Source: Escherichia coli
GTDB taxonomy: Bacteria; Pseudomonadota; Gammaproteobacteria; Enterobacterales; Enterobacteriaceae
Direction: 5' to 3' (one strand)
Length of the DNA stretch: 64,000 nucleotides
NCBI RefSeq assembly: GCF_017348835.2
Contig: NZ_CP071375.1
Shown one piece after another: positions 1 through 64,000 of the stretch (the first letter of the stretch is position 1; each line of letters starts with the position of its first letter). Below the pieces are notes generated by a model. The model did not search any database. It saw only the letters and a list, made by a program, of their open reading frames with translations, and was not told where the DNA came from. The position numbers and the translations under genes were made by a program.

Positions 1-370
1 GCTGGATGCACTGGAGCAGGCGTTGTGGGCCCGTCGGCCGTCCGGCACAATCCATCACAGTGATAAAGGTTCTCAGTATGTATCGCTGGCCTACACGCAG
101 CGGCTTAAGGAAGCCGGATTACTGGCATCAACAGGGAGTACTGGCGACTCGTATGACAACGCGATGGCTGAGAGCATCAATGGTCTTTACAAAGCGGAGG
201 TAATACACCGTAAGAGCTGGAAAAACCGTGCAGAAGTGGAACTGGCCACACTAACGTGGGTGGACTGGTATAACAATCGACGATTGCTGGAAAGGCTGGG
301 CCATATTCCTCCGGCAGAAGCAGAAAAAGCTTATTATGCTTCCATCGGAAATAATGATCTGGCAGCCTGA
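1..370 (+). CDS. IS3-family transposase OrfB, C-terminal portion (5' end lies outside the window)
   Basis: Translation of ORF 23-370 shows IS3-family integrase-core C-terminal features; the reading frame is open to the window start. Confidence 0.85.
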   Translation, partial: LDALEQALWARRPSGTIHHSDKGSQYVSLAYTQRLKEAGLLASTGSTGDSYDNAMAESINGLYKAEVIHRKSWKNRAEVELATLTWVDWYNNRRLLERLGHIPPAEAEKAYYASIGNNDLAA

Positions 371-412
371 GTTCACAGATAAAACACTCTCCAGGAAACC
401 CGGGGCGGTTCA
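1..412 (+). mobile_element. Right-end portion of an IS3-family insertion sequence (IS629/IS1203-like); the window starts inside the element
   Basis: ORF 23-370 is the C-terminal part of an IS3-family OrfB transposase (YDNAMAESINGLYKAEV motif region). The sequence after its stop (c. 371-412) is the reverse complement of a TGAACCGCCCCGGGTTTCCTGGAGA-type terminal inverted repeat. Element identity below family level is from memory. Confidence 0.8.
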
Positions 413-1119
413 AAATGGTGAACTTGTCCTCGATAACAGACCACCACCCCTTCTGCACCTTTAGTCACCAACAGCATGGCGATCTCATACTCTTTTGCCA
501 GGGCGCATATATCCCGATCGTTCTGTGTTTTTCCACTGATAAGTCGCCATTCTTCTTCCGAGAGCTTGACGACATCCGCCAGTTGTAGCGCCTGCCGCAA
601 ACACAAGCGGAGCAAATGCTCGTCTTGCCATAGATCTTCACGAATATTGGGATCGAAGCTGACAAAACCTCCGGCATGCCGGATCGCCGTCATCGCAGTA
701 AATGCGCTGGTACGCGAAGGCTCGGCAGACAACGCAATTGAACAGAGATGTAACCATTCGCCATGTCGCCAGCAGGGCAAGTCTGTCGTCTCTAAAAAAA
801 GATCGGCACTGGGGCGAACCATAAACGTAAATGAACGTTCCCCTTGATCGTTCAGATCGACAAGCACCGTGGATGTCCGGTGCCATTCATCTTGCTTCAG
901 ATACGTGATATCGACTCCCTCAGTTAGCAGAGTTCTTTGCATTAACGCACCAAAAGGATCATCACCGACCCGACCTATAAACCCACTTATTCCGCCTAAT
1001 CTGGCGATTCCCACCGCAACGTTAGCTGGCGCGCCGCCAGGACAAGGCAGTAGGCGCCCGTCTGATTCTGGCAAGAGATCTACTACCGCATCCCCTAAAA
1101 CCCATACTTTGGCTGACAT
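413..1119 (-). pseudogene. cscK: cscK fructokinase (PfkB family), 3'-truncated by the IS insertion
   Basis: ORF 373-1119 begins MSAKVWVLGDAVVDLLPE, the N-terminus of csc-regulon fructokinase. The native sequence ends after ...GQVHHF (about codon 235) and the remaining residues are read from IS sequence; the C-terminal PfkB DTTGAGD-type motif is missing. Confidence 0.8.
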
Positions 1120-1334
1120 TTTTTTCCCTTAAATTCATCTGACTTACGCATAGTGATAAACCTCTTTTTCGCAAAATCGTCATGGATTTACTAAAACATG
1201 CATATTCGATCACAAAATGTCATGGTTAACGTTAACATTTGTGATATTCATCGCATTTATGAAAGTAAGGGACTTTATTTTTATAAAAGTTAACGTTAAC
1301 AATTCACCAAATTTGCTTAACCAGGATGATTAAA
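1120..1334. promoter_or_regulatory. Divergent cscK / cscA control region with two identical 12-bp palindromes GTTAACGTTAAC (c. 1225-1236 and 1289-1300) and TGTGA-containing CRP-like sequence
   Basis: Two perfect copies of the palindrome GTTAACGTTAAC about 64 bp apart in an AT-rich divergent intergenic region next to a LacI-family repressor gene; candidate CscR operators. Confidence 0.55.
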
Positions 1335-2768
1335 ATGACGCAATCTCGATTGCATGCGGCGCAAAACGCACTAGCAAAACTTCATGAGCACCGGGGTAAC
1401 ACTTTCTATCCCCATTTTCACCTCGCGCCTCCTGCCGGGTGGATGAACGATCCAAACGGCCTGATCTGGTTTAACGATCGTTATCACGCGTTTTATCAAC
1501 ATCACCCGATGAGCGAACACTGGGGGCCAATGCACTGGGGACATGCCACCAGCGACGATATGATCCACTGGCAGCATGAGCCTATTGCGCTAGCGCCAGG
1601 AGACGATAATGACAAAGACGGGTGTTTTTCAGGTAGTGCTGTCGATGACAATGGTGTCCTCTCACTTATCTACACCGGACACGTCTGGCTCGATGGTGCA
1701 GGTAATGACGATGCAATTCGCGAAGTACAATGTCTGGCTACCAGTCGGGATGGTATTCATTTCGAGAAACAGGGTGTGATCCTCACTCCACCAGAAGGAA
1801 TCATGCACTTCCGCGATCCTAAAGTGTGGCGTGAAGCCGACTCATGGTGGATGGTAGTCGGGGCGAAAGACCCAGGCAACACGGGGCAGATCCTGCTTTA
1901 TCGCGGCAGTTCATTACGTGAATGGACTTTCGATCGCGTACTGGCCCACGCTGATGCGGGTGAAAGCTATATGTGGGAATGTCCGGACTTTTTCAGCCTT
2001 GGCGATCAGCATTATCTGATGTTTTCCCCGCAGGGAATGAATGCCGAGGGATACAGTTACCGAAATCGCTTTCAAAGTGGCGTAATACCCGGAATGTGGT
2101 CGCCAGGACGACTTTTTGCACAATCCGGGCATTTTACTGAACTTGATAACGGGCATGACTTTTATGCACCACAAAGCTTTGTAGCGAAGGATGGTCGGCG
2201 TATTGTTATCGGCTGGATGGATATGTGGGAATCGCCAATGCCCTCAAAACGTGAAGGCTGGGCAGGCTGCATGACGCTGGCGCGCGAGCTATCAGAGAGC
2301 AATGGCAAACTCCTACAACGCCCGGTACACGAAGCTGAGTCGTTACGCCAGCAGCATCAATCTATCTCTCCCCGCACAATCAGCAATAAATATGTTTTGC
2401 AGGAAAACGCGCAAGCAGTTGAGATTCAGTTGCAGTGGGCGCTGAAGAACAGTGATGCCGAACATTACGGATTACAGCTCGGCACTGGAATGCGGCTGTA
2501 TATTGATAACCAATCTGAGCGACTTGTTTTGTGGCGGTATTACCCACACGAGAATTTAGACGGCTACCGTAGTATTCCCCTCCCGCAGGGTGAGACGCTC
2601 GCCCTAAGGATATTTATCGATACATCATCCGTGGAAGTATTTATTAACGACGGGGAAGCGGTGATGAGTAGTCGAATCTATCCGCAGCCAGAAGAACGGG
2701 AACTGTCGCTTTATGCCTCCCACGGAGTGGCTGTGGTGCAACATGGAGCACTCTGGCAACTGGGTTAG
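1335..2768 (+). CDS. cscA: Sucrose-6-phosphate hydrolase / invertase (GH32)
   Basis: ORF 1326-2768. WMNDPNGL GH32 motif near the N-terminus. Start moved to the second ATG (MTQSRLH...) which has AGGA 8 nt upstream, giving 477 aa. Confidence 0.9.
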   Translation: MTQSRLHAAQNALAKLHEHRGNTFYPHFHLAPPAGWMNDPNGLIWFNDRYHAFYQHHPMSEHWGPMHWGHATSDDMIHWQHEPIALAPGDDNDKDGCFSGSAVDDNGVLSLIYTGHVWLDGAGNDDAIREVQCLATSRDGIHFEKQGVILTPPEGIMHFRDPKVWREADSWWMVVGAKDPGNTGQILLYRGSSLREWTFDRVLAHADAGESYMWECPDFFSLGDQHYLMFSPQGMNAEGYSYRNRFQSGVIPGMWSPGRLFAQSGHFTELDNGHDFYAPQSFVAKDGRRIVIGWMDMWESPMPSKREGWAGCMTLARELSESNGKLLQRPVHEAESLRQQHQSISPRTISNKYVLQENAQAVEIQLQWALKNSDAEHYGLQLGTGMRLYIDNQSERLVLWRYYPHENLDGYRSIPLPQGETLALRIFIDTSSVEVFINDGEAVMSSRIYPQPEERELSLYASHGVAVVQHGALWQLG

Positions 2769-2775
2769 CATAATA

Positions 2776-3771
2776 TCAGGTGGAACAACGGATCAACAGC
2801 GGGCAAGGGATCCGCGTCACACTTCCCCCTTCACGACCTTCAATAATATGCAATGCAGCTTCCCGCCCGATAATGTCATGTGGAAGCTGAATTGTGGTCA
2901 GCGGCGGTAAAAACAGATGCCCGACGCCAACCAGATTATCAAAGCCCATTACGGCGACATCCTGCGGGATACGTACCCCCTTCGCCAGGAGAACCTGATA
3001 AGCCACAAAGGCTGCGCGATCGTTACCACATATCAGAACATCAAAATCTGGTTTGCCCGATTTGAAGTGGTCATTGAGTAAACTTGCGAGATCGGTGTAG
3101 TGATCATCACCTGTTGCCATGTGAAATTGTTTCACCTCAGCCAGATCTCGTCCAGCATCACGCCAGGCCTGCTCAAATCCCTGCCGACGATACCCTGTTA
3201 CCAACGCACTTTCCGGTAGCCAGAAGCATAACGGTTGACGATAGCCCGCCGCGAGCAAATGCTGTGTTGATTCATATTGTGCAGTGTAATCATCAGGGAT
3301 ATAACTGGGTAACGCTGGGTCATCCGCCACACAGTTCGCCAATACAATATTTTCACCATACAGAGACTCAGGCAGCGTGATATGTCGCAGCCCCATTGTA
3401 GTATAGATAATGCCATCCGGACGGTGGGCAAGCAGCTGACGTGCCGCGCGGGCAGCGTCATCTTCAGAAAAAATATTGATTAAAAAACTATTCCAGCCGA
3501 ACTCGCTGGCGGTTTGCTCAATGGCAAGCAGAATATCAACAGAGAAAGGAGTGGTAGCAGTGTCCTGCGCCAGCACGGCGAGAGTCGACGGCTTACGTCC
3601 TTGAGCGCGCATCTTACGGGCGGAAAGATCAGGAACATAATTCAGGGTCTGGATTGCCTGCAATACGCGGTCACGCGTTGCAGGACGCACAGATTCTGCA
3701 TTATGCATCACCCGGGAGACTGTCATCATCGACACTCCCGCCAGGCGTGCGACATCCTTTAATGAAGCCAT
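2776..3771 (-). CDS. cscR: LacI-family sucrose operon repressor
   Basis: ORF 2776-3957 trimmed to the internal ATG giving MASLKDVARLAGVSMMTVSRV (LacI-type HTH) and a 331-aa product; convergent with cscA. Confidence 0.88.
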   Translation of the reverse strand: MASLKDVARLAGVSMMTVSRVMHNAESVRPATRDRVLQAIQTLNYVPDLSARKMRAQGRKPSTLAVLAQDTATTPFSVDILLAIEQTASEFGWNSFLINIFSEDDAARAARQLLAHRPDGIIYTTMGLRHITLPESLYGENIVLANCVADDPALPSYIPDDYTAQYESTQHLLAAGYRQPLCFWLPESALVTGYRRQGFEQAWRDAGRDLAEVKQFHMATGDDHYTDLASLLNDHFKSGKPDFDVLICGNDRAAFVAYQVLLAKGVRIPQDVAVMGFDNLVGVGHLFLPPLTTIQLPHDIIGREAALHIIEGREGGSVTRIPCPLLIRCST

Positions 3772-4001
3772 ACCCAAGCCGTTTGTCGTAAAACGGGCAC
3801 TGTAGCAGAAACAGACGTCACTGGCGAGATCCAACGCCCTATCACCTGACACGGCAATACAATAAAAAATAACAATAATTCCCGGCCAATTGTCCCCAAT
3901 TCCGCCTCTGTTCTCGCCAACGAGTAACCATATAGGCAAGTAAGTAAAACATGCCAACTGGCATCGCCAACCTGGAGAAGAAAATATAAATATGGATCAT
4001 T

Positions 4002-4220
4002 GTGCTGCCGCTGTATCCCGACATCAGCCCGGAAATTATTGCGATTGCTATCGGTTCAGGTGCAATTGGCTGCACTATCGTTACGGACTCGCTTTTCTGG
4101 CTGGTGAAGCAATATTGCGGCGCTACGCTCAATGAAACATTTAAATACTATACGACAGCGACATTTATCGCTTCAGTCGTCGCTCTGGCGGGCACATTCC
4201 TGCTGTCATTTATCATCTAA
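4002..4220 (+). pseudogene. dsdX: 3' remnant of dsdX (D-serine/gluconate-family permease), C-terminal ~72 codons only
   Basis: ORF 4002-4220 encodes a hydrophobic C-terminal segment ending ...[12 protein letters not shown], immediately upstream of dsdA as in the dsdXA operon; no N-terminal part and no dsdC are present. Confidence 0.75.
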
Positions 4221-4237
4221 GCGCAAAGAGACGTACT

Positions 4238-5566
4238 ATGGAAAACGCTAAAATGAACTCGCTCATCGCCCAGTATCCGTTGGTAAAGGATCTGGTTGCT
4301 CTTAAAGAAACCACCTGGTTTAATCCTGGCACGACCTCATTGGCTGAAGGTTTACCTTATGTTGGCCTGACCGAACAGGATGTTCAGGACGCCCATGCGC
4401 GCTTATCCCGTTTTGCACCCTATCTGACAAAAGCATTTCCTGAAACTGCTGCCACTGGGGGGATTATTGAATCAGAACTGGTTGCCATTCCGGCTATGCA
4501 AAAACGGCTGGAAAAGGAATATCAACAACCGATCAGCGGGCAACTGTTACTGAAAAAAGATAGCCATTTGCCCATTTCCGGCTCCATAAAAGCACGCGGC
4601 GGGATTTATGAAGTCCTGGCACACGCAGAAAAACTGGCTCTGGAAGCGGGGTTGCTGACGCTTGATGATGACTACAGCAAACTGCTTTCTCCGGAGTTTA
4701 AACAGTTCTTTAGCCAATACAGCATTGCTGTGGGCTCAACCGGAAATCTGGGGTTATCAATCGGCATTATGAGCGCCCGCATTGGCTTTAAGGTGACAGT
4801 GCATATGTCTGCTGATGCCCGGGCATGGAAAAAAGCGAAACTGCGCAGCCATGGCGTTACGGTCGTGGAATATGAGCAAGATTATGGTGTTGCCGTCGAG
4901 GAAGGACGTAGAGCAGCGCAGTCTGACCCGAACTGTTTCTTTATTGATGACGAAAATTCCCGCACGTTGTTCCTTGGGTATTCCGTCGCTGGCCAGCGTC
5001 TTAAAGCGCAATTTGCCGAGCAAGGTCGTATTGTCGATGCTGATAACCCTCTGTTTGTCTATCTGCCGTGTGGTGTTGGCGGTGGTCCTGGTGGCGTCGC
5101 ATTCGGGCTTAAACTGGCGTTTGGCGATCATGTTCACTGCTTTTTTGCCGAACCAACGCACTCCCCTTGTATGCTGTTAGGCGTCCATACAGGATTACAC
5201 GATCAGATTTCTGTTCAGGATATTGGTATCGACAACCTTACCGCAGCGGATGGCCTTGCAGTTGGTCGCGCATCAGGCTTTGTCGGGCGGGCAATGGAGC
5301 GTCTACTGGATGGCTTCTATACCCTTAGCGATCAAACCATGTATAACATGCTTGGCTGGCTGGCGCAGGAAGAAGGCATTCGTCTTGAACCTTCGGCACT
5401 GGCGGGTATGGCCGGGCCTCAGCGCGTGTGCGCATCAGTAAGTTACCAACAGATGCACGGTTGCAGCGCAGAACAACTGCGTAATGCCACTCATCTGGTG
5501 TGGGCGACGGGAGGTGGAATGGTGCCGGAAGAAGAGATGGAGCAATATCTGGCAAAAGGCCGCTAA
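4238..5566 (+). CDS. dsdA: D-serine dehydratase (PLP-dependent)
   Basis: 442-aa ORF starting [15 protein letters not shown] with a PLP-lysine region (SGSIKARGG); matches DsdA length and sequence. Confidence 0.95.
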
Positions 5567-5673
5567 TTAATTTTCAATTCAGCATCGCCATCCTTTCCCT
5601 GGATGAGCGATGCTGCCGATGGCGCAGACTTAAGATCCCCGGTCTTACCCGCTATAACCCCCTGCTTTTACCA

Positions 5674-7212
5674 TCACCCAACGCCTTTCGCTGTAAACGG
5701 CGGTTTCGCAAACCAAACCAAAACCGTAAGTAAGATAAAAGCAATAGCCGCCATACGGAAAATCTCATTTGCAGAAATAGAAAGTGACTGCTGGGTTATT
5801 TCATTATTAATTTCATTAAGAACTCCTGAAAGCGAACCATAGTATTTATCCATAATTTGTGACGATGAATTAAACACGGGGTTAAATTGATCGATGGTTG
5901 CTGTCAACTGACTATGGTGTAACGATTCGCGTCGTCCCCACAGCGTCATTGTCAACGACGTACCAACTGATCCTGACAAGGTACGAAAAAAATTACTCAT
6001 ACTCGAGGCATTGGCAAATTTATTATCTGGCAACCCTGAAAACGAAATCGTTGTTAAGGGTAAAAAGAAACAGGCAACGGCGAATCCCTGGAAAAACTGT
6101 GGCAAAATGATGCCTGTAAAATCAATCGTTGGCATAAATGTCACAGAACGCCAGTAATAGCAAACCGCATACATCAAAAAACTAAATGTCACTAACAACC
6201 GCATGTCTATTTTGTTGCCATAACGTCCTATCAAAGGTGAAATTAATAGTGGCATGATGCCGATGGGCGCATAAGCAAGCCCAGCCCAAATCGCATTATA
6301 CCCCATTGTTTCCTGGAGGAACTGCGGCATAAGGACTATCGCTCCAGAGTAAAATAAATACGCGCATGTGATACTCACAATACCAATGGTGAAATTACGG
6401 GACTTAAACAAACTGAGATCAAGAATCGGGTTCTCTGAGGTTGACTCCCAAATGACTAAAGAGATCAGAGAAATAACTGATACTACTGTTAATATTATTA
6501 TTGTACTCGAGTTGAACCAATCCAGATCGCGCCCTTTATCAAGCATAATTTGCAAGCCACCAACACCAAGCACTAACAGGGTCAGTCCTGGTAGATTCAT
6601 TTTGACCGGTGAAGTCTCAGTTTCTCTTCCTTTAAGTAAGGTTAAGCATAATGTCAGGACGATAACCCCCATAGGGACATTGATTAAAAATATCCAACCC
6701 CAGCTAAAGTTATCACAAATATAACCGCCCAATATCGGCCCACATATCGGAGCGATAATCACGGTCATTGACCATAATGCCAGAGCAAATGTTCTTTTTT
6801 CTGGTGGATAATTCCTTAATAATAAACTCTGTGACAGTGGAATTAACGGCCCTGCCATTAACCCCTGAACGACTCTAAAAAATATCAGCACATCAAGATT
6901 GGTCGATAAACTACACATTAAGGAAGACAGCGAAAAAAAAGTGACTGAAAGTAAAAATAACCTTAATTCGCCTATTCTTTGTGCCAGCCTGCCAGTAACA
7001 GGGATCGCAATGGCATTTGCTACGCCAAACGAGGTGATAACCCAGGTACCTTCGTCTGTTGATGCTCCCAGAAAGCCAGATATTGTCGGTATTGCGACGT
7101 TAGAAATAGTGGAATCCAACATTTGCATAAATGTCGCTAATGACAATGCAATAGTGACGCACCATAACGTCCCACCGGTTAATGGTGCCGGAGTTGATTT
7201 AGTGATTGCCAT
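5674..7212 (-). CDS. emrY: MFS multidrug efflux permease (EmrB paralogue)
   Basis: 512-aa polytopic membrane ORF; operon partner of emrK, with stop/start overlap at 7212. Confidence 0.93.
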   Translation of the reverse strand: MAITKSTPAPLTGGTLWCVTIALSLATFMQMLDSTISNVAIPTISGFLGASTDEGTWVITSFGVANAIAIPVTGRLAQRIGELRLFLLSVTFFSLSSLMCSLSTNLDVLIFFRVVQGLMAGPLIPLSQSLLLRNYPPEKRTFALALWSMTVIIAPICGPILGGYICDNFSWGWIFLINVPMGVIVLTLCLTLLKGRETETSPVKMNLPGLTLLVLGVGGLQIMLDKGRDLDWFNSSTIIILTVVSVISLISLVIWESTSENPILDLSLFKSRNFTIGIVSITCAYLFYSGAIVLMPQFLQETMGYNAIWAGLAYAPIGIMPLLISPLIGRYGNKIDMRLLVTFSFLMYAVCYYWRSVTFMPTIDFTGIILPQFFQGFAVACFFLPLTTISFSGLPDNKFANASSMSNFFRTLSGSVGTSLTMTLWGRRESLHHSQLTATIDQFNPVFNSSSQIMDKYYGSLSGVLNEINNEITQQSLSISANEIFRMAAIAFILLTVLVWFAKPPFTAKGVG

Positions 7213-8375
7213 TAAAGTTGTCCATTATGCGAAATAATGTTGCTAATTTCTTTTTCTATCGGACTGGTATCGATAACTAAAGCCTTACTGGTATAAGCAG
7301 GCATGGAGGTCACGGTTGAAGCCAGATCAGGCATCTCAGCAATGTCTTCGTTCCTGGTATCAATAGTTGCAGTCATCGATAAACCAATGCGCAAGGGGTG
7401 TTCCATGAGTTCTTTTGGATCCAGAGAAACTTCAACCGGTACACGCTGAACGATTTTGATCCAGTTCCCTGTCGCATTTTGTGCAGGTAATAAGGAGAAC
7501 GCATTGCCGGTTCCCATATTGATCCCTGTCACCCGACCATGAAACACAACATTTTCACCATAAAGATCGCTGATAATATTGACCGATTGACCAATCCGTA
7601 CATCCGTGAGTTGTGTTTCTTTAAAGTTGGCATTAACCCACATTTGACGTGCCGGTACGACAGCCATTAACGATTGTCCGGGGCTCACTGTTTCGCCGAC
7701 CTGAACACTTCTCTGGGCAATATAGCCGGTAACCGGACTCTTAATATCCGTACGTTTAAGCGCCAACCAGGCTTCTTTAGTTGCATCCGCCGCTTCAACG
7801 ACTTGTGGCTGACGGTTTAATGGTGTGTTCATTACTAAAGCTTTATTCGCTTTATAAGCCTGGATAGCGGCATTCAATGCCGCTTTGCTACTTATTAACG
7901 TATCTTTGGTATGCTCCAGCGTTTCTTTTGAAATAACCCCCTGCTTCGCTAACGGCACTCGACGGTTATAATCTTCTAAAGATTGTTGATACTGAATACG
8001 CGCTGAAGCGACTTCGGCACTGTATTGTTTATCCTGTAAGTATAGTTTATTCGTTTGCCGAACAATATTTGCCAGATTATTTTTAGCTTTATTGAGTGCG
8101 ATAGTGGCATCAGTTTTATCCAGTGAAACTAAAATGTCACCTTGTCGAACGTAGTTCGTATCTTTATGATTAACTACAGTGACACTACCTGAGACTTGTG
8201 CAGAAATTGGATCTGCATTCCCCGTGACATAGGCGTCATCTGTACTAATCATGTCTTCTAATTCCATTGACCAATAGGCATAGGCACCTGAAAACGCAAT
8301 AAATAAAACTACCGCCAATAAAGAAAAGTATTTTCTTCTGTTAGAATGTTTTTTATTTGAATTAATCTGTTCCAC
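7212..8375 (-). CDS. emrK: Multidrug efflux membrane fusion protein (EmrA paralogue)
   Basis: 387-aa ORF with an N-terminal TM anchor and HlyD-like coiled-coil/lipoyl region; divergent from evgA. Confidence 0.93.
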   Translation of the reverse strand: MEQINSNKKHSNRRKYFSLLAVVLFIAFSGAYAYWSMELEDMISTDDAYVTGNADPISAQVSGSVTVVNHKDTNYVRQGDILVSLDKTDATIALNKAKNNLANIVRQTNKLYLQDKQYSAEVASARIQYQQSLEDYNRRVPLAKQGVISKETLEHTKDTLISSKAALNAAIQAYKANKALVMNTPLNRQPQVVEAADATKEAWLALKRTDIKSPVTGYIAQRSVQVGETVSPGQSLMAVVPARQMWVNANFKETQLTDVRIGQSVNIISDLYGENVVFHGRVTGINMGTGNAFSLLPAQNATGNWIKIVQRVPVEVSLDPKELMEHPLRIGLSMTATIDTRNEDIAEMPDLASTVTSMPAYTSKALVIDTSPIEKEISNIISHNGQL

Positions 8376-8548
8376 TTTTATCTCTCATTTCGCATAGATG
8401 AAATTTATGAATTGAATGAAAAGAGTATTCATTCTTCATATCAAACACAGTGCATGTGTTGCACATTATCCCAGGAACGTTGGAGGCCTAATTTAAATGA
8501 GGTGCAAAAAAAACAACAGAGGACTAAACCGTGGCTTTTGCAATACAA

Positions 8549-8566
8549 TTCTTACGCCTGTAGGAT
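8549..8566. promoter_or_regulatory. EvgA-box-like inverted repeat in the emrK-evgA divergent region (TTCTTACGCCTGTAGGAT)
   Basis: Matches the EvgA consensus (18-bp inverted repeat of TTCYTACA) at 7/8 plus 7/8 positions. Confidence 0.5.
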
Positions 8567-8790
8567 TAGTGAGAAGACTTATAGTGCTAATGTGAAACTA
8601 TAAATCATCGGTACAATCCCTGATTTTATTGTTGACATTTCATATATGCCGACTATTTATATGGTATACTTGTCGAATTATCTTAAAGGAAGCTCAAATT
8701 TTCTTATTTTTATTGAGAAAATGAGATGATGCCTTATGTCTGTATTACTACAGGGAGAAGGGAGATGCTTCATTGCAAAGGGAATAATCT

Positions 8791-9405
8791 ATGAACGCAA
8801 TAATTATTGATGACCATCCTCTTGCTATCGCAGCAATTCGTAATTTATTGATCAAAAACGATATTGAAATCTTAGCAGAGTTGACTGAAGGCGGAAGTGC
8901 CGTTCAGCGGGTGGAAACACTTAAGCCTGATATCGTCATCATTGATGTCGATATCCCCGGAGTTAACGGTATCCAGGTGTTAGAAACGCTGAGGAAGCGC
9001 CAATATAGCGGAATTATTATTATCGTCTCCGCTAAAAATGACCATTTTTACGGGAAACATTGTGCTGATGCTGGCGCTAATGGTTTCGTGAGTAAAAAAG
9101 AAGGCATGAACAATATCATTGCGGCTATTGAAGCTGCAAAAAATGGCTACTGCTATTTCCCCTTCTCTCTCAACCGGTTTGTTGGAAGTTTAACGTCCGA
9201 CCAGCAAAAACTCGACTCCTTATCGAAACAAGAAATTAGTGTCATGCGCTATATTCTTGATGGCAAGGATAATAATGACATTGCTGAAAAAATGTTCATC
9301 AGCAACAAAACTGTCAGCACTTATAAAAGTCGCCTGATGGAAAAATTAGAATGTAAATCACTGATGGATCTTTACACATTCGCACAACGTAACAAAATCG
9401 GCTAA
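8791..9405 (+). CDS. evgA: Response regulator (NarL/FixJ family), acid and drug resistance regulator
   Basis: 204-aa ORF with receiver domain and C-terminal LuxR-type HTH; followed by evgS 4 nt downstream. Confidence 0.95.
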   Translation: MNAIIIDDHPLAIAAIRNLLIKNDIEILAELTEGGSAVQRVETLKPDIVIIDVDIPGVNGIQVLETLRKRQYSGIIIIVSAKNDHFYGKHCADAGANGFVSKKEGMNNIIAAIEAAKNGYCYFPFSLNRFVGSLTSDQQKLDSLSKQEISVMRYILDGKDNNDIAEKMFISNKTVSTYKSRLMEKLECKSLMDLYTFAQRNKIG

Positions 9406-9409
9406 CCAC

Positions 9410-12400
9410 ATGAAGTTTTTACCCTATATTTTTCTTCTCTGTTGTGGTCTTTGGTCGACCATAAGTTTCGCAGACGAAGATTACATCGAATATCGTGGCA
9501 TCAGTAGTAACAACCGTGTCACACTTGATCCACTACGTCTGAGCAACAAGGAATTACGTTGGTTAGCGAGCAAAAAAAATCTTGTGATTGCAGTACACAA
9601 GTCCCAAACGGCTACGTTGTTGCATACCGATTCGCAGCAACGGGTTCGTGGTATTAATGCTGATTATTTAAATCTTTTAAAAAGAGCGTTAAATATCAAA
9701 CTAACACTCCGGGAATACGCCGATCATCAAAAAGCAATGGACGCGCTGGAAGAAGGTGAAGTCGATATAGTGTTATCACATTTAGTTGCTTCGCCGCCTC
9801 TTAATGATGACATTGCTGCAACCAAACCACTGATAATTACCTTTCCGGCGCTCGTCACCACCCTTCACGATTCAATGCGACCGCTTACCTCATCAAAACC
9901 AGTAAATATTGCTCGAGTAGCAAATTATCCCCCTGACGAGGTAATTCATCAATCATTTCCAAAAGCAACAATTATCTCTTTTACAAATTTATATCAGGCA
10001 TTAGCATCCGTCTCAGCCGGACAGAATGATTACTTTATTGGTAGTAACATCATTACCAGCAGTATGATTTCCCGCTATTTCACTCACTCCTTAAATGTAG
10101 TGAAATATTATAACTCACCGCGTCAATATAATTTTTTCTTGACCAGAAAAGAATCTGTCGTTCTTAATGAAGTACTCAATCGATTTGTTGATGCTTTGAC
10201 AAATGAAGTTCGCTATGAAGTATCACAAAATTGGCTTGATACAGGAAACCTGGCCTTTCTGAACAAACCATTAGAACTCACTGAACATGAAAAACAATGG
10301 ATTAAGCAGCATCCCGATTTAAAGGTGCTGGAAAATCCTTACTCCCCTCCCTATTCTATGACGGATGAAAATGGCTCGGTTCGGGGCGTTATGGGGGATA
10401 TTCTTAATATTATTACTTTGCAAACAGGTTTAAATTTTTCTCCGATCACCGTTTCACACAATATCCATGCTGGAACACAGCTGAATCCCGGCGGATGGGA
10501 TATATTACCCGGTGCTATTTATAGTGAAGATAGAGAAAATAATGTTTTATTTGCTGAAGCCTTCATAACAACGCCTTACGTTTTTGTCATGCAAAAAGCG
10601 CCTGACAGTGAACAAACATTAAAAAAAGGAATGAAAGTTGCCATTCCATATTATTATGAGCTGCATTCGCAATTAAAAGAGATGTATCCGGAGGTAGAGT
10701 GGATAAAAGTCGATAACGCCAGCGCTGCATTTCACAAGGTCAAGGAAGGTGAACTTGATGCTCTGGTCGCGACACAGTTAAATTCGCGTTACATGATCGA
10801 CCATTACTATCCTAATGAACTGTATCATTTTCTTATTCCCGGCGTTCCGAATGCATCGCTTTCGTTCGCTTTTCCTCGCGGAGAACCGGAACTTAAGGAT
10901 ATTATTAATAAAGCACTGAATGCAATCCCCCCAAGCGAAGTTCTGCGCCTGACCGAAAAATGGATTAAAATGCCCAATGTGACCATTGACACATGGGACC
11001 TCTATAGCGAGCAATTTTATATTGTTACGACATTATCCGTTTTATTAGTTGGCAGTAGCCTTTTATGGGGATTCTACCTGTTACGCTCAGTTCGTCGTCG
11101 TAAAGTCATTCAGGGTGATTTAGAAAACCAAATATCATTCCGGAAAGCGCTCTCGGACTCCTTACCGAATCCAACTTATGTTGTAAACTGGCAAGGTAAT
11201 GTCATTAGTCACAATAGTGCATTTGAACATTATTTCACTGCTGATTACTACAAAAATGCAATGTTACCATTAGAAAACAGTGACTCACCCTTTAAAGATG
11301 TTTTTTCTAATGCGCATGAAGTCACAGCAGAAACGAAAGAAAATCGAACAATATACACACAGGTATTTGAAATTGATAATGGCATCGAGAAAAGATGCAT
11401 TAATCACTGGCATACATTATGCAATCTGCCAGCCAGCGATCATGCTGTTTATATTTGTGGTTGGCAAGATATTACCGAGACGCGTGATTTAATTCATGCA
11501 CTCGAAGTAGAGAGAAATAAAGCGATCAATGCAACTGTCGCAAAAAGTCAGTTTCTGGCAACAATGAGTCACGAAATAAGAACACCAATAAGCTCCATTA
11601 TGGGCTTCCTGGAACTTCTGTCGGGTTCTGGTCTTAGCAAGGAGCAACGGGTGGAGGCGATTTCACTTGCCTACACCACCGGACAATCACTCCTCGGCTT
11701 AATTGGTGAAATCCTTGATGTCGACAAAATTGAATCGGGTAACTATCAACTTCAACCACAATGGGTCGATATCCCTACTTTAGTCCAGAACACTTGTTAC
11801 TCTTTCGGTGCGATTGCTGCAAGCAAATCGATCGCATTAAGTTGCAGCAGTACGTTTCCTGAACATTACCTGGTTAAGATCGACCCTCAGGCGTTTAAGC
11901 AGGTCTTATCAAATTTACTGAGTAATGCTCTCAAATTTACCACCGAGGGGGCAGTAAAAATTACGACCTCCCTGGTTCACATTGATGACAACCACGCTGT
12001 AATCAAAATGACGATTATGGATTCTGGAAGTGGATTATCGCAGGAAGAACAACAACAACTGTTTAAACGCTATAGCCAAACAAGTGCAGGTCGTCAGCAA
12101 ACAGGTTCTGGTTTAGGCTTAATGATCTGCAAAGAATTAATTAAAAACATGCAGGGTGATTTGTCATTAGAAAGTCATCCAGGCATAGGAACAACATTTA
12201 CGATCACAATCCCGGTAGAAATTATCCAACAAGTGGCGACTGTCGAGGCAAAAGCAGAACAACCCATCACACTACCTGAAAAGTTGAGCATATTAATCGC
12301 GGATGATCATCCGACCAACAGGCTATTACTCAAACGCCAGCTAAATCTATTAGGATATGATGTTGATGAAGCCACTGATGGTGTGCAAGCGCTACACAAA

Positions 12401-13003
12401 GTCAGTATGCAACATTATGATCTGCTTATTACTGACGTTAATATGCCGAATATGGATGGTTTTGAGTTGACTCGCAAACTCCGTGAGCAAAATTCTTCCT
12501 TACCCATCTGGGGGCTTACAGCCAACGCACAGGCTAACGAACGTGAAAAAGGGTTAAATTGCGGCATGAACTTATGTTTGTTCAAACCGTTGACCCTGGA
12601 TGTACTGAAAACACATTTAAGTCAGTTACACCAGGTTGCGCATATTGCACCTCAGTATCGCCACCTTGATATCGAAGCCCTGAAAAATAATACGGCGAAC
12701 GATCTACAACTGATGCAGGAGATTCTCATGACTTTCCAGCATGAAACGCATAAAGATCTACCCGCTGCGTTTCATGCACTAGAAGCTGGCGATAACAGAA
12801 CTTTCCATCAATGTATTCATCGCATCCACGGTGCGGCTAACATCCTGAATTTGCAAAAGTTGATTAATATTAGCCATCAGTTAGAAATAACACCTGTTTC
12901 AGATGACAGTAAGCCTGAAATTCTTCAGTTGCTGAACTCTGTAAAAGAACACATTGCAGAGCTGGACCAGGAGATTGCTGTTTTCTGTCAACAAAATAAC
13001 TAA
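9410..13003 (+). CDS. evgS: Hybrid sensor histidine kinase (periplasmic binding domains, HisKA-HATPase, receiver, HPt)
   Basis: 1197-aa ORF with a signal sequence, two periplasmic solute-binding-like domains, MSHEIRTP H-box, receiver and HPt domains. Confidence 0.95.
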   Translation: MKFLPYIFLLCCGLWSTISFADEDYIEYRGISSNNRVTLDPLRLSNKELRWLASKKNLVIAVHKSQTATLLHTDSQQRVRGINADYLNLLKRALNIKLTLREYADHQKAMDALEEGEVDIVLSHLVASPPLNDDIAATKPLIITFPALVTTLHDSMRPLTSSKPVNIARVANYPPDEVIHQSFPKATIISFTNLYQALASVSAGQNDYFIGSNIITSSMISRYFTHSLNVVKYYNSPRQYNFFLTRKESVVLNEVLNRFVDALTNEVRYEVSQNWLDTGNLAFLNKPLELTEHEKQWIKQHPDLKVLENPYSPPYSMTDENGSVRGVMGDILNIITLQTGLNFSPITVSHNIHAGTQLNPGGWDILPGAIYSEDRENNVLFAEAFITTPYVFVMQKAPDSEQTLKKGMKVAIPYYYELHSQLKEMYPEVEWIKVDNASAAFHKVKEGELDALVATQLNSRYMIDHYYPNELYHFLIPGVPNASLSFAFPRGEPELKDIINKALNAIPPSEVLRLTEKWIKMPNVTIDTWDLYSEQFYIVTTLSVLLVGSSLLWGFYLLRSVRRRKVIQGDLENQISFRKALSDSLPNPTYVVNWQGNVISHNSAFEHYFTADYYKNAMLPLENSDSPFKDVFSNAHEVTAETKENRTIYTQVFEIDNGIEKRCINHWHTLCNLPASDHAVYICGWQDITETRDLIHALEVERNKAINATVAKSQFLATMSHEIRTPISSIMGFLELLSGSGLSKEQRVEAISLAYTTGQSLLGLIGEILDVDKIESGNYQLQPQWVDIPTLVQNTCYSFGAIAASKSIALSCSSTFPEHYLVKIDPQAFKQVLSNLLSNALKFTTEGAVKITTSLVHIDDNHAVIKMTIMDSGSGLSQEEQQQLFKRYSQTSAGRQQTGSGLGLMICKELIKNMQGDLSLESHPGIGTTFTITIPVEIIQQVATVEAKAEQPITLPEKLSILIADDHPTNRLLLKRQLNLLGYDVDEATDGVQALHKVSMQHYDLLITDVNMPNMDGFELTRKLREQNSSLPIWGLTANAQANEREKGLNCGMNLCLFKPLTLDVLKTHLSQLHQVAHIAPQYRHLDIEALKNNTANDLQLMQEILMTFQHETHKDLPAAFHALEAGDNRTFHQCIHRIHGAANILNLQKLINISHQLEITPVSDDSKPEILQLLNSVKEHIAELDQEIAVFCQQNN

Positions 13004-13007
13004 ATAG

Positions 13008-13042
13008 TGGCTCCCACAATGTTCAAATGTGGGAGCTATTTA
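13008..13042. terminator. Bidirectional intrinsic terminator between convergent evgS and yfdE
   Basis: Stem GCTCCCACA ... TGTGGGAGC immediately after the evgS stop, followed by a T-rich run. Confidence 0.6.
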
Positions 13043-13058
13043 CCAGCACATCTTACAT

Positions 13059-14204
13059 TTATGATGAGAACTCCTGGCGAATTTGTTCCCCATGCTGGTC
13101 GAGCATTGCCGCTCCCGGCATAACATGCGGGTCCGCGCAGCCGCTGATTTTTATCGGATTACCTGGCATCATTATTCCTCCGGCTTCAATCAACATATTT
13201 CTCGCCTGAGTTTGTGGCAAATTAATGGCCTCAGCCACACTTAATAACGGCGCGACGGGCACACCAACTTCATGTATTTTGGCTAACCAAACTTCAGCTG
13301 CCTGCGTTTTTAACGTCCGCTCAATATATTGTTTAAGAATAGCCTGGTTTTGTACGCGTAAAATATTGCTGCTAAATCTGGGATCATTAACCAGTTCCGT
13401 AAGCTCCAGTGCCTGGCATAACGCAGAGAAAAGCTTGTCATTACCACAACAAATCGTAATCGGCTTATCCTGAGTATCGAAAACATCAAAAGGTGCCATG
13501 TAGGGGTGGCGATTTCCCAAACGTTGTGGTGACTTCCCAGTCGCGATATATGCCATCAGCCCGTGCTCCAGAAAACTCAGAGTAGCATCAAACATCGCTA
13601 TATCGACATGCGCCCCTCTCTGGCTCTTTTCGCGGCCATAAAGTGCACTCACTATTCCGCTGAATAAATAGACACCGCCGCATAGATCCGCAAGAGAGGT
13701 ACCAACACGCACTGGCGGAGCATCAGGGTACCCTGTTTCCATCATTATCCCGCTCATTGCCTGAATGATGGTATCGTAGGCAGGAGCATCTTTTAGCGGA
13801 CCGGTATGTCCGAAACCTGACGATGAAGCATATATGAGGCGCGGGTTGATTTCTTGTAACCTTTCCCATGAAAACCCTAGTTTTTCCATTGTACCTGGGC
13901 GAAAATTCTCAGCTAATACATCAGCTTGTTTAAGCATATTTATAAATATACTTTTATCGTGATCATTCTTTAAATCAAGAACCACACTCTCTTTGCCATG
14001 ATTAATAAAACTGTAATAGAGTGACTGTCCATCCACATAGGGACCAAATGTGCGGGTATCATCACCATGGCCCGGCGGCTCAACTTTAATTACCCTTGCG
14101 CCCATATTACAAAGAAGTTGAGTTCCGAAAGGTCCATTAAGGACATGTGTCATATCGATAACTAATAAGCCTTCAAACGGCCCTTTGCTTTCATTATTTG
14201 TCAT
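13059..14204 (-). CDS. yfdE: Acetyl-CoA:oxalate CoA-transferase (family III CoA-transferase)
   Basis: ORF 13059-14243 trimmed to the internal ATG (MTNNESKGPFEGLLVIDMTHVLNGP), 381 aa; CaiB/BaiF family signature. Confidence 0.9.
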   Translation of the reverse strand: MTNNESKGPFEGLLVIDMTHVLNGPFGTQLLCNMGARVIKVEPPGHGDDTRTFGPYVDGQSLYYSFINHGKESVVLDLKNDHDKSIFINMLKQADVLAENFRPGTMEKLGFSWERLQEINPRLIYASSSGFGHTGPLKDAPAYDTIIQAMSGIMMETGYPDAPPVRVGTSLADLCGGVYLFSGIVSALYGREKSQRGAHVDIAMFDATLSFLEHGLMAYIATGKSPQRLGNRHPYMAPFDVFDTQDKPITICCGNDKLFSALCQALELTELVNDPRFSSNILRVQNQAILKQYIERTLKTQAAEVWLAKIHEVGVPVAPLLSVAEAINLPQTQARNMLIEAGGIMMPGNPIKISGCADPHVMPGAAMLDQHGEQIRQEFSS

Positions 14205-14277
14205 TTGCTTATGCCTTGAAAAAAGCCGAAGGTGAAAAGACACTTCGGCATTTATGTAAAATCAATAACATGATTAA

Positions 14278-15222
14278 TTATGAAACCAGTCGACTGACAT
14301 AAATCCACAAGGGAGCCGTGACGACAAAGCCCAGTACGCTCACAGCCAATGACGCTGTACCAGTGCGGGTGTAGACATTAAACCGGCTGGCAATAATGAT
14401 TCCGGAGAATGCCGGCGGTAATGCGCCTGCCAGTACCATCATCTGCAAATGTTCGCGGTTCAAATGACATGCCATACCAACGAGAAGCAGCGCCAGTGGC
14501 ATCAGAATCAGCTTCAGGAAGGTGTTATAAGCAATTTCGGCACTGAACTCGAATTTATGTGCAGCCAGAGTCAACCCCGCAGCGAATACCGCTACCCCTG
14601 AGTTAGCCTTCGCAATCAGATTAAAGGTTGGGTCCCATGCTGCCGGAATTTTTACCCCAACCAACACCAGGATCGTTGCCAGAACAGGTGCCCATACAAC
14701 TGGCTCCTTTGCCGCAGAAATTAATGCGCTCAGATTACTATTCTTCTTACCATCCGCTCCTGAGGAAGGATTCAGCAAATACAGACCAATAGGAATAGTA
14801 ATTGCGTTAACAATAATAGAAATAATTGCTACCACTAAACCTGTTGATACGGAATCACCATAAATAGGATCGAGAACTGCAAACCCCAGGAATCCAATGG
14901 TAGGTGAACCTGCAATTAATGCACATACAGCTGCTTCTGCATGAGTACGTTTAAAAAATTTGTAGCAACCGAACCAGGAGAAAAAGAAACATCCGACAAT
15001 AACCACAAGTGATACAAGGGTCAGACGAGTGTCCGCAAAAATCATTTCCCTGTTTGCCCGGGTAATAGATACAAATAGAGCCGCAGGAAGCGCGTAGTTT
15101 AATACCAGTTTATTAAATGCCCGAGCTTGATCTTCTGAAAATGTTTCTCGTCTGCCGCTAAAATAACCCAACAGCATGATTACGATAATAGGCAATAAAT
15201 CGCCAATAAAAAATGTTAGCAT
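14278..15222 (-). CDS. yfdV: AEC-family transporter
   Basis: 314-aa polytopic membrane ORF located between yfdE and oxc. Confidence 0.9.
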
Positions 15223-15291
15223 AATAGTATTTCCGATAAGGGTCCCCTCACCATCGCATAATGAGTTGGCAAGAGGAGACGATGTCAGTAT

Positions 15292-16986
15292 TTAATTACC
15301 AGCGACTTGTTTTGGGTTCAGTTTGGTAATATGGCCACTTTCAGTTCCTGCTGCAGGGTCGATGACCATATTAATAATGGTCGGTTTGCGCGACTGAATA
15401 CCGGTGGTTAAAGCATGACGAAGTTCATCTGTCGTGGTGACGTTATAGCCAACGCCACGAAACGCATCCATTAATTTGTCATACCTTGCATGGTGCAACA
15501 GATCTGTTGGTGATGGTGCACCAGCGCCACTGAGATCAACACCGTCTCCTCTGTAGATGCCGCCATTATTAAAAATAACGATCGTTACCGGCAGGTTATA
15601 TCGACAAATCGTTTCAATTTCCATCCCACTGAAACCAAAAGCACTATCACCTTCAATGGCGACAACCGGAGAACCAGAAGTCACGCTAGCACCGATGGCA
15701 TAGCCCATACCGATGCCCATGACACCCCAGGTACCACAATCCAGACGACGACGTGGTTTATACATATCAATAATATTTCGTGCATTATCCAGGGTATTTG
15801 CCCCTTCATTAACTAAATAAATATCCTGGTTCTCGCGCAATACATCGCGCACAGCACTTAATGCATTAAAGTAATTTAATGGTTGGGTATCTGTACTTAA
15901 TTTTTCATGCATTTTTTGTGCATTTTGCTGCTTGTGGATATTTAAAATATCGCGCCATACCAGTGGAGTCGTAAATGTGTTTTGTTTCAGTTCTGCCAGC
16001 ATACCTTGCATACTGGATGCAATATCACCAACGACTGGCACAGCAATGGGGCGGTTGCTGTCAATTTCCTGCGGTTCAATATCCAGTTGAATAAACTGTG
16101 TATCTGCCGCCCATCCTTTTTTACCGTGTGCCAGTAACCAATTCAGTCGTGCACCAACAAGCATGACAACGTCAGCATTTGCCAGGGCAAACGAACGCGC
16201 AGCTGCCGCAGAAAGTGGATGCGTATCTTCGAGGATCCCTTTCGCCATAGACATTGGCAGGAATGGAATCTGGGCACTTTCAATAAATTCACGAAGCTGT
16301 TCATCAGCTTGTGAATACGCCGCGCCTTTGCCAAGGATAACTAATGGTCGTTCAGCTTTTGCTAAAAGCGAAATTGCGCTAGCGACTGACTTCGGGCATG
16401 GCAATAATGCTGGCGACGGATTTTCAACTTTTACAATCGTGGTTAACGCTTCGTCTTTTTCCATCGTCGCGGCCAGGACATTTGCTGGCAAATCAAGATA
16501 AACTCCGCCAGGGCGACCCGATATCGAGACCCGGATAGCGCGTGCCAATGCAATGCCAAGATCCTGCGGCTGATTAACGCGAAATGCTGCTTTGGCATAC
16601 GGTTTTGCCGCATTCATTTGGTCCAGCTCTTCATAATCACCTTGCTGTAGGTCGACGATCGCGCGGTCGCTGGAGCCGCTAATCATGATCATCGGAAAAC
16701 CATTTACCGTTGCGTTGGCCAATGCGGTCAAACCATTGAGGAATCCTGGCGCAGACACTGTCAGGCAGATCCCTGGTTTTTGGGTAAGAAAACCGCTTGC
16801 CGCAGCGGCATAGCCTGCCGACTGCTCATGACGAAAACCAATATAACGAATGCCTTCCGCCTGGGCATGGCGCGCCATATCCGTCACAGGAATACCTACA
16901 ACACCATAAATAGTGTCAATATTATTCTGTTTTAATGCTTCAACGATGATATGCATACCATCTGTCATTTGAAGTTGATCTGACAT
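15292..16986 (-). CDS. oxc: Oxalyl-CoA decarboxylase (ThDP-dependent)
   Basis: 564-aa ORF with ThDP-enzyme architecture. Confidence 0.93.
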   Translation of the reverse strand: MSDQLQMTDGMHIIVEALKQNNIDTIYGVVGIPVTDMARHAQAEGIRYIGFRHEQSAGYAAAASGFLTQKPGICLTVSAPGFLNGLTALANATVNGFPMIMISGSSDRAIVDLQQGDYEELDQMNAAKPYAKAAFRVNQPQDLGIALARAIRVSISGRPGGVYLDLPANVLAATMEKDEALTTIVKVENPSPALLPCPKSVASAISLLAKAERPLVILGKGAAYSQADEQLREFIESAQIPFLPMSMAKGILEDTHPLSAAAARSFALANADVVMLVGARLNWLLAHGKKGWAADTQFIQLDIEPQEIDSNRPIAVPVVGDIASSMQGMLAELKQNTFTTPLVWRDILNIHKQQNAQKMHEKLSTDTQPLNYFNALSAVRDVLRENQDIYLVNEGANTLDNARNIIDMYKPRRRLDCGTWGVMGIGMGYAIGASVTSGSPVVAIEGDSAFGFSGMEIETICRYNLPVTIVIFNNGGIYRGDGVDLSGAGAPSPTDLLHHARYDKLMDAFRGVGYNVTTTDELRHALTTGIQSRKPTIINMVIDPAAGTESGHITKLNPKQVAGN

Positions 16987-17039
16987 GATTAATAACCTCG
17001 AAATTTTTATAAATTGGGAGCCAGAAGCCCCCGTTAATA

Positions 17040-18290
17040 TCAGATGGCGTGGTTTTGCTTCATTGCAGCAATTTCATCGTCGCTATAACCCAGCTCCTGC
17101 AATACAGCAGCGGTATGTTCACCTAATAGCGGCGCAGCTTTAATATCTGGCGTAAAGGCAGAGAATTTCATTGGACAACCAACTGTCAGATATTTTCCAC
17201 GCAACGGTTGTTCCACTTCGACAACACTGCCACTTTGGCGTAAAGAGGGATCAAGTGAAATTTCTTTCATACTTAAAACCGGTGCACAAGGAATATCAAA
17301 CTGAGTCAAATAGGCCACCGCTTCATGTTTATCAATAGTGACAGTGTATTTTTCGATTTCAGCAAAAATATCGAAAATATGTGGCTGTCGGGCATGGGCT
17401 GTACTGTATGCCGGATCGGTAATCCAATCTGGTTTGCCGATGGCTTTACAGGTGTTTTCCCAGTTTTGCTCCTGAATAGTGAAATAAATATAGGCGTTAG
17501 GATCTGTTTCCCAGCCTTTACATTTCAGGATCCAGCCAGGCTGACCGCCACCACCCGCATTACCACCGCGGGGAACTGCATCACCAAATGTGCCATTCGG
17601 ATACTGCGGGTATTCTTCCAGATAACCCAATTTATCGAGACGCTGCTGGTCGCGTAATTTCACGCGGCAAAGGTTCAATACGGCATCCTGCATTGACATG
17701 GTGACTCGTTGCCCACGCCCCGTTTTTTCTCGATGCAGCAAAGCAGCAAGTAAACCGATCAGTAAATGCATTCCGGTGTTGCTGTCACCCAACGCTGCAG
17801 CGCTTACCAGCGGCGGACCGTCCCAAAAACCCGTAGTAGATGCCGCGCCACCCGCTGCCTGAGCAACGTTTTCATAGGCTTTTACATTCACATAAGGCGA
17901 ACACTCATCAAACCCTTTGATCGAACCAAAAATCAGACGTGGATTGATTTCTTGAATATGCTCCCAAGTGAAGCCCATATGATCAATGGCCCCTGGATGA
18001 AAGTTCTCGACTAAGATATCAGCTTCGCGGATCAGCTTTTCCATTACCTCTTTGCCTTCCGCTGTTTTGGTATTTAATTCAATAGAACGTTTGTTACTGT
18101 TAAGAATGGTGAAGTAAAGCGCATCGATATCAGGAATATCTCGCAGCTGGTGACGCGTTACGTCACCAACGCCGGGGCGTTCAATTTTAATGACGTCAGC
18201 GCCAAACCAGGCCAGCATTTGAGTACAAGATGGGCCAGATTGCACACCGGTGAAATCGAGAACTTTAATTCCTTGAAGTGGAGTTGACAT
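17040..18290 (-). CDS. frc: Formyl-CoA:oxalate CoA-transferase
   Basis: 416-aa ORF of family III CoA-transferase (paralogue of yfdE), starting [20 protein letters not shown]. Confidence 0.93.
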
Positions 18291-18540
18291 AGCAATACCT
18301 ATTAGTTAATTAAATATGTGTTAATTTAGCGTTTATTTAAGGCATAACGCCTCTATAAATAATCCGCAAAATATCGTCGTAGCTGCACTCGATATTTTCA
18401 CATTCCTGTATCAAGTACTGAAAATCATTTCATCGCTACTTCCAATTCCTTTCTGCATGGTAAGTAGTGAGGACGAAAAGAAGAATATGATAAATATTGG
18501 TTCGTGGTAATCAGAGAGAGTCGCGACATTTGTGATGTTA

Positions 18541-18558
18541 TTCTTACAACTGTAAGAA
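18541..18558. promoter_or_regulatory. Perfect EvgA-box-like palindrome TTCTTACAACTGTAAGAA upstream of frc
   Basis: 18-bp perfect inverted repeat matching TTCYTACA-N2-TGTARGAA, about 250 bp upstream of the frc start in the yfdX-frc intergenic region. Confidence 0.55.
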
Positions 18559-18801
18559 GCGCCGGTGATTTACAAGTAAGGGTATGATTACGCTTTTTAA
18601 AGCGTACCATAAAATATAACATATTAAATGATTTGTGATGACACGGGATTATTGCGGTTTACTTTGAGGAATATAAAATGCGAGTTTATAGAACCGCGAG
18701 CGCCAAATAATTTTATGACCACAACCTGTCGTATTGTGGTCATAAAAAATTGTCGGCTGGAGGGAGTTAAATCCTTTACCTCAATATACTGCCTGTCAGC
18801 A

Positions 18802-19437
18802 TTAGTTCACAAACAGTGCTTCGCTATCGACGATGATTCCATCTTCCGCACCTTTAAGCGCCAGGTTTGCCTCGTAGTATTGCTTTTTATCAAGCAGTTT
18901 CTGCGCATCAGCAAGTGCATTACGAGTCTGTTTAAGCGGCATCAGATATTGGTTTTCCATTACGCCAACACCGGCCAGGCGAAGCTCTTCCATTGCGCCC
19001 TTTTTATCCCCTTTCGCCATTTTTTCATTGGCAATTTTTATCGCGGCTTCTTTTTCGGGTGTTGCTACATAACTCTCAGAAATTCCGACAGATGCATTAA
19101 TGACAATATATTGGTCATCATTGAGATTGGTCTTTTTACCTGGCTTAGCGAACTTTGCCCATTCGGTACTGTCATCTGACAACAAAGCGGAAGCTTCATT
19201 GGTCAGTTCTTTTGCCTTTTCCGGATCGCCATGAAACAGAGCCAGGCGCGCTACCTGCACGTCACGCATCGCATATAAACCTTGTTCAGAGATACGCTCT
19301 GCTGCCGCTGCCGTTTTCTGGGTTTGCTGAACTTGCTGAGTTTGCTTTTGTGCCGCTACCGGAGCATTATCAGCAGCCCATACAGTTGAAGATGCCAGAA
19401 TTGCTGTGACCATCGTGGCCATAATTAAACGTTTCAT
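18802..19437 (-). CDS. yfdX: YfdX-family periplasmic protein (EvgA regulon)
   Basis: 211-aa ORF with a signal peptide ([21 protein letters not shown]). Confidence 0.9.
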
Positions 19438-19533
19438 ACTTACCTCATTCTTTAACAGTTTTAGAAAACGCCGCCATCATATTGGGTGAGCATGAAATGA
19501 GAAATCAGAGAGCAACGGTCATTTTGAAAGGGT

Positions 19534-19590
19534 TATCTTACAGTTGTAGTTATTATCGCAAGAAGTATTTTAGTCTTACAATTGTAGGAA
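19534..19590. promoter_or_regulatory. Two adjacent EvgA-box-like inverted repeats upstream of yfdX (ATCTTACAGTTGTAGTTA and GTCTTACAATTGTAGGAA)
   Basis: Both match the TTCYTACA-N2-TGTARGAA pattern (13-15 of 16 positions) and lie 100-150 bp upstream of the yfdX start. Confidence 0.5.
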
Positions 19591-19732
19591 TATGCTTCCT
19601 GTCACAGAGAACTATTCTTATGTACCACAAAGAGATGTCATTTATTATATCGATGTAAATATTGATTAATTATATGTAAATACAGCCATAACATCGTACA
19701 TTCTCAGTGAACCATTTTCAGGATAACTTTCT

Positions 19733-20008
19733 ATGAAAGTAAACTTAATACTTTTTAGCTTATTTTTATTGGTCTCTATTATGGCATGCAATGTTTTTGC
19801 ATTTTCCATTTCTGGTGGTGGAAGTGAGAGGAGCTATAAAGAGACGGAAAAAACATCAGCGATGACGACAACTCACTCTACAAAAATTCAGCCATCACAG
19901 GCAATTTTGTTTAAGATGAGAGAAGATGCGCCACCATTAAACCTCACAGAAGAAACCACGCCCCCTTTTCCGACAAAGGCGAATTATCTTATTCATCCTG
20001 TGCGATAG
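19733..20008 (+). CDS. ypdI: Small predicted lipoprotein
   Basis: 91-aa ORF with signal peptide and lipobox-like ...SIMAC; divergent from yfdX. Confidence 0.8.
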   Translation: MKVNLILFSLFLLVSIMACNVFAFSISGGGSERSYKETEKTSAMTTTHSTKIQPSQAILFKMREDAPPLNLTEETTPPFPTKANYLIHPVR

Positions 20009-20084
20009 CGTCTGTCACCTGGCAGGTGAACAATCATGTCTGATGCTGATGTGAACACCTGCCCAAATGAGCCATCCTGACCCA

Positions 20085-20327
20085 CTATCGCCTGCCATAC
20101 CCCACCATAAAGCGAATCATCAAGCCACAAGCCGGGGCAAGAAACATAAATATCCCCGTCACCAGTTCATTACCGCCAGTTAACCACATGGTGAAGTAAT
20201 AAATGAGTGCAGCGAGGATCACCATGCCGAAGAAAGAAGAGACCGCCGATACCACGTTCAGTACCTGACCGATGTATCCGCTTACGCAGACAATACACAG
20301 GGCGAGAAACATCCATAAATAAATCAT
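20085..20327 (-). CDS. yfdY: Small inner-membrane protein (DUF2545)
   Basis: 80-aa ORF with two hydrophobic helices. Confidence 0.8.
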   Translation of the reverse strand: MIYLWMFLALCIVCVSGYIGQVLNVVSAVSSFFGMVILAALIYYFTMWLTGGNELVTGIFMFLAPACGLMIRFMVGYGRR

Positions 20328-20679
20328 AGCTCAACCTCCTGCCGCGCTAAAAAACCTGTAACTTCAGTCACTTTAATAGTAAGACAATCCTTACCCTCTG
20401 GCAATTTTTGCTAAGCATCAATGAAAACAGCATGTTAAATGCAACACTATTGCATGCGGAAAATTTTTTACTTTGCACGATTAATAATCAGTAGCTGAAA
20501 GCAGTCAGCCAGTGATAAAGTAGAGCCACCGCATTCATGCTCCTCGTGGTTATGTCCTGACTAGTCTTTACACTCTTTACAGGAACCATTGTCGTACATG
20601 ATGGCCCAACCAATTGAGTGTACCGCTGTCGACATGGAATCTTCTGCGATACAACAATTCGTATCTACAGAAGGTAACT

Positions 20680-21600
20680 ATGTTTCCACAATGCAAATTT
20701 TCCCGCGAGTTTCTGCATCCTCGCTACTGGCTCACATGGTTTGGGCTTGGTGTACTCTGGCTTTGGGTACAGCTTCCTTATCCTGTTCTCTGCTTTCTCG
20801 GCACGCGTATTGGCGCAATGGCGCGACCATTCCTGAAACGGCGTGAATCTATCGCCCGTAAAAACCTGGAACTTTGCTTCCCGCAGCATTCTGCGGAAGA
20901 ACGCGAGAAGATGATTGCCGAAAACTTTCGTTCACTCGGCATGGCGCTGGTAGAAACCGGCATGGCGTGGTTCTGGCCCGACAGTCGCGTACGTAAATGG
21001 TTTGATGTTGAAGGGCTGGATAACCTTAAACGCGCACAAATGCAAAATCGCGGCGTAATGGTTGTCGGCGTCCATTTTATGTCGCTGGAACTGGGCGGCC
21101 GCGTGATGGGACTTTGTCAGCCAATGATGGCTACCTATCGTCCACATAATAATCAGCTGATGGAATGGGTGCAGACCCGTGGTCGCATGCGCTCTAACAA
21201 AGCGATGATCGGCAGAAATAATCTGCGCGGCATTGTCAGTGCACTGAAGAAAGGTGAAGCGGTATGGTTTGCTCCCGATCAGGATTATGGTCGTAAAGGC
21301 AGCTCCTTCGCGCCGTTCTTTGCGGTAGAAAATGTCGCCACAACCAATGGCACCTATGTTCTCTCCCGTCTCTCTGGCGCAGCCATGTTGACCGTAACGA
21401 TGGTAAGAAAAGCGGATTACAGCGGATATCGTTTGTTCATCACCCCAGAGATGGAAGGCTACCCGACAGATGAAAATCAAGCCGCTGCCTATATGAACAA
21501 GATTATCGAGAAAGAGATCATGCGCGCACCGGAGCAGTACCTCTGGATCCACCGTCGCTTTAAAACGCGCCCGGTGGGAGAATCGTCGTTATACATTTAA
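20680..21600 (+). CDS. lpxP: Lipid A palmitoleoyl-ACP acyltransferase (cold-induced LpxL paralogue)
   Basis: ORF 20614-21600 trimmed to the internal ATG (MFPQCKFSREFLHPRYWLTWFG), 306 aa; lauroyl/myristoyl acyltransferase family. Confidence 0.9.
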   Translation: MFPQCKFSREFLHPRYWLTWFGLGVLWLWVQLPYPVLCFLGTRIGAMARPFLKRRESIARKNLELCFPQHSAEEREKMIAENFRSLGMALVETGMAWFWPDSRVRKWFDVEGLDNLKRAQMQNRGVMVVGVHFMSLELGGRVMGLCQPMMATYRPHNNQLMEWVQTRGRMRSNKAMIGRNNLRGIVSALKKGEAVWFAPDQDYGRKGSSFAPFFAVENVATTNGTYVLSRLSGAAMLTVTMVRKADYSGYRLFITPEMEGYPTDENQAAAYMNKIIEKEIMRAPEQYLWIHRRFKTRPVGESSLYI

Positions 21601-21955
21601 CAAACTGCTCTGACTCTTTACCTCCTCACATAAGCCATAATAACCTCATGGTTTTTATGGCTTTTTTCTTAAGGTTTTTTCCTTCGCTGAATATCTAATT
21701 ATTACCGTCAGAAATTAAACTGTCGCCGATATGAGACACCTGTAAGTTACTAAAAGTAAATAAGAAAATGCCTCTTGTCTCGTTTCAGTTTTAGGCGTAC
21801 ATTAGCGCCGTCTCGAGCAGTTTAGCTCAGAATTCTGGGGTGATGCCCACGGTAAAATACAGGACTTTTAAGGTCGTTTTGCCCGGTGTCAACTCACTGT
21901 ATCAGGTGTAATGAAGTCATTCAGGCGTAACAGCAATTACGCGGAGAGATGTAAA

Positions 21956-22027
21956 GTGAAATATTTCTTTATGGGCATTTCTTTTATGGTCATCGTTTGG
22001 GCCGGTACTTTTGCCCTGATGATCTAA
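21956..22027 (+). CDS. ypdK: Small membrane protein (23 aa), missed by the 60-aa ORF cutoff
   Basis: GTG start preceded by GGAGA at about 8 nt; encodes MKYFFMGISFMVIVWAGTFALMI, a single predicted TM helix; followed by a terminator hairpin. Confidence 0.7.
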   Translation: MKYFFMGISFMVIVWAGTFALMI

Positions 22028-22035
22028 AAGCAAAC

Positions 22036-22066
22036 TGTGCAATGAAAAACAGGAGCCATCAGGCTC
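22036..22066. terminator. Bidirectional intrinsic terminator between ypdK and alaC
   Basis: Hairpin AACAGGAGCC-atca-GGCTCCTGTT flanked by A-run and T-run. Confidence 0.65.
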
Positions 22067-22091
22067 CTGTTTGCATTTCTGAGGTCGGTGT

Positions 22092-23330
22092 TTATTCCGC
22101 GTTTTCGTGAATATGTTTGCTGCTGGCGGGTAGTAAACCGTCGGCACGGAACATCGCTTTAATCCCACGAATCGCCTGACGAATACGGTCGCGGTTTTCA
22201 ATCAGTGCAAAGCGCACATGCGTATCACCATAGTCGCCAAAGCCGATCCCCGGCGAGACACAAACCTTCGCTTCGTTAAGTAATTTCTTGGCAAACTCCA
22301 GCGAGCCCATGGCAGCGTAAGGTTCAGGGATTTTCGCCCAGACATACATCGAAGCCTTCGGCATTTCGACCATCCAGCCCGCTTCATGCAGCCCTTTAAC
22401 CAATACATCACGGCGGCGTTTGTACTGTTCGGCAATGTCGCGCACGCACTGTTGATCGCCCTCGAGTGCCGCAATCGCCGCCACCTGCAACGGCGTAAAG
22501 GTGCCGTAATCGTGATAGCTTTTAATACGTGCCAGGACGCTGACCAGCGTTTTGTTGCCAACCATAAAGCCGATACGCCAGCCCGCCATGTTGTAGCTTT
22601 TCGACAGCGTAAAGAACTCGACCGCCACATCGCATGCACCCGGCACCTGCATGATTGACGGCGCTTTCCAGCCATCGTAGACGATATCGGCATAGGCCAG
22701 GTCATGGACCACCAGCACATCGTAGCGTTTCGCCAGCGCCACAACCTTTTCGAAGAACTCCAGTTCCACGCATTGCGCGGTTGGGTTCGACGGGAAGCCG
22801 AGGATCATCATCTTCGGTTTCGGATAACTTTCACGAATGGCGCGCTCCAGTTCGTTGAAGAAATCGACACCTTCCACCAGCGGCACTGAGCGTACCTGAG
22901 CCCCGGCAATCACCGCGCCGTAAATATGAATGGGGTAACTTGGATTCGGCACCAGCACTGTGTCACCGTGATCCAGTGTCGCCAGCATCAGATGCGCCAG
23001 GCCCTCTTTCGAACCAATAGTGACGATGGCTTCTGATTCCGGGTCGATTTCAACGTCGTAGCGATCCTGATACCAGCGGGAAATGGCGCGACGTAGCCGC
23101 GGAATACCGCGTGAAGTGGAGTAACCATGCGTGTCCGGGCGCTGGGCCACAGTACATAATTTTTCGACGATATGCGGCGGAGTCGCACCGTCCGGGTTAC
23201 CCATACTGAAATCGATAATATCTTCGCCGCGCCGACGCGCAGCCATTTTCAGTTCAGCGGTAATGTTAAAAACATAGGGCGGGAGACGATCAATGCGCGT
23301 AAAGCGACGTTCAGGGCGAGTGTCAGCCAT
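22092..23330 (-). CDS. alaC: Glutamate-pyruvate aminotransferase (PLP-dependent, class I)
   Basis: 412-aa ORF with aminotransferase class I signature (...[12 protein letters not shown]...). Confidence 0.93.
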
Positions 23331-23706
23331 AATTTCCTCAGATTAACGTTAGCGCCCGGACCGTCCGAGCGACGCTGCCACGATGGTGGCTGTTTTGAAA
23401 ATAGCCTGATTAATTTCTGTCTGTCCAGCGTTTTAGAACATTTTTATTAATGACGTTAAATGAGGAACTCTGCTTTAAAAACAGGAAATTTATCTGCGCT
23501 AACAAGAAAATTACCACTCATTTTATTAACATAATAATTTCAATAAATTTACTAACCAGAAGTGCATTATCAAGAGATGCATTGCTAATACACCATTTAT
23601 CTATCAATCCCATTTTAAAATTGTGGTTTTTCCTCAAAAACGGCCTGCTGGTCATCAGCCTTCAGGTTACCTATCATAGAGGTTTAATCCTTATTCAGAG
23701 TCACCC

Positions 23707-25404
23707 GTGCACGAAATATTCAACATGCTGCTGGCGGTCTTCGATCGGGCAGCGTTAATGCTTATCTGCCTGTTCTTTCTCATCCGTATCCGCCTGTTTC
23801 GCGAACTGTTGCACAAGTCGGCACACTCACCGAAAGAGTTGCTCGCCGTTACCGCCATTTTCTCGCTGTTCGCCCTGTTCAGCACCTGGTCCGGCGTTCC
23901 CGTAGAAGGCTCGCTGGTGAACGTACGTATTATCGCGGTGATGTCCGGCGGGATTCTGTTTGGCCCGTGGGTGGGCATCATTACCGGCGTGATTGCGGGT
24001 ATTCATCGTTATTTAATTGATATCGGCGGCGTGACGGCGATCCCCTGCTTTATCACCAGCATTCTGGCTGGTTGTATATCGGGCTGGATCAACCTGAAAA
24101 TCCCCAAAGCACAGCGCTGGCGCGTCGGTATTCTCGGCGGCATGTTGTGTGAAACGTTGACCATGATTCTGGTGATTGTCTGGGCACCAACTACCGCGTT
24201 GGGGATCGATATCGTCTCTAAAATCGGGATTCCAATGATCCTCGGCAGCGTCTGTATCGGCTTTATTGTGCTTCTGGTGCAAAGCGTTGAGGGCGAAAAA
24301 GAGGCCAGCGCCGCGCGGCAGGCCAAGTTGGCGCTGGATATCGCCAACAAAACGCTACCTCTGTTTCGCCATGTCAATAGCGAGTCATTACGCAAAGTTT
24401 GTGAAATTATTCGCGATGACATTCACGCCGATGCGGTGGCGATTACCAATACCGATCATGTGCTGGCCTATGTTGGCGTGGGTGAACATAACTATCAGAA
24501 TGGCGATGACTTCATTAGCCCGACTACCCGTCAGGCGATGAATTACGGAAAAATCATCATTAAAAACAATGATGAAGCCCACCGCACACCAGAGATTCAT
24601 TCCATGCTGGTGATCCCATTGTGGGAGAAAGGCGTTGTGACCGGAACGCTGAAAATTTACTACTGCCACGCGCATCAGATAACCTCGTCATTACAGGAAA
24701 TGGCGGTTGGTCTGTCGCAAATCATCTCCACGCAACTGGAGGTTTCACGCGCCGAGCAGCTACGTGAAATGGCAAATAAGGCAGAGCTTCGCGCCCTGCA
24801 AAGCAAAATTAATCCCCATTTCCTGTTTAACGCTTTGAACGCTATTTCATCGTCGATCCGTCTGAATCCGGATACCGCTCGCCAGCTGATCTTTAATCTG
24901 TCGCGTTATCTGCGCTATAACATTGAATTAAAAGACGATGAGCAAATCGATATCAAAAAAGAGCTGTATCAAATTAAAGACTATATTGCCATTGAGCAGG
25001 CCCGCTTTGGCGACAAGCTGACGGTTATCTATGATATTGATGAAGAGGTGAATTGCTGCATTCCCAGCCTGCTGATCCAGCCGTTGGTGGAGAATGCCAT
25101 TGTCCACGGTATCCAGCCTTGCAAAGGTAAAGGCGTTGTCACCATCAGCGTTGCAGAGTGCGGCAATCGGGTACGCATTGCGGTGCGGGATACCGGGCAC
25201 GGCATCGATCCAAAGGTGATTGAGCGGGTCGAAGCGAATGAAATGCCGGGCAATAAAATTGGCCTGCTGAATGTTCATCATCGCGTGAAGTTATTGTATG
25301 GCGAGGGGCTGCATATCCGCCGCCTGGAACCAGGAACGGAAATTGCGTTTTACATTCCTAACCAACGCACCCCAGTCGCCTCACAGGCTACGTTATTGCT
25401 TTGA
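23707..25404 (+). CDS. ypdA: LytS-type sensor histidine kinase (pyruvate-responsive two-component sensor)
   Basis: 565-aa ORF with a 5TM-LytS N-terminal domain, GAF-like region and His-kinase/HATPase C-terminus. Confidence 0.92.
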
Positions 25405-25418
25405 GCCGGAGTGATATT

Positions 25419-26153
25419 GTGAAAGTCATCATTGTTGAAGACGAATTCCTGGCACAACAGGAACTGAGCTGGCTAATTAAAGAGCACAGCCAGATGGAGA
25501 TTGTCGGCACCTTTGACGACGGTCTGGACGTGTTGAAGTTTTTGCAGCATAACCGCGTCGACGCCATTTTTCTGGATATCAATATTCCGTCGCTGGATGG
25601 TGTGTTGCTGGCGCAAAACATCAGCCAGTTCGCCCATAAACCGTTTATTGTGTTCATCACCGCGTGGAAAGAACATGCGGTAGAAGCGTTTGAACTTGAG
25701 GCGTTTGACTACATTCTCAAACCGTATCAGGAGTCTCGCATTACCGGGATGCTGCAAAAACTGGAAGCGGCCTGGCAGCAACAGCAGACCAGCAGCACGC
25801 CTGCCGCGACGGTAACGCGTGAGAATGACACCATTAATCTGGTGAAAGATGAGCGAATAATCGTCACGCCAATTAACGATATCTATTACGCCGAAGCGCA
25901 CGAGAAAATGACCTTTGTCTATACGCGGCGTGAATCCTACGTAATGCCGATGAACATTACCGAATTTTGCAGCAAACTGCCGCCGTCGCATTTTTTCCGC
26001 TGCCATCGCTCATTTTGTGTCAATCTGAACAAAATCCGCGAAATCGAACCGTGGTTTAATAACACCTATATTCTGCGGCTGAAAGATCTGGATTTTGAAG
26101 TGCCAGTCAGCCGCAGCAAAGTAAAAGAATTTCGCCAGTTAATGCATCTTTAA
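25419..26153 (+). CDS. ypdB: LytTR-family response regulator
   Basis: ORF 25401-26153 (TTG in the track) trimmed to the GTG giving MKVIIVEDEF, with GGAG 8 nt upstream, 244 aa; receiver plus LytTR DNA-binding domain. Confidence 0.9.
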   Translation: MKVIIVEDEFLAQQELSWLIKEHSQMEIVGTFDDGLDVLKFLQHNRVDAIFLDINIPSLDGVLLAQNISQFAHKPFIVFITAWKEHAVEAFELEAFDYILKPYQESRITGMLQKLEAAWQQQQTSSTPAATVTRENDTINLVKDERIIVTPINDIYYAEAHEKMTFVYTRRESYVMPMNITEFCSKLPPSHFFRCHRSFCVNLNKIREIEPWFNNTYILRLKDLDFEVPVSRSKVKEFRQLMHL

Positions 26154-26165
26154 TCGGGAACTTTC

Positions 26166-27023
26166 ATGAAAGCACCAGGCTTGCCCGCCGATCAACAATT
26201 TTTCGCCGATCTGTTCAGCGGCCTGGTGCTTAACCCGCAACTACTGGGGCGCGTCTGTTTTGCCAGCCAGCCTGCCTCGTTGCCGGTGGGCAGTTTATGT
26301 ATTGATTTTCCCCGTCTGGATATCGTGCTGCGCGGCGAATACGGCAATCTGCTGGAAGCAAAGCAGCAACGTTTGGTGGAAGGAGAAATGCTGTTTATTC
26401 CGGCGCGCGCGGCTAATTTACCGGTCAACAACAAACCGGTGATGCTGTTAAGCCTGGTGTTCGCTCCGACCTGGCTTGGGTTATCGTTTTACGATAGCCG
26501 CACCACGTCGTTGTTGCATCCTGCTCGCCAGATCCAGCTTCCCAGCCTGCAACGCGGTGAAGGTGAAGCGATGCTTACCGCCCTCACCCATCTTAGCCGT
26601 TCGCCGCTGGAGCAAAATATCATTCAGCCGCTGGTGTTAAGTTTGCTGCATCTTTGCCGTAACGTGGTGAATATGCCGCCGGGCAATTCACAGCCGCGCG
26701 GCGATTTTCTCTATCACAGCATTTGTAACTGGGTTCAGGATAATTATGCCCAGCCGCTCACCCGCGAGAGCGTGGCGCAGTTTTTTAATATCACGCCCAA
26801 TCATCTGTCAAAACTGTTTGCTCAGCATGGAACGATGCGTTTTATCGAGTATGTGCGTTGGGTGCGAATGGCGAAGGCGAGGATGATTTTGCAGAAATAT
26901 CATCTGTCAATTCATGAAGTGGCACAGCGTTGCGGTTTTCCGGATAGCGACTATTTTTGTCGCGTTTTCCGGCGTCAGTTTGGTCTGACGCCGGGAGAGT
27001 ACAGCGCCCGTTTTCAGGGCTAA
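26166..27023 (+). CDS. ypdC: AraC-family transcriptional regulator
   Basis: 285-aa ORF with a C-terminal AraC-type HTH. Confidence 0.9.
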   Translation: MKAPGLPADQQFFADLFSGLVLNPQLLGRVCFASQPASLPVGSLCIDFPRLDIVLRGEYGNLLEAKQQRLVEGEMLFIPARAANLPVNNKPVMLLSLVFAPTWLGLSFYDSRTTSLLHPARQIQLPSLQRGEGEAMLTALTHLSRSPLEQNIIQPLVLSLLHLCRNVVNMPPGNSQPRGDFLYHSICNWVQDNYAQPLTRESVAQFFNITPNHLSKLFAQHGTMRFIEYVRWVRMAKARMILQKYHLSIHEVAQRCGFPDSDYFCRVFRRQFGLTPGEYSARFQG

Positions 27024-27025
27024 CG

Positions 27026-29521
27026 TCAGAAGGTTAATTCTGTTTCCAGCAGCGTCAGGATACTTTGTGCATCTTGCGCGGCAAACAACGACTGGCGGAA
27101 GTTTTTATTCACCAGTTTACGCGCCAGCTGCGAGAAGACTTTCACATGATTCATCCCTTCGTTAGCGCCCAGCGTCAGCATGATCACCAGTTCGACTTCG
27201 CCCATTTCTGACTGCCAGTCAACCGGTTTCACCAGCCGGGCAATGCTGATACTGGAATGACGGATCCACTGCGATTTGGTGTGCGGGATCGCCACGCCAA
27301 AACCAACGCCAGTGGTGACAATCTCTTCCCGCTGCCAGACATCCTCTTCCAGCTCGAACGGATGTTCAGTGCGCCCGTTAACGCCGAGGTTACCGCACAG
27401 GAACTGGATCGCCTGCTCTTTATTGCTAAAGGCCTGATCAACGAAGATATTCTCCAGCGCCAGCAGCGGGCGAACGTCTTCTTCCGGCGTAAAGGCGGTG
27501 AGTAACGCTTCAATTTCCTGCGCGCTGCGACATTCACACGCCTGACGTGCCAGTTCCCGACACGCCTCGCTATCCAGTTGACGAAGCTGGCTTTTCACCG
27601 CCGGAATGCGCGGGCTACTCATACTCAGCTCATCCAGGCCCAGCCCAAGCAGTAGCGGCAGGTAACGACTTTCGCCTCCCAGTTCACCGCAAATGCCTAC
27701 CCATTTGCCCCGCTGATGCGCAGTGGTAACTATTTGCTGCAACATGCGCAGGAACGATGGCGTAATCGGGTTATATAGCGGCGATACGCGCGGGTTATTA
27801 CGATCGACCGCATAAAGATACTGGGTCATATCGTTGGAGCCGATACTGAAGAAATCGACCTCATCGCAGAAGTGATCGATGATGTAGCACACCGACGGCA
27901 CTTCCACCATGATACCCAGCGTAATCGTCTCTGCATGACGCAGGCCATCGCGCTTAAGCTCAACGATCGCTTTTTGGATCTCGCCCTTCACCCATAAGAT
28001 CTGATCGAGGCTGTGGACCATCGGGATCATCAACTGGGCGTTGCCGAAACTGGCGGCGCGCAAAATGGCCCGCAGTTGAGTGCGGAACAGGCCAGCAAAT
28101 TCCGGGTAAATACGTACCGCGCGATAGCCGAGGAACGGGTTCTCTTCCTGGGGAATATTCAGATAAGGAATGCTTTTATCGCCTCCGATGTCCATTGTGC
28201 GGAAGATAATCGGCTTATCGCCCGCTGCCAGTAGCACCTGCTGGTAGGCTTCAAATTGCTCCTGCTCGTCCGGCGCGCTGTCGCGATCCATATAGAGCAT
28301 TTCGGTACGGAACAGCCCGACGCCTTCCGCGCCGTTGGCAAACGCGCCAGGCGCTTCCAGAGCGGTGCCAATATTCGCCGCGATATCAATACGCTTGTTA
28401 TCACGGGAATAAGCCAGCTGCGCGGCAGCCTGCGCCTGTTGTTTTTGGCGTTTATCCGCCAGCGTCTGCGCGACCTGATAATAACCGCTCACCGCGTCAT
28501 TCGGGTTAATCGCCAGCACGCCGCACTGGGCGTCAAGCACTGCAGGTTGCCCGGCATAACGGGCAATCGCATCCAGCGGCAGGCCGCTCAGTACCGGGAT
28601 CGCCGAGGCGCGGGCCAGAATCAGGGTATGCGAGGTGCGCCCGGTTTTCTCCAGAATCATGCCCGCAAGATTTTTCAAATCAAGGCTCAAAAACTGGCTT
28701 GGGGTTAAATCTTCAGCCACCAGAATGGTCGGTTTTTCAAGCACCAGATTGTTGCGCGGCTTCAGTTCCGGCCAGGTGATATGCAGCAACTGTTCGCTGA
28801 TATCGCGAATGTCGCTAACCCGCTCGCGCAGATAATCGCTGGCAGAAGCAGATAGTTTGGCGCAAACCTGCTCCATATTGCTGATGATCGCCGCCCCCAG
28901 CCCCTGATGCTGTTCTGTCATCAGGCGACGGATATTGCCCGCGAACTCATCATCCTGAATCAGCGACAAATGGGCGCTGAGGATAGTTTTGCTTTCGCCG
29001 TCACGCTCACGCAATTGCTGGTTCAGTTGCTCGGCAAGCGTTGCCAGGCTGTGCTCCAGCCGGGTGGAGTCTTGCGCACTGGCGGGGATTGCCCGATAAC
29101 TGTCGAGGCTGTCGCTTTGTAACAGGGTCAGCGTACCCACGCCGACGCCGCTTGCCAGCACATTGCCGTACAGTAAATCCGGGTTAAGGCGGCTTAATGA
29201 ACGCGGCAGCGGATGCGCCGTCAGTTCTGCCTGCGTTGGCTGAACGCTGTCGCTGTCAATAAAGCACACCTGGATGTACTCTTCCAGCACGCGCCGCGCC
29301 TGCTCTTCATCGCTGCCGCTAATGTTCAGGCTGCAACTGTCATTAAATAAGGTGCCGGTGCCAATCAGCGCCAGCGAGCTTTTGGCATCGGCCTTTGCGT
29401 TCTGGCGATGGTTGATGAAGGTGATTTCGCTTTGCCACTGGCTGCACTGTTCTTTAAGTTCCCACGCCGGACGGGCATGAAGACCGTTAGGCAAAGGACA
29501 GAGAAATTGAATCGTTAGCAT
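27026..29521 (-). CDS. fryA: PTS multiphosphoryl transfer protein (HPr-like, Enzyme I-like and EIIA-Fru-like domains)
   Basis: 831-aa ORF with HPr-like N-terminus, PEP-utilising enzyme core and a C-terminal EIIA domain. Confidence 0.92.
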   Translation of the reverse strand: MLTIQFLCPLPNGLHARPAWELKEQCSQWQSEITFINHRQNAKADAKSSLALIGTGTLFNDSCSLNISGSDEEQARRVLEEYIQVCFIDSDSVQPTQAELTAHPLPRSLSRLNPDLLYGNVLASGVGVGTLTLLQSDSLDSYRAIPASAQDSTRLEHSLATLAEQLNQQLRERDGESKTILSAHLSLIQDDEFAGNIRRLMTEQHQGLGAAIISNMEQVCAKLSASASDYLRERVSDIRDISEQLLHITWPELKPRNNLVLEKPTILVAEDLTPSQFLSLDLKNLAGMILEKTGRTSHTLILARASAIPVLSGLPLDAIARYAGQPAVLDAQCGVLAINPNDAVSGYYQVAQTLADKRQKQQAQAAAQLAYSRDNKRIDIAANIGTALEAPGAFANGAEGVGLFRTEMLYMDRDSAPDEQEQFEAYQQVLLAAGDKPIIFRTMDIGGDKSIPYLNIPQEENPFLGYRAVRIYPEFAGLFRTQLRAILRAASFGNAQLMIPMVHSLDQILWVKGEIQKAIVELKRDGLRHAETITLGIMVEVPSVCYIIDHFCDEVDFFSIGSNDMTQYLYAVDRNNPRVSPLYNPITPSFLRMLQQIVTTAHQRGKWVGICGELGGESRYLPLLLGLGLDELSMSSPRIPAVKSQLRQLDSEACRELARQACECRSAQEIEALLTAFTPEEDVRPLLALENIFVDQAFSNKEQAIQFLCGNLGVNGRTEHPFELEEDVWQREEIVTTGVGFGVAIPHTKSQWIRHSSISIARLVKPVDWQSEMGEVELVIMLTLGANEGMNHVKVFSQLARKLVNKNFRQSLFAAQDAQSILTLLETELTF

Positions 29522-29545
29522 AACCGCTCCGGGTTAATCAGGAGA

Positions 29546-30583
29546 TCATCTGAAATCCGTCAGTTGAACAACCGTCTCACGCGTAAGACGTTGAATCAGG
29601 GCAGATAAAAGTTGCTGCATCTGCAAAATGTCGCGGCAATCGGCAATCGATGCGGCGCAATGTCCATGGCGGGTTGCTGGCCCCATCACCACTGTGGGCA
29701 CGCCGGTGCCGGTTAAGTGCACCGCCCCGCCGTCCGTGCCGCCGTTGCTGAACATATCTGCCTGCAACGGCACGCCAATTTCTGCCGCCACGGTTTCGAC
29801 CCAGGCGGTAAGTTTTGGCGGCGCAATCAGCGACTTGTCGCTTAACACCAGCATCGGGCCGTTACCAATCTGGCGATGGTTAGCCGCGCCATAATCAAAG
29901 TTTTTCGCCCAGCAGGCGGTATCAAGCACAATGGCGACGTCCGGCGACACCGCGCGGGTGGCAGTTTGCCCGCCGCGTAATCCCACCTCTTCGCTGGAAC
30001 TTGCCACCAGCCACACTTCCGCAGGCAGTTCGGCGTCGTGCAGCTCACATAGTAACGTCACCAGCAGATAGCAACCAAGGCGGTCATCAAAGGCTTTCCC
30101 CATCACTCGCTGGTGGGGGAGAACCTGAAAAGTGGTATCGAACGTGACGCGATCGCCTGGACGAATTCCCGCCTGCATCACTTCGTCATACGAGCGCGCG
30201 CCAATATCCACGCGCATGGCGCTGACGTCATTCCCCTGCCGGTCGCCGTCAAGCAGGCCTGGAATTTTGCACTCTTCACGGGTGGTGATGCGCACCGGCT
30301 GCAGCTGGCGGGCAGCCATGCGCACGTTGCCAACCGGCAGCACATCAATTGCGCCTTCGCGGGAGATACTGCGCACCATAAATCCAACTTCGTCCATATG
30401 CGCACAGATCATCACTTTCGGACCTGTCGATTCATTGAGGCGGATCAGCACCGATCCCAGCCCATCAAATCGCACTTCTTTTTGCAGGCGATCCGCTTCT
30501 TCCAGCAGGATCTGCCGCACTTCCTGTTCCGAGGAGGCGATCGCATCTGCCTCGCTCAACGCTTTCAATAGCGATAAATCCAT
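29546..30583 (-). CDS. ypdE: M42-family aminopeptidase
   Basis: 345-aa ORF of the FrvX/M42 peptidase family. Confidence 0.9.
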
Positions 30584-31668
30584 TATGCCTCTCCCGTGAG
30601 CAACACTGTTTTCGGCATGGCGTAGAGCACTTCTGCGCCTTGCGGGGTGACCAGCACAACATCCTCGATGCGCACGCCCCCTTGCCCTGGCAAATAAATC
30701 CCCGGCTCCACGGTCAGTAACATGCCTGGCTGTAGCGTCGTGGTGTCCCGCGGTGAAAAGCGCGGATCTTCGTGTACTTCAATGCCGATAGCATGACCGG
30801 TGTTATGACCGAAATAGTCGCCATAACCGGCTTCTGTAATGACCCGGCGCGCGGCGTCGTCAACCTGCTGGCAGCGCACGCCGGGGCGAATTGCAGAGAT
30901 TGCTGCGAGCTGTGCCTGCAAAACAATCTGATAGACGTTAAACAGCGGATGAGATTCGGCGCTCACCCCTTCGCCATTCACCAGCAAGGTGCGCGTCATA
31001 TCAGAGCAGTAGCCCTGATACAGCGCACCGAAATCGAGAGTGACAAACTCGCCCGCTGCAACAATCTTGTCGCTGGCTTTGCCGTGCGGCAGCGCCCCAC
31101 GCCAGCCACTGGCGACAATGGTGTCAAAAGAGGCTTTTTCCGCGCCTTGCTGACGCATAAACCACTCCAGTTCAGCGGCTATCTCGCGCTCGCTCATCCC
31201 CGCCTGAATAAAGCGGCGAATATGCTCTGCACCGCGATCGGCAATCCCACAGGCAAGGCGGATTTTCTCCACCTCCTCTGGCGTTTTGATTTGCCGCAGC
31301 ACATCCGGCGTGGCGCTAACCAGTTTCGCATTGAGTTCAGACTGCCAGCGGTGCGCGGTTTCCCAACTCACCTGCTGGCCTTCAAAACCGAGCGTTTGCA
31401 ACTGCTCATCGGCAATGATTTGCCTGGCGATGGTTGTAAGCGTGTGCGTCGCGTCAAGCAAATGCAGCTGGTAACCTTGCGTGCGGGCTTCTACATCCGC
31501 GTAATAGCGCGAGTCCACCAGAATGTGCGCACTTTCACGGCTAATCAGCACATAGCCTGATCCGGTGGAGATCCCCAGATGCGGCTGTTTGTTCTGCCGT
31601 GAGGAGAGAAGCACCGCATCCAGTTGTTGCGCCTTAAGCCAGTCACGCAGCGAAGCGAGTAATGTCAT
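30583..31668 (-). CDS. ypdF: Xaa-Pro aminopeptidase (M24B)
   Basis: 361-aa ORF with M24 metal-ligand pattern; stop/start overlap with ypdE. Confidence 0.9.
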
Positions 31669-31682
31669 CTGGATTTTCCTTC

Positions 31683-32930
31683 TTACAGGCTATCGATTAA
31701 CAATTTGCCTTTACGGAACATCATCAGACGCAGGAACACCACCATCAGCGCAGTAATGACTGCCCCCAGCGCGATCCCCGCCATGTAGACGCCGAGGTTA
31801 GTGACCAGCGGCCATGCCCAGATAGCGGATTCCGGGAACCATTGCACTGCGCCCAGCCAGACAGCGGCGGTTGAGCCGACAATCGCGCCGACCATATACG
31901 ACGGAATGGCGGTGATGGGGCTTTCCAGCGCAAACGGAATCGCACCCTCACTAATCCCCATAAACGCCAGGAACATGGCGGTCTTACCCTGCGGATAAAG
32001 TTGAGCGTTGAACAGGCGTTTGCCGGTTAAACGACGGTCGATAATGGTCGCCAGCCCCAGACCAATCGGCGGAATAACGATTGCGATAGAACGTGCGGTG
32101 ACCGGTAATACGTGGTCAGTGGTAAAGCTGAAGGCAACGAAACCTGCGGCTTTGTTGATCGGGCCACCAAGGTCGATTGCTGTCGCCGCGGCGATCCCCA
32201 TCGCATACATTAGCGCGCCCTTCTCACCTGCGGCAGTCAGCACGGTACGGATACCACCGTTGATCCAGCCGCCAAAGGGGGTGATCACGTAGTACATCGC
32301 CAGCATGACAAAAATGGCGGAAAGAATCGGGAGCAAAAATGTGGTTTTGAACGCTAACAGGAAATCCGGTAACTGGATTTTCTGGTTCATCCATTTCACA
32401 AGGTAACCGGCAACGATAGAAATAATCAGCGCACCAATGAAGGTGGACGGCACCGGCGAAGAGGTCGCCCATTGCATAGTGCTGGGATCGAAGTTCAGCA
32501 GTTGCGTCGGCTGGGTAGACATCAAGCCGCCGATAAAACCAGCCGGAAACGCCAGTTTGCCACCGATAGAGTTCGCCACAAAAGCAGCAAACATCGGAAT
32601 GGCAAAACCAAACAACACGCCGCCGAAGGACTGCGACAACCAGGCAAATTTCAGTAAGGAGAGGTCGAAACCGGAGAATTTCCCGCTATTAAGAGCATCC
32701 ATGATGCCGATATCAGCAGGAATTTTAAGCCAGCTATAAGCAATCAGCTGGCTGAAAGCGAGGATCACACCGCCCATAATTAAGGTCGGCACCATGCGTG
32801 AAATCCCTGACATCACATGCTGCGGGAGTTCACCCCAGAAGCTGCTTTTAGAGGCCTGCGGATTCTTAACTGCCGCTGCCGCACCGGATGCGCCAGGCAC
32901 AACGGTTGCACTGCGTTTTTTAATGGCCAT
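31683..32930 (-). CDS. fryC: PTS fructose-like EIIC permease
   Basis: 415-aa polytopic membrane ORF of the PTS EIIC fructose family. Confidence 0.92.
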
Positions 32931-32951
32931 AACAATTATCCCTGTCGAATA

Positions 32952-33278
32952 TTACTGTTGTTCAGAGGCAATCATCTCTTCGATTTCTTTGATGATGCCC
33001 GCAGCGTTTTTAATTGCGTCCTGCAAAGTGATTTCATAAACGTCGCGTGATTCGAAACGTTCGTTATCTTCCGGGGTAACTGCCACGGAGTGGATGATGA
33101 TGGTCGCTTCGGCGATATCCTGCGCCGTCAGGCGATTCTGGATACCGTCCGCGCCCTGGGTTTCAATTTTCACTTCATAACCGGCTTCTACCGCCGCTTC
33201 TTCCAGCGCCTGAGCGGCCATAAAAGTGTGAGCCAGGCCCATTGGGCAGGCACATAATGCAATCAGTTTCTTACTCAT
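32952..33278 (-). CDS. fryB: PTS fructose-like EIIB component
   Basis: ORF 32952-33329 trimmed to the internal ATG (MSKKLIALCACPMGLAHTFMAA), 108 aa; EIIB-Fru phosphocysteine motif CACPMG. Confidence 0.9.
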   Translation of the reverse strand: MSKKLIALCACPMGLAHTFMAAQALEEAAVEAGYEVKIETQGADGIQNRLTAQDIAEATIIIHSVAVTPEDNERFESRDVYEITLQDAIKNAAGIIKEIEEMIASEQQ

Positions 33279-33496
33279 CGTTAATTCCTCGTTCAGTGAT
33301 AGTTGACGAGTGAAATTATGAACGTGCAAAACAAATCGCCGTTACCAGACAAATAATGCATTTACTGGAGAATTAATCCCGCTGTACGGAAGTGTGACGC
33401 AGGTCGGCCTTGTGAGGGGACACAAAGAAAAATTGAATTAACTGTATGATTTAAAAGATTATCGGGAGAGTTACCTCCCGATATAACAGGAAGGAT

Positions 33497-34462
33497 TTAC
33501 AGAATGTGACCTAAGGTCTGGCGTAAATGTGCACCGGAACCGAGAAGACCCGGATTGTCATGGACGATGAGATACACCGGAATATCATGGACATATTCTT
33601 TAAAGCGCCCTTTATCTTCAAATGCGGCACGGAAACCAGAGGCTTTGAAGAACTCAAGGAAGCGCGGCACGATACCGCCCGCAATAAACACGCCCCCAAA
33701 TGTCCCGAGATTGAGCGCCAGATTGCCGCCAAAACGGCCCATAATGACGCAAAACAGCGACAACGCACGGCGGCAATCGGTGCAGCTGTCAGCCAGCGCG
33801 CGTTCGGTAATATCTTTTGGCTTGAGATTTTCTGGCAGGCGGTTGTCAGCTTTCACAATTGCGCGATACAAATTCACCAGCCCAGGGCCAGAAAGCACGC
33901 GTTCCGCCGAAACATGGCCAATTTCCGCACGCAATATTTCGAGGATAATGGCCTCTTCTTCACTATTCGGCGCAAAATCAACGTGACCGCCTTCGCCCGG
34001 CAAGCTTACCCAACGCTTATCGACATGGACCAGATGCGCAACCCCAAGCCCCGTTCCGGCACCGTAAACCGCAATAGGTTTACCTTCTACCGGTTCTGCG
34101 CCACCAAACTGAATCAGATGCTCTTTTTTCAGCATCGGAATCGCCATCGATACAGCGGTAAAATCGTTAATAATTTCCAGATGGCTAAAACCGAGATTCT
34201 TTTTCATTTCGGCAATTGAGAACGCCCAGGTATGGTTGGTCATTGCCACCCAGTCTCCGGTAATCGGGCAAGCGATGGCAATACAGCCGTCTTTCACCTC
34301 GACCTTATGTTCTTCAAGATAAACGCGAATGACCGCTTCGAGGCTGGGGTAATCAAGCCCTGAATAGGTCTTAGCCTGAGAGATTTCACCACTGGCAATA
34401 TCACACAGAGCAAGACGTGCGTTGGTGCCGCCCACATCACCGACTAATGCATACTTTGTCAT
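33497..34462 (-). CDS. glk: Glucokinase
   Basis: 321-aa ORF starting [20 protein letters not shown] (ROK-like ATP-binding motif). Confidence 0.95.
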
Positions 34463-34665
34463 TCTTCAACTGCTCCGCTAAAGTCAAAATAATTCTTTCT
34501 CACACTGTAAATACCTGGGGGCATAACAACAACGCCGGAAAGGCAGGCTCCCTGTAAATATCGATCTGGGTCACACAATTACTTTATCGTTTCAGCACCA
34601 ATTGCAGCGATGCCTTTTTGCAAGCTGGGCAAACTAAGTATCTGACCCCGCATAAGGAATAGAAC

Positions 34666-35922
34666 ATGCTCCATCCGCGAGCCAGAACCATGTTGTTATT
34701 ATCGCTCCCCGCCGTGGCAATTGGGATTGCGTCCAGTCTTATTCTGATTGTGGTGATGAAAATCGCCTCGGCATTACAGAATTTGCTCTGGCAACGACTG
34801 CCGGGAACTCTGGGGATAGCCCAGGATTCACCTCTCTGGATCATCGGTGTATTAACGTTAACGGGTATTGCAGTGGGGTTGGTTATCCGTTTCAGCCAGG
34901 GTCATGCCGGACCAGACCCCGCCTGTGAACCGCTGATCGGCGCACCGGTTCCGCCCTCTGCGCTACCAGGACTTATCGTAGCATTAATTCTCGGTCTTGC
35001 TGGCGGCGTCAGCCTGGGGCCGGAACATCCGATCATGACCGTCAATATCGCCCTTGCGGTTGCCATTGGCGCTCGTCTGTTACCGCGCGTCAACCGAATG
35101 GAGTGGACTATTTTAGCCTCTGCCGGAACCATCGGCGCGCTGTTTGGTACACCTGTTGCGGCGGCGTTGATATTTTCGCAAACCTTAAATGGCAGTAGTG
35201 AAGTTCCGCTATGGGATCGTCTTTTTGCGCCGTTAATGGCGGCAGCAGCTGGTGCACTTACTACCGGATTATTTTTCCATCCCCATTTTTCACTGCCCAT
35301 TGCGCATTACGGACAGATGGAAATGACCGATATTCTCAGCGGTGCAATTGTCGCGGCGATTGCCATCGCAGCAGGGATGGTCGCCGTATGGTGCTTACCA
35401 CGGTTGCACGCGATGATGCATCAAATGAAAAATCCGGTGCTCGTGCTGGGTATTGGCGGATTTATTCTCGGTATTCTGGGGGTTATTGGTGGACCAGTTT
35501 CGCTGTTTAAAGGACTGGATGAGATGCAGCAGATGGTGGCAAATCAGGCTTTCAGCACCAGCGATTACTTTTTACTGGCGGTGATTAAACTTACCGCCCT
35601 GGTCGTTGCTGCCGCCAGTGGCTTTCGCGGTGGACGAATTTTCCCGGCAGTGTTCGTCGGCGTGGCATTAGGGTTGATGCTGCATGAGCACGTCCCCGCC
35701 GTTCCAGCGGCAATAACCGTTTCCTGCGCTATTCTCGGCATCGTGCTGGTGGTAACACGCGATGGCTGGTTAAGTCTTTTTATGGCGGCAGTCGTTGTAC
35801 CCAATACCACATTGCTACCGCTGCTCTGTATCGTCATGCTTCCGGCATGGCTGTTATTAGCAGGTAAGCCGATGATGATGGTCAATCGTCCGAAGCAACA
35901 GCCACCCCACGATAACGTTTAA
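34666..35922 (+). CDS. yfeO: ClC-like ion channel family membrane protein
   Basis: 418-aa polytopic membrane ORF. Confidence 0.9.
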
Positions 35923-36036
35923 CAAAAAATGCTCTCCTTTATGATTTAAGAGTTATGGCGATGATACGGGGCTTTACCTCCCCGTAATATTGCGTTAACA
36001 GGCCGCTGACGGCTTCGATCGTGAAGGAGAATAACA

Positions 36037-36363
36037 ATGTTCAGGTCACTGTTTCTGGCGGCCGCCCTGATGGCATTTACCCCGCTTGCAGCAAACGCAG
36101 GTGAAATCACCCTACTGCCATCAATCAAATTACAAATTGGCGATCGCGATCATTACGGTAATTACTGGGACGGTGGTCACTGGCGAGATCGTGATTACTG
36201 GCATCGCAATTATGAGTGGCGCAAAAACCGCTGGTGGCGTCATGATAATGGCTATCATCGTGGCTGGGATAAGCGTAAAGCGTATGAGCGTGGCTATCGT
36301 GAAGGCTGGCGCGATCGTGACGATCATCGCGGAAAAGGCCGCGGACATGGGCACCGCCATTAA
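36037..36363 (+). CDS. ypeC: Secreted basic His/Arg/Trp-rich small protein (DUF2502)
   Basis: 108-aa ORF with a signal peptide followed by highly repetitive R/H/W/D-rich sequence. Confidence 0.85.
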
Positions 36364-36388
36364 ACACATTTGCCAATGGAGCACAAGG

Positions 36389-36500
<112 letters not shown>

Positions 36501-36503
36501 CAA

Positions 36504-37751
<1,248 letters not shown>

Positions 37752-37754
37752 CTA

Positions 37755-37815
37755 AAACATAGCCTTTGCTATGTTTCATGCTATGCCAAACGAGAATGAT
37801 TATCAAATTCATTTA
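37755..37815. promoter_or_regulatory. mntH promoter region: MntR-box palindrome AAACATAGC-CTTT-GCTATGTTT (c. 37755-37776) and Fur-box-like GAATGATTATCAAATTCATT (c. 37793-37815)
   Basis: Perfect 9-bp-arm inverted repeat immediately upstream of the mntH start, plus an adjacent AT-rich GATAAT-type Fur-like sequence; mntH is known to be MntR- and Fur-regulated. Confidence 0.7.
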
Positions 37816-38077
37816 AATGGGTTGTGGTGATTTCTCTGATAGACCAGGATTATGACTACGAAAAGATTGATGACTTGAATGTTATGGTTATGTTTAATGT
37901 TAGCACATTTACATAACTTTCAGCTTCCATACACAACATAGCAGAAATGTATGACAGCTCACTATTTTTGAAGCTTGTCACAGGACGTCATTATAGTGTG
38001 TGTCAGATCTCGTTTTCCTTAACCATGTTACATAGAATGTGCACGGAAATTTAACCTGCCTCATATTTGGAGCAAAT

Positions 38078-39280
38078 ATGGACCGCGTCCTTCATTTTGT
38101 ACTGGCACTTGCCGTTGTTGCGATTCTCGCACTGCTGGTAAGCAGCGACCGCAAAAAAATTCGTATCCGTTATGTTATTCAACTGCTTGTTATCGAAGTG
38201 TTACTGGCGTGGTTCTTCCTGAACTCCGACGTTGGTTTAGGCTTCGTGAAAGGCTTCTCCGAAATGTTCGAAAAACTGCTCGGATTTGCCAACGAAGGGA
38301 CTAACTTCGTCTTTGGTAGCATGAATGATCAAGGCCTGGCATTCTTCTTCCTGAAAGTGCTGTGCCCAATCGTCTTTATCTCTGCACTGATCGGTATTCT
38401 CCAGCACATTCGCGTGTTGCCGGTGATTATCCGCGCAATTGGTTTCCTGCTCTCCAAAGTCAACGGCATGGGCAAACTGGAATCCTTTAACGCCGTCAGC
38501 TCTCTGATTCTGGGTCAGTCTGAAAACTTTATTGCCTATAAAGATATCCTCGGCAAAATCTCCCGCAATCGTATGTACACCATGGCAGCAACGGCGATGT
38601 CCACCGTATCTATGTCCATCGTTGGTGCATACATGACCATGCTGGAGCCGAAATATGTCGTTGCGGCGCTGGTACTGAACATGTTCAGCACCTTTATCGT
38701 GCTGTCGCTGATCAACCCTTACCGTGTTGATGCCAGTGAAGAAAACATTCAGATGTCCAACCTGCACGAAGGTCAGAGCTTCTTCGAAATGCTGGGTGAA
38801 TACATTCTGGCAGGTTTCAAAGTTGCCATTATCGTTGCCGCGATGCTGATCGGCTTTATCGCCCTGATCGCCGCGTTGAACGCACTGTTTGCCACCGTGA
38901 CTGGCTGGTTTGGCTACAGCATCTCCTTCCAGGGCATCCTGGGCTACATCTTCTATCCGATTGCATGGGTGATGGGTGTTCCGTCCAGCGAAGCACTGCA
39001 AGTGGGCAGTATCATGGCGACCAAACTGGTTTCCAACGAGTTCGTTGCGATGATGGATCTGCAGAAAATTGCTTCCACGCTCTCTCCGCGTGCTGAAGGC
39101 ATCATCTCTGTGTTCCTGGTTTCCTTCGCTAACTTCTCTTCAATCGGGATTATCGCAGGTGCAGTTAAGGGTCTGAATGAAGAGCAAGGTAACGTGGTTT
39201 CTCGCTTCGGTCTGAAACTGGTTTACGGCTCTACCCTGGTGAGTGTGCTGTCTGCGTCAATCGCAGCACTGGTGCTGTAA
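38078..39280 (+). CDS. nupC: Nucleoside:H+ symporter (CNT family)
   Basis: ORF 38039-39280 trimmed to the internal ATG ([20 protein letters not shown]), 400 aa. Confidence 0.93.
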
Positions 39281-39290
39281 GACCATACAT

Positions 39291-39322
39291 AAAAAAGCCG
39301 GGGATAATTCCCCGGTTTTTTT
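39291..39322. terminator. Bidirectional intrinsic terminator between nupC and pdeA
   Basis: AAAAAAGCCGGGGATAATTCCCCGGTTTTTTT hairpin with flanking A/T runs. Confidence 0.8.
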
Positions 39323-39329
39323 ACGCCTG

Positions 39330-41519
39330 TTAATCAGCTAATGGCTGCGGGCGACCAATCAAATACCCTTGCAGATATTGCACCCCGAGCTTATGCAATA
39401 ACGCCTGCTGCTGTTGCGTCTCGACAAACTCCGCAACCACACTCAATGACTTCGCTTTCGCCAGATCGGTAATTGATCTCACAATCATCGCATCCAGCGT
39501 ATTCGTGACGATATCTTTCACAAAGACACCATCAATTTTGATGATATCAGCCTGCAAACGCTTTAACCGTTCGTAGTTGGCATAGCCGGTGCCAAAGTCA
39601 TCAATCGCAATCCGGAAGCCAAACTTATGCAGTTGCTCGATGTTGTACATGCTGCTTTCTGCGTTAGAAAACGCCTGCTCCTCGGTGATCTCAAGAATGA
39701 CCGCCTGCGGGGAGATGTGATAACGCTTAAACAGACGAATAATCCGCCCGGCAATATTCTTTTGTAGCAGCGTGAGCGGCATTAAATTAACTGAAAAGCG
39801 CGGGCCTTTTTTGTCGCAAGGGTGTGTTGCCAGCCACTTCAACAAGGATTCCAGCACTTGCAAATCAAAACGCGCGCTAAGGTTAAACTGAGCAATAAGG
39901 GGCAGAAACTTATCCCGGGTCATAATGCCGCCGTCATACTTCAGTCGCGCGAGGATCTCATCATAACCTTCACCCTCTTTGTTGCGAATTGGCTGGGCGT
40001 AGAGCAGCAAATCACCCTGATCTAACGCCGTGCGAATGGTATTCAGCAATAGCACTTGTTTAGTGGTCTGCCCGGAAACCATCTCCTCTCTGCTATCCAG
40101 CGCCAGCACATGATGATGTGCGCAGGATTGCTCCGCCAGCCAGCTTAACTGCCCCAACAAGGGTTGCAGGGTTTCCTGATTTCCATCAAAACGCCCCCAG
40201 GCAGCACCATAGCCCATATCCAGCCCGGTATTGTTCCAGTGAATTTGCCGACTATTCAGGATGTTAACCATATGCTGGAGTCGCCCTTCCGTTTCCGGCC
40301 CGCTCAGCACTAACAGCAGTTCACTACCCGGCAATTGATACAACTTTTCGTTTTCCTGCATCAACGGCAGCAGCGTACGGTAAATTGATCGGATACAGTG
40401 AACGCGCATCATTAACCCGTAATGACGACTCATAAACTCAAGATTATCAATGCGCAGGCAGCAAAAACTCTTGCCCGCCTCTTGCTCCGGCGCTTGTTCC
40501 AACGCACGAAAATTGGGTAGGAGCGTTAACGGATCGGTCAGCGCCTGCAAATGCCAGCGTCGATTAAGCCATTCACTGCGATGATAAATGCGCACCATAT
40601 AGAGCAGGCAAACGCTAAAGGAAATCAGCACCGCAAGAATAAATGCCAGCGAATATTCGGTTTCCACCCCTTGCAAAAAGTTCTGGTTGTAATTCAGCAG
40701 GCAAAGCGTTGAAACAGCCCAGGTGAGATTTAAAAACGGATAGCGAAGCTTACCGACCCCGAGGGTAAAGATGATGAAGAAAACGGGTACCAGGTAACCG
40801 GCAATAAAGTCGTTTTCATAAGGTGTGCACAACAGAAGTAGCAGCACGCTTAACGCTGCCAGCCAGCTTAAGGTAAATGCGCGTTTCTCTTTGCCCAACG
40901 ACGGAGCGATATCCCTGCGCCACAATATCTGCGCAAAGTGGGGACTTACAATCATGCGAGTGAGATAGTAGAAAAGCATGTTGTAAATCAGCACAGCGGT
41001 GAAAAGGCTTAGTAAATCAACAACCGTGAAAATGGCATCCGCATCGCCGAAAAAGGTGGATATCTTTAGCGGGAAATCAAAGAAGCTCCCCACAAAATAC
41101 ATGCTGCATTTGATGCCGATCGGCGTCACCAAACCAAGCCAGAACAGACGTTGCCAGACATATCGGCTGGTCAATCCATAACGCCAACGCGTCCCCAGCT
41201 GCCAGCGTAATATTGCGCAGGCACACAACACGACAAACGTCTGGCTGCCGAGCATGACCGCAGTCTGTAAAAAAGAGAGATGAAAGTTCCACAGATTGGT
41301 GCAAAACATCCCGCATAAAACGGGAACGACACCGCGCCAGCCAAAGATAAACAAGATTGACAGCATTACGCACAGTGGCATCCACGCCAGAAAGATATAA
41401 CTGGAATGGATAATGGCAAGTGGCGAAATAAAACGGGATAGCTGAATAAGTACCACGGTGAGCGTAAACGCTAGTGTGAATATCTTGATATTTTTTATCA
41501 GGTTATGCTCCACAAACAT
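39330..41519 (-). CDS. pdeA: Membrane-anchored c-di-GMP phosphodiesterase (MASE1-GGDEF-EAL)
   Basis: ORF 39330-41579 trimmed to the internal ATG (MFVEHNLIKNIKIF), 729 aa; N-terminal multi-TM sensor domain, degenerate GGDEF and EAL domain. Confidence 0.9.
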   Translation of the reverse strand: MFVEHNLIKNIKIFTLAFTLTVVLIQLSRFISPLAIIHSSYIFLAWMPLCVMLSILFIFGWRGVVPVLCGMFCTNLWNFHLSFLQTAVMLGSQTFVVLCACAILRWQLGTRWRYGLTSRYVWQRLFWLGLVTPIGIKCSMYFVGSFFDFPLKISTFFGDADAIFTVVDLLSLFTAVLIYNMLFYYLTRMIVSPHFAQILWRRDIAPSLGKEKRAFTLSWLAALSVLLLLLCTPYENDFIAGYLVPVFFIIFTLGVGKLRYPFLNLTWAVSTLCLLNYNQNFLQGVETEYSLAFILAVLISFSVCLLYMVRIYHRSEWLNRRWHLQALTDPLTLLPNFRALEQAPEQEAGKSFCCLRIDNLEFMSRHYGLMMRVHCIRSIYRTLLPLMQENEKLYQLPGSELLLVLSGPETEGRLQHMVNILNSRQIHWNNTGLDMGYGAAWGRFDGNQETLQPLLGQLSWLAEQSCAHHHVLALDSREEMVSGQTTKQVLLLNTIRTALDQGDLLLYAQPIRNKEGEGYDEILARLKYDGGIMTRDKFLPLIAQFNLSARFDLQVLESLLKWLATHPCDKKGPRFSVNLMPLTLLQKNIAGRIIRLFKRYHISPQAVILEITEEQAFSNAESSMYNIEQLHKFGFRIAIDDFGTGYANYERLKRLQADIIKIDGVFVKDIVTNTLDAMIVRSITDLAKAKSLSVVAEFVETQQQQALLHKLGVQYLQGYLIGRPQPLAD

Positions 41520-41726
41520 GAGTACACTACTCTCACTGATCGGGGTTTTCAGGCACACAAATAATAAGTTTATTCGCATCGCGAAGCAAACAGGGGCCAG
41601 CCTGTTGCCGATTTTTCATCCAATGATGCTTTCACCAGGCGGCACTAACCCGGACGTAGACTGTATTACAAAAGCGGCAAAAAGCAGAGACAAAAAACCC
41701 CCGCTTTGCAGCGAGGGTTGGAAATT

Positions 41727-41802
<76 letters not shown>

Positions 41803-41841
41803 ACGATGCGTTTACGTACCAAATTTGCTGGGTGCAAAATT

Positions 41842-41917
<76 letters not shown>

Positions 41918-41949
41918 GTCACGTAAAGCTTGTCGAGTTGACGGGCGGC

Positions 41950-41978
41950 ATCATATGAATTCCGCCCGAATGTGTCAA
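41950..41978 (-). promoter_or_regulatory. Stable-RNA-type sigma-70 promoter for the tRNA-Ala pair (TTGACA-17-TATGAT, GC-rich discriminator)
   Basis: Minus strand reads TTGACAcattcgggcggaattcaTATGATgccgcccg; consensus -35, 17-bp spacer and GC-rich discriminator typical of stringently controlled promoters. Confidence 0.65.
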
Positions 41979-42152
41979 CGGCAAATTGCAACGTGTAGTT
42001 TCAATCGCTGAAAAATCAGGCAAATGAACAATTTTGGAAAACCGCTCGCATTCAGTAGTTATTCATGTCACGGTTTCCTGTAAAGTGGTGCTATAAAATG
42101 AACTACTAATAGACCCACATACATTCAGGGAATTGTTATGTTCAAGGAGAGG

Positions 42153-42497
42153 ATGACACCAGATGAACTTGCCAGACTGACCGGCTATAGCCGCCAGACC
42201 ATTAATAAATGGGTACGCAAGGAAGGCTGGACGACGTCACCAAAACCAGGCGTCCAGGGTGGCAAAGCCCGACTGGTTCACGTCAATGAACAGGTTCGTG
42301 AATATATTCGTAATGCTGAACGTCCAGAAGGTCAGGGAGAAGCGCCTGCCCTTTCTGGTGATGCGCCGCTTGAAGTATTGCTGGTGACACTGGCGAAAGA
42401 GATGACGCCAGTTGAACAAAAACAGTTTACATCCTTGCTTCTGCGGGAAGGGATTATCGGATTGTTACAACGCTTAGGGATTCGCGATAGCAAATAA
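42153..42497 (+). CDS. yfeC: Small putative DNA-binding protein (DUF1323, HTH)
   Basis: ORF 42138-42497 trimmed to MTPDELARLTGYSRQTINKWV, 114 aa; paralogous to the adjacent yfeD. Confidence 0.85.
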   Translation: MTPDELARLTGYSRQTINKWVRKEGWTTSPKPGVQGGKARLVHVNEQVREYIRNAERPEGQGEAPALSGDAPLEVLLVTLAKEMTPVEQKQFTSLLLREGIIGLLQRLGIRDSK

Positions 42498-42498
42498 T

Positions 42499-42891
42499 AT
42501 GAAAAGATTACGCAACAAAATGACCACCGAAGAACTGGCTGAATGCCTCGGTGTGGCTAAACAAACTGTTAACCGTTGGATCAGAGAAAAAGGCTGGAAA
42601 ACGGAAAAATTTCCCGGCGTGAAAGGCGGTCGTGCCAGACTTATTCTGGTCGATACGCAAGTTTGCGAGTTTATTCAGAACACGCCAGCCTTCCATAACA
42701 CACCGATGCTTCTGGAAGCCGAAGAACCCCTTGCCGAATACGCACCGGGGATTCGCACTCCTGCTTATCGACAAATCATAAGCGCAATAGACAACATGAC
42801 TCACAGTGAGCAGGAAAAAGTTGCGCAATTTTTGTCACGCGAAGGAATTCGTAATTTCCTGGCTCGTCTCGACATAAATGAATCAGCATAA
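42499..42891 (+). CDS. yfeD: Small putative DNA-binding protein (DUF1323, HTH)
   Basis: 130-aa ORF (MKRLRNKMTTEELAECLGVAKQTVNRWIREKGW...); clear paralogue of yfeC. Confidence 0.85.
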   Translation: MKRLRNKMTTEELAECLGVAKQTVNRWIREKGWKTEKFPGVKGGRARLILVDTQVCEFIQNTPAFHNTPMLLEAEEPLAEYAPGIRTPAYRQIISAIDNMTHSEQEKVAQFLSREGIRNFLARLDINESA

Positions 42892-42894
42892 ATA

Positions 42895-42933
42895 AAAAAC
42901 GGCAGGGGTTTCTCTCCTGCCGTTTGTCTTTTA
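42895..42933. terminator. Bidirectional intrinsic terminator between yfeD and gltX
   Basis: AAAAAACGGCAGG-ggtttctctc-CCTGCCGTTTGTCTTTT hairpin. Confidence 0.75.
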
Positions 42934-42941
42934 TGCGCTAA

Positions 42942-44357
42942 TTACTGCTGATTTTCGCGTTCAGCAATAAAAGCCAGCGCTTTGTTGATACGCTCAATGC
43001 TACGTGTCTTACCGATCGCGTGAACGGTAACATCCAGTGCTGGAGACTGCCCCGCACCGGTTACGGCGACACGCAGCGGCATACCAACTTTACCCATACC
43101 CACTTCCAGCTCATCCGCCGTCGCCTGAATAGCGTGATGAACGTTTTCAGCGGTCCAGTCAGTAATCGCGGCCAGTTTGTCACGAACCACTTCCAGCGGC
43201 TGACGCGCTACCGGACGCAGATGTTTTTTCGCGGCGTCGGCATCGAACTCTGCAAAATCTTCGTAGAAATAACGGCAGCTCTGTGCCATCTCTTTCAGCG
43301 TCTTGCAGCGTTCGCCCAGCAGTTTCACCAGATCAGCCAGCTGCGGGCCGTTACGGGTATCGATATTTTCCTGCTCAATGTGCCACTGTAAGTGAGTAGC
43401 AACATACTCCGGCGGCAGCGCGTTAATGTAGTGATGGTTCAGCCACAGCAGCTTGTCGGTGTTGAACGCACTGGCAGATTTGCTGACGGCATTCAGGGTG
43501 AAGTATTTGATCATCTCTTCACGAGTGAAGATTTCCTGATCGCCGTGGGACCAGCCCAGACGCACCAGATAGTTCAGCAGTGCTTCTGGCAAATAACCGT
43601 CGTCACGATACTGCATTACGCTGACCGCCCCGTGACGTTTGGACAGTTTTTTACCGTCATCGCCGTTGATCATAGAAACGTGCGCGTAAACCGGCACCGG
43701 CGCTTTCAGGGCCTTAAGAATGTTGATCTGGCGTGGCGTGTTGTTGATATGGTCTTCGCCACGGATAACGTGGGTGATTTCCATATCCCAGTCATCGACA
43801 ACCACACAGAAGTTATAGGTTGGGGAACCATCGGTACGGCGGATAATAAGATCGTCCAGTTCCTGGTTGCTGAACTCGATCGGACCACGGATCTGATCGT
43901 CAAAAACAACAGAACCTTCCTGCGGGTTAGCAAAACGTACGACACACGGCTCATCATCAGCGTGATGCTCATGACTGTGGCGGCAGCGACCGTCATAACG
44001 CGGCTTCTCACCTTTCGCCATTTGCTCTTCGCGCAGCGCTTCCAGGCGCTCTTTAGAGCAATAGCATTTATAAGCTGTGCCCTCTTCCAGCATCTGATCG
44101 ATCACCGCGTTGTAGCGATCAAAACGTTTGGTCTGGAAGTACGGACCTTCATCCCACTCCAGGCTCAGCCAGTTCATGCCATCCATAATGGCTTCGATAG
44201 CTTCCGGCGTGGAACGCTCAAGATCGGTGTCTTCAATACGCAGCACGAACTCACCGCCGTGATTACGTGCAAAAAGCCAGGAGTAAAGAGCAGTACGCGC
44301 GCCGCCAACGTGCAGATAGCCTGTTGGGCTTGGCGCGAAGCGAGTTTTGATTTTCAT
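42942..44357 (-). CDS. gltX: Glutamyl-tRNA synthetase
   Basis: 471-aa ORF with class I aaRS HIGH (…[13 protein letters not shown]…) and KMSKS (KLSKR) motifs. Confidence 0.95.
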
Positions 44358-44570
44358 GAAATGGCCTTACGTTTAGAAAGATGCCGACAACCGGCAAATC
44401 CTGGAAAAATTGAGTGGGCGATATTCTATCACTCCCGCCTGATTCCTCAATGTAGTTCGGGTTGCAACCTTACGCATTATTGTTTTCGTTGACAAATTGC
44501 GCAACACGGTCTGTTTTGCGATCATCTTGCTTAAATTTACGACGAACGAACAATTTCTTTAGAAAATGCG

Positions 44571-44598
44571 TTGACTCATTTTGAACTCTCCCTATAAT
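44571..44598 (+). promoter_or_regulatory. Promoter of the valU-valX-valY-lysV tRNA operon (TTGACT-16-TATAAT, GC-rich discriminator)
   Basis: cgTTGACTcattttgaactctcccTATAATgcgactccac about 20 bp upstream of the first tRNA, with an AT-rich upstream region. Confidence 0.7.
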
Positions 44599-44615
44599 GC
44601 GACTCCACACAGCGG

Positions 44616-44691
44616 GGGTGATTAGCTCAGCTGGGAGAGCACCTCCCTTACAAGGAGGGGGTCGGCGGTTCGATCCCGTCATCACCCACCA
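44616..44691 (+). tRNA. valU: tRNA-Val (UAC)
   Basis: GGGTGATTAGCTCAGCTGGGAGAGCACCTCCCTTACAAGGAGGGGGTCGGCGGTTCGATCCCGTCATCACCCACCA. Confidence 0.95.
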
Positions 44692-44735
44692 ACTACTTTA
44701 TGTAGTCTCCGCCGTGTAGCAAGAAATTGAGAAGT

Positions 44736-44811
44736 GGGTGATTAGCTCAGCTGGGAGAGCACCTCCCTTACAAGGAGGGGGTCGGCGGTTCGATCCCGTC
44801 ATCACCCACCA
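44736..44811 (+). tRNA. valX: tRNA-Val (UAC), copy 2
   Basis: Identical 76-nt repeat of valU. Confidence 0.95.
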
Positions 44812-44857
44812 CTTTCTCACCAGCTAAATTTCTTGTAAAAATGTGAAGTACCGAAGT

Positions 44858-44933
44858 GGGTGATTAGCTCAGCTGGGAGAGCACCTCCCTTACAAGGAGG
44901 GGGTCGGCGGTTCGATCCCGTCATCACCCACCA
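44858..44933 (+). tRNA. valY: tRNA-Val (UAC), copy 3
   Basis: Identical 76-nt repeat of valU. Confidence 0.95.
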
Positions 44934-44937
44934 CTTC

Positions 44938-45013
44938 GGGTCGTTAGCTCAGTTGGTAGAGCAGTTGACTTTTAATCAATTGGTCGCAGGTTCGAATCCT
45001 GCACGACCCACCA
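44938..45013 (+). tRNA. lysV: tRNA-Lys (UUU)
   Basis: GGGTCGTTAGCTCAGTTGGTAGAGCAGTTGACTTTTAATCAATTGGTCGCAGGTTCGAATCCTGCACGACCCACCA. Confidence 0.95.
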
Positions 45014-45016
45014 ATG

Positions 45017-45045
45017 TAAAAAAGCGCCCTAAAGGCGCTTTTTTG
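45017..45045 (+). terminator. Intrinsic terminator of the tRNA operon
   Basis: AAAAAGCGCC-ctaaa-GGCGCTTTTTTG hairpin directly after lysV. Confidence 0.85.
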
Positions 45046-45077
45046 CTATCTGCGATTTGTAAGATTGATTTTTCTTC

Positions 45078-45104
45078 TCAAGTTCCTTGTTCTTCTACCG
45101 ATAT
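45078..45104 (+). promoter_or_regulatory. Candidate sigma-28 (FliA)-type promoter upstream of the FlxA-like ORF (TCAAGTTC-N11-ACCGATAT)
   Basis: Matches the class 3 flagellar promoter consensus TAAAGTTT-N11-GCCGATAA at 6/8 plus 6/8 positions with exact 11-bp spacing, about 30 bp upstream of the ATG. Confidence 0.45.
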
Positions 45105-45132
45105 TACCTCGTACAGTGACGAGGACTGAACA

Positions 45133-45474
45133 ATGGCCACTATCTCTTCAACTTCAATTCCTTCCATACAAACACAGAGTAGTAACAGGGCATCACAAGG
45201 TAGCGATGTTGCTTCACAAATCGCGCGGATAAGTCAGCAAATCATCAAACTCACTCAACAAATTAAAGAGATTGTAGACACTAGCGGCAGTGCTGAAGAC
45301 AAGCAAAAACAGGCCGAATTGATTCAACAGCAAATCACCCTACTGGAAACACAACTGGCGCAGTTGCAGAGACAGCAGGCAGAAAAGGCGCAGGAGAAAG
45401 AGCAGCGTTTGTCTCTGAATGTATCCCTTCTAAATCCTGTTGAAAATACGACTCATATCGATATCTATATCTGA
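45133..45474 (+). CDS. Small coiled-coil protein, FlxA-like family (113 aa)
   Basis: ATG preceded by GAGGA at about 8 nt; Ser/Thr/Gln-rich N-terminus, central Q/K/E-rich heptad coiled coil (…[35 protein letters not shown]…) and C-terminal …THIDIYI, resembling FlxA-type proteins. The 3' end overlaps the yfeR stop by 10 nt. Family assignment is from memory. Confidence 0.6.
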
Positions 45475-46391
45475 TACAACGGATCCCCTTCCCGCCCAGC
45501 CATTAGCGTATTGCCCTGGTCTCGTACCACGTCCCATAACGCTTCAGCGGCGGTGGAAAGTGAACGGTTTTTCCTGCGCACCAGCATCAACTGGCGTTCC
45601 ACCACCGGCGTAATGCGCTTTACCACCAGTGGGCTACCTTCAGGCAATGGTAGCGCCAGTGCGGGAAGAATACTGATGCCGATGCCTGCGGCTACCATCG
45701 GGAACAGCGTCGCCGGATGTCCAATCTCCTGCACAATATTCGCCTGAATACCATTGCGCGCCAGCGCTGCGTCAATCAGCGGTCGGCTGCCTGACGCGTA
45801 ATCCTGCAACACCAATTTCGCTCCCTGTAATGCCTGCCAGGGTACATAATCTTCCACGGCCAAAGCGCTATCGCGATGGCAAAGCAGAAAGAAAGGCTCG
45901 GAAAGAATCGCTTCACATTGCAGATCGCCCACTGGGCCTGGATCTATGACGATGCCAAAGTCGACATCTCCCTGGCGAATACTTTCAATCACCCACTGCT
46001 GCGGACGATCGTGCAGGACAAACTGAATATCTGGATAGCGGCGATGGCTTTCAGCAATGCATTGCGGAATAAGATGCGCGGAAATGGTCTGGCTGGCAGC
46101 GACCCGAACTTTTCCGCTCAGTTGTTGCCCCATACGCCCGGTATCGCGCAACGTGCTGTTAAGTTCATCCAGCAGTCGCTCAAGACGCAAAGCCAACTGC
46201 TGCCCTGCATCTGTAAGTACCACTTCACGCGTGGTTCTGTCCAGCAGGCGAACACCTGTATGATTTTCCAGCTCCTTCACACTGTGACTTACTGCCGACT
46301 GGCTCAGGCCGATACGCTCTCCTGCACGACTAAAACTTTTCTCCTGCGCTACTGTGACGAAAACCTTTAACTGTTTTAAAGAATAATTCAT
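45465..46391 (-). CDS. yfeR: LysR-family transcriptional regulator
   Basis: 308-aa ORF with an N-terminal LysR HTH ([38 protein letters not shown]); divergent from yfeH. Confidence 0.92.
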
Positions 46392-46480
46392 CTGTTTTCT
46401 TCATGAATGGATGCAATAAATCAATTTTATTTCTCAAACTGGAAGAAGCACAATAGAACCATCGATCATCTGGAGTCTTT

Positions 46481-47479
46481 ATGAAACTTTTTCGTATCCT
46501 CGATCCTTTCACCTTAACCCTGATCACGGTGGTGTTGCTGGCCTCTTTCTTTCCGGCCAGAGGCGATTTCGTCCCCTTCTTTGAAAATCTGACCACCGCA
46601 GCTATTGCCCTGCTGTTCTTTATGCACGGCGCGAAGTTGTCGCGTGAGGCGATTATTGCTGGCGGTGGTCACTGGCGACTGCATTTGTGGGTAATGTGCA
46701 GCACCTTCGTGCTGTTTCCGATTCTGGGTGTACTGTTTGCCTGGTGGAAACCGGTAAATGTCGACCCGATGCTCTACTCCGGTTTTCTCTACTTGTGCAT
46801 TCTCCCGGCTACCGTGCAGTCTGCAATCGCCTTCACGTCAATGGCGGGCGGTAACGTCGCGGCGGCGGTTTGTTCTGCGTCGGCATCCAGCCTGCTGGGG
46901 ATTTTCCTTTCACCATTGCTGGTTGGCCTGGTGATGAATGTTCACGGTGCAGGGGGCAGCCTTGAGCAGGTCGGTAAAATTATGCTGCAACTGTTGCTGC
47001 CGTTTGTGTTGGGGCATCTTTCCCGGCCGTGGATTGGTGACTGGGTGTCGCGCAATAAAAAATGGATTGCGAAAACTGACCAGACGTCCATTCTGTTGGT
47101 GGTTTATACAGCGTTCAGCGAAGCCGTCGTTAATGGTATCTGGCATAAAGTTGGCTGGGGATCATTGCTGTTTATCGTGGTGGTCAGCTGCGTTCTTCTG
47201 GCTATCGTGATTGTAGTTAACGTCTTTATGGCACGCCGACTAGGCTTCAATAAAGCAGATGAAATTACTATCGTCTTTTGTGGTTCGAAAAAGAGTCTGG
47301 CAAATGGCATCCCGATGGCAAACATTCTGTTCCCCACATCGGTGATCGGTATGATGGTGCTGCCCCTGATGATTTTCCATCAGATCCAATTGATGGTCTG
47401 TGCGGTGCTGGCGCGGCGATACAAACGCCAGACCGAACAGTTACAGGCACAGCAGGAAAGCAGCACCGATAAAGCTTAA
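46481..47479 (+). CDS. yfeH: Bile acid:sodium symporter (BASS)-family membrane protein
   Basis: 332-aa polytopic membrane ORF. Confidence 0.9.
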   Translation: MKLFRILDPFTLTLITVVLLASFFPARGDFVPFFENLTTAAIALLFFMHGAKLSREAIIAGGGHWRLHLWVMCSTFVLFPILGVLFAWWKPVNVDPMLYSGFLYLCILPATVQSAIAFTSMAGGNVAAAVCSASASSLLGIFLSPLLVGLVMNVHGAGGSLEQVGKIMLQLLLPFVLGHLSRPWIGDWVSRNKKWIAKTDQTSILLVVYTAFSEAVVNGIWHKVGWGSLLFIVVVSCVLLAIVIVVNVFMARRLGFNKADEITIVFCGSKKSLANGIPMANILFPTSVIGMMVLPLMIFHQIQLMVCAVLARRYKRQTEQLQAQQESSTDKA

Positions 47480-47694
47480 AGCGGACGCTTCAGGGGCTGG
47501 ACCAGTTGCGTCAGCCCCTCGGTTTTAATCAGCAGCGTGATTTGCATTAGCTCACCGAGCTTCCCTGCCGGGAACTCATCTTTGCGGGCAAACCACAGCA
47601 GATACTCCTCCGGCAGGTCGATTAAGCGACGCCCTTTGTATTTGCCAAACGGCATTATCGTATTGGCTATTTCAATCAGCTGCTCTTTTTCCAT
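47476..47694 (-). CDS. ypeB: DUF3820-family small protein
   Basis: ORF 47476-47787 trimmed to the internal ATG (MEKEQLIEIANTIMPFGKYKG), 72 aa; lies immediately downstream of ligA in the same orientation. Confidence 0.8.
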   Translation of the reverse strand: MEKEQLIEIANTIMPFGKYKGRRLIDLPEEYLLWFARKDEFPAGKLGELMQITLLIKTEGLTQLVQPLKRPL

Positions 47695-47695
47695 C

Positions 47696-49720
<2,025 letters not shown>

Positions 49721-49781
49721 TCAATGCTAAAAACCCCCGACAAGCGGGGGTTCGAAGAGGAGTTAATTTGCCTTAAGTGTA

Positions 49782-50780
49782 TCAGGCGTTGGCGTCTTTG
49801 ACTTCGCGGATGATGTCCTGGTACTCGCGCAATTTCTGCGGAGTCATCATACGGCGCTGATCGTCAAGCACGACACCGCCCACTTCATCGGCAATATGCT
49901 GCGCAGATTGCAGCATCAGCTTGAAGTTCTGCAGCTCGTCACCGTAAGACGGTACCTGCATAAAGATAGTGACACCCGGAGTAGTGAAATCCTTCATTTC
50001 AGGATCAAAGGTTCCCGGTTTCACCATATTCGCCAGGCTGAATAACGCCGGGCCGCTGCCATCCGGGCTAAGATGACGATGGTAAATATTCATATCGCCA
50101 AAAATGAAGCCCGCTTGTTGAATGCTGTTAAGAAGCAGTTCACCGTTTAGCTCGCTACCGTGATGCGCCGCGACGTTCATGATAATCACCGCTTCTTTGC
50201 GCTTCGGTTTATCCATAACTGGAGCCGGTTCCGCTACAGGCTCAGGCTGTGGTGCCGCTACGGGTTCTGCAGGCTGGAAAGCCTGTTGTGCCGGTTGCGG
50301 TGCTGAATGCACTGGCTGCGGCGCTGGCGCGACCTGTGGCGAAACTGGCTGCTGCAACGGCTGTTCAGGCTGCGGCTGATAGGCAGGCTGCTGCACGGGT
50401 TGCTGCACCGGCTGCGCTGGACGCGGAGCATGTTGCGGCGGTACCTGCGCTTCAGGCGGCTGCTGGACCGGTTGACGCGGCTGCGCAGACGCATAAGGCG
50501 GTTGGTACTGGTGTTGCGGCGACGGACGAGCAGCCTCATGCTCCTGGGCATTAGCCGGGGCATGATTCACGCGGTGAACACGAACCTCACCAACGCCCTC
50601 ATCATCTTCGACATCCTCGTCATAAGAATCGTCGTCACGTTTTGACTTCATTCGTTTTAATGGCCGATCGCGGAACATAGAAGATCGTTCTTTACGGCTG
50701 GTCCAGAAACCATGTACCAGTAAAGCGATTATGGCGATCGCGCCAACAATGATTAATATCAGACGCAAATCCTGCATCAT
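49782..50780 (-). CDS. zipA: Cell division protein ZipA (FtsZ membrane anchor)
   Basis: ORF 49782-50831 trimmed to the internal ATG ([26 protein letters not shown]), about 332 aa; N-terminal TM, long P/Q-rich linker and C-terminal FtsZ-binding domain. Confidence 0.92.
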
Positions 50781-51009
50781 TATATTCTCTGTTGTTCTAA
50801 CACCTTGCCACCACGGCAAACATTTACTCACTAAGAGTATTTGCCGATTACCTCAAGTGCAAGTGCACTATTAACTTTCACAGCACAAAGATAGATGAAA
50901 TCGTGCTTTTTGCTGTTTTTTCGAACATATCCTAACTGTCCATTGCGCAATTACCCGGTAAAATACGCACAATTTTCCTGGGATTGGTCAAAAGGAGCTC
51001 ATCCTGATT

Positions 51010-51771
51010 ATGGTTTCATCATTCACATCTGCCCCACGCAGCGGTTTTTACTATTTTGCGCAAGGCTGGAAGCTCGTCTCGCAACCTGGGATTCGGCGTT
51101 TCGTTATTTTACCGCTGCTGGTCAATATTTTGTTGATGGGGGGCGCATTCTGGTGGCTCTTTACGCAACTCGATGTCTGGATCCCGACTCTCATGAGTTA
51201 TGTTCCGGACTGGTTACAATGGCTGAGCTATCTGTTGTGGCCTCTGGCTGTCATCTCTGTGCTGTTAGTGTTTGGCTATTTCTTCTCCACGATTGCTAAC
51301 TGGATTGCCGCTCCGTTTAACGGTTTATTGGCTGAACAACTGGAAGCACGATTGACTGGCGCTACACCGCCAGATACCGGGATTTTCGGTATCATGAAAG
51401 ATGTGCCGCGAATCATGAAACGCGAATGGCAAAAATTTGCCTGGTATCTGCCGCGCGCAATTGTATTACTAATTCTTTACTTCATCCCTGGTATTGGGCA
51501 AACCGTCGCGCCGGTACTGTGGTTCCTGTTTAGCGCCTGGATGTTAGCCATCCAGTATTGCGATTACCCCTTCGATAACCACAAAGTGCCGTTTAAAGAG
51601 ATGCGCACCGCCCTGCGCACACGCAAAATCACCAATATGCAGTTTGGTGCTTTAACCAGCCTGTTTACGATGATCCCGCTGCTTAATCTGTTCATCATGC
51701 CCGTTGCCGTTTGTGGCGCGACGGCGATGTGGGTCGATTGCTATCGCGATAAACACGCGATGTGGCGGTAA
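51010..51771 (+). CDS. cysZ: Sulfate transporter CysZ
   Basis: 253-aa membrane ORF starting [20 protein letters not shown]. Confidence 0.93.
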
Positions 51772-51955
51772 CAATCTACCGGTTATTTTGTAAACCGTTT
51801 GTGTGAAACAGGGGTGGCTTATGCCGCCCCTTATTCCATCTTGCATGTCATTATTTCCCTTCTGTATATAGATATGCTAAATCCTTACTTCCGCATATTC
51901 TCTGAGCGGGTATGCTACCTGTTGTATCCCAATTTCATACAGTTAAGGACAGGCC

Positions 51956-52927
51956 ATGAGTAAGATTTTTGAAGATAACTCGCTGACTATCGGTCACACG
52001 CCGCTGGTTCGCCTGAATCGCATCGGTAACGGACGCATTCTGGCGAAGGTGGAATCTCGTAACCCCAGCTTCAGCGTTAAGTGCCGTATCGGTGCCAACA
52101 TGATTTGGGATGCCGAAAAGCGCGGCGTGCTGAAACCAGGCGTTGAACTGGTTGAACCGACCAGCGGTAATACCGGGATTGCACTGGCCTATGTAGCTGC
52201 CGCTCGCGGTTACAAACTCACCCTGACCATGCCAGAAACCATGAGTATTGAACGCCGCAAGCTGCTGAAAGCGTTAGGTGCAAACCTGGTGCTGACCGAA
52301 GGTGCTAAAGGCATGAAAGGCGCAATCCAAAAAGCAGAAGAAATTGTCGCCAGCAATCCAGAGAAATACCTGCTGCTGCAACAATTCAGCAATCCGGCAA
52401 ACCCTGAAATTCACGAAAAAACCACCGGTCCGGAGATCTGGGAAGATACCGACGGTCAGGTTGATGTATTTATTGCTGGCGTTGGGACTGGCGGTACGCT
52501 GACCGGCGTCAGCCGCTACATTAAAGGCACCAAAGGCAAGACCGATCTTATCTCTGTCGCCGTTGAGCCAACCGATTCTCCAGTTATCGCCCAGGCGCTG
52601 GCAGGTGAAGAGATTAAACCTGGCCCGCATAAAATTCAGGGTATTGGCGCTGGTTTTATCCCGGCTAACCTCGATCTCAAGCTGATCGATAAAGTCATTG
52701 GCATTACCAATGAAGAAGCCATTTCTACCGCGCGTCGTCTGATGGAAGAAGAAGGTATTCTTGCAGGTATCTCTTCTGGAGCAGCTGTTGCTGCGGCGTT
52801 GAAACTACAAGAAGATGAAAGCTTTACCAACAAGAATATTGTGGTTATTCTACCGTCATCGGGTGAGCGTTATTTAAGCACCGCATTGTTTGCCGATCTC
52901 TTCACTGAGAAAGAACTGCAACAGTAA
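51956..52927 (+). CDS. cysK: Cysteine synthase A (O-acetylserine sulfhydrylase A)
   Basis: 323-aa ORF with the PLP-lysine region (…[11 protein letters not shown]…). Confidence 0.95.
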
Positions 52928-52950
52928 TGCCAGCTTGTTAAAAATGCGTA

Positions 52951-52978
52951 AAAAAGCACCTTTTTAGGTGCTTTTTTG
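52951..52978 (+). terminator. Intrinsic terminator after cysK
   Basis: AAAAAGCACC-ttttta-GGTGCTTTTTTG hairpin. Confidence 0.85.
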
Positions 52979-53046
52979 TGGCCTGCTTCAAACTTTCGCC
53001 CCTCCTGGCATTGATTCAGCCTGTCGGAACTGGTATTTAACCAGAC

Positions 53047-53072
53047 TAATTATTTTGATGCGCGAAATTAAT
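53047..53072. promoter_or_regulatory. ptsH upstream promoter region with Mlc/NagC-type AT-rich palindrome (TAATTATTTTGATGCGCGAAATTAAT)
   Basis: Imperfect TTATTTT…AAATTAA inverted repeat about 250 bp upstream of ptsH; resembles the reported Mlc operator at ptsH P0 (from memory). Confidence 0.45.
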
Positions 53073-53310
53073 CGTTACAGGAAAAGCCAAAGCTGAATCG
53101 ATTTTATGATTTGGTTCAATTCTTCCTTTAGCGGCATAATGTTTAATGACGTACGAAACGTCAGCGGTCAACACCCGCCAGCAATGGACTGTATTGCGCT
53201 CTTCGTGCGTCGCGTCTGTTAAAAACTGGCGCTAACAATACAGGCTAAAGTCGAACCGCCAGGCTAGACTTTAGTTCCACAACACTAAACCTATAAGTTG
53301 GGGAAATACA

Positions 53311-53568
53311 ATGTTCCAGCAAGAAGTTACCATTACCGCTCCGAACGGTCTGCACACCCGCCCTGCTGCCCAGTTTGTAAAAGAAGCTAAGGGCTTCACT
53401 TCTGAAATTACTGTGACTTCCAACGGCAAAAGCGCCAGCGCGAAAAGCCTGTTTAAACTGCAGACTCTGGGCCTGACTCAAGGTACCGTTGTGACTATCT
53501 CCGCAGAAGGCGAAGACGAGCAGAAAGCGGTTGAACATCTGGTTAAACTGATGGCGGAACTCGAGTAA
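53311..53568 (+). CDS. ptsH: Phosphocarrier protein HPr
   Basis: 85-aa ORF starting [23 protein letters not shown] (His15 region). Confidence 0.97.
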
Positions 53569-53612
53569 TTTCCCGGGTTCTTTTAAAAATCAGTCACAAG
53601 TAAGGTAGGGTT

Positions 53613-55340
53613 ATGATTTCAGGCATTTTAGCATCCCCGGGTATCGCTTTCGGTAAAGCTCTGCTTCTGAAAGAAGACGAAATTGTCATTGACCGGAAAA
53701 AAATTTCTGCCGACCAGGTTGATCAGGAAGTTGAACGTTTTCTGAGCGGTCGTGCCAAGGCATCAGCCCAGCTGGAAACGATCAAAACGAAAGCTGGTGA
53801 AACGTTCGGTGAAGAAAAAGAAGCCATCTTTGAAGGGCATATTATGCTGCTCGAAGATGAGGAGCTGGAGCAGGAAATCATAGCCCTGATTAAAGATAAG
53901 CACATGACAGCTGACGCAGCTGCTCATGAAGTTATCGAAGGTCAGGCTTCTGCCCTGGAAGAGCTGGATGATGAATACCTGAAAGAACGTGCGGCTGACG
54001 TACGTGATATCGGTAAGCGCCTGCTGCGCAACATCCTGGGCCTGAAGATTATCGACCTGAGCGCCATTCAGGATGAAGTCATTCTGGTTGCCGCTGACCT
54101 GACGCCGTCCGAAACCGCACAGCTGAACCTGAAGAAGGTGCTGGGTTTCATCACCGACGCGGGTGGCCGTACTTCCCACACCTCTATCATGGCGCGTTCT
54201 CTGGAACTACCTGCTATCGTGGGTACCGGTAGCGTCACCTCTCAGGTGAAAAATGACGACTATCTGATTCTGGATGCCGTAAATAATCAGGTTTACGTCA
54301 ATCCAACCAACGAAGTTATTGATAAAATGCGCGCTGTTCAGGAGCAAGTGGCTTCTGAAAAAGCAGAGCTTGCTAAACTGAAAGATCTGCCAGCTATTAC
54401 GCTGGACGGTCACCAGGTAGAAGTATGCGCTAACATTGGTACGGTTCGTGACGTTGAAGGTGCAGAGCGTAACGGCGCTGAAGGCGTTGGTCTGTATCGT
54501 ACTGAGTTCCTGTTCATGGACCGCGACGCGCTGCCCACTGAAGAAGAACAGTTTGCTGCTTACAAAGCAGTGGCTGAAGCGTGTGGCTCGCAGGCGGTTA
54601 TCGTTCGTACCATGGACATCGGCGGCGACAAAGAGCTGCCATACATGAACTTCCCGAAAGAAGAGAACCCGTTCCTCGGCTGGCGCGCTATCCGTATCGC
54701 AATGGATCGTAAAGAGATCCTGCGCGATCAGCTCCGCGCTATCCTGCGTGCCTCGGCTTTCGGTAAATTGCGCATTATGTTCCCGATGATCATCTCTGTT
54801 GAAGAAGTGCGTGCACTGCGCAAAGAGATCGAAATCTACAAACAGGAACTGCGCGACGAAGGTAAAGCGTTTGACGAGTCAATTGAAATCGGCGTAATGG
54901 TGGAAACACCGGCTGCCGCAACAATTGCACGTCATTTAGCCAAAGAAGTTGATTTCTTTAGTATCGGCACCAATGATTTAACGCAGTACACTCTGGCAGT
55001 TGACCGTGGTAATGATATGATTTCACACCTTTACCAGCCAATGTCACCGTCCGTGCTGAACTTGATCAAGCAAGTTATTGATGCTTCTCATGCTGAAGGC
55101 AAATGGACTGGCATGTGTGGTGAGCTTGCTGGCGATGAACGTGCTACACTTCTGTTGCTGGGGATGGGTCTGGACGAATTCTCTATGAGCGCCATTTCTA
55201 TCCCGCGCATTAAGAAGATTATCCGTAACACGAACTTCGAAGATGCGAAGGTGTTAGCAGAGCAGGCTCTTGCTCAACCGACAACGGACGAGTTAATGAC
55301 GCTGGTTAACAAGTTCATTGAAGAAAAAACAATCTGCTAA
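53613..55340 (+). CDS. ptsI: PTS Enzyme I
   Basis: 575-aa ORF with phosphohistidine region (…[15 protein letters not shown]…). Confidence 0.97.
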
Positions 55341-55380
55341 TCCACGAGATGCGGCCCAATTTACTGCTTAGGAGAAGATC

Positions 55381-55890
55381 ATGGGTTTGTTCGATAAACT
55401 GAAATCTCTGGTTTCCGACGACAAGAAGGATACCGGAACTATTGAGATCATTGCTCCGCTCTCTGGCGAGATCGTCAATATCGAAGACGTGCCGGATGTC
55501 GTTTTTGCGGAAAAAATCGTTGGTGATGGTATTGCTATCAAACCAACGGGTAACAAAATGGTCGCGCCTGTAGACGGTACCATTGGTAAAATCTTTGAAA
55601 CCAACCACGCATTCTCTATCGAATCTGATAGCGGCGTTGAACTGTTCGTCCACTTCGGTATCGACACCGTTGAACTGAAAGGCGAAGGCTTCAAGCGTAT
55701 TGCTGAAGAAGGTCAGCGCGTGAAAGTTGGCGATACTGTCATTGAATTTGATCTGCCGCTGCTGGAAGAGAAAGCCAAGTCTACCCTGACTCCGGTTGTT
55801 ATCTCCAACATGGACGAAATCAAAGAACTGATCAAACTGTCCGGTAGCGTAACCGTGGGTGAAACCCCGGTTATCCGCATCAAGAAGTAA
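55381..55890 (+). CDS. crr: Glucose-specific PTS EIIA
   Basis: 169-aa ORF starting [39 protein letters not shown]. Confidence 0.97.
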
Positions 55891-55904
55891 TTCTTGCCGC
55901 AGTG

Positions 55905-55936
55905 AAAAATGGCGCCCATCGGCGCCATTTTTTTAT
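55905..55936. terminator. Bidirectional intrinsic terminator between crr and pdxK
   Basis: AAAAATGGCGCC-catc-GGCGCCATTTTTTT hairpin; overlaps the pdxK stop. Confidence 0.85.
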
Positions 55937-56784
55937 GCTTCCGCCAGCGGCGGCAAAATCAATTCATCGCTCTCATGCTGCTGGGTGTAGCGCATCACTT
56001 CCAGTACGCGCAACCCCGCTCGGTGCACTGCATCGGTTAACGCCTTCCCTTTCAGCAAACCACTGATAAGCTGAGCACAAAACAGGTCGCCAGTCCCTTT
56101 CAGGTCGGTTTTTACCCGTGAATGGGAAATGACATTCACGCTGTCGGCAGTGACCACCACCACCTGCATCTCCTGATTTTCTTCATTACCGGAGGCGCTG
56201 GTAATCACCACCCATTTTAATGTGTCTGAAAGCAGACTTTTTGCGGCAGCAATGGCACTGTCGAGATCGCGGCAATTTTTACCGGTCAGGATTTCCAGCT
56301 CAAAGATATTGGGGGTAATTCCCTGCGCTAGTGGCAGTAAATATTGTCGATACGCCTCGGGAAGGTCAGGTTTGACATAAATTCCGCTATCAATATCGCC
56401 AATCACCGGATCGACCATGATCAATAGGTCAGGATGGTCTTTGCGTAGCGCAGTCAGCCACTCGGCAAGGATTTTGATTTGCGATGCCGTTCCCATATAG
56501 CCCGTGGTTACAGCTCGAAGTTGGCGCAGCGCATCACGCTCCTGAAGCGCACGCAAATAGCCGCTAAACCATTCGTCCGGAATCGCACCACCGTAGAAAG
56601 TGTCATAATGCGGCGTATTGCTCAGCAATACCGTCGGCACGGCAAAGACATTCAGACCGTTCTGTTTGATAGCAGGCACCGCAATGCTGTTGCCTACGCT
56701 GCCGTACACTACCTGCGACTGCACGGCGACGATATCCGCCTGCAGTGCCCTGCTCTTATCGTTAAACAACAACAAACTACTCAT
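55933..56784 (-). CDS. pdxK: Pyridoxal/pyridoxine/pyridoxamine kinase
   Basis: 283-aa ORF of the PfkB-like pyridoxal kinase family. Confidence 0.93.
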
Positions 56785-56797
56785 TTAATTTTTTCTC

Positions 56798-56863
<66 letters not shown>

Positions 56864-56888
56864 CACAAAACAAGGATAAGGTAATTCA

Positions 56889-57257
56889 ATGAAGAAAATC
56901 ATTTGTCTGGTCATTACACTACTAATGACACTCCCCGCTTACGCGAAGTTAACTGCCCATGAAGAAGCCCGCATCAACGCCATGCTGGAGGGATTAGCAC
57001 AGAAAAAGGATTTGATATTTGTGCGCAACGGTGATGAACATACCTGCGATGAAGCGGTTTCTCATCTGCGTCTGAAGCTCGGCAATACCCGTAACCGCAT
57101 TAACACTGCCGAGCAGTTTATTGATAAGGTTGCTTCGTCATCATCGATTACCGGGAAGCCGTATATCGTGAAGATGCCCGGTAAGAGCGATGAGAATGCA
57201 CAGCCTTTTTTACATGCGTTAATTGCGCAGACGGATAAAACGGTGCCTGCGCAATAA
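56889..57257 (+). CDS. yfeK: Small secreted protein of unknown function
   Basis: 122-aa ORF with signal peptide ([19 protein letters not shown]). Confidence 0.85.
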
Positions 57258-57259
57258 TC

Positions 57260-58171
57260 TTAAATCCCCGCCCCCTGACTAAAATGCTCTTCCCCAAACA
57301 CCCCGGTGGAAAGGTAGCGATCGCCACGATCGCAGATGATCGCTACCACCACCGCACCAGGGTTAGCTTTTGCCACCCGCAGTGCTCCAGCAACCGCGCC
57401 GCCGGAGCTGACGCCACAGAATATTCCTTCCCGCACTGCCAGTTCGCGCATGGTGTTTTCCGCATCGCGCTGATGAATATCCAGCACCTCATCCATCAGC
57501 GAAGCGTTGAAAATCCCCGGCAGATATTCCGCAGGCCAGCGGCGAATGCCGGGAATGCTGCTGCCCTCTTCCGGTTGCAGGCCGACAATGGTCACCGGTT
57601 TGGATTGTTCGCGCATAAAGCGTGACACGCCGGTGATAGTGCCGGTTGTTCCCATGCTGGAGACAAAATGGGTAATGCGCCCGCCAGTTTGCTGCCAGAT
57701 TTCCGGCCCGGTAGTGGTGTAATGGGCGTAAGGGTTATCGGGATTATTGAACTGATCGAGCAGCTTTCCTTCACCACGATTCGCCATCTCCAGCGCCAGA
57801 TCGCGCGCACCTTCCATGCCCTGCTCTTTGGTGACAAGAATCAGTTCCGCACCATAAGCACGCATCGCCGCACGGCGTTCCTGGCTCATGTTGTCGGGCA
57901 TCAGCAATTTCATGCGATAGCCTTTAAGCGCGGCAATCATTGCCAGCGCAATGCCGGTGTTACCACTGGTGGCTTCGATTAACACATCACCCGGTTTAAT
58001 TTCCCCGCGCTTTTCCGCCTCGACGATCATCGAAAGCGCCGCACGATCTTTTACCGAACCTGCCGGGTTATTGCCTTCCAGTTTCAACCACACTTCACTG
58101 CCGTTATTCGGCCCCATTCGCTGCAACTTCACCAGAGGTGTATTGCCAATTGTTTGTTCTAATGTACTCAC
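57260..58171 (-). CDS. cysM: Cysteine synthase B (O-acetylserine sulfhydrylase B)
   Basis: ORF 57260-58249 trimmed to the GTG giving (M)STLEQTIGNTPLVKLQRM, 303 aa; PLP-lysine region (…NPAGSVKDRAA…). Confidence 0.93.
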   Translation of the reverse strand: MSTLEQTIGNTPLVKLQRMGPNNGSEVWLKLEGNNPAGSVKDRAALSMIVEAEKRGEIKPGDVLIEATSGNTGIALAMIAALKGYRMKLLMPDNMSQERRAAMRAYGAELILVTKEQGMEGARDLALEMANRGEGKLLDQFNNPDNPYAHYTTTGPEIWQQTGGRITHFVSSMGTTGTITGVSRFMREQSKPVTIVGLQPEEGSSIPGIRRWPAEYLPGIFNASLMDEVLDIHQRDAENTMRELAVREGIFCGVSSGGAVAGALRVAKANPGAVVVAIICDRGDRYLSTGVFGEEHFSQGAGI

Positions 58172-58179
58172 GATCTCTA

Positions 58180-58245
58180 TCCATACGTGGTGTTGCCTGA
58201 TGCGACGCTTGCGCGTCTTATCAGGCCTACAGGTTACAAACCTTG
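58180..58245. repeat. REP element between cysA and cysM
   Basis: GCCTGATGCGACGCTTGCGCGTCTTATCAGGCCTAC palindromic unit. Confidence 0.8.
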
Positions 58246-58304
58246 CCATTAAAAAGCCCGGATCGCGGGAAGCGCCTCCGGGCGTTTAACATTCACTCAA
58301 CCTA

Positions 58305-59402
58305 TCAGGCGCTTTGTGCGAGAGCAAGTTCCTCATCTCGGGTTTCGATACGCTCGTCGCCGTTATACAGCCGCGCATGTTGCAGACCAACGAATAAACG
58401 CTCGCCACGCTGCGGGGCATCGTCGCCATGCATCACGACCGTCAGCGGTTCGTTGTACCACCCCAGCGGCTGCACCACTAATTGGGTGTAGTGACCTTTC
58501 GGGCTGGCTTCCAGTACCTGTACCGGCAGCGGCGAATCGAGGCTGGTACGGCGGCTGATATCCACTTCCCAAGGGCGCAGGAAGAGATCCACCGGCCCCT
58601 GATATGCAGGTGTGTAGCCCAGCGGCCAGCGATGCGCGCCAACATGGAACTGCCCGCCGCGAATGGTTCCCTGCAGGCGGTTCACTTCGCCCATAAATTC
58701 GAGCACAAAACGGGTCGCCGGTTCGCGCCATACCTGATCCGGCGCGTCAGCCTGTTCAATATTGCCCTGGCTCATCACAACTACACGATCAGCTACTTCG
58801 GTCGCTTCTTCCTGATCGTGGGTCACAAAAACGCTGGTGAATTTTAGTTCTTCATGGAGTTGACGCAGCCAGCGACGCAGCTCTTTACGCACCTGCGCAT
58901 CCAGCGCGCCAAACGGTTCATCAAGCAGCAGAATTTGCGGTTCCACAGCCAGCGCGCGCGCCAGCGCCACGCGCTGTTTCTGGCCGCCGGAAAGCTGCGC
59001 CGGATAACGATCCGCCAGATGGGCAAGCTGGACCATTTCCAGCAATTTTGTCACTTTCGCTTTGATGGCTGCGGCATTCGGGCGCTCGCGACGCGGCAGC
59101 ACCGTCAGGCCAAAAGCGATATTGTCGAACACCGTCATATGGCGGAACAGCGCGTAATGCTGGAACACGAAACCGACTTTACGATCACGTGCGTGCAGGC
59201 GGCTCACGTCGGTGCCGTGGAAGCGAATATGCCCGCTGGTTTGATGCTCCAGCCCGGCGATAATGCGCAGCAGCGTGGTTTTCCCGGAACCGGACGGCCC
59301 CAGCAACGCGACCATCTGACCTGAAGGAATATCCAGTGAGATATCGTTCAGCACCTGGGTGCGACCAAAAGACTTCTTAATATTGGCAATCTCAATGCTC
59401 AT
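58305..59402 (-). CDS. cysA: Sulfate/thiosulfate ABC transporter ATP-binding protein
   Basis: 365-aa ORF with Walker A (GPSGSGKTT), ABC signature ([14 protein letters not shown]) and Walker B. Confidence 0.95.
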
Positions 59403-60267
59403 GATGCTCCTCCTGCTGCGCGCGTTTTTCCTGATTCTCCAGACGCCACTGCAACATACTCTTTAAAAACAGGGTGATAATCGCCATCAGCGTCAACAGC
59501 GCGGCGGCGGTAAAGGAGCCGACGGTGTTGTAGTCCTGCTCCAGCAATTCAATCTGTAACGGCAGCGAAAGTGTTTCGCCGCGAATCGAGCCGGAAACCA
59601 CCGACACCGCGCCAAACTCGCCAATCGCGCGGGCGTTGGTCAGCACTACGCCATAAAGCAGCGCCCAGCGGATGTTCGGCAATGTGACACGGCGGAACAT
59701 CTGCCAGCCAGACGCGCCAAGCAAAATCGCCGCTTCGTCTTCCTGGCTGCCCTGGCTTAACATCACCGGCACCAGCTCGCGCACCACAAACGGACATGTC
59801 ACAAAGATGGTGACCAGCACCATTCCCGGCCAGGAGAACATAATTTGCAGATTATGTTCATCCAGCCAGCCGCCGAGCGGGCCGTTAGAGCCGTAGAACA
59901 GCAGATACACCAGACCGGCAACCACCGGCGATACGGCAAACGGAATGTCCAGTAGCGTCAGCAGTAACTGGCGTCCAGGGAAGTTAAAGCGCGTCACCAG
60001 CCAGGCCAGCAGAATGCCGAACACCAGGTTTACCGGTACGGCAATCAGCGCGATCATCACCGTCAGCCAGATGGCGTGCAGCATATCCGGATCGGCCAGA
60101 TTCTGTAAAACCGGCATCAGCCCTTTGCTGAACGCCTGTACGAAGATATAAATCATCGGCACCAGCAGGATGAACGCCGATACCAGCATCCCGATGCCAA
60201 TCAGAAACCATTTGCCCCAGTTAATCGGGCGCGCGTCATAACGCTTCAATTGGGTAACTTCCGCCAT
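59392..60267 (-). CDS. cysW: Sulfate/thiosulfate ABC transporter permease
   Basis: 291-aa permease ORF; overlaps cysA by 11 nt. Confidence 0.95.
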
Positions 60268-61100
60268 TAATGACCTACCACACGCCGACCAAAGCGACTT
60301 TGCAGAGTGTTAATTGAGAACAGCAGCAGCAGAGATGCCGCGAGGATCACCGAAGCAATCGCGCTCGCTGCCGGGTAATCAAACTCCTGCAAGCGCACAA
60401 AAATCATCAGCGACGTCACTTCCGTCTTCCAGGCGATGTTCCCGGCGATAAATATCACCGCGCCAAACTCACCAAGACTACGGGTAAACGACAACGCCAC
60501 GCCCGCCACCAGCGCCGGAGAAAGTTCCGGCAGCACCACTTTGCAGAAACTCTGCCAGCGCGTTGCACCAAGCGTTTCCGCCGCTTCTTCATATTCCGGG
60601 CCTAACTCTTCCAGCACCGGCTGCACGGTACGCACCACAAACGGAATGCTGGTAAAGGCCATCGCCACCGCAATCCCAAGCCAGGTGTAGGTGACTTTGA
60701 TATCAAACTTCGCCAGCCATTCACCGTAAAAACCGTTCACGGAAAAGAGCGAGGCCAGCGTTAAACCGGCGACTGCCGTTGGCAGCGCAAAGGGTAAATC
60801 CATCAGCGCATCAAGCAGCGTGCGGCCAGGGAAGCGATAACGAGTTAAGATCCACGCCATCAGCAGGCCGAAAACGCCGTTAAAAATCGATGCCACAAAC
60901 GCCGACAGCAGCGTCACTTTGTAGGCTGCGACCACCTGCGGGTTGGTGATCACCTCCCAGTACTGCGCCCAGCTCATCTGGGCCAGCTGCATCACCAGCG
61001 CGGAGAGTGGCAGGAGCAAAATCAGGCAAACAAACAGCAGACTGGTGCCGAGGCTTAAGGTAAAGCCCGGCAGCACGCGTCTTGATGAAACTGCAAACAT
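60267..61100 (-). CDS. cysU: Sulfate/thiosulfate ABC transporter permease
   Basis: 277-aa permease ORF; stop/start overlaps with cysW and cysP. Confidence 0.95.
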   Translation of the reverse strand: MFAVSSRRVLPGFTLSLGTSLLFVCLILLLPLSALVMQLAQMSWAQYWEVITNPQVVAAYKVTLLSAFVASIFNGVFGLLMAWILTRYRFPGRTLLDALMDLPFALPTAVAGLTLASLFSVNGFYGEWLAKFDIKVTYTWLGIAVAMAFTSIPFVVRTVQPVLEELGPEYEEAAETLGATRWQSFCKVVLPELSPALVAGVALSFTRSLGEFGAVIFIAGNIAWKTEVTSLMIFVRLQEFDYPAASAIASVILAASLLLLFSINTLQSRFGRRVVGH

Positions 61101-62116
61101 CAGTTACGCCCCGCCGCTAACAGCTTGTCTAACTCGCCGCCGCTGGTGAAGTGGGTTTTCATCACTTCCGGCCAGGAGCCAAATTTGTCTTCCACGCGGA
61201 ACAGTTCGGTCTGCGGGAATTTATCTTTCAGTTTGTCCATGACTTCCGGGTTATTTACGCGGTAGTAATAGTCGGTGATGATGGTCTGCGCCTGCGGGCT
61301 GTAGAGCCAGTTCAGGTAGGCTTTTGCTGCTTTTTCCGTACCGTTGGCCTGCACGTTTTTATCGACCCACGCCACCGGGAATTCCGCCAGAATGTTGGTT
61401 TTCGGAATCACCACTTCAAAGCCCTGCGCTTCATACTGTTTGCGGATGTTGTTCACTTCCGACTCGAAGCTGATCAGCACATCGCCCAGGCCGCGCTCGG
61501 CAAAAGTGGTGGTCGCGCCACGACCGCCAGTATCGAACACTTCAACGTTTTTCAGGAACTGGGTCATAAACTGTTCGGTTTTGGCTTTGTCGCCACCGTC
61601 AGCTTTATCCGCTGCGCCCCATGCCGCCAGATAGGTATAACGCGCGTTACCCGACGTTTTCGGGTTCGGGAAAATCAGCTTCACGTCGGAGCGCACCAGG
61701 TCGTTCCAGTCGTGGATATTCTTCGGGTTGCCCTTACGCACCAGGAAGCCCATGGTGGAGTAGAACGGCGAGCTATTATTCGGCAGGCGCGACTGCCAGT
61801 CCGCCGGGATAAGCTTGCCTTTATCGTGCAGAATTTGTACGTCGGTCACCTGGTTATAAGTGACAACGTCGGCTTTTAAGCCCTGCAAAATTGCCAGCGC
61901 CTGTTTTGATGACCCGGCATGAGATTGTTTTATCGTCAGTTTGTCGCCGCCGTTATCTTTGGCCCATTGTTGCTCAAACGGCGGGTTCAGGGCGGCAAAC
62001 AGCTCGCGGGAGACGTCATAAGAACTGTTCAGCAGTTCCGTTGCCTGTACATGGCCCGCCAGCAGCAGAGAAGCGACCAGCGCGAGTGAGTTCTTTTTCA
62101 GTAAGTTAACGGCCAT
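61100..62116 (-). CDS. cysP: Thiosulfate-binding periplasmic protein
   Basis: 338-aa ORF with a signal peptide; first gene of the cysPUWAM operon. Confidence 0.95.
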
Positions 62117-62273
62117 TGCGCACCCTTATAAATTTAATGACTTTCTAATAGCCATCATATTTATAACGGACGTGAAAGGAGTAACGGTTTTATATACCGT
62201 TTGGTGATTTGGAAGTTGAAAAGGGAATAAGACGAAATCCTCCCCACACATGCAGGGAGGAAACAGAGGTGAA

Positions 62274-63065
62274 TCAGATGCCGACGCTAACCGTCTCCGG
62301 CAGTGTGCTGCCGCCATCAATCACATTCTGTGTACCGGTTAAATAACTTGATTCATCCGATGCGAGGAAGGCTGCCAGTTCGCCGACTTCCAGCGGATCG
62401 GCGAGGCGACGCAGCGGGATTGCTTTTGCCATTTCAGTCAGCACCGATTCTGGATCTTCCGGGTTCGACTGGCGGGCAATGCTTTCCGCCATTGGCGTGC
62501 GAACGTATCCCGGGCAGATGGCGTTAACGCGAATACCAGACTGCGCGTACTCCACCGCCAGCGATTTAGTCAGGCCAACAATCGCCGCTTTCGTTAAGGC
62601 ATACGCCGTTTCACCCGGATCGGCCACCATATCGCCAGTGACTGAAGACATCATCACAATGCGACCATCTTTGCGGGCAATCATCTCCGGCAACACCGCC
62701 TTCGTGACGTTCCATACGCCTTTAATATTGATATCAATATGGAAATCGCGATCGTCATCGCTCATATCGAGGAAACTGCCCAGACGACAAACGCCTGCGT
62801 TATTCACCAGGATATCAATGCGCCCTTCTTTTTCCTTCGCGCGTTTGATAGCTGCGGCTACCGACGCCGGGTCACGCACATCGGCGACAACCGCCGTACA
62901 GCGATGACCACGACCACACAGTTCGTCCGCCAGCTTTTCGATCTCAGGGGAGATATCCAGCAAGATTAGGTTTGCGCCATGACGCGCAAAAGTTCTGGCA
63001 ATTCCTTCGCCAATTCCCTGCAATGCGCCCGTAATCAGTGCTGTCTTGCCCGTGAGTTTACCCAT
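62274..63065 (-). CDS. ucpA: Short-chain dehydrogenase/reductase
   Basis: ORF 62274-63131 trimmed to the internal ATG (MGKLTGKTALITGALQGIGEGIA; Rossmann TGxxxGIG), 263 aa. Confidence 0.9.
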   Translation of the reverse strand: MGKLTGKTALITGALQGIGEGIARTFARHGANLILLDISPEIEKLADELCGRGHRCTAVVADVRDPASVAAAIKRAKEKEGRIDILVNNAGVCRLGSFLDMSDDDRDFHIDINIKGVWNVTKAVLPEMIARKDGRIVMMSSVTGDMVADPGETAYALTKAAIVGLTKSLAVEYAQSGIRVNAICPGYVRTPMAESIARQSNPEDPESVLTEMAKAIPLRRLADPLEVGELAAFLASDESSYLTGTQNVIDGGSTLPETVSVGI

Positions 63066-63193
63066 TTTAATGCTCTCCTTGTTAATACAGAGCGTTACAC
63101 TCCATTCCCTCTGAAAATACAGGATAAACAAAATATTGCTGCGGATCAGCTCACTAATTCAGGAAAATCTCAATCCAGTCGCTGCTTTATGCA

Positions 63194-64000
63194 TCATTTC
63201 AGGCGTTGTGTTAGCTCACTGCTGCGCTGAATCATTTTCAATGACTCCACATCATTGAGTTGCACAAGACCAACAAACAGTAAATCGGTAACAGAATTTT
63301 GCGCCGTGCGGGTAGACATCGACGAGCTACGCCATTCGGTTTCACCGGAAACGGTATCGAGCGTGAAATGCGCCAGCCGCCGCAGCGGAGAGTCAGCCAG
63401 AGAAGTAATGGCAATCACCGTTGCCCCCTGCTTTCGTGCCGCTTCTGCGCACAAGACAATCTCTTTTTTACTGCCGCTGTAAGAGATAGCGATTTGTACA
63501 TCGCCTTTTTTCAACGCCTGGGAAACGGTAGCTTGTACGTGCGTGTCGGCTTCGCAGGCCACGCGATAGCCAATTTTCATCAGTTTGAACGACAGATCGC
63601 GCCCCACCAGCGCCGATCCGCCCAGGCCCGTTATCTGGATAAACGGTGCTTTACTGATGACCTCAATGATTTTTTGCATCCGCGCGTAGTCGAACAACGC
63701 ACAGGTTTGATCCAGCGCCAGCTCTTTTTCGCGATTCAATTTGCGGGCAATCACTTCCAGCGAATCATCACTGGTAATCGAACTGTGCAGGTGCAGCGCC
63801 GTGGCATTCGTTTTCTCCCGGCTGGCACTGTATTCGCCAATTAACGCCATACGCAATTCAGTAAATCCTTGCGCGCCGAGCTTCTGGGCAAATTTCACAA
63901 TACTCGACTGGCTGATGCCGAGCTGTTTCGCCATCTTGCGCGAAGAGACGGATTTCAGCTCACTCACGTTGGCCCGCAGAAAGTCAGCAATTTTTTGCTC
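63194..64000 (-). CDS. murR: RpiR/SIS-family regulator MurR, partial (N-terminus lies beyond the window end)
   Basis: ORF 63194-63967 with SIS domain and part of the HTH (…[25 protein letters not shown]…); the frame remains open to the window end. Confidence 0.85.

Follow-up and report, generated by a model that had tools for sequence, protein, structure and literature searches.

The 2-bp yfeK–cysM Junction of Escherichia coli: A Majority State, with yfeS Probably Gained in the K-12 Lineage

Introduction

In the 64,000-nucleotide stretch of Escherichia coli DNA analysed here (the window), the convergent genes yfeK and cysM meet tail to tail, and the gene yfeS is missing from between them. A preliminary description of the window asked whether a precise deletion had occurred here or whether K-12 carries an insertion, and proposed that convergent transcription without a terminator could cause interference between yfeK and the cysPUWAM operon. 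The locus therefore raises two questions: was yfeS lost here or gained elsewhere, and how might transcription end where two genes leave no space between them? The joint explanation that best fits the observations, to which we assign a probability of roughly 0.85, is that the junction in the window is ancestral and nothing has been lost from it, that the lineage of K-12 and B gained yfeS, and that transcription ends by a mechanism that we infer below.

The Junction and Its Two Genes

The junction consists of three features:

56889 to 57257, plus strand: yfeK coding sequence, an ATG open reading frame of 122 aa with its TAA at 57255-57257
57258 to 57259, no strand: the 2 bp TC that separate the stop codons, from reading of the sequence
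57260 to 58171, minus strand: cysM coding sequence (cysteine synthase B), 303 aa, with a GTG start at 58169-58171

These coordinates are a deterministic reading of the sequence in which no statistical signal is involved. The list of open reading frames and the raw sequence agree with the preliminary description that the yfeK stop (57257) and the cysM stop (57260, the reverse complement of TAA at 57260-57262) are 2 bp apart. They likewise bear out the absence of yfeS: only TC lies between the stops, and there is no open reading frame with a WGR domain (PF05406) between yfeK and cysM in the window.

YfeK is a signal-peptide protein of the DUF5329 family (Pfam PF17263, E=1.1e-31), matching the family model over residues 24-115 and scoring 109.4 bits where the cut-off is 27. 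It is 95.9% identical in amino acid sequence to its K-12 counterpart and ends in ...TVPAQ*, compared with ...TVPAEGN* in the 124-aa K-12 protein. CysM is a full-length orthologue of K-12 CysM, with 98.7% amino acid identity across residues 1-303, and cysM closes the cysPUWAM unit, with cysA and then cysW lying beyond it. It should be mentioned that cysM can also be read as a 329-aa ATG open reading frame; this reading was rejected, as it is an upstream extension only and RefSeq annotates the 303-aa form.

In a megablast search covering 5426 complete E. coli genomes, strain PE164 proved to contain a stretch with 100% identity. The RefSeq annotation of that strain, in which yfeK is named “YfeK family protein”, likewise shows both genes 2 bp apart, and so do the annotations of four other yfeS-less genomes. 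With YfeS as the tblastn query, matches were obtained in K-12 (L001) and in L005, and none in the window-identical PE164 (L002). An Rfam scan of positions 54000-61000 returned no small RNA at the junction, and its sole match is listed here for context only:

58194 to 58226, plus strand: REP element in the cysM–cysA spacer, a partial and sub-threshold match to Rfam naRNA4

The score of this stretch against naRNA4, a REP-derived family, is 37.9 bits, and the gathering score is 59.5. The same stretch matches several places in each E. coli genome.

Frequency of the Two States

The uninterrupted junction was counted with a 121-nt probe spanning the yfeK–cysM boundary, and it is present in 4038 of the 5426 complete E. 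coli genomes (74%), among them O157:H7, O55:H7, ST131, NU14, and O127:H6 (E2348/69). The yfeS cassette was found in 1381 of the 5426, including K-12 derivatives and BL21. The two counts together account for nearly all of the genomes. The yfeS-less junction is thus the majority state of E. coli, and the implication of the preliminary description that K-12 represents the norm has to be reversed. Neither state is new, since both are annotated in thousands of RefSeq genomes, and the majority state is already visible there.

All yfeS-less genomes that were opened have the junction sequence ...GCGCAATAATCTTAAAT... in common. The TC spacer is invariant among the sampled yfeS-less E. coli, and reads AC in Pseudocitrobacter faecalis. 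The recurrence of the same junction in thousands of independent complete genomes also disposes of the idea that yfeS is missing through an artefact of assembly or annotation, such as a mis-assembly or a collapsed repeat; this can be regarded as excluded, with a residual probability that is negligible.

The K-12 Arrangement and the Boundaries of the Indel

According to the preliminary description, a 244-aa yfeS lies between the two genes in K-12, and this proved correct in both the MG1655 annotation and the alignment. The gene order in MG1655 is pdxK, yfeK (124 aa), yfeS (244 aa), a 188-nt spacer, and cysM. The possibility that K-12 shares the 2-bp junction is thereby removed: it has yfeS and the 188-nt spacer instead, and two REPs sit within this spacer, 3' of cysM. 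K-12 yfeS is annotated as “WGR domain-containing protein” (PF05406). The flanking genes pdxK, yfeK, cysM, and cysA are common to both loci, with 97-99% nucleotide identity, and the difference is confined to a 967-nt segment in K-12 (the longer yfeK tail, yfeS, and the two REPs) that corresponds to 8 nt in the window:

57252 to 57259, no strand: indel point, the 8 nt CAATAATC, from pairwise alignment and BLAST

The alignment with K-12 that the preliminary description had called for thus sets 8 nt against 967 nt (L001 2153-3119). On the left, homology ends at 57251 (...CCTGCG), or at 57254 if one mismatch is accepted (CAA in the window, GAA in K-12); on the right, it resumes from 57255, where TAATC-TTAAAT in the window faces TAATCCTTAAAT in K-12. 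Within the K-12 segment lie the last three codons of the longer yfeK with its stop, a 32-nt spacer that includes an AGGAGG ribosome-binding site, yfeS, and the two REP elements, which are in inverted orientation. Direct repeats were also to be looked for in this alignment, and an exact 8-bp repeat, ATTAATCC, is present at both edges of the K-12 cassette (L001 2160-2167 and 3112-3119). The same repeats stand at the cassette boundaries in BL21 and in a cassette-bearing Pseudocitrobacter metagenome-assembled genome (MAG).

Compared with the empty site CAATAATC, the left junction in K-12 (GAAGGAAATTAATCC) has 7 additional nt. Judged from these sequences, the insertion does not look like a clean target-site duplication, and extra steps would be needed in either direction. 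The K-12 cassette contains no transposase or integrase, and yfeS is its sole open reading frame; its ends carry no terminal inverted repeats, and the two REPs are the only strong inverted repeats in it.

Gain or Loss of yfeS

The preliminary description offered both directions of change, and an insertion in K-12 is strongly favoured over a precise deletion in the lineage of the window. The frequency of the two states, base composition, the distribution of homologues, synonymous divergence, and the state of the site in other lineages all point the same way.

The G+C content of yfeS is 39.2%, compared with 46.4% for yfeK and 56.5% for cysM. In a protein search, the YfeS homologues of E. coli and Shigella form a cluster with at least 89% identity, followed by matches at no more than 65% and then at no more than 58%. 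The named homologues outside the cluster come from Paenibacillus, Dysgonomonas, Lysinibacillus, Clostridium, Bacteroidota, and Fusobacterium, and among the matches returned there was no named homologue from Salmonella or Klebsiella. The named distant homologues belong to the Firmicutes, Bacteroidota, and Fusobacteria.

The cassette-bearing Pseudocitrobacter MAG is informative in this respect, as its flanks are genuinely Pseudocitrobacter-like. Between K-12 and this MAG, the dS of yfeS is 0.123, and that of the flanking genes is 0.552 (cysM) and 1.139 (yfeK); within E. coli (K-12 versus BL21), the dS of yfeS is 0.090, and the K-12-type and B-type alleles of the cassette are 96.8% identical. Because the dS of yfeS is far below that of its flanks, the cassette has crossed between genera much later than the genera split. 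The low G+C content of yfeS and its low dS relative to the flanks show a recent foreign origin.

The opposite view is that yfeS was present in the ancestor and that the lineage of the window deleted the cassette by recombination between the flanking ATTAATCC repeats. This view can draw on the exact 8-bp repeats, which stand right at the cassette boundaries in K-12, BL21, and the Pseudocitrobacter MAG, on the occurrence of the cassette at the same site in two genera, and on the 124-aa yfeK, which is common to several genera with cargo at this site. The main objection to it is the sequence of the junction: recombination between the repeats predicts ...GCGGAAGGAAATTAATCC|TTAAAT, whereas ...GCGCAATAATC|TTAAAT is seen in all sampled yfeS-less genomes. 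In other words, a deletion would leave a 124-aa yfeK and a 3-nt TCC gap, and what is observed is a yfeK of 122 aa and TC. Moreover, the yfeS-less genomes are the majority and include deep-branching pathotypes and other Escherichia species, and the low G+C content of yfeS and its dS below that of the flanks also speak against ancestral presence. Judged from these sequences, deletion in the lineage of the window appears largely refuted, and we consider it very improbable.

Under the favoured explanation, a gain by K-12 and its relatives, a promoterless cassette of ~960 nt (yfeS and the REP pair) would have been acquired by K-12, by B/BL21, and by about a quarter of E. coli. It would have lodged immediately before the stop codon that yfeK originally used, changing the last codons of yfeK so that the protein grew from 122 to 124 aa, and it would have placed yfeS under the sigma-E promoter of yfeK, creating a yfeKS operon. 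The most likely route by which the cassette spread among enterobacterial genera would be homologous recombination through the conserved flanks. A single gain in phylogroup A would be compatible with the phylogroups presumed from the names of the strains concerned.

As for possible vehicles, no yfeS was found on genuine plasmids. A plasmid-borne homologue with 69.9% identity (pZ0117EC0005-3) was rejected as a chromosome-like fragment, 95% identical to the pdxK-yfeK-yfeS-cysM region of K-12 and ridden with frameshifts. YfeS is likewise absent from the phage collection searched, where there were only weak C-terminal matches in Listeria phages. A further YfeS cluster, P0003 (89%), was considered as a third host lineage and discarded, as it belongs to a K-12-like E. 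coli contig in which yfeS has lost 75 nt internally.

The yfeK–cysM Site in Other Lineages

In seven other enterobacterial lineages, yfeK and cysM adjoin convergently, with no yfeS between them. The comparison comes from one genome scan, and Salmonella and E. fergusonii were not among the genomes recovered:

Escherichia sp. E1V33: yfeK and cysM overlap by 12 nt, no yfeS
Enterobacteriaceae UBA5654: gap of 1 bp, no yfeS
Pseudocitrobacter faecalis: gap of 2 bp, no yfeS
Citrobacter amalonaticus: spacing of 31 nt, no yfeS
Superficieibacter sp.: spacing of 32 nt, no yfeS
Entomohabitans: spacing of 57 nt, no yfeS
Intestinirhabdus: spacing of 99 nt, no yfeS

P. faecalis was down-weighted as a clean outgroup. 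Over the final 90 nt, its yfeK shows 97-98% identity to E. coli, and the dS of this gene as a whole is 0.8; the species is no independent witness, as its empty junction may have been imported from Escherichia.

Three further lineages have unrelated cargo between the two genes. In Klebsiella spallanzanii and Superficieibacter electus, this is a 135-aa SnoaL-like open reading frame whose stop overlaps the cysM stop; in E. albertii, it is a 1.8-kb segment with 35% G+C and two minus-strand open reading frames. The Pseudocitrobacter MAG carries the yfeS cassette itself at this site. Cargo thus recurs at the yfeK–cysM boundary in several enterobacterial genera, and there is evidence that cassettes have been exchanged between them, a mildly interesting by-product of the analysis. 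The site resembles the replacement of csc by dsdC/dsdX at the start of the window in having conserved flanks, strain-variable genes, and no mobility genes. It differs in that the cargos are single promoterless genes of ~0.4-1.8 kb that are common to several genera.

Transcription at the Junction

The remaining question is whether so tight a junction is of any consequence for the expression of the two units. Upstream of yfeK there is a promoter-like motif:

56828 to 56855, plus strand: sigma-E-type promoter-like motif GAAACTT-16 nt-TCAAA, from reading of the sequence

It fits the sigma-E consensus, and we take it to be a putative promoter. The motif is identical in K-12, and its conservation extends to Escherichia sp. 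E1V33 and to E. albertii. In K-12, yfeK or yfeKS has been described as a unit of the sigma-E regulon (PMC2685091, PMC11502571, PMC3326320). The scan for promoters and terminators found no sigma-70 promoter. CysB activates the cys operon when sulphur is limiting. With sigma-E (envelope stress) driving yfeK and CysB driving the cys operon, strong simultaneous convergent transcription would probably be uncommon, because the two units answer different signals.

The preliminary description also held that there is no room for terminators between the two genes. This is true of the intergenic space only; signals for termination can also be located within the coding sequence of the opposing gene. A consensus scan of both strands predicted no intrinsic terminator at the junction or close to it. 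The single match of the scan, at 57105-57117 on the plus strand, lies inside yfeK, and the number of matches is at the level of chance. Two other features are present:

57222 to 57255, no strand: inverted repeat with perfectly matched 9-bp arms, ATTGCGCAG-16 nt-CTGCGCAAT, within the 3' end of yfeK
57258 to 57520, plus strand: C-rich, G-poor untranslated read-through RNA of yfeK, antisense to the 3' end of cysM, identified by composition

Past the yfeK stop, 78-nt windows spanning ~250 nt give C/G ratios of 1.4-1.9; past the cysM stop, the bias is weaker, 1.2-1.3 over ~150 nt. In its composition, the tract at 57258-57520 resembles a Rho-loading (rut-like) region. Either Rho-dependent termination or collision of RNA polymerases is likely to act at the junction. 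The yfeK transcript would lose its translation at 57257 and expose the C-rich tract antisense to cysM, where Rho could terminate it. The cysPUWAM transcript would end through Rho, head-on collision of RNA polymerases, or both, and the hairpin at 57222-57255 might position its 3' end. The action of Rho on both read-through transcripts, once they are no longer translated, would be the best guess. Bidirectional termination of the collision type, which has been described for convergent E. coli genes (Ju et al. 2019, as cited in bioRxiv 10.1101/2022.10.23.513370), may contribute.

The last base of the inverted repeat is the T that opens the yfeK stop codon. RNA from either strand would fold into a hairpin there, which makes the repeat a candidate pause or 3'-end element. 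A bolder proposal is that this hairpin is a functional overlapping bidirectional terminator within the yfeK coding sequence, at which polymerases coming from either side would pause, so that head-on and trailing collisions would set both 3' ends. The same preprint reports hairpin-dependent collision termination without a U tract or Rho at convergent E. coli pairs, and the systems it describes share with yfeK/cysM the convergent pair, the lack of a canonical intrinsic terminator, and a hairpin palindrome at the boundary. At the present locus, the hairpin is predicted in both transcripts exactly at the gene boundary, and inverted repeats of this 9-bp type are enriched ~5-fold in the window (21, compared with 3.8 +/- 2.0 in shuffles). 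In the K-12 allele, the stem is weaker (one G-G mismatch), and REPs follow cysM there instead. Unlike the described terminators, however, the yfeK palindrome lies within coding sequence and is poorly conserved. As a 51-nt RNA, the region folds with -16.3 kcal/mol on the minus strand (z -3.5) and -14.0 on the plus strand (z -1.7), but with 91 nt of context it does not fold better than shuffled sequences and is significant on neither strand. There is no U tract after the hairpin on either strand. One stem pair is broken in a sampled genome (L004), and conservation of the repeat does not extend to E1V33 or UBA5654, where the right arm is absent although the junctions are equally tight or tighter. 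Finally, coding coincidence is sufficient to account for the repeat, because its arms are two Ala-Gln codon pairs (GCGCAG/GCGCAA) and their core TGCGCA is itself palindromic. Considering these points together, we regard a dedicated bidirectional terminator as rather unlikely.

A broader proposal, to which we give a low probability, combines the palindrome with the history of the site: the yfeK/cysM boundary would be a cross-genus “docking site”, and the palindrome at the 3' end of yfeK would act as a bidirectional pause or termination element when the site is empty. Promoterless single-gene cargos (yfeS, SnoaL-like, and AT-rich DKNYY-like) might have been inserted repeatedly 3' of yfeK, and they might have been exchanged between enterobacterial genera through unusually conserved flanks.

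Does transcription of yfeK and of cysPUWAM, then, interfere across the 2-bp junction to a biologically meaningful degree, as the preliminary description suspected? In favour of this are the absence of a predicted intrinsic terminator on both strands, the consequence that the transcript of each gene must run into the coding region of the other, and the orientation of the cys transcript, which past yfeK is co-oriented with pdxK. On the other side, the Rho-loading-like tract after the yfeK stop and the different signals, sigma-E and sulphur limitation, to which the units respond both argue against an effect of importance. The arrangement is, moreover, stable in 74% of E. coli, and comparable junctions occur at two other places in the window. 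The genes ypdC and fryA are convergent with a 2-bp gap (27023|27026), and yfeH and ypeB are convergent with a 4-bp overlap (47479/47476); these represent 2 of the 16 convergent junctions annotated in the matching 80 kb of K-12. Both pairs have the tight convergent stops of yfeK/cysM and are present in K-12, and in contrast to yfeK/cysM they are not polymorphic between the window and K-12. A 2-bp convergent gap is not unusual. Because the junction has been kept in thousands of genomes, overlaps in E1V33, and is matched elsewhere in the window, interference is less worrying than it first appears, and we consider a meaningful effect unlikely.

Significance

The yfeK–cysM junction lacking yfeS is confirmed but ordinary, with little significance beyond bookkeeping. 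It may serve as a natural test case for termination without intergenic space, of which many others exist. If the boundary is indeed a docking site, accessory genes would be wired into the envelope-stress regulon behind the sigma-E-driven yfeK. At this locus, K-12 is not the reference state of E. coli: yfeS is an ordinary accessory gene for a WGR-domain protein, and the gene, and hence the sigma-E “yfeKS operon”, is accessory and present in roughly a quarter of sequenced strains. Over-expression of yfeS is reported to be harmless, and a yfeS knockout of K-12 is reported to be sensitive to boric acid (PMC11502571). Phenotypes of K-12 yfeS such as this sensitivity cannot be extended to most E. 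coli.

The junction and other convergent ends in the window

The 2-bp interval between the stops of yfeK and cysM has counterparts elsewhere in the window, where ypdC (+, end 27023) and the ptsP-like fryA (-, end 27026) likewise face each other stop to stop with a 2-bp gap (26166-29521), and the convergent genes yfeH (+, end 47479) and ypeB (-, end 47476) overlap by 4 bp (46481-47787). K-12 shares both the ypdC/fryA junction and the yfeH/ypeB overlap.

The convergent genes crr and pdxK differ in this respect from yfeK and cysM: their spacer contains a palindrome, AAAAATGGCGCC...GGCGCCATTTTT (55905-55932), shaped like a classical bidirectional intrinsic terminator. In addition to the perfect inverted repeat in the 3' end of yfeK (57222-57255), there is another in the 3' end of cysM, GGTAGCGATC-15 nt-GATCGCTACC (57313-57347), which lies 55-90 nt 3' of the yfeK stop and differs in K-12 at one arm position. 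The spacer between cysM and cysA carries a repeat element, listed here with the two genes of the junction.

Features at and beside the junction (window coordinates)
56889-57257, +, yfeK
57260-58171, -, cysM
58194-58226, REP element between cysM and cysA; its partial match to the Rfam family naRNA4 stays below the gathering score (37.9 against 59.5 bits)

Further differences from K-12

The first 4002 nt of the window, upstream of dsdA, are without a K-12 match. They contain what look like csc sucrose-utilisation ORFs, assigned by reading their translations, and in K-12 the position of these ORFs is occupied by dsdC/dsdX.

csc-like ORFs within window 1-4002 (read from translation)
Fructokinase-like ORF, 248 aa, may be truncated
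Invertase-like ORF, 480 aa
LacI-type repressor ORF

In place of the ~4.5 kb that in K-12 carry the RtT sRNA, xapR, xapB, xapA, and yfeN, the window contains a 407-nt stretch (45057-45463) with a small ORF, Gln-rich and coiled-coil-like, that starts at ~45134. An IS4-family element of K-12 (annotated IS421, ~1.3 kb) between nupC and pdeA is missing from the window (39301-39312). The cysP-ucpA spacer is ~142 nt longer in K-12 than in the window (62229-62232), and the extra sequence probably consists of REP elements.

The yfeK-cysM site in other genomes

Within E. coli, yfeK of strain 136 is annotated as a frameshifted pseudogene (locus L019, 340-707), and a T run close to its 3' end has five T instead of six. 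In Escherichia sp. E1V33 (locus L003), the ends of the two genes, yfeK and cysM, share 12 nt (1417-1428); compared with E. coli, this junction has ~12 nt fewer, and the cysM stop is now TGA.

Among the genomes with yfeS at the site, the B-type cassette of BL21-AI (locus L021, 1983-2040) has a perfect hairpin directly 3' of the yfeS stop, ATTTGTCGGCAG-CAACAA-CTGCCGACAAAT, which is partially deleted in K-12. It should be mentioned that one yfeS-bearing record, pZ0117EC0005-3 (NZ_CP098226.1), was deposited as a 50-kb plasmid. Over the entire 8-kb stretch fetched from it (the pdxK-yfeK-yfeS-cysM-cysA neighbourhood), identity to the K-12 chromosome is 95% and frameshifts abound; the record is probably an error-rich chromosomal contig mis-assigned as a plasmid.

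In E. albertii NBRC 107761, yfeK is separated from cysM by 1.8 kb of 35% G+C (locus L009, 3331-5149), with two neighbouring ORFs on the minus strand (280 and 175 aa); the 175-aa ORF weakly matches DKNYY, and the two are possibly one disrupted gene. In Klebsiella spallanzanii and Superficieibacter electus, the same site holds a SnoaL-like/DUF4440 ORF of ~135 aa (loci L007, 3398-3805, and L012, ~3530-3895), whose TAA stop shares 2 nt with the cysM stop.
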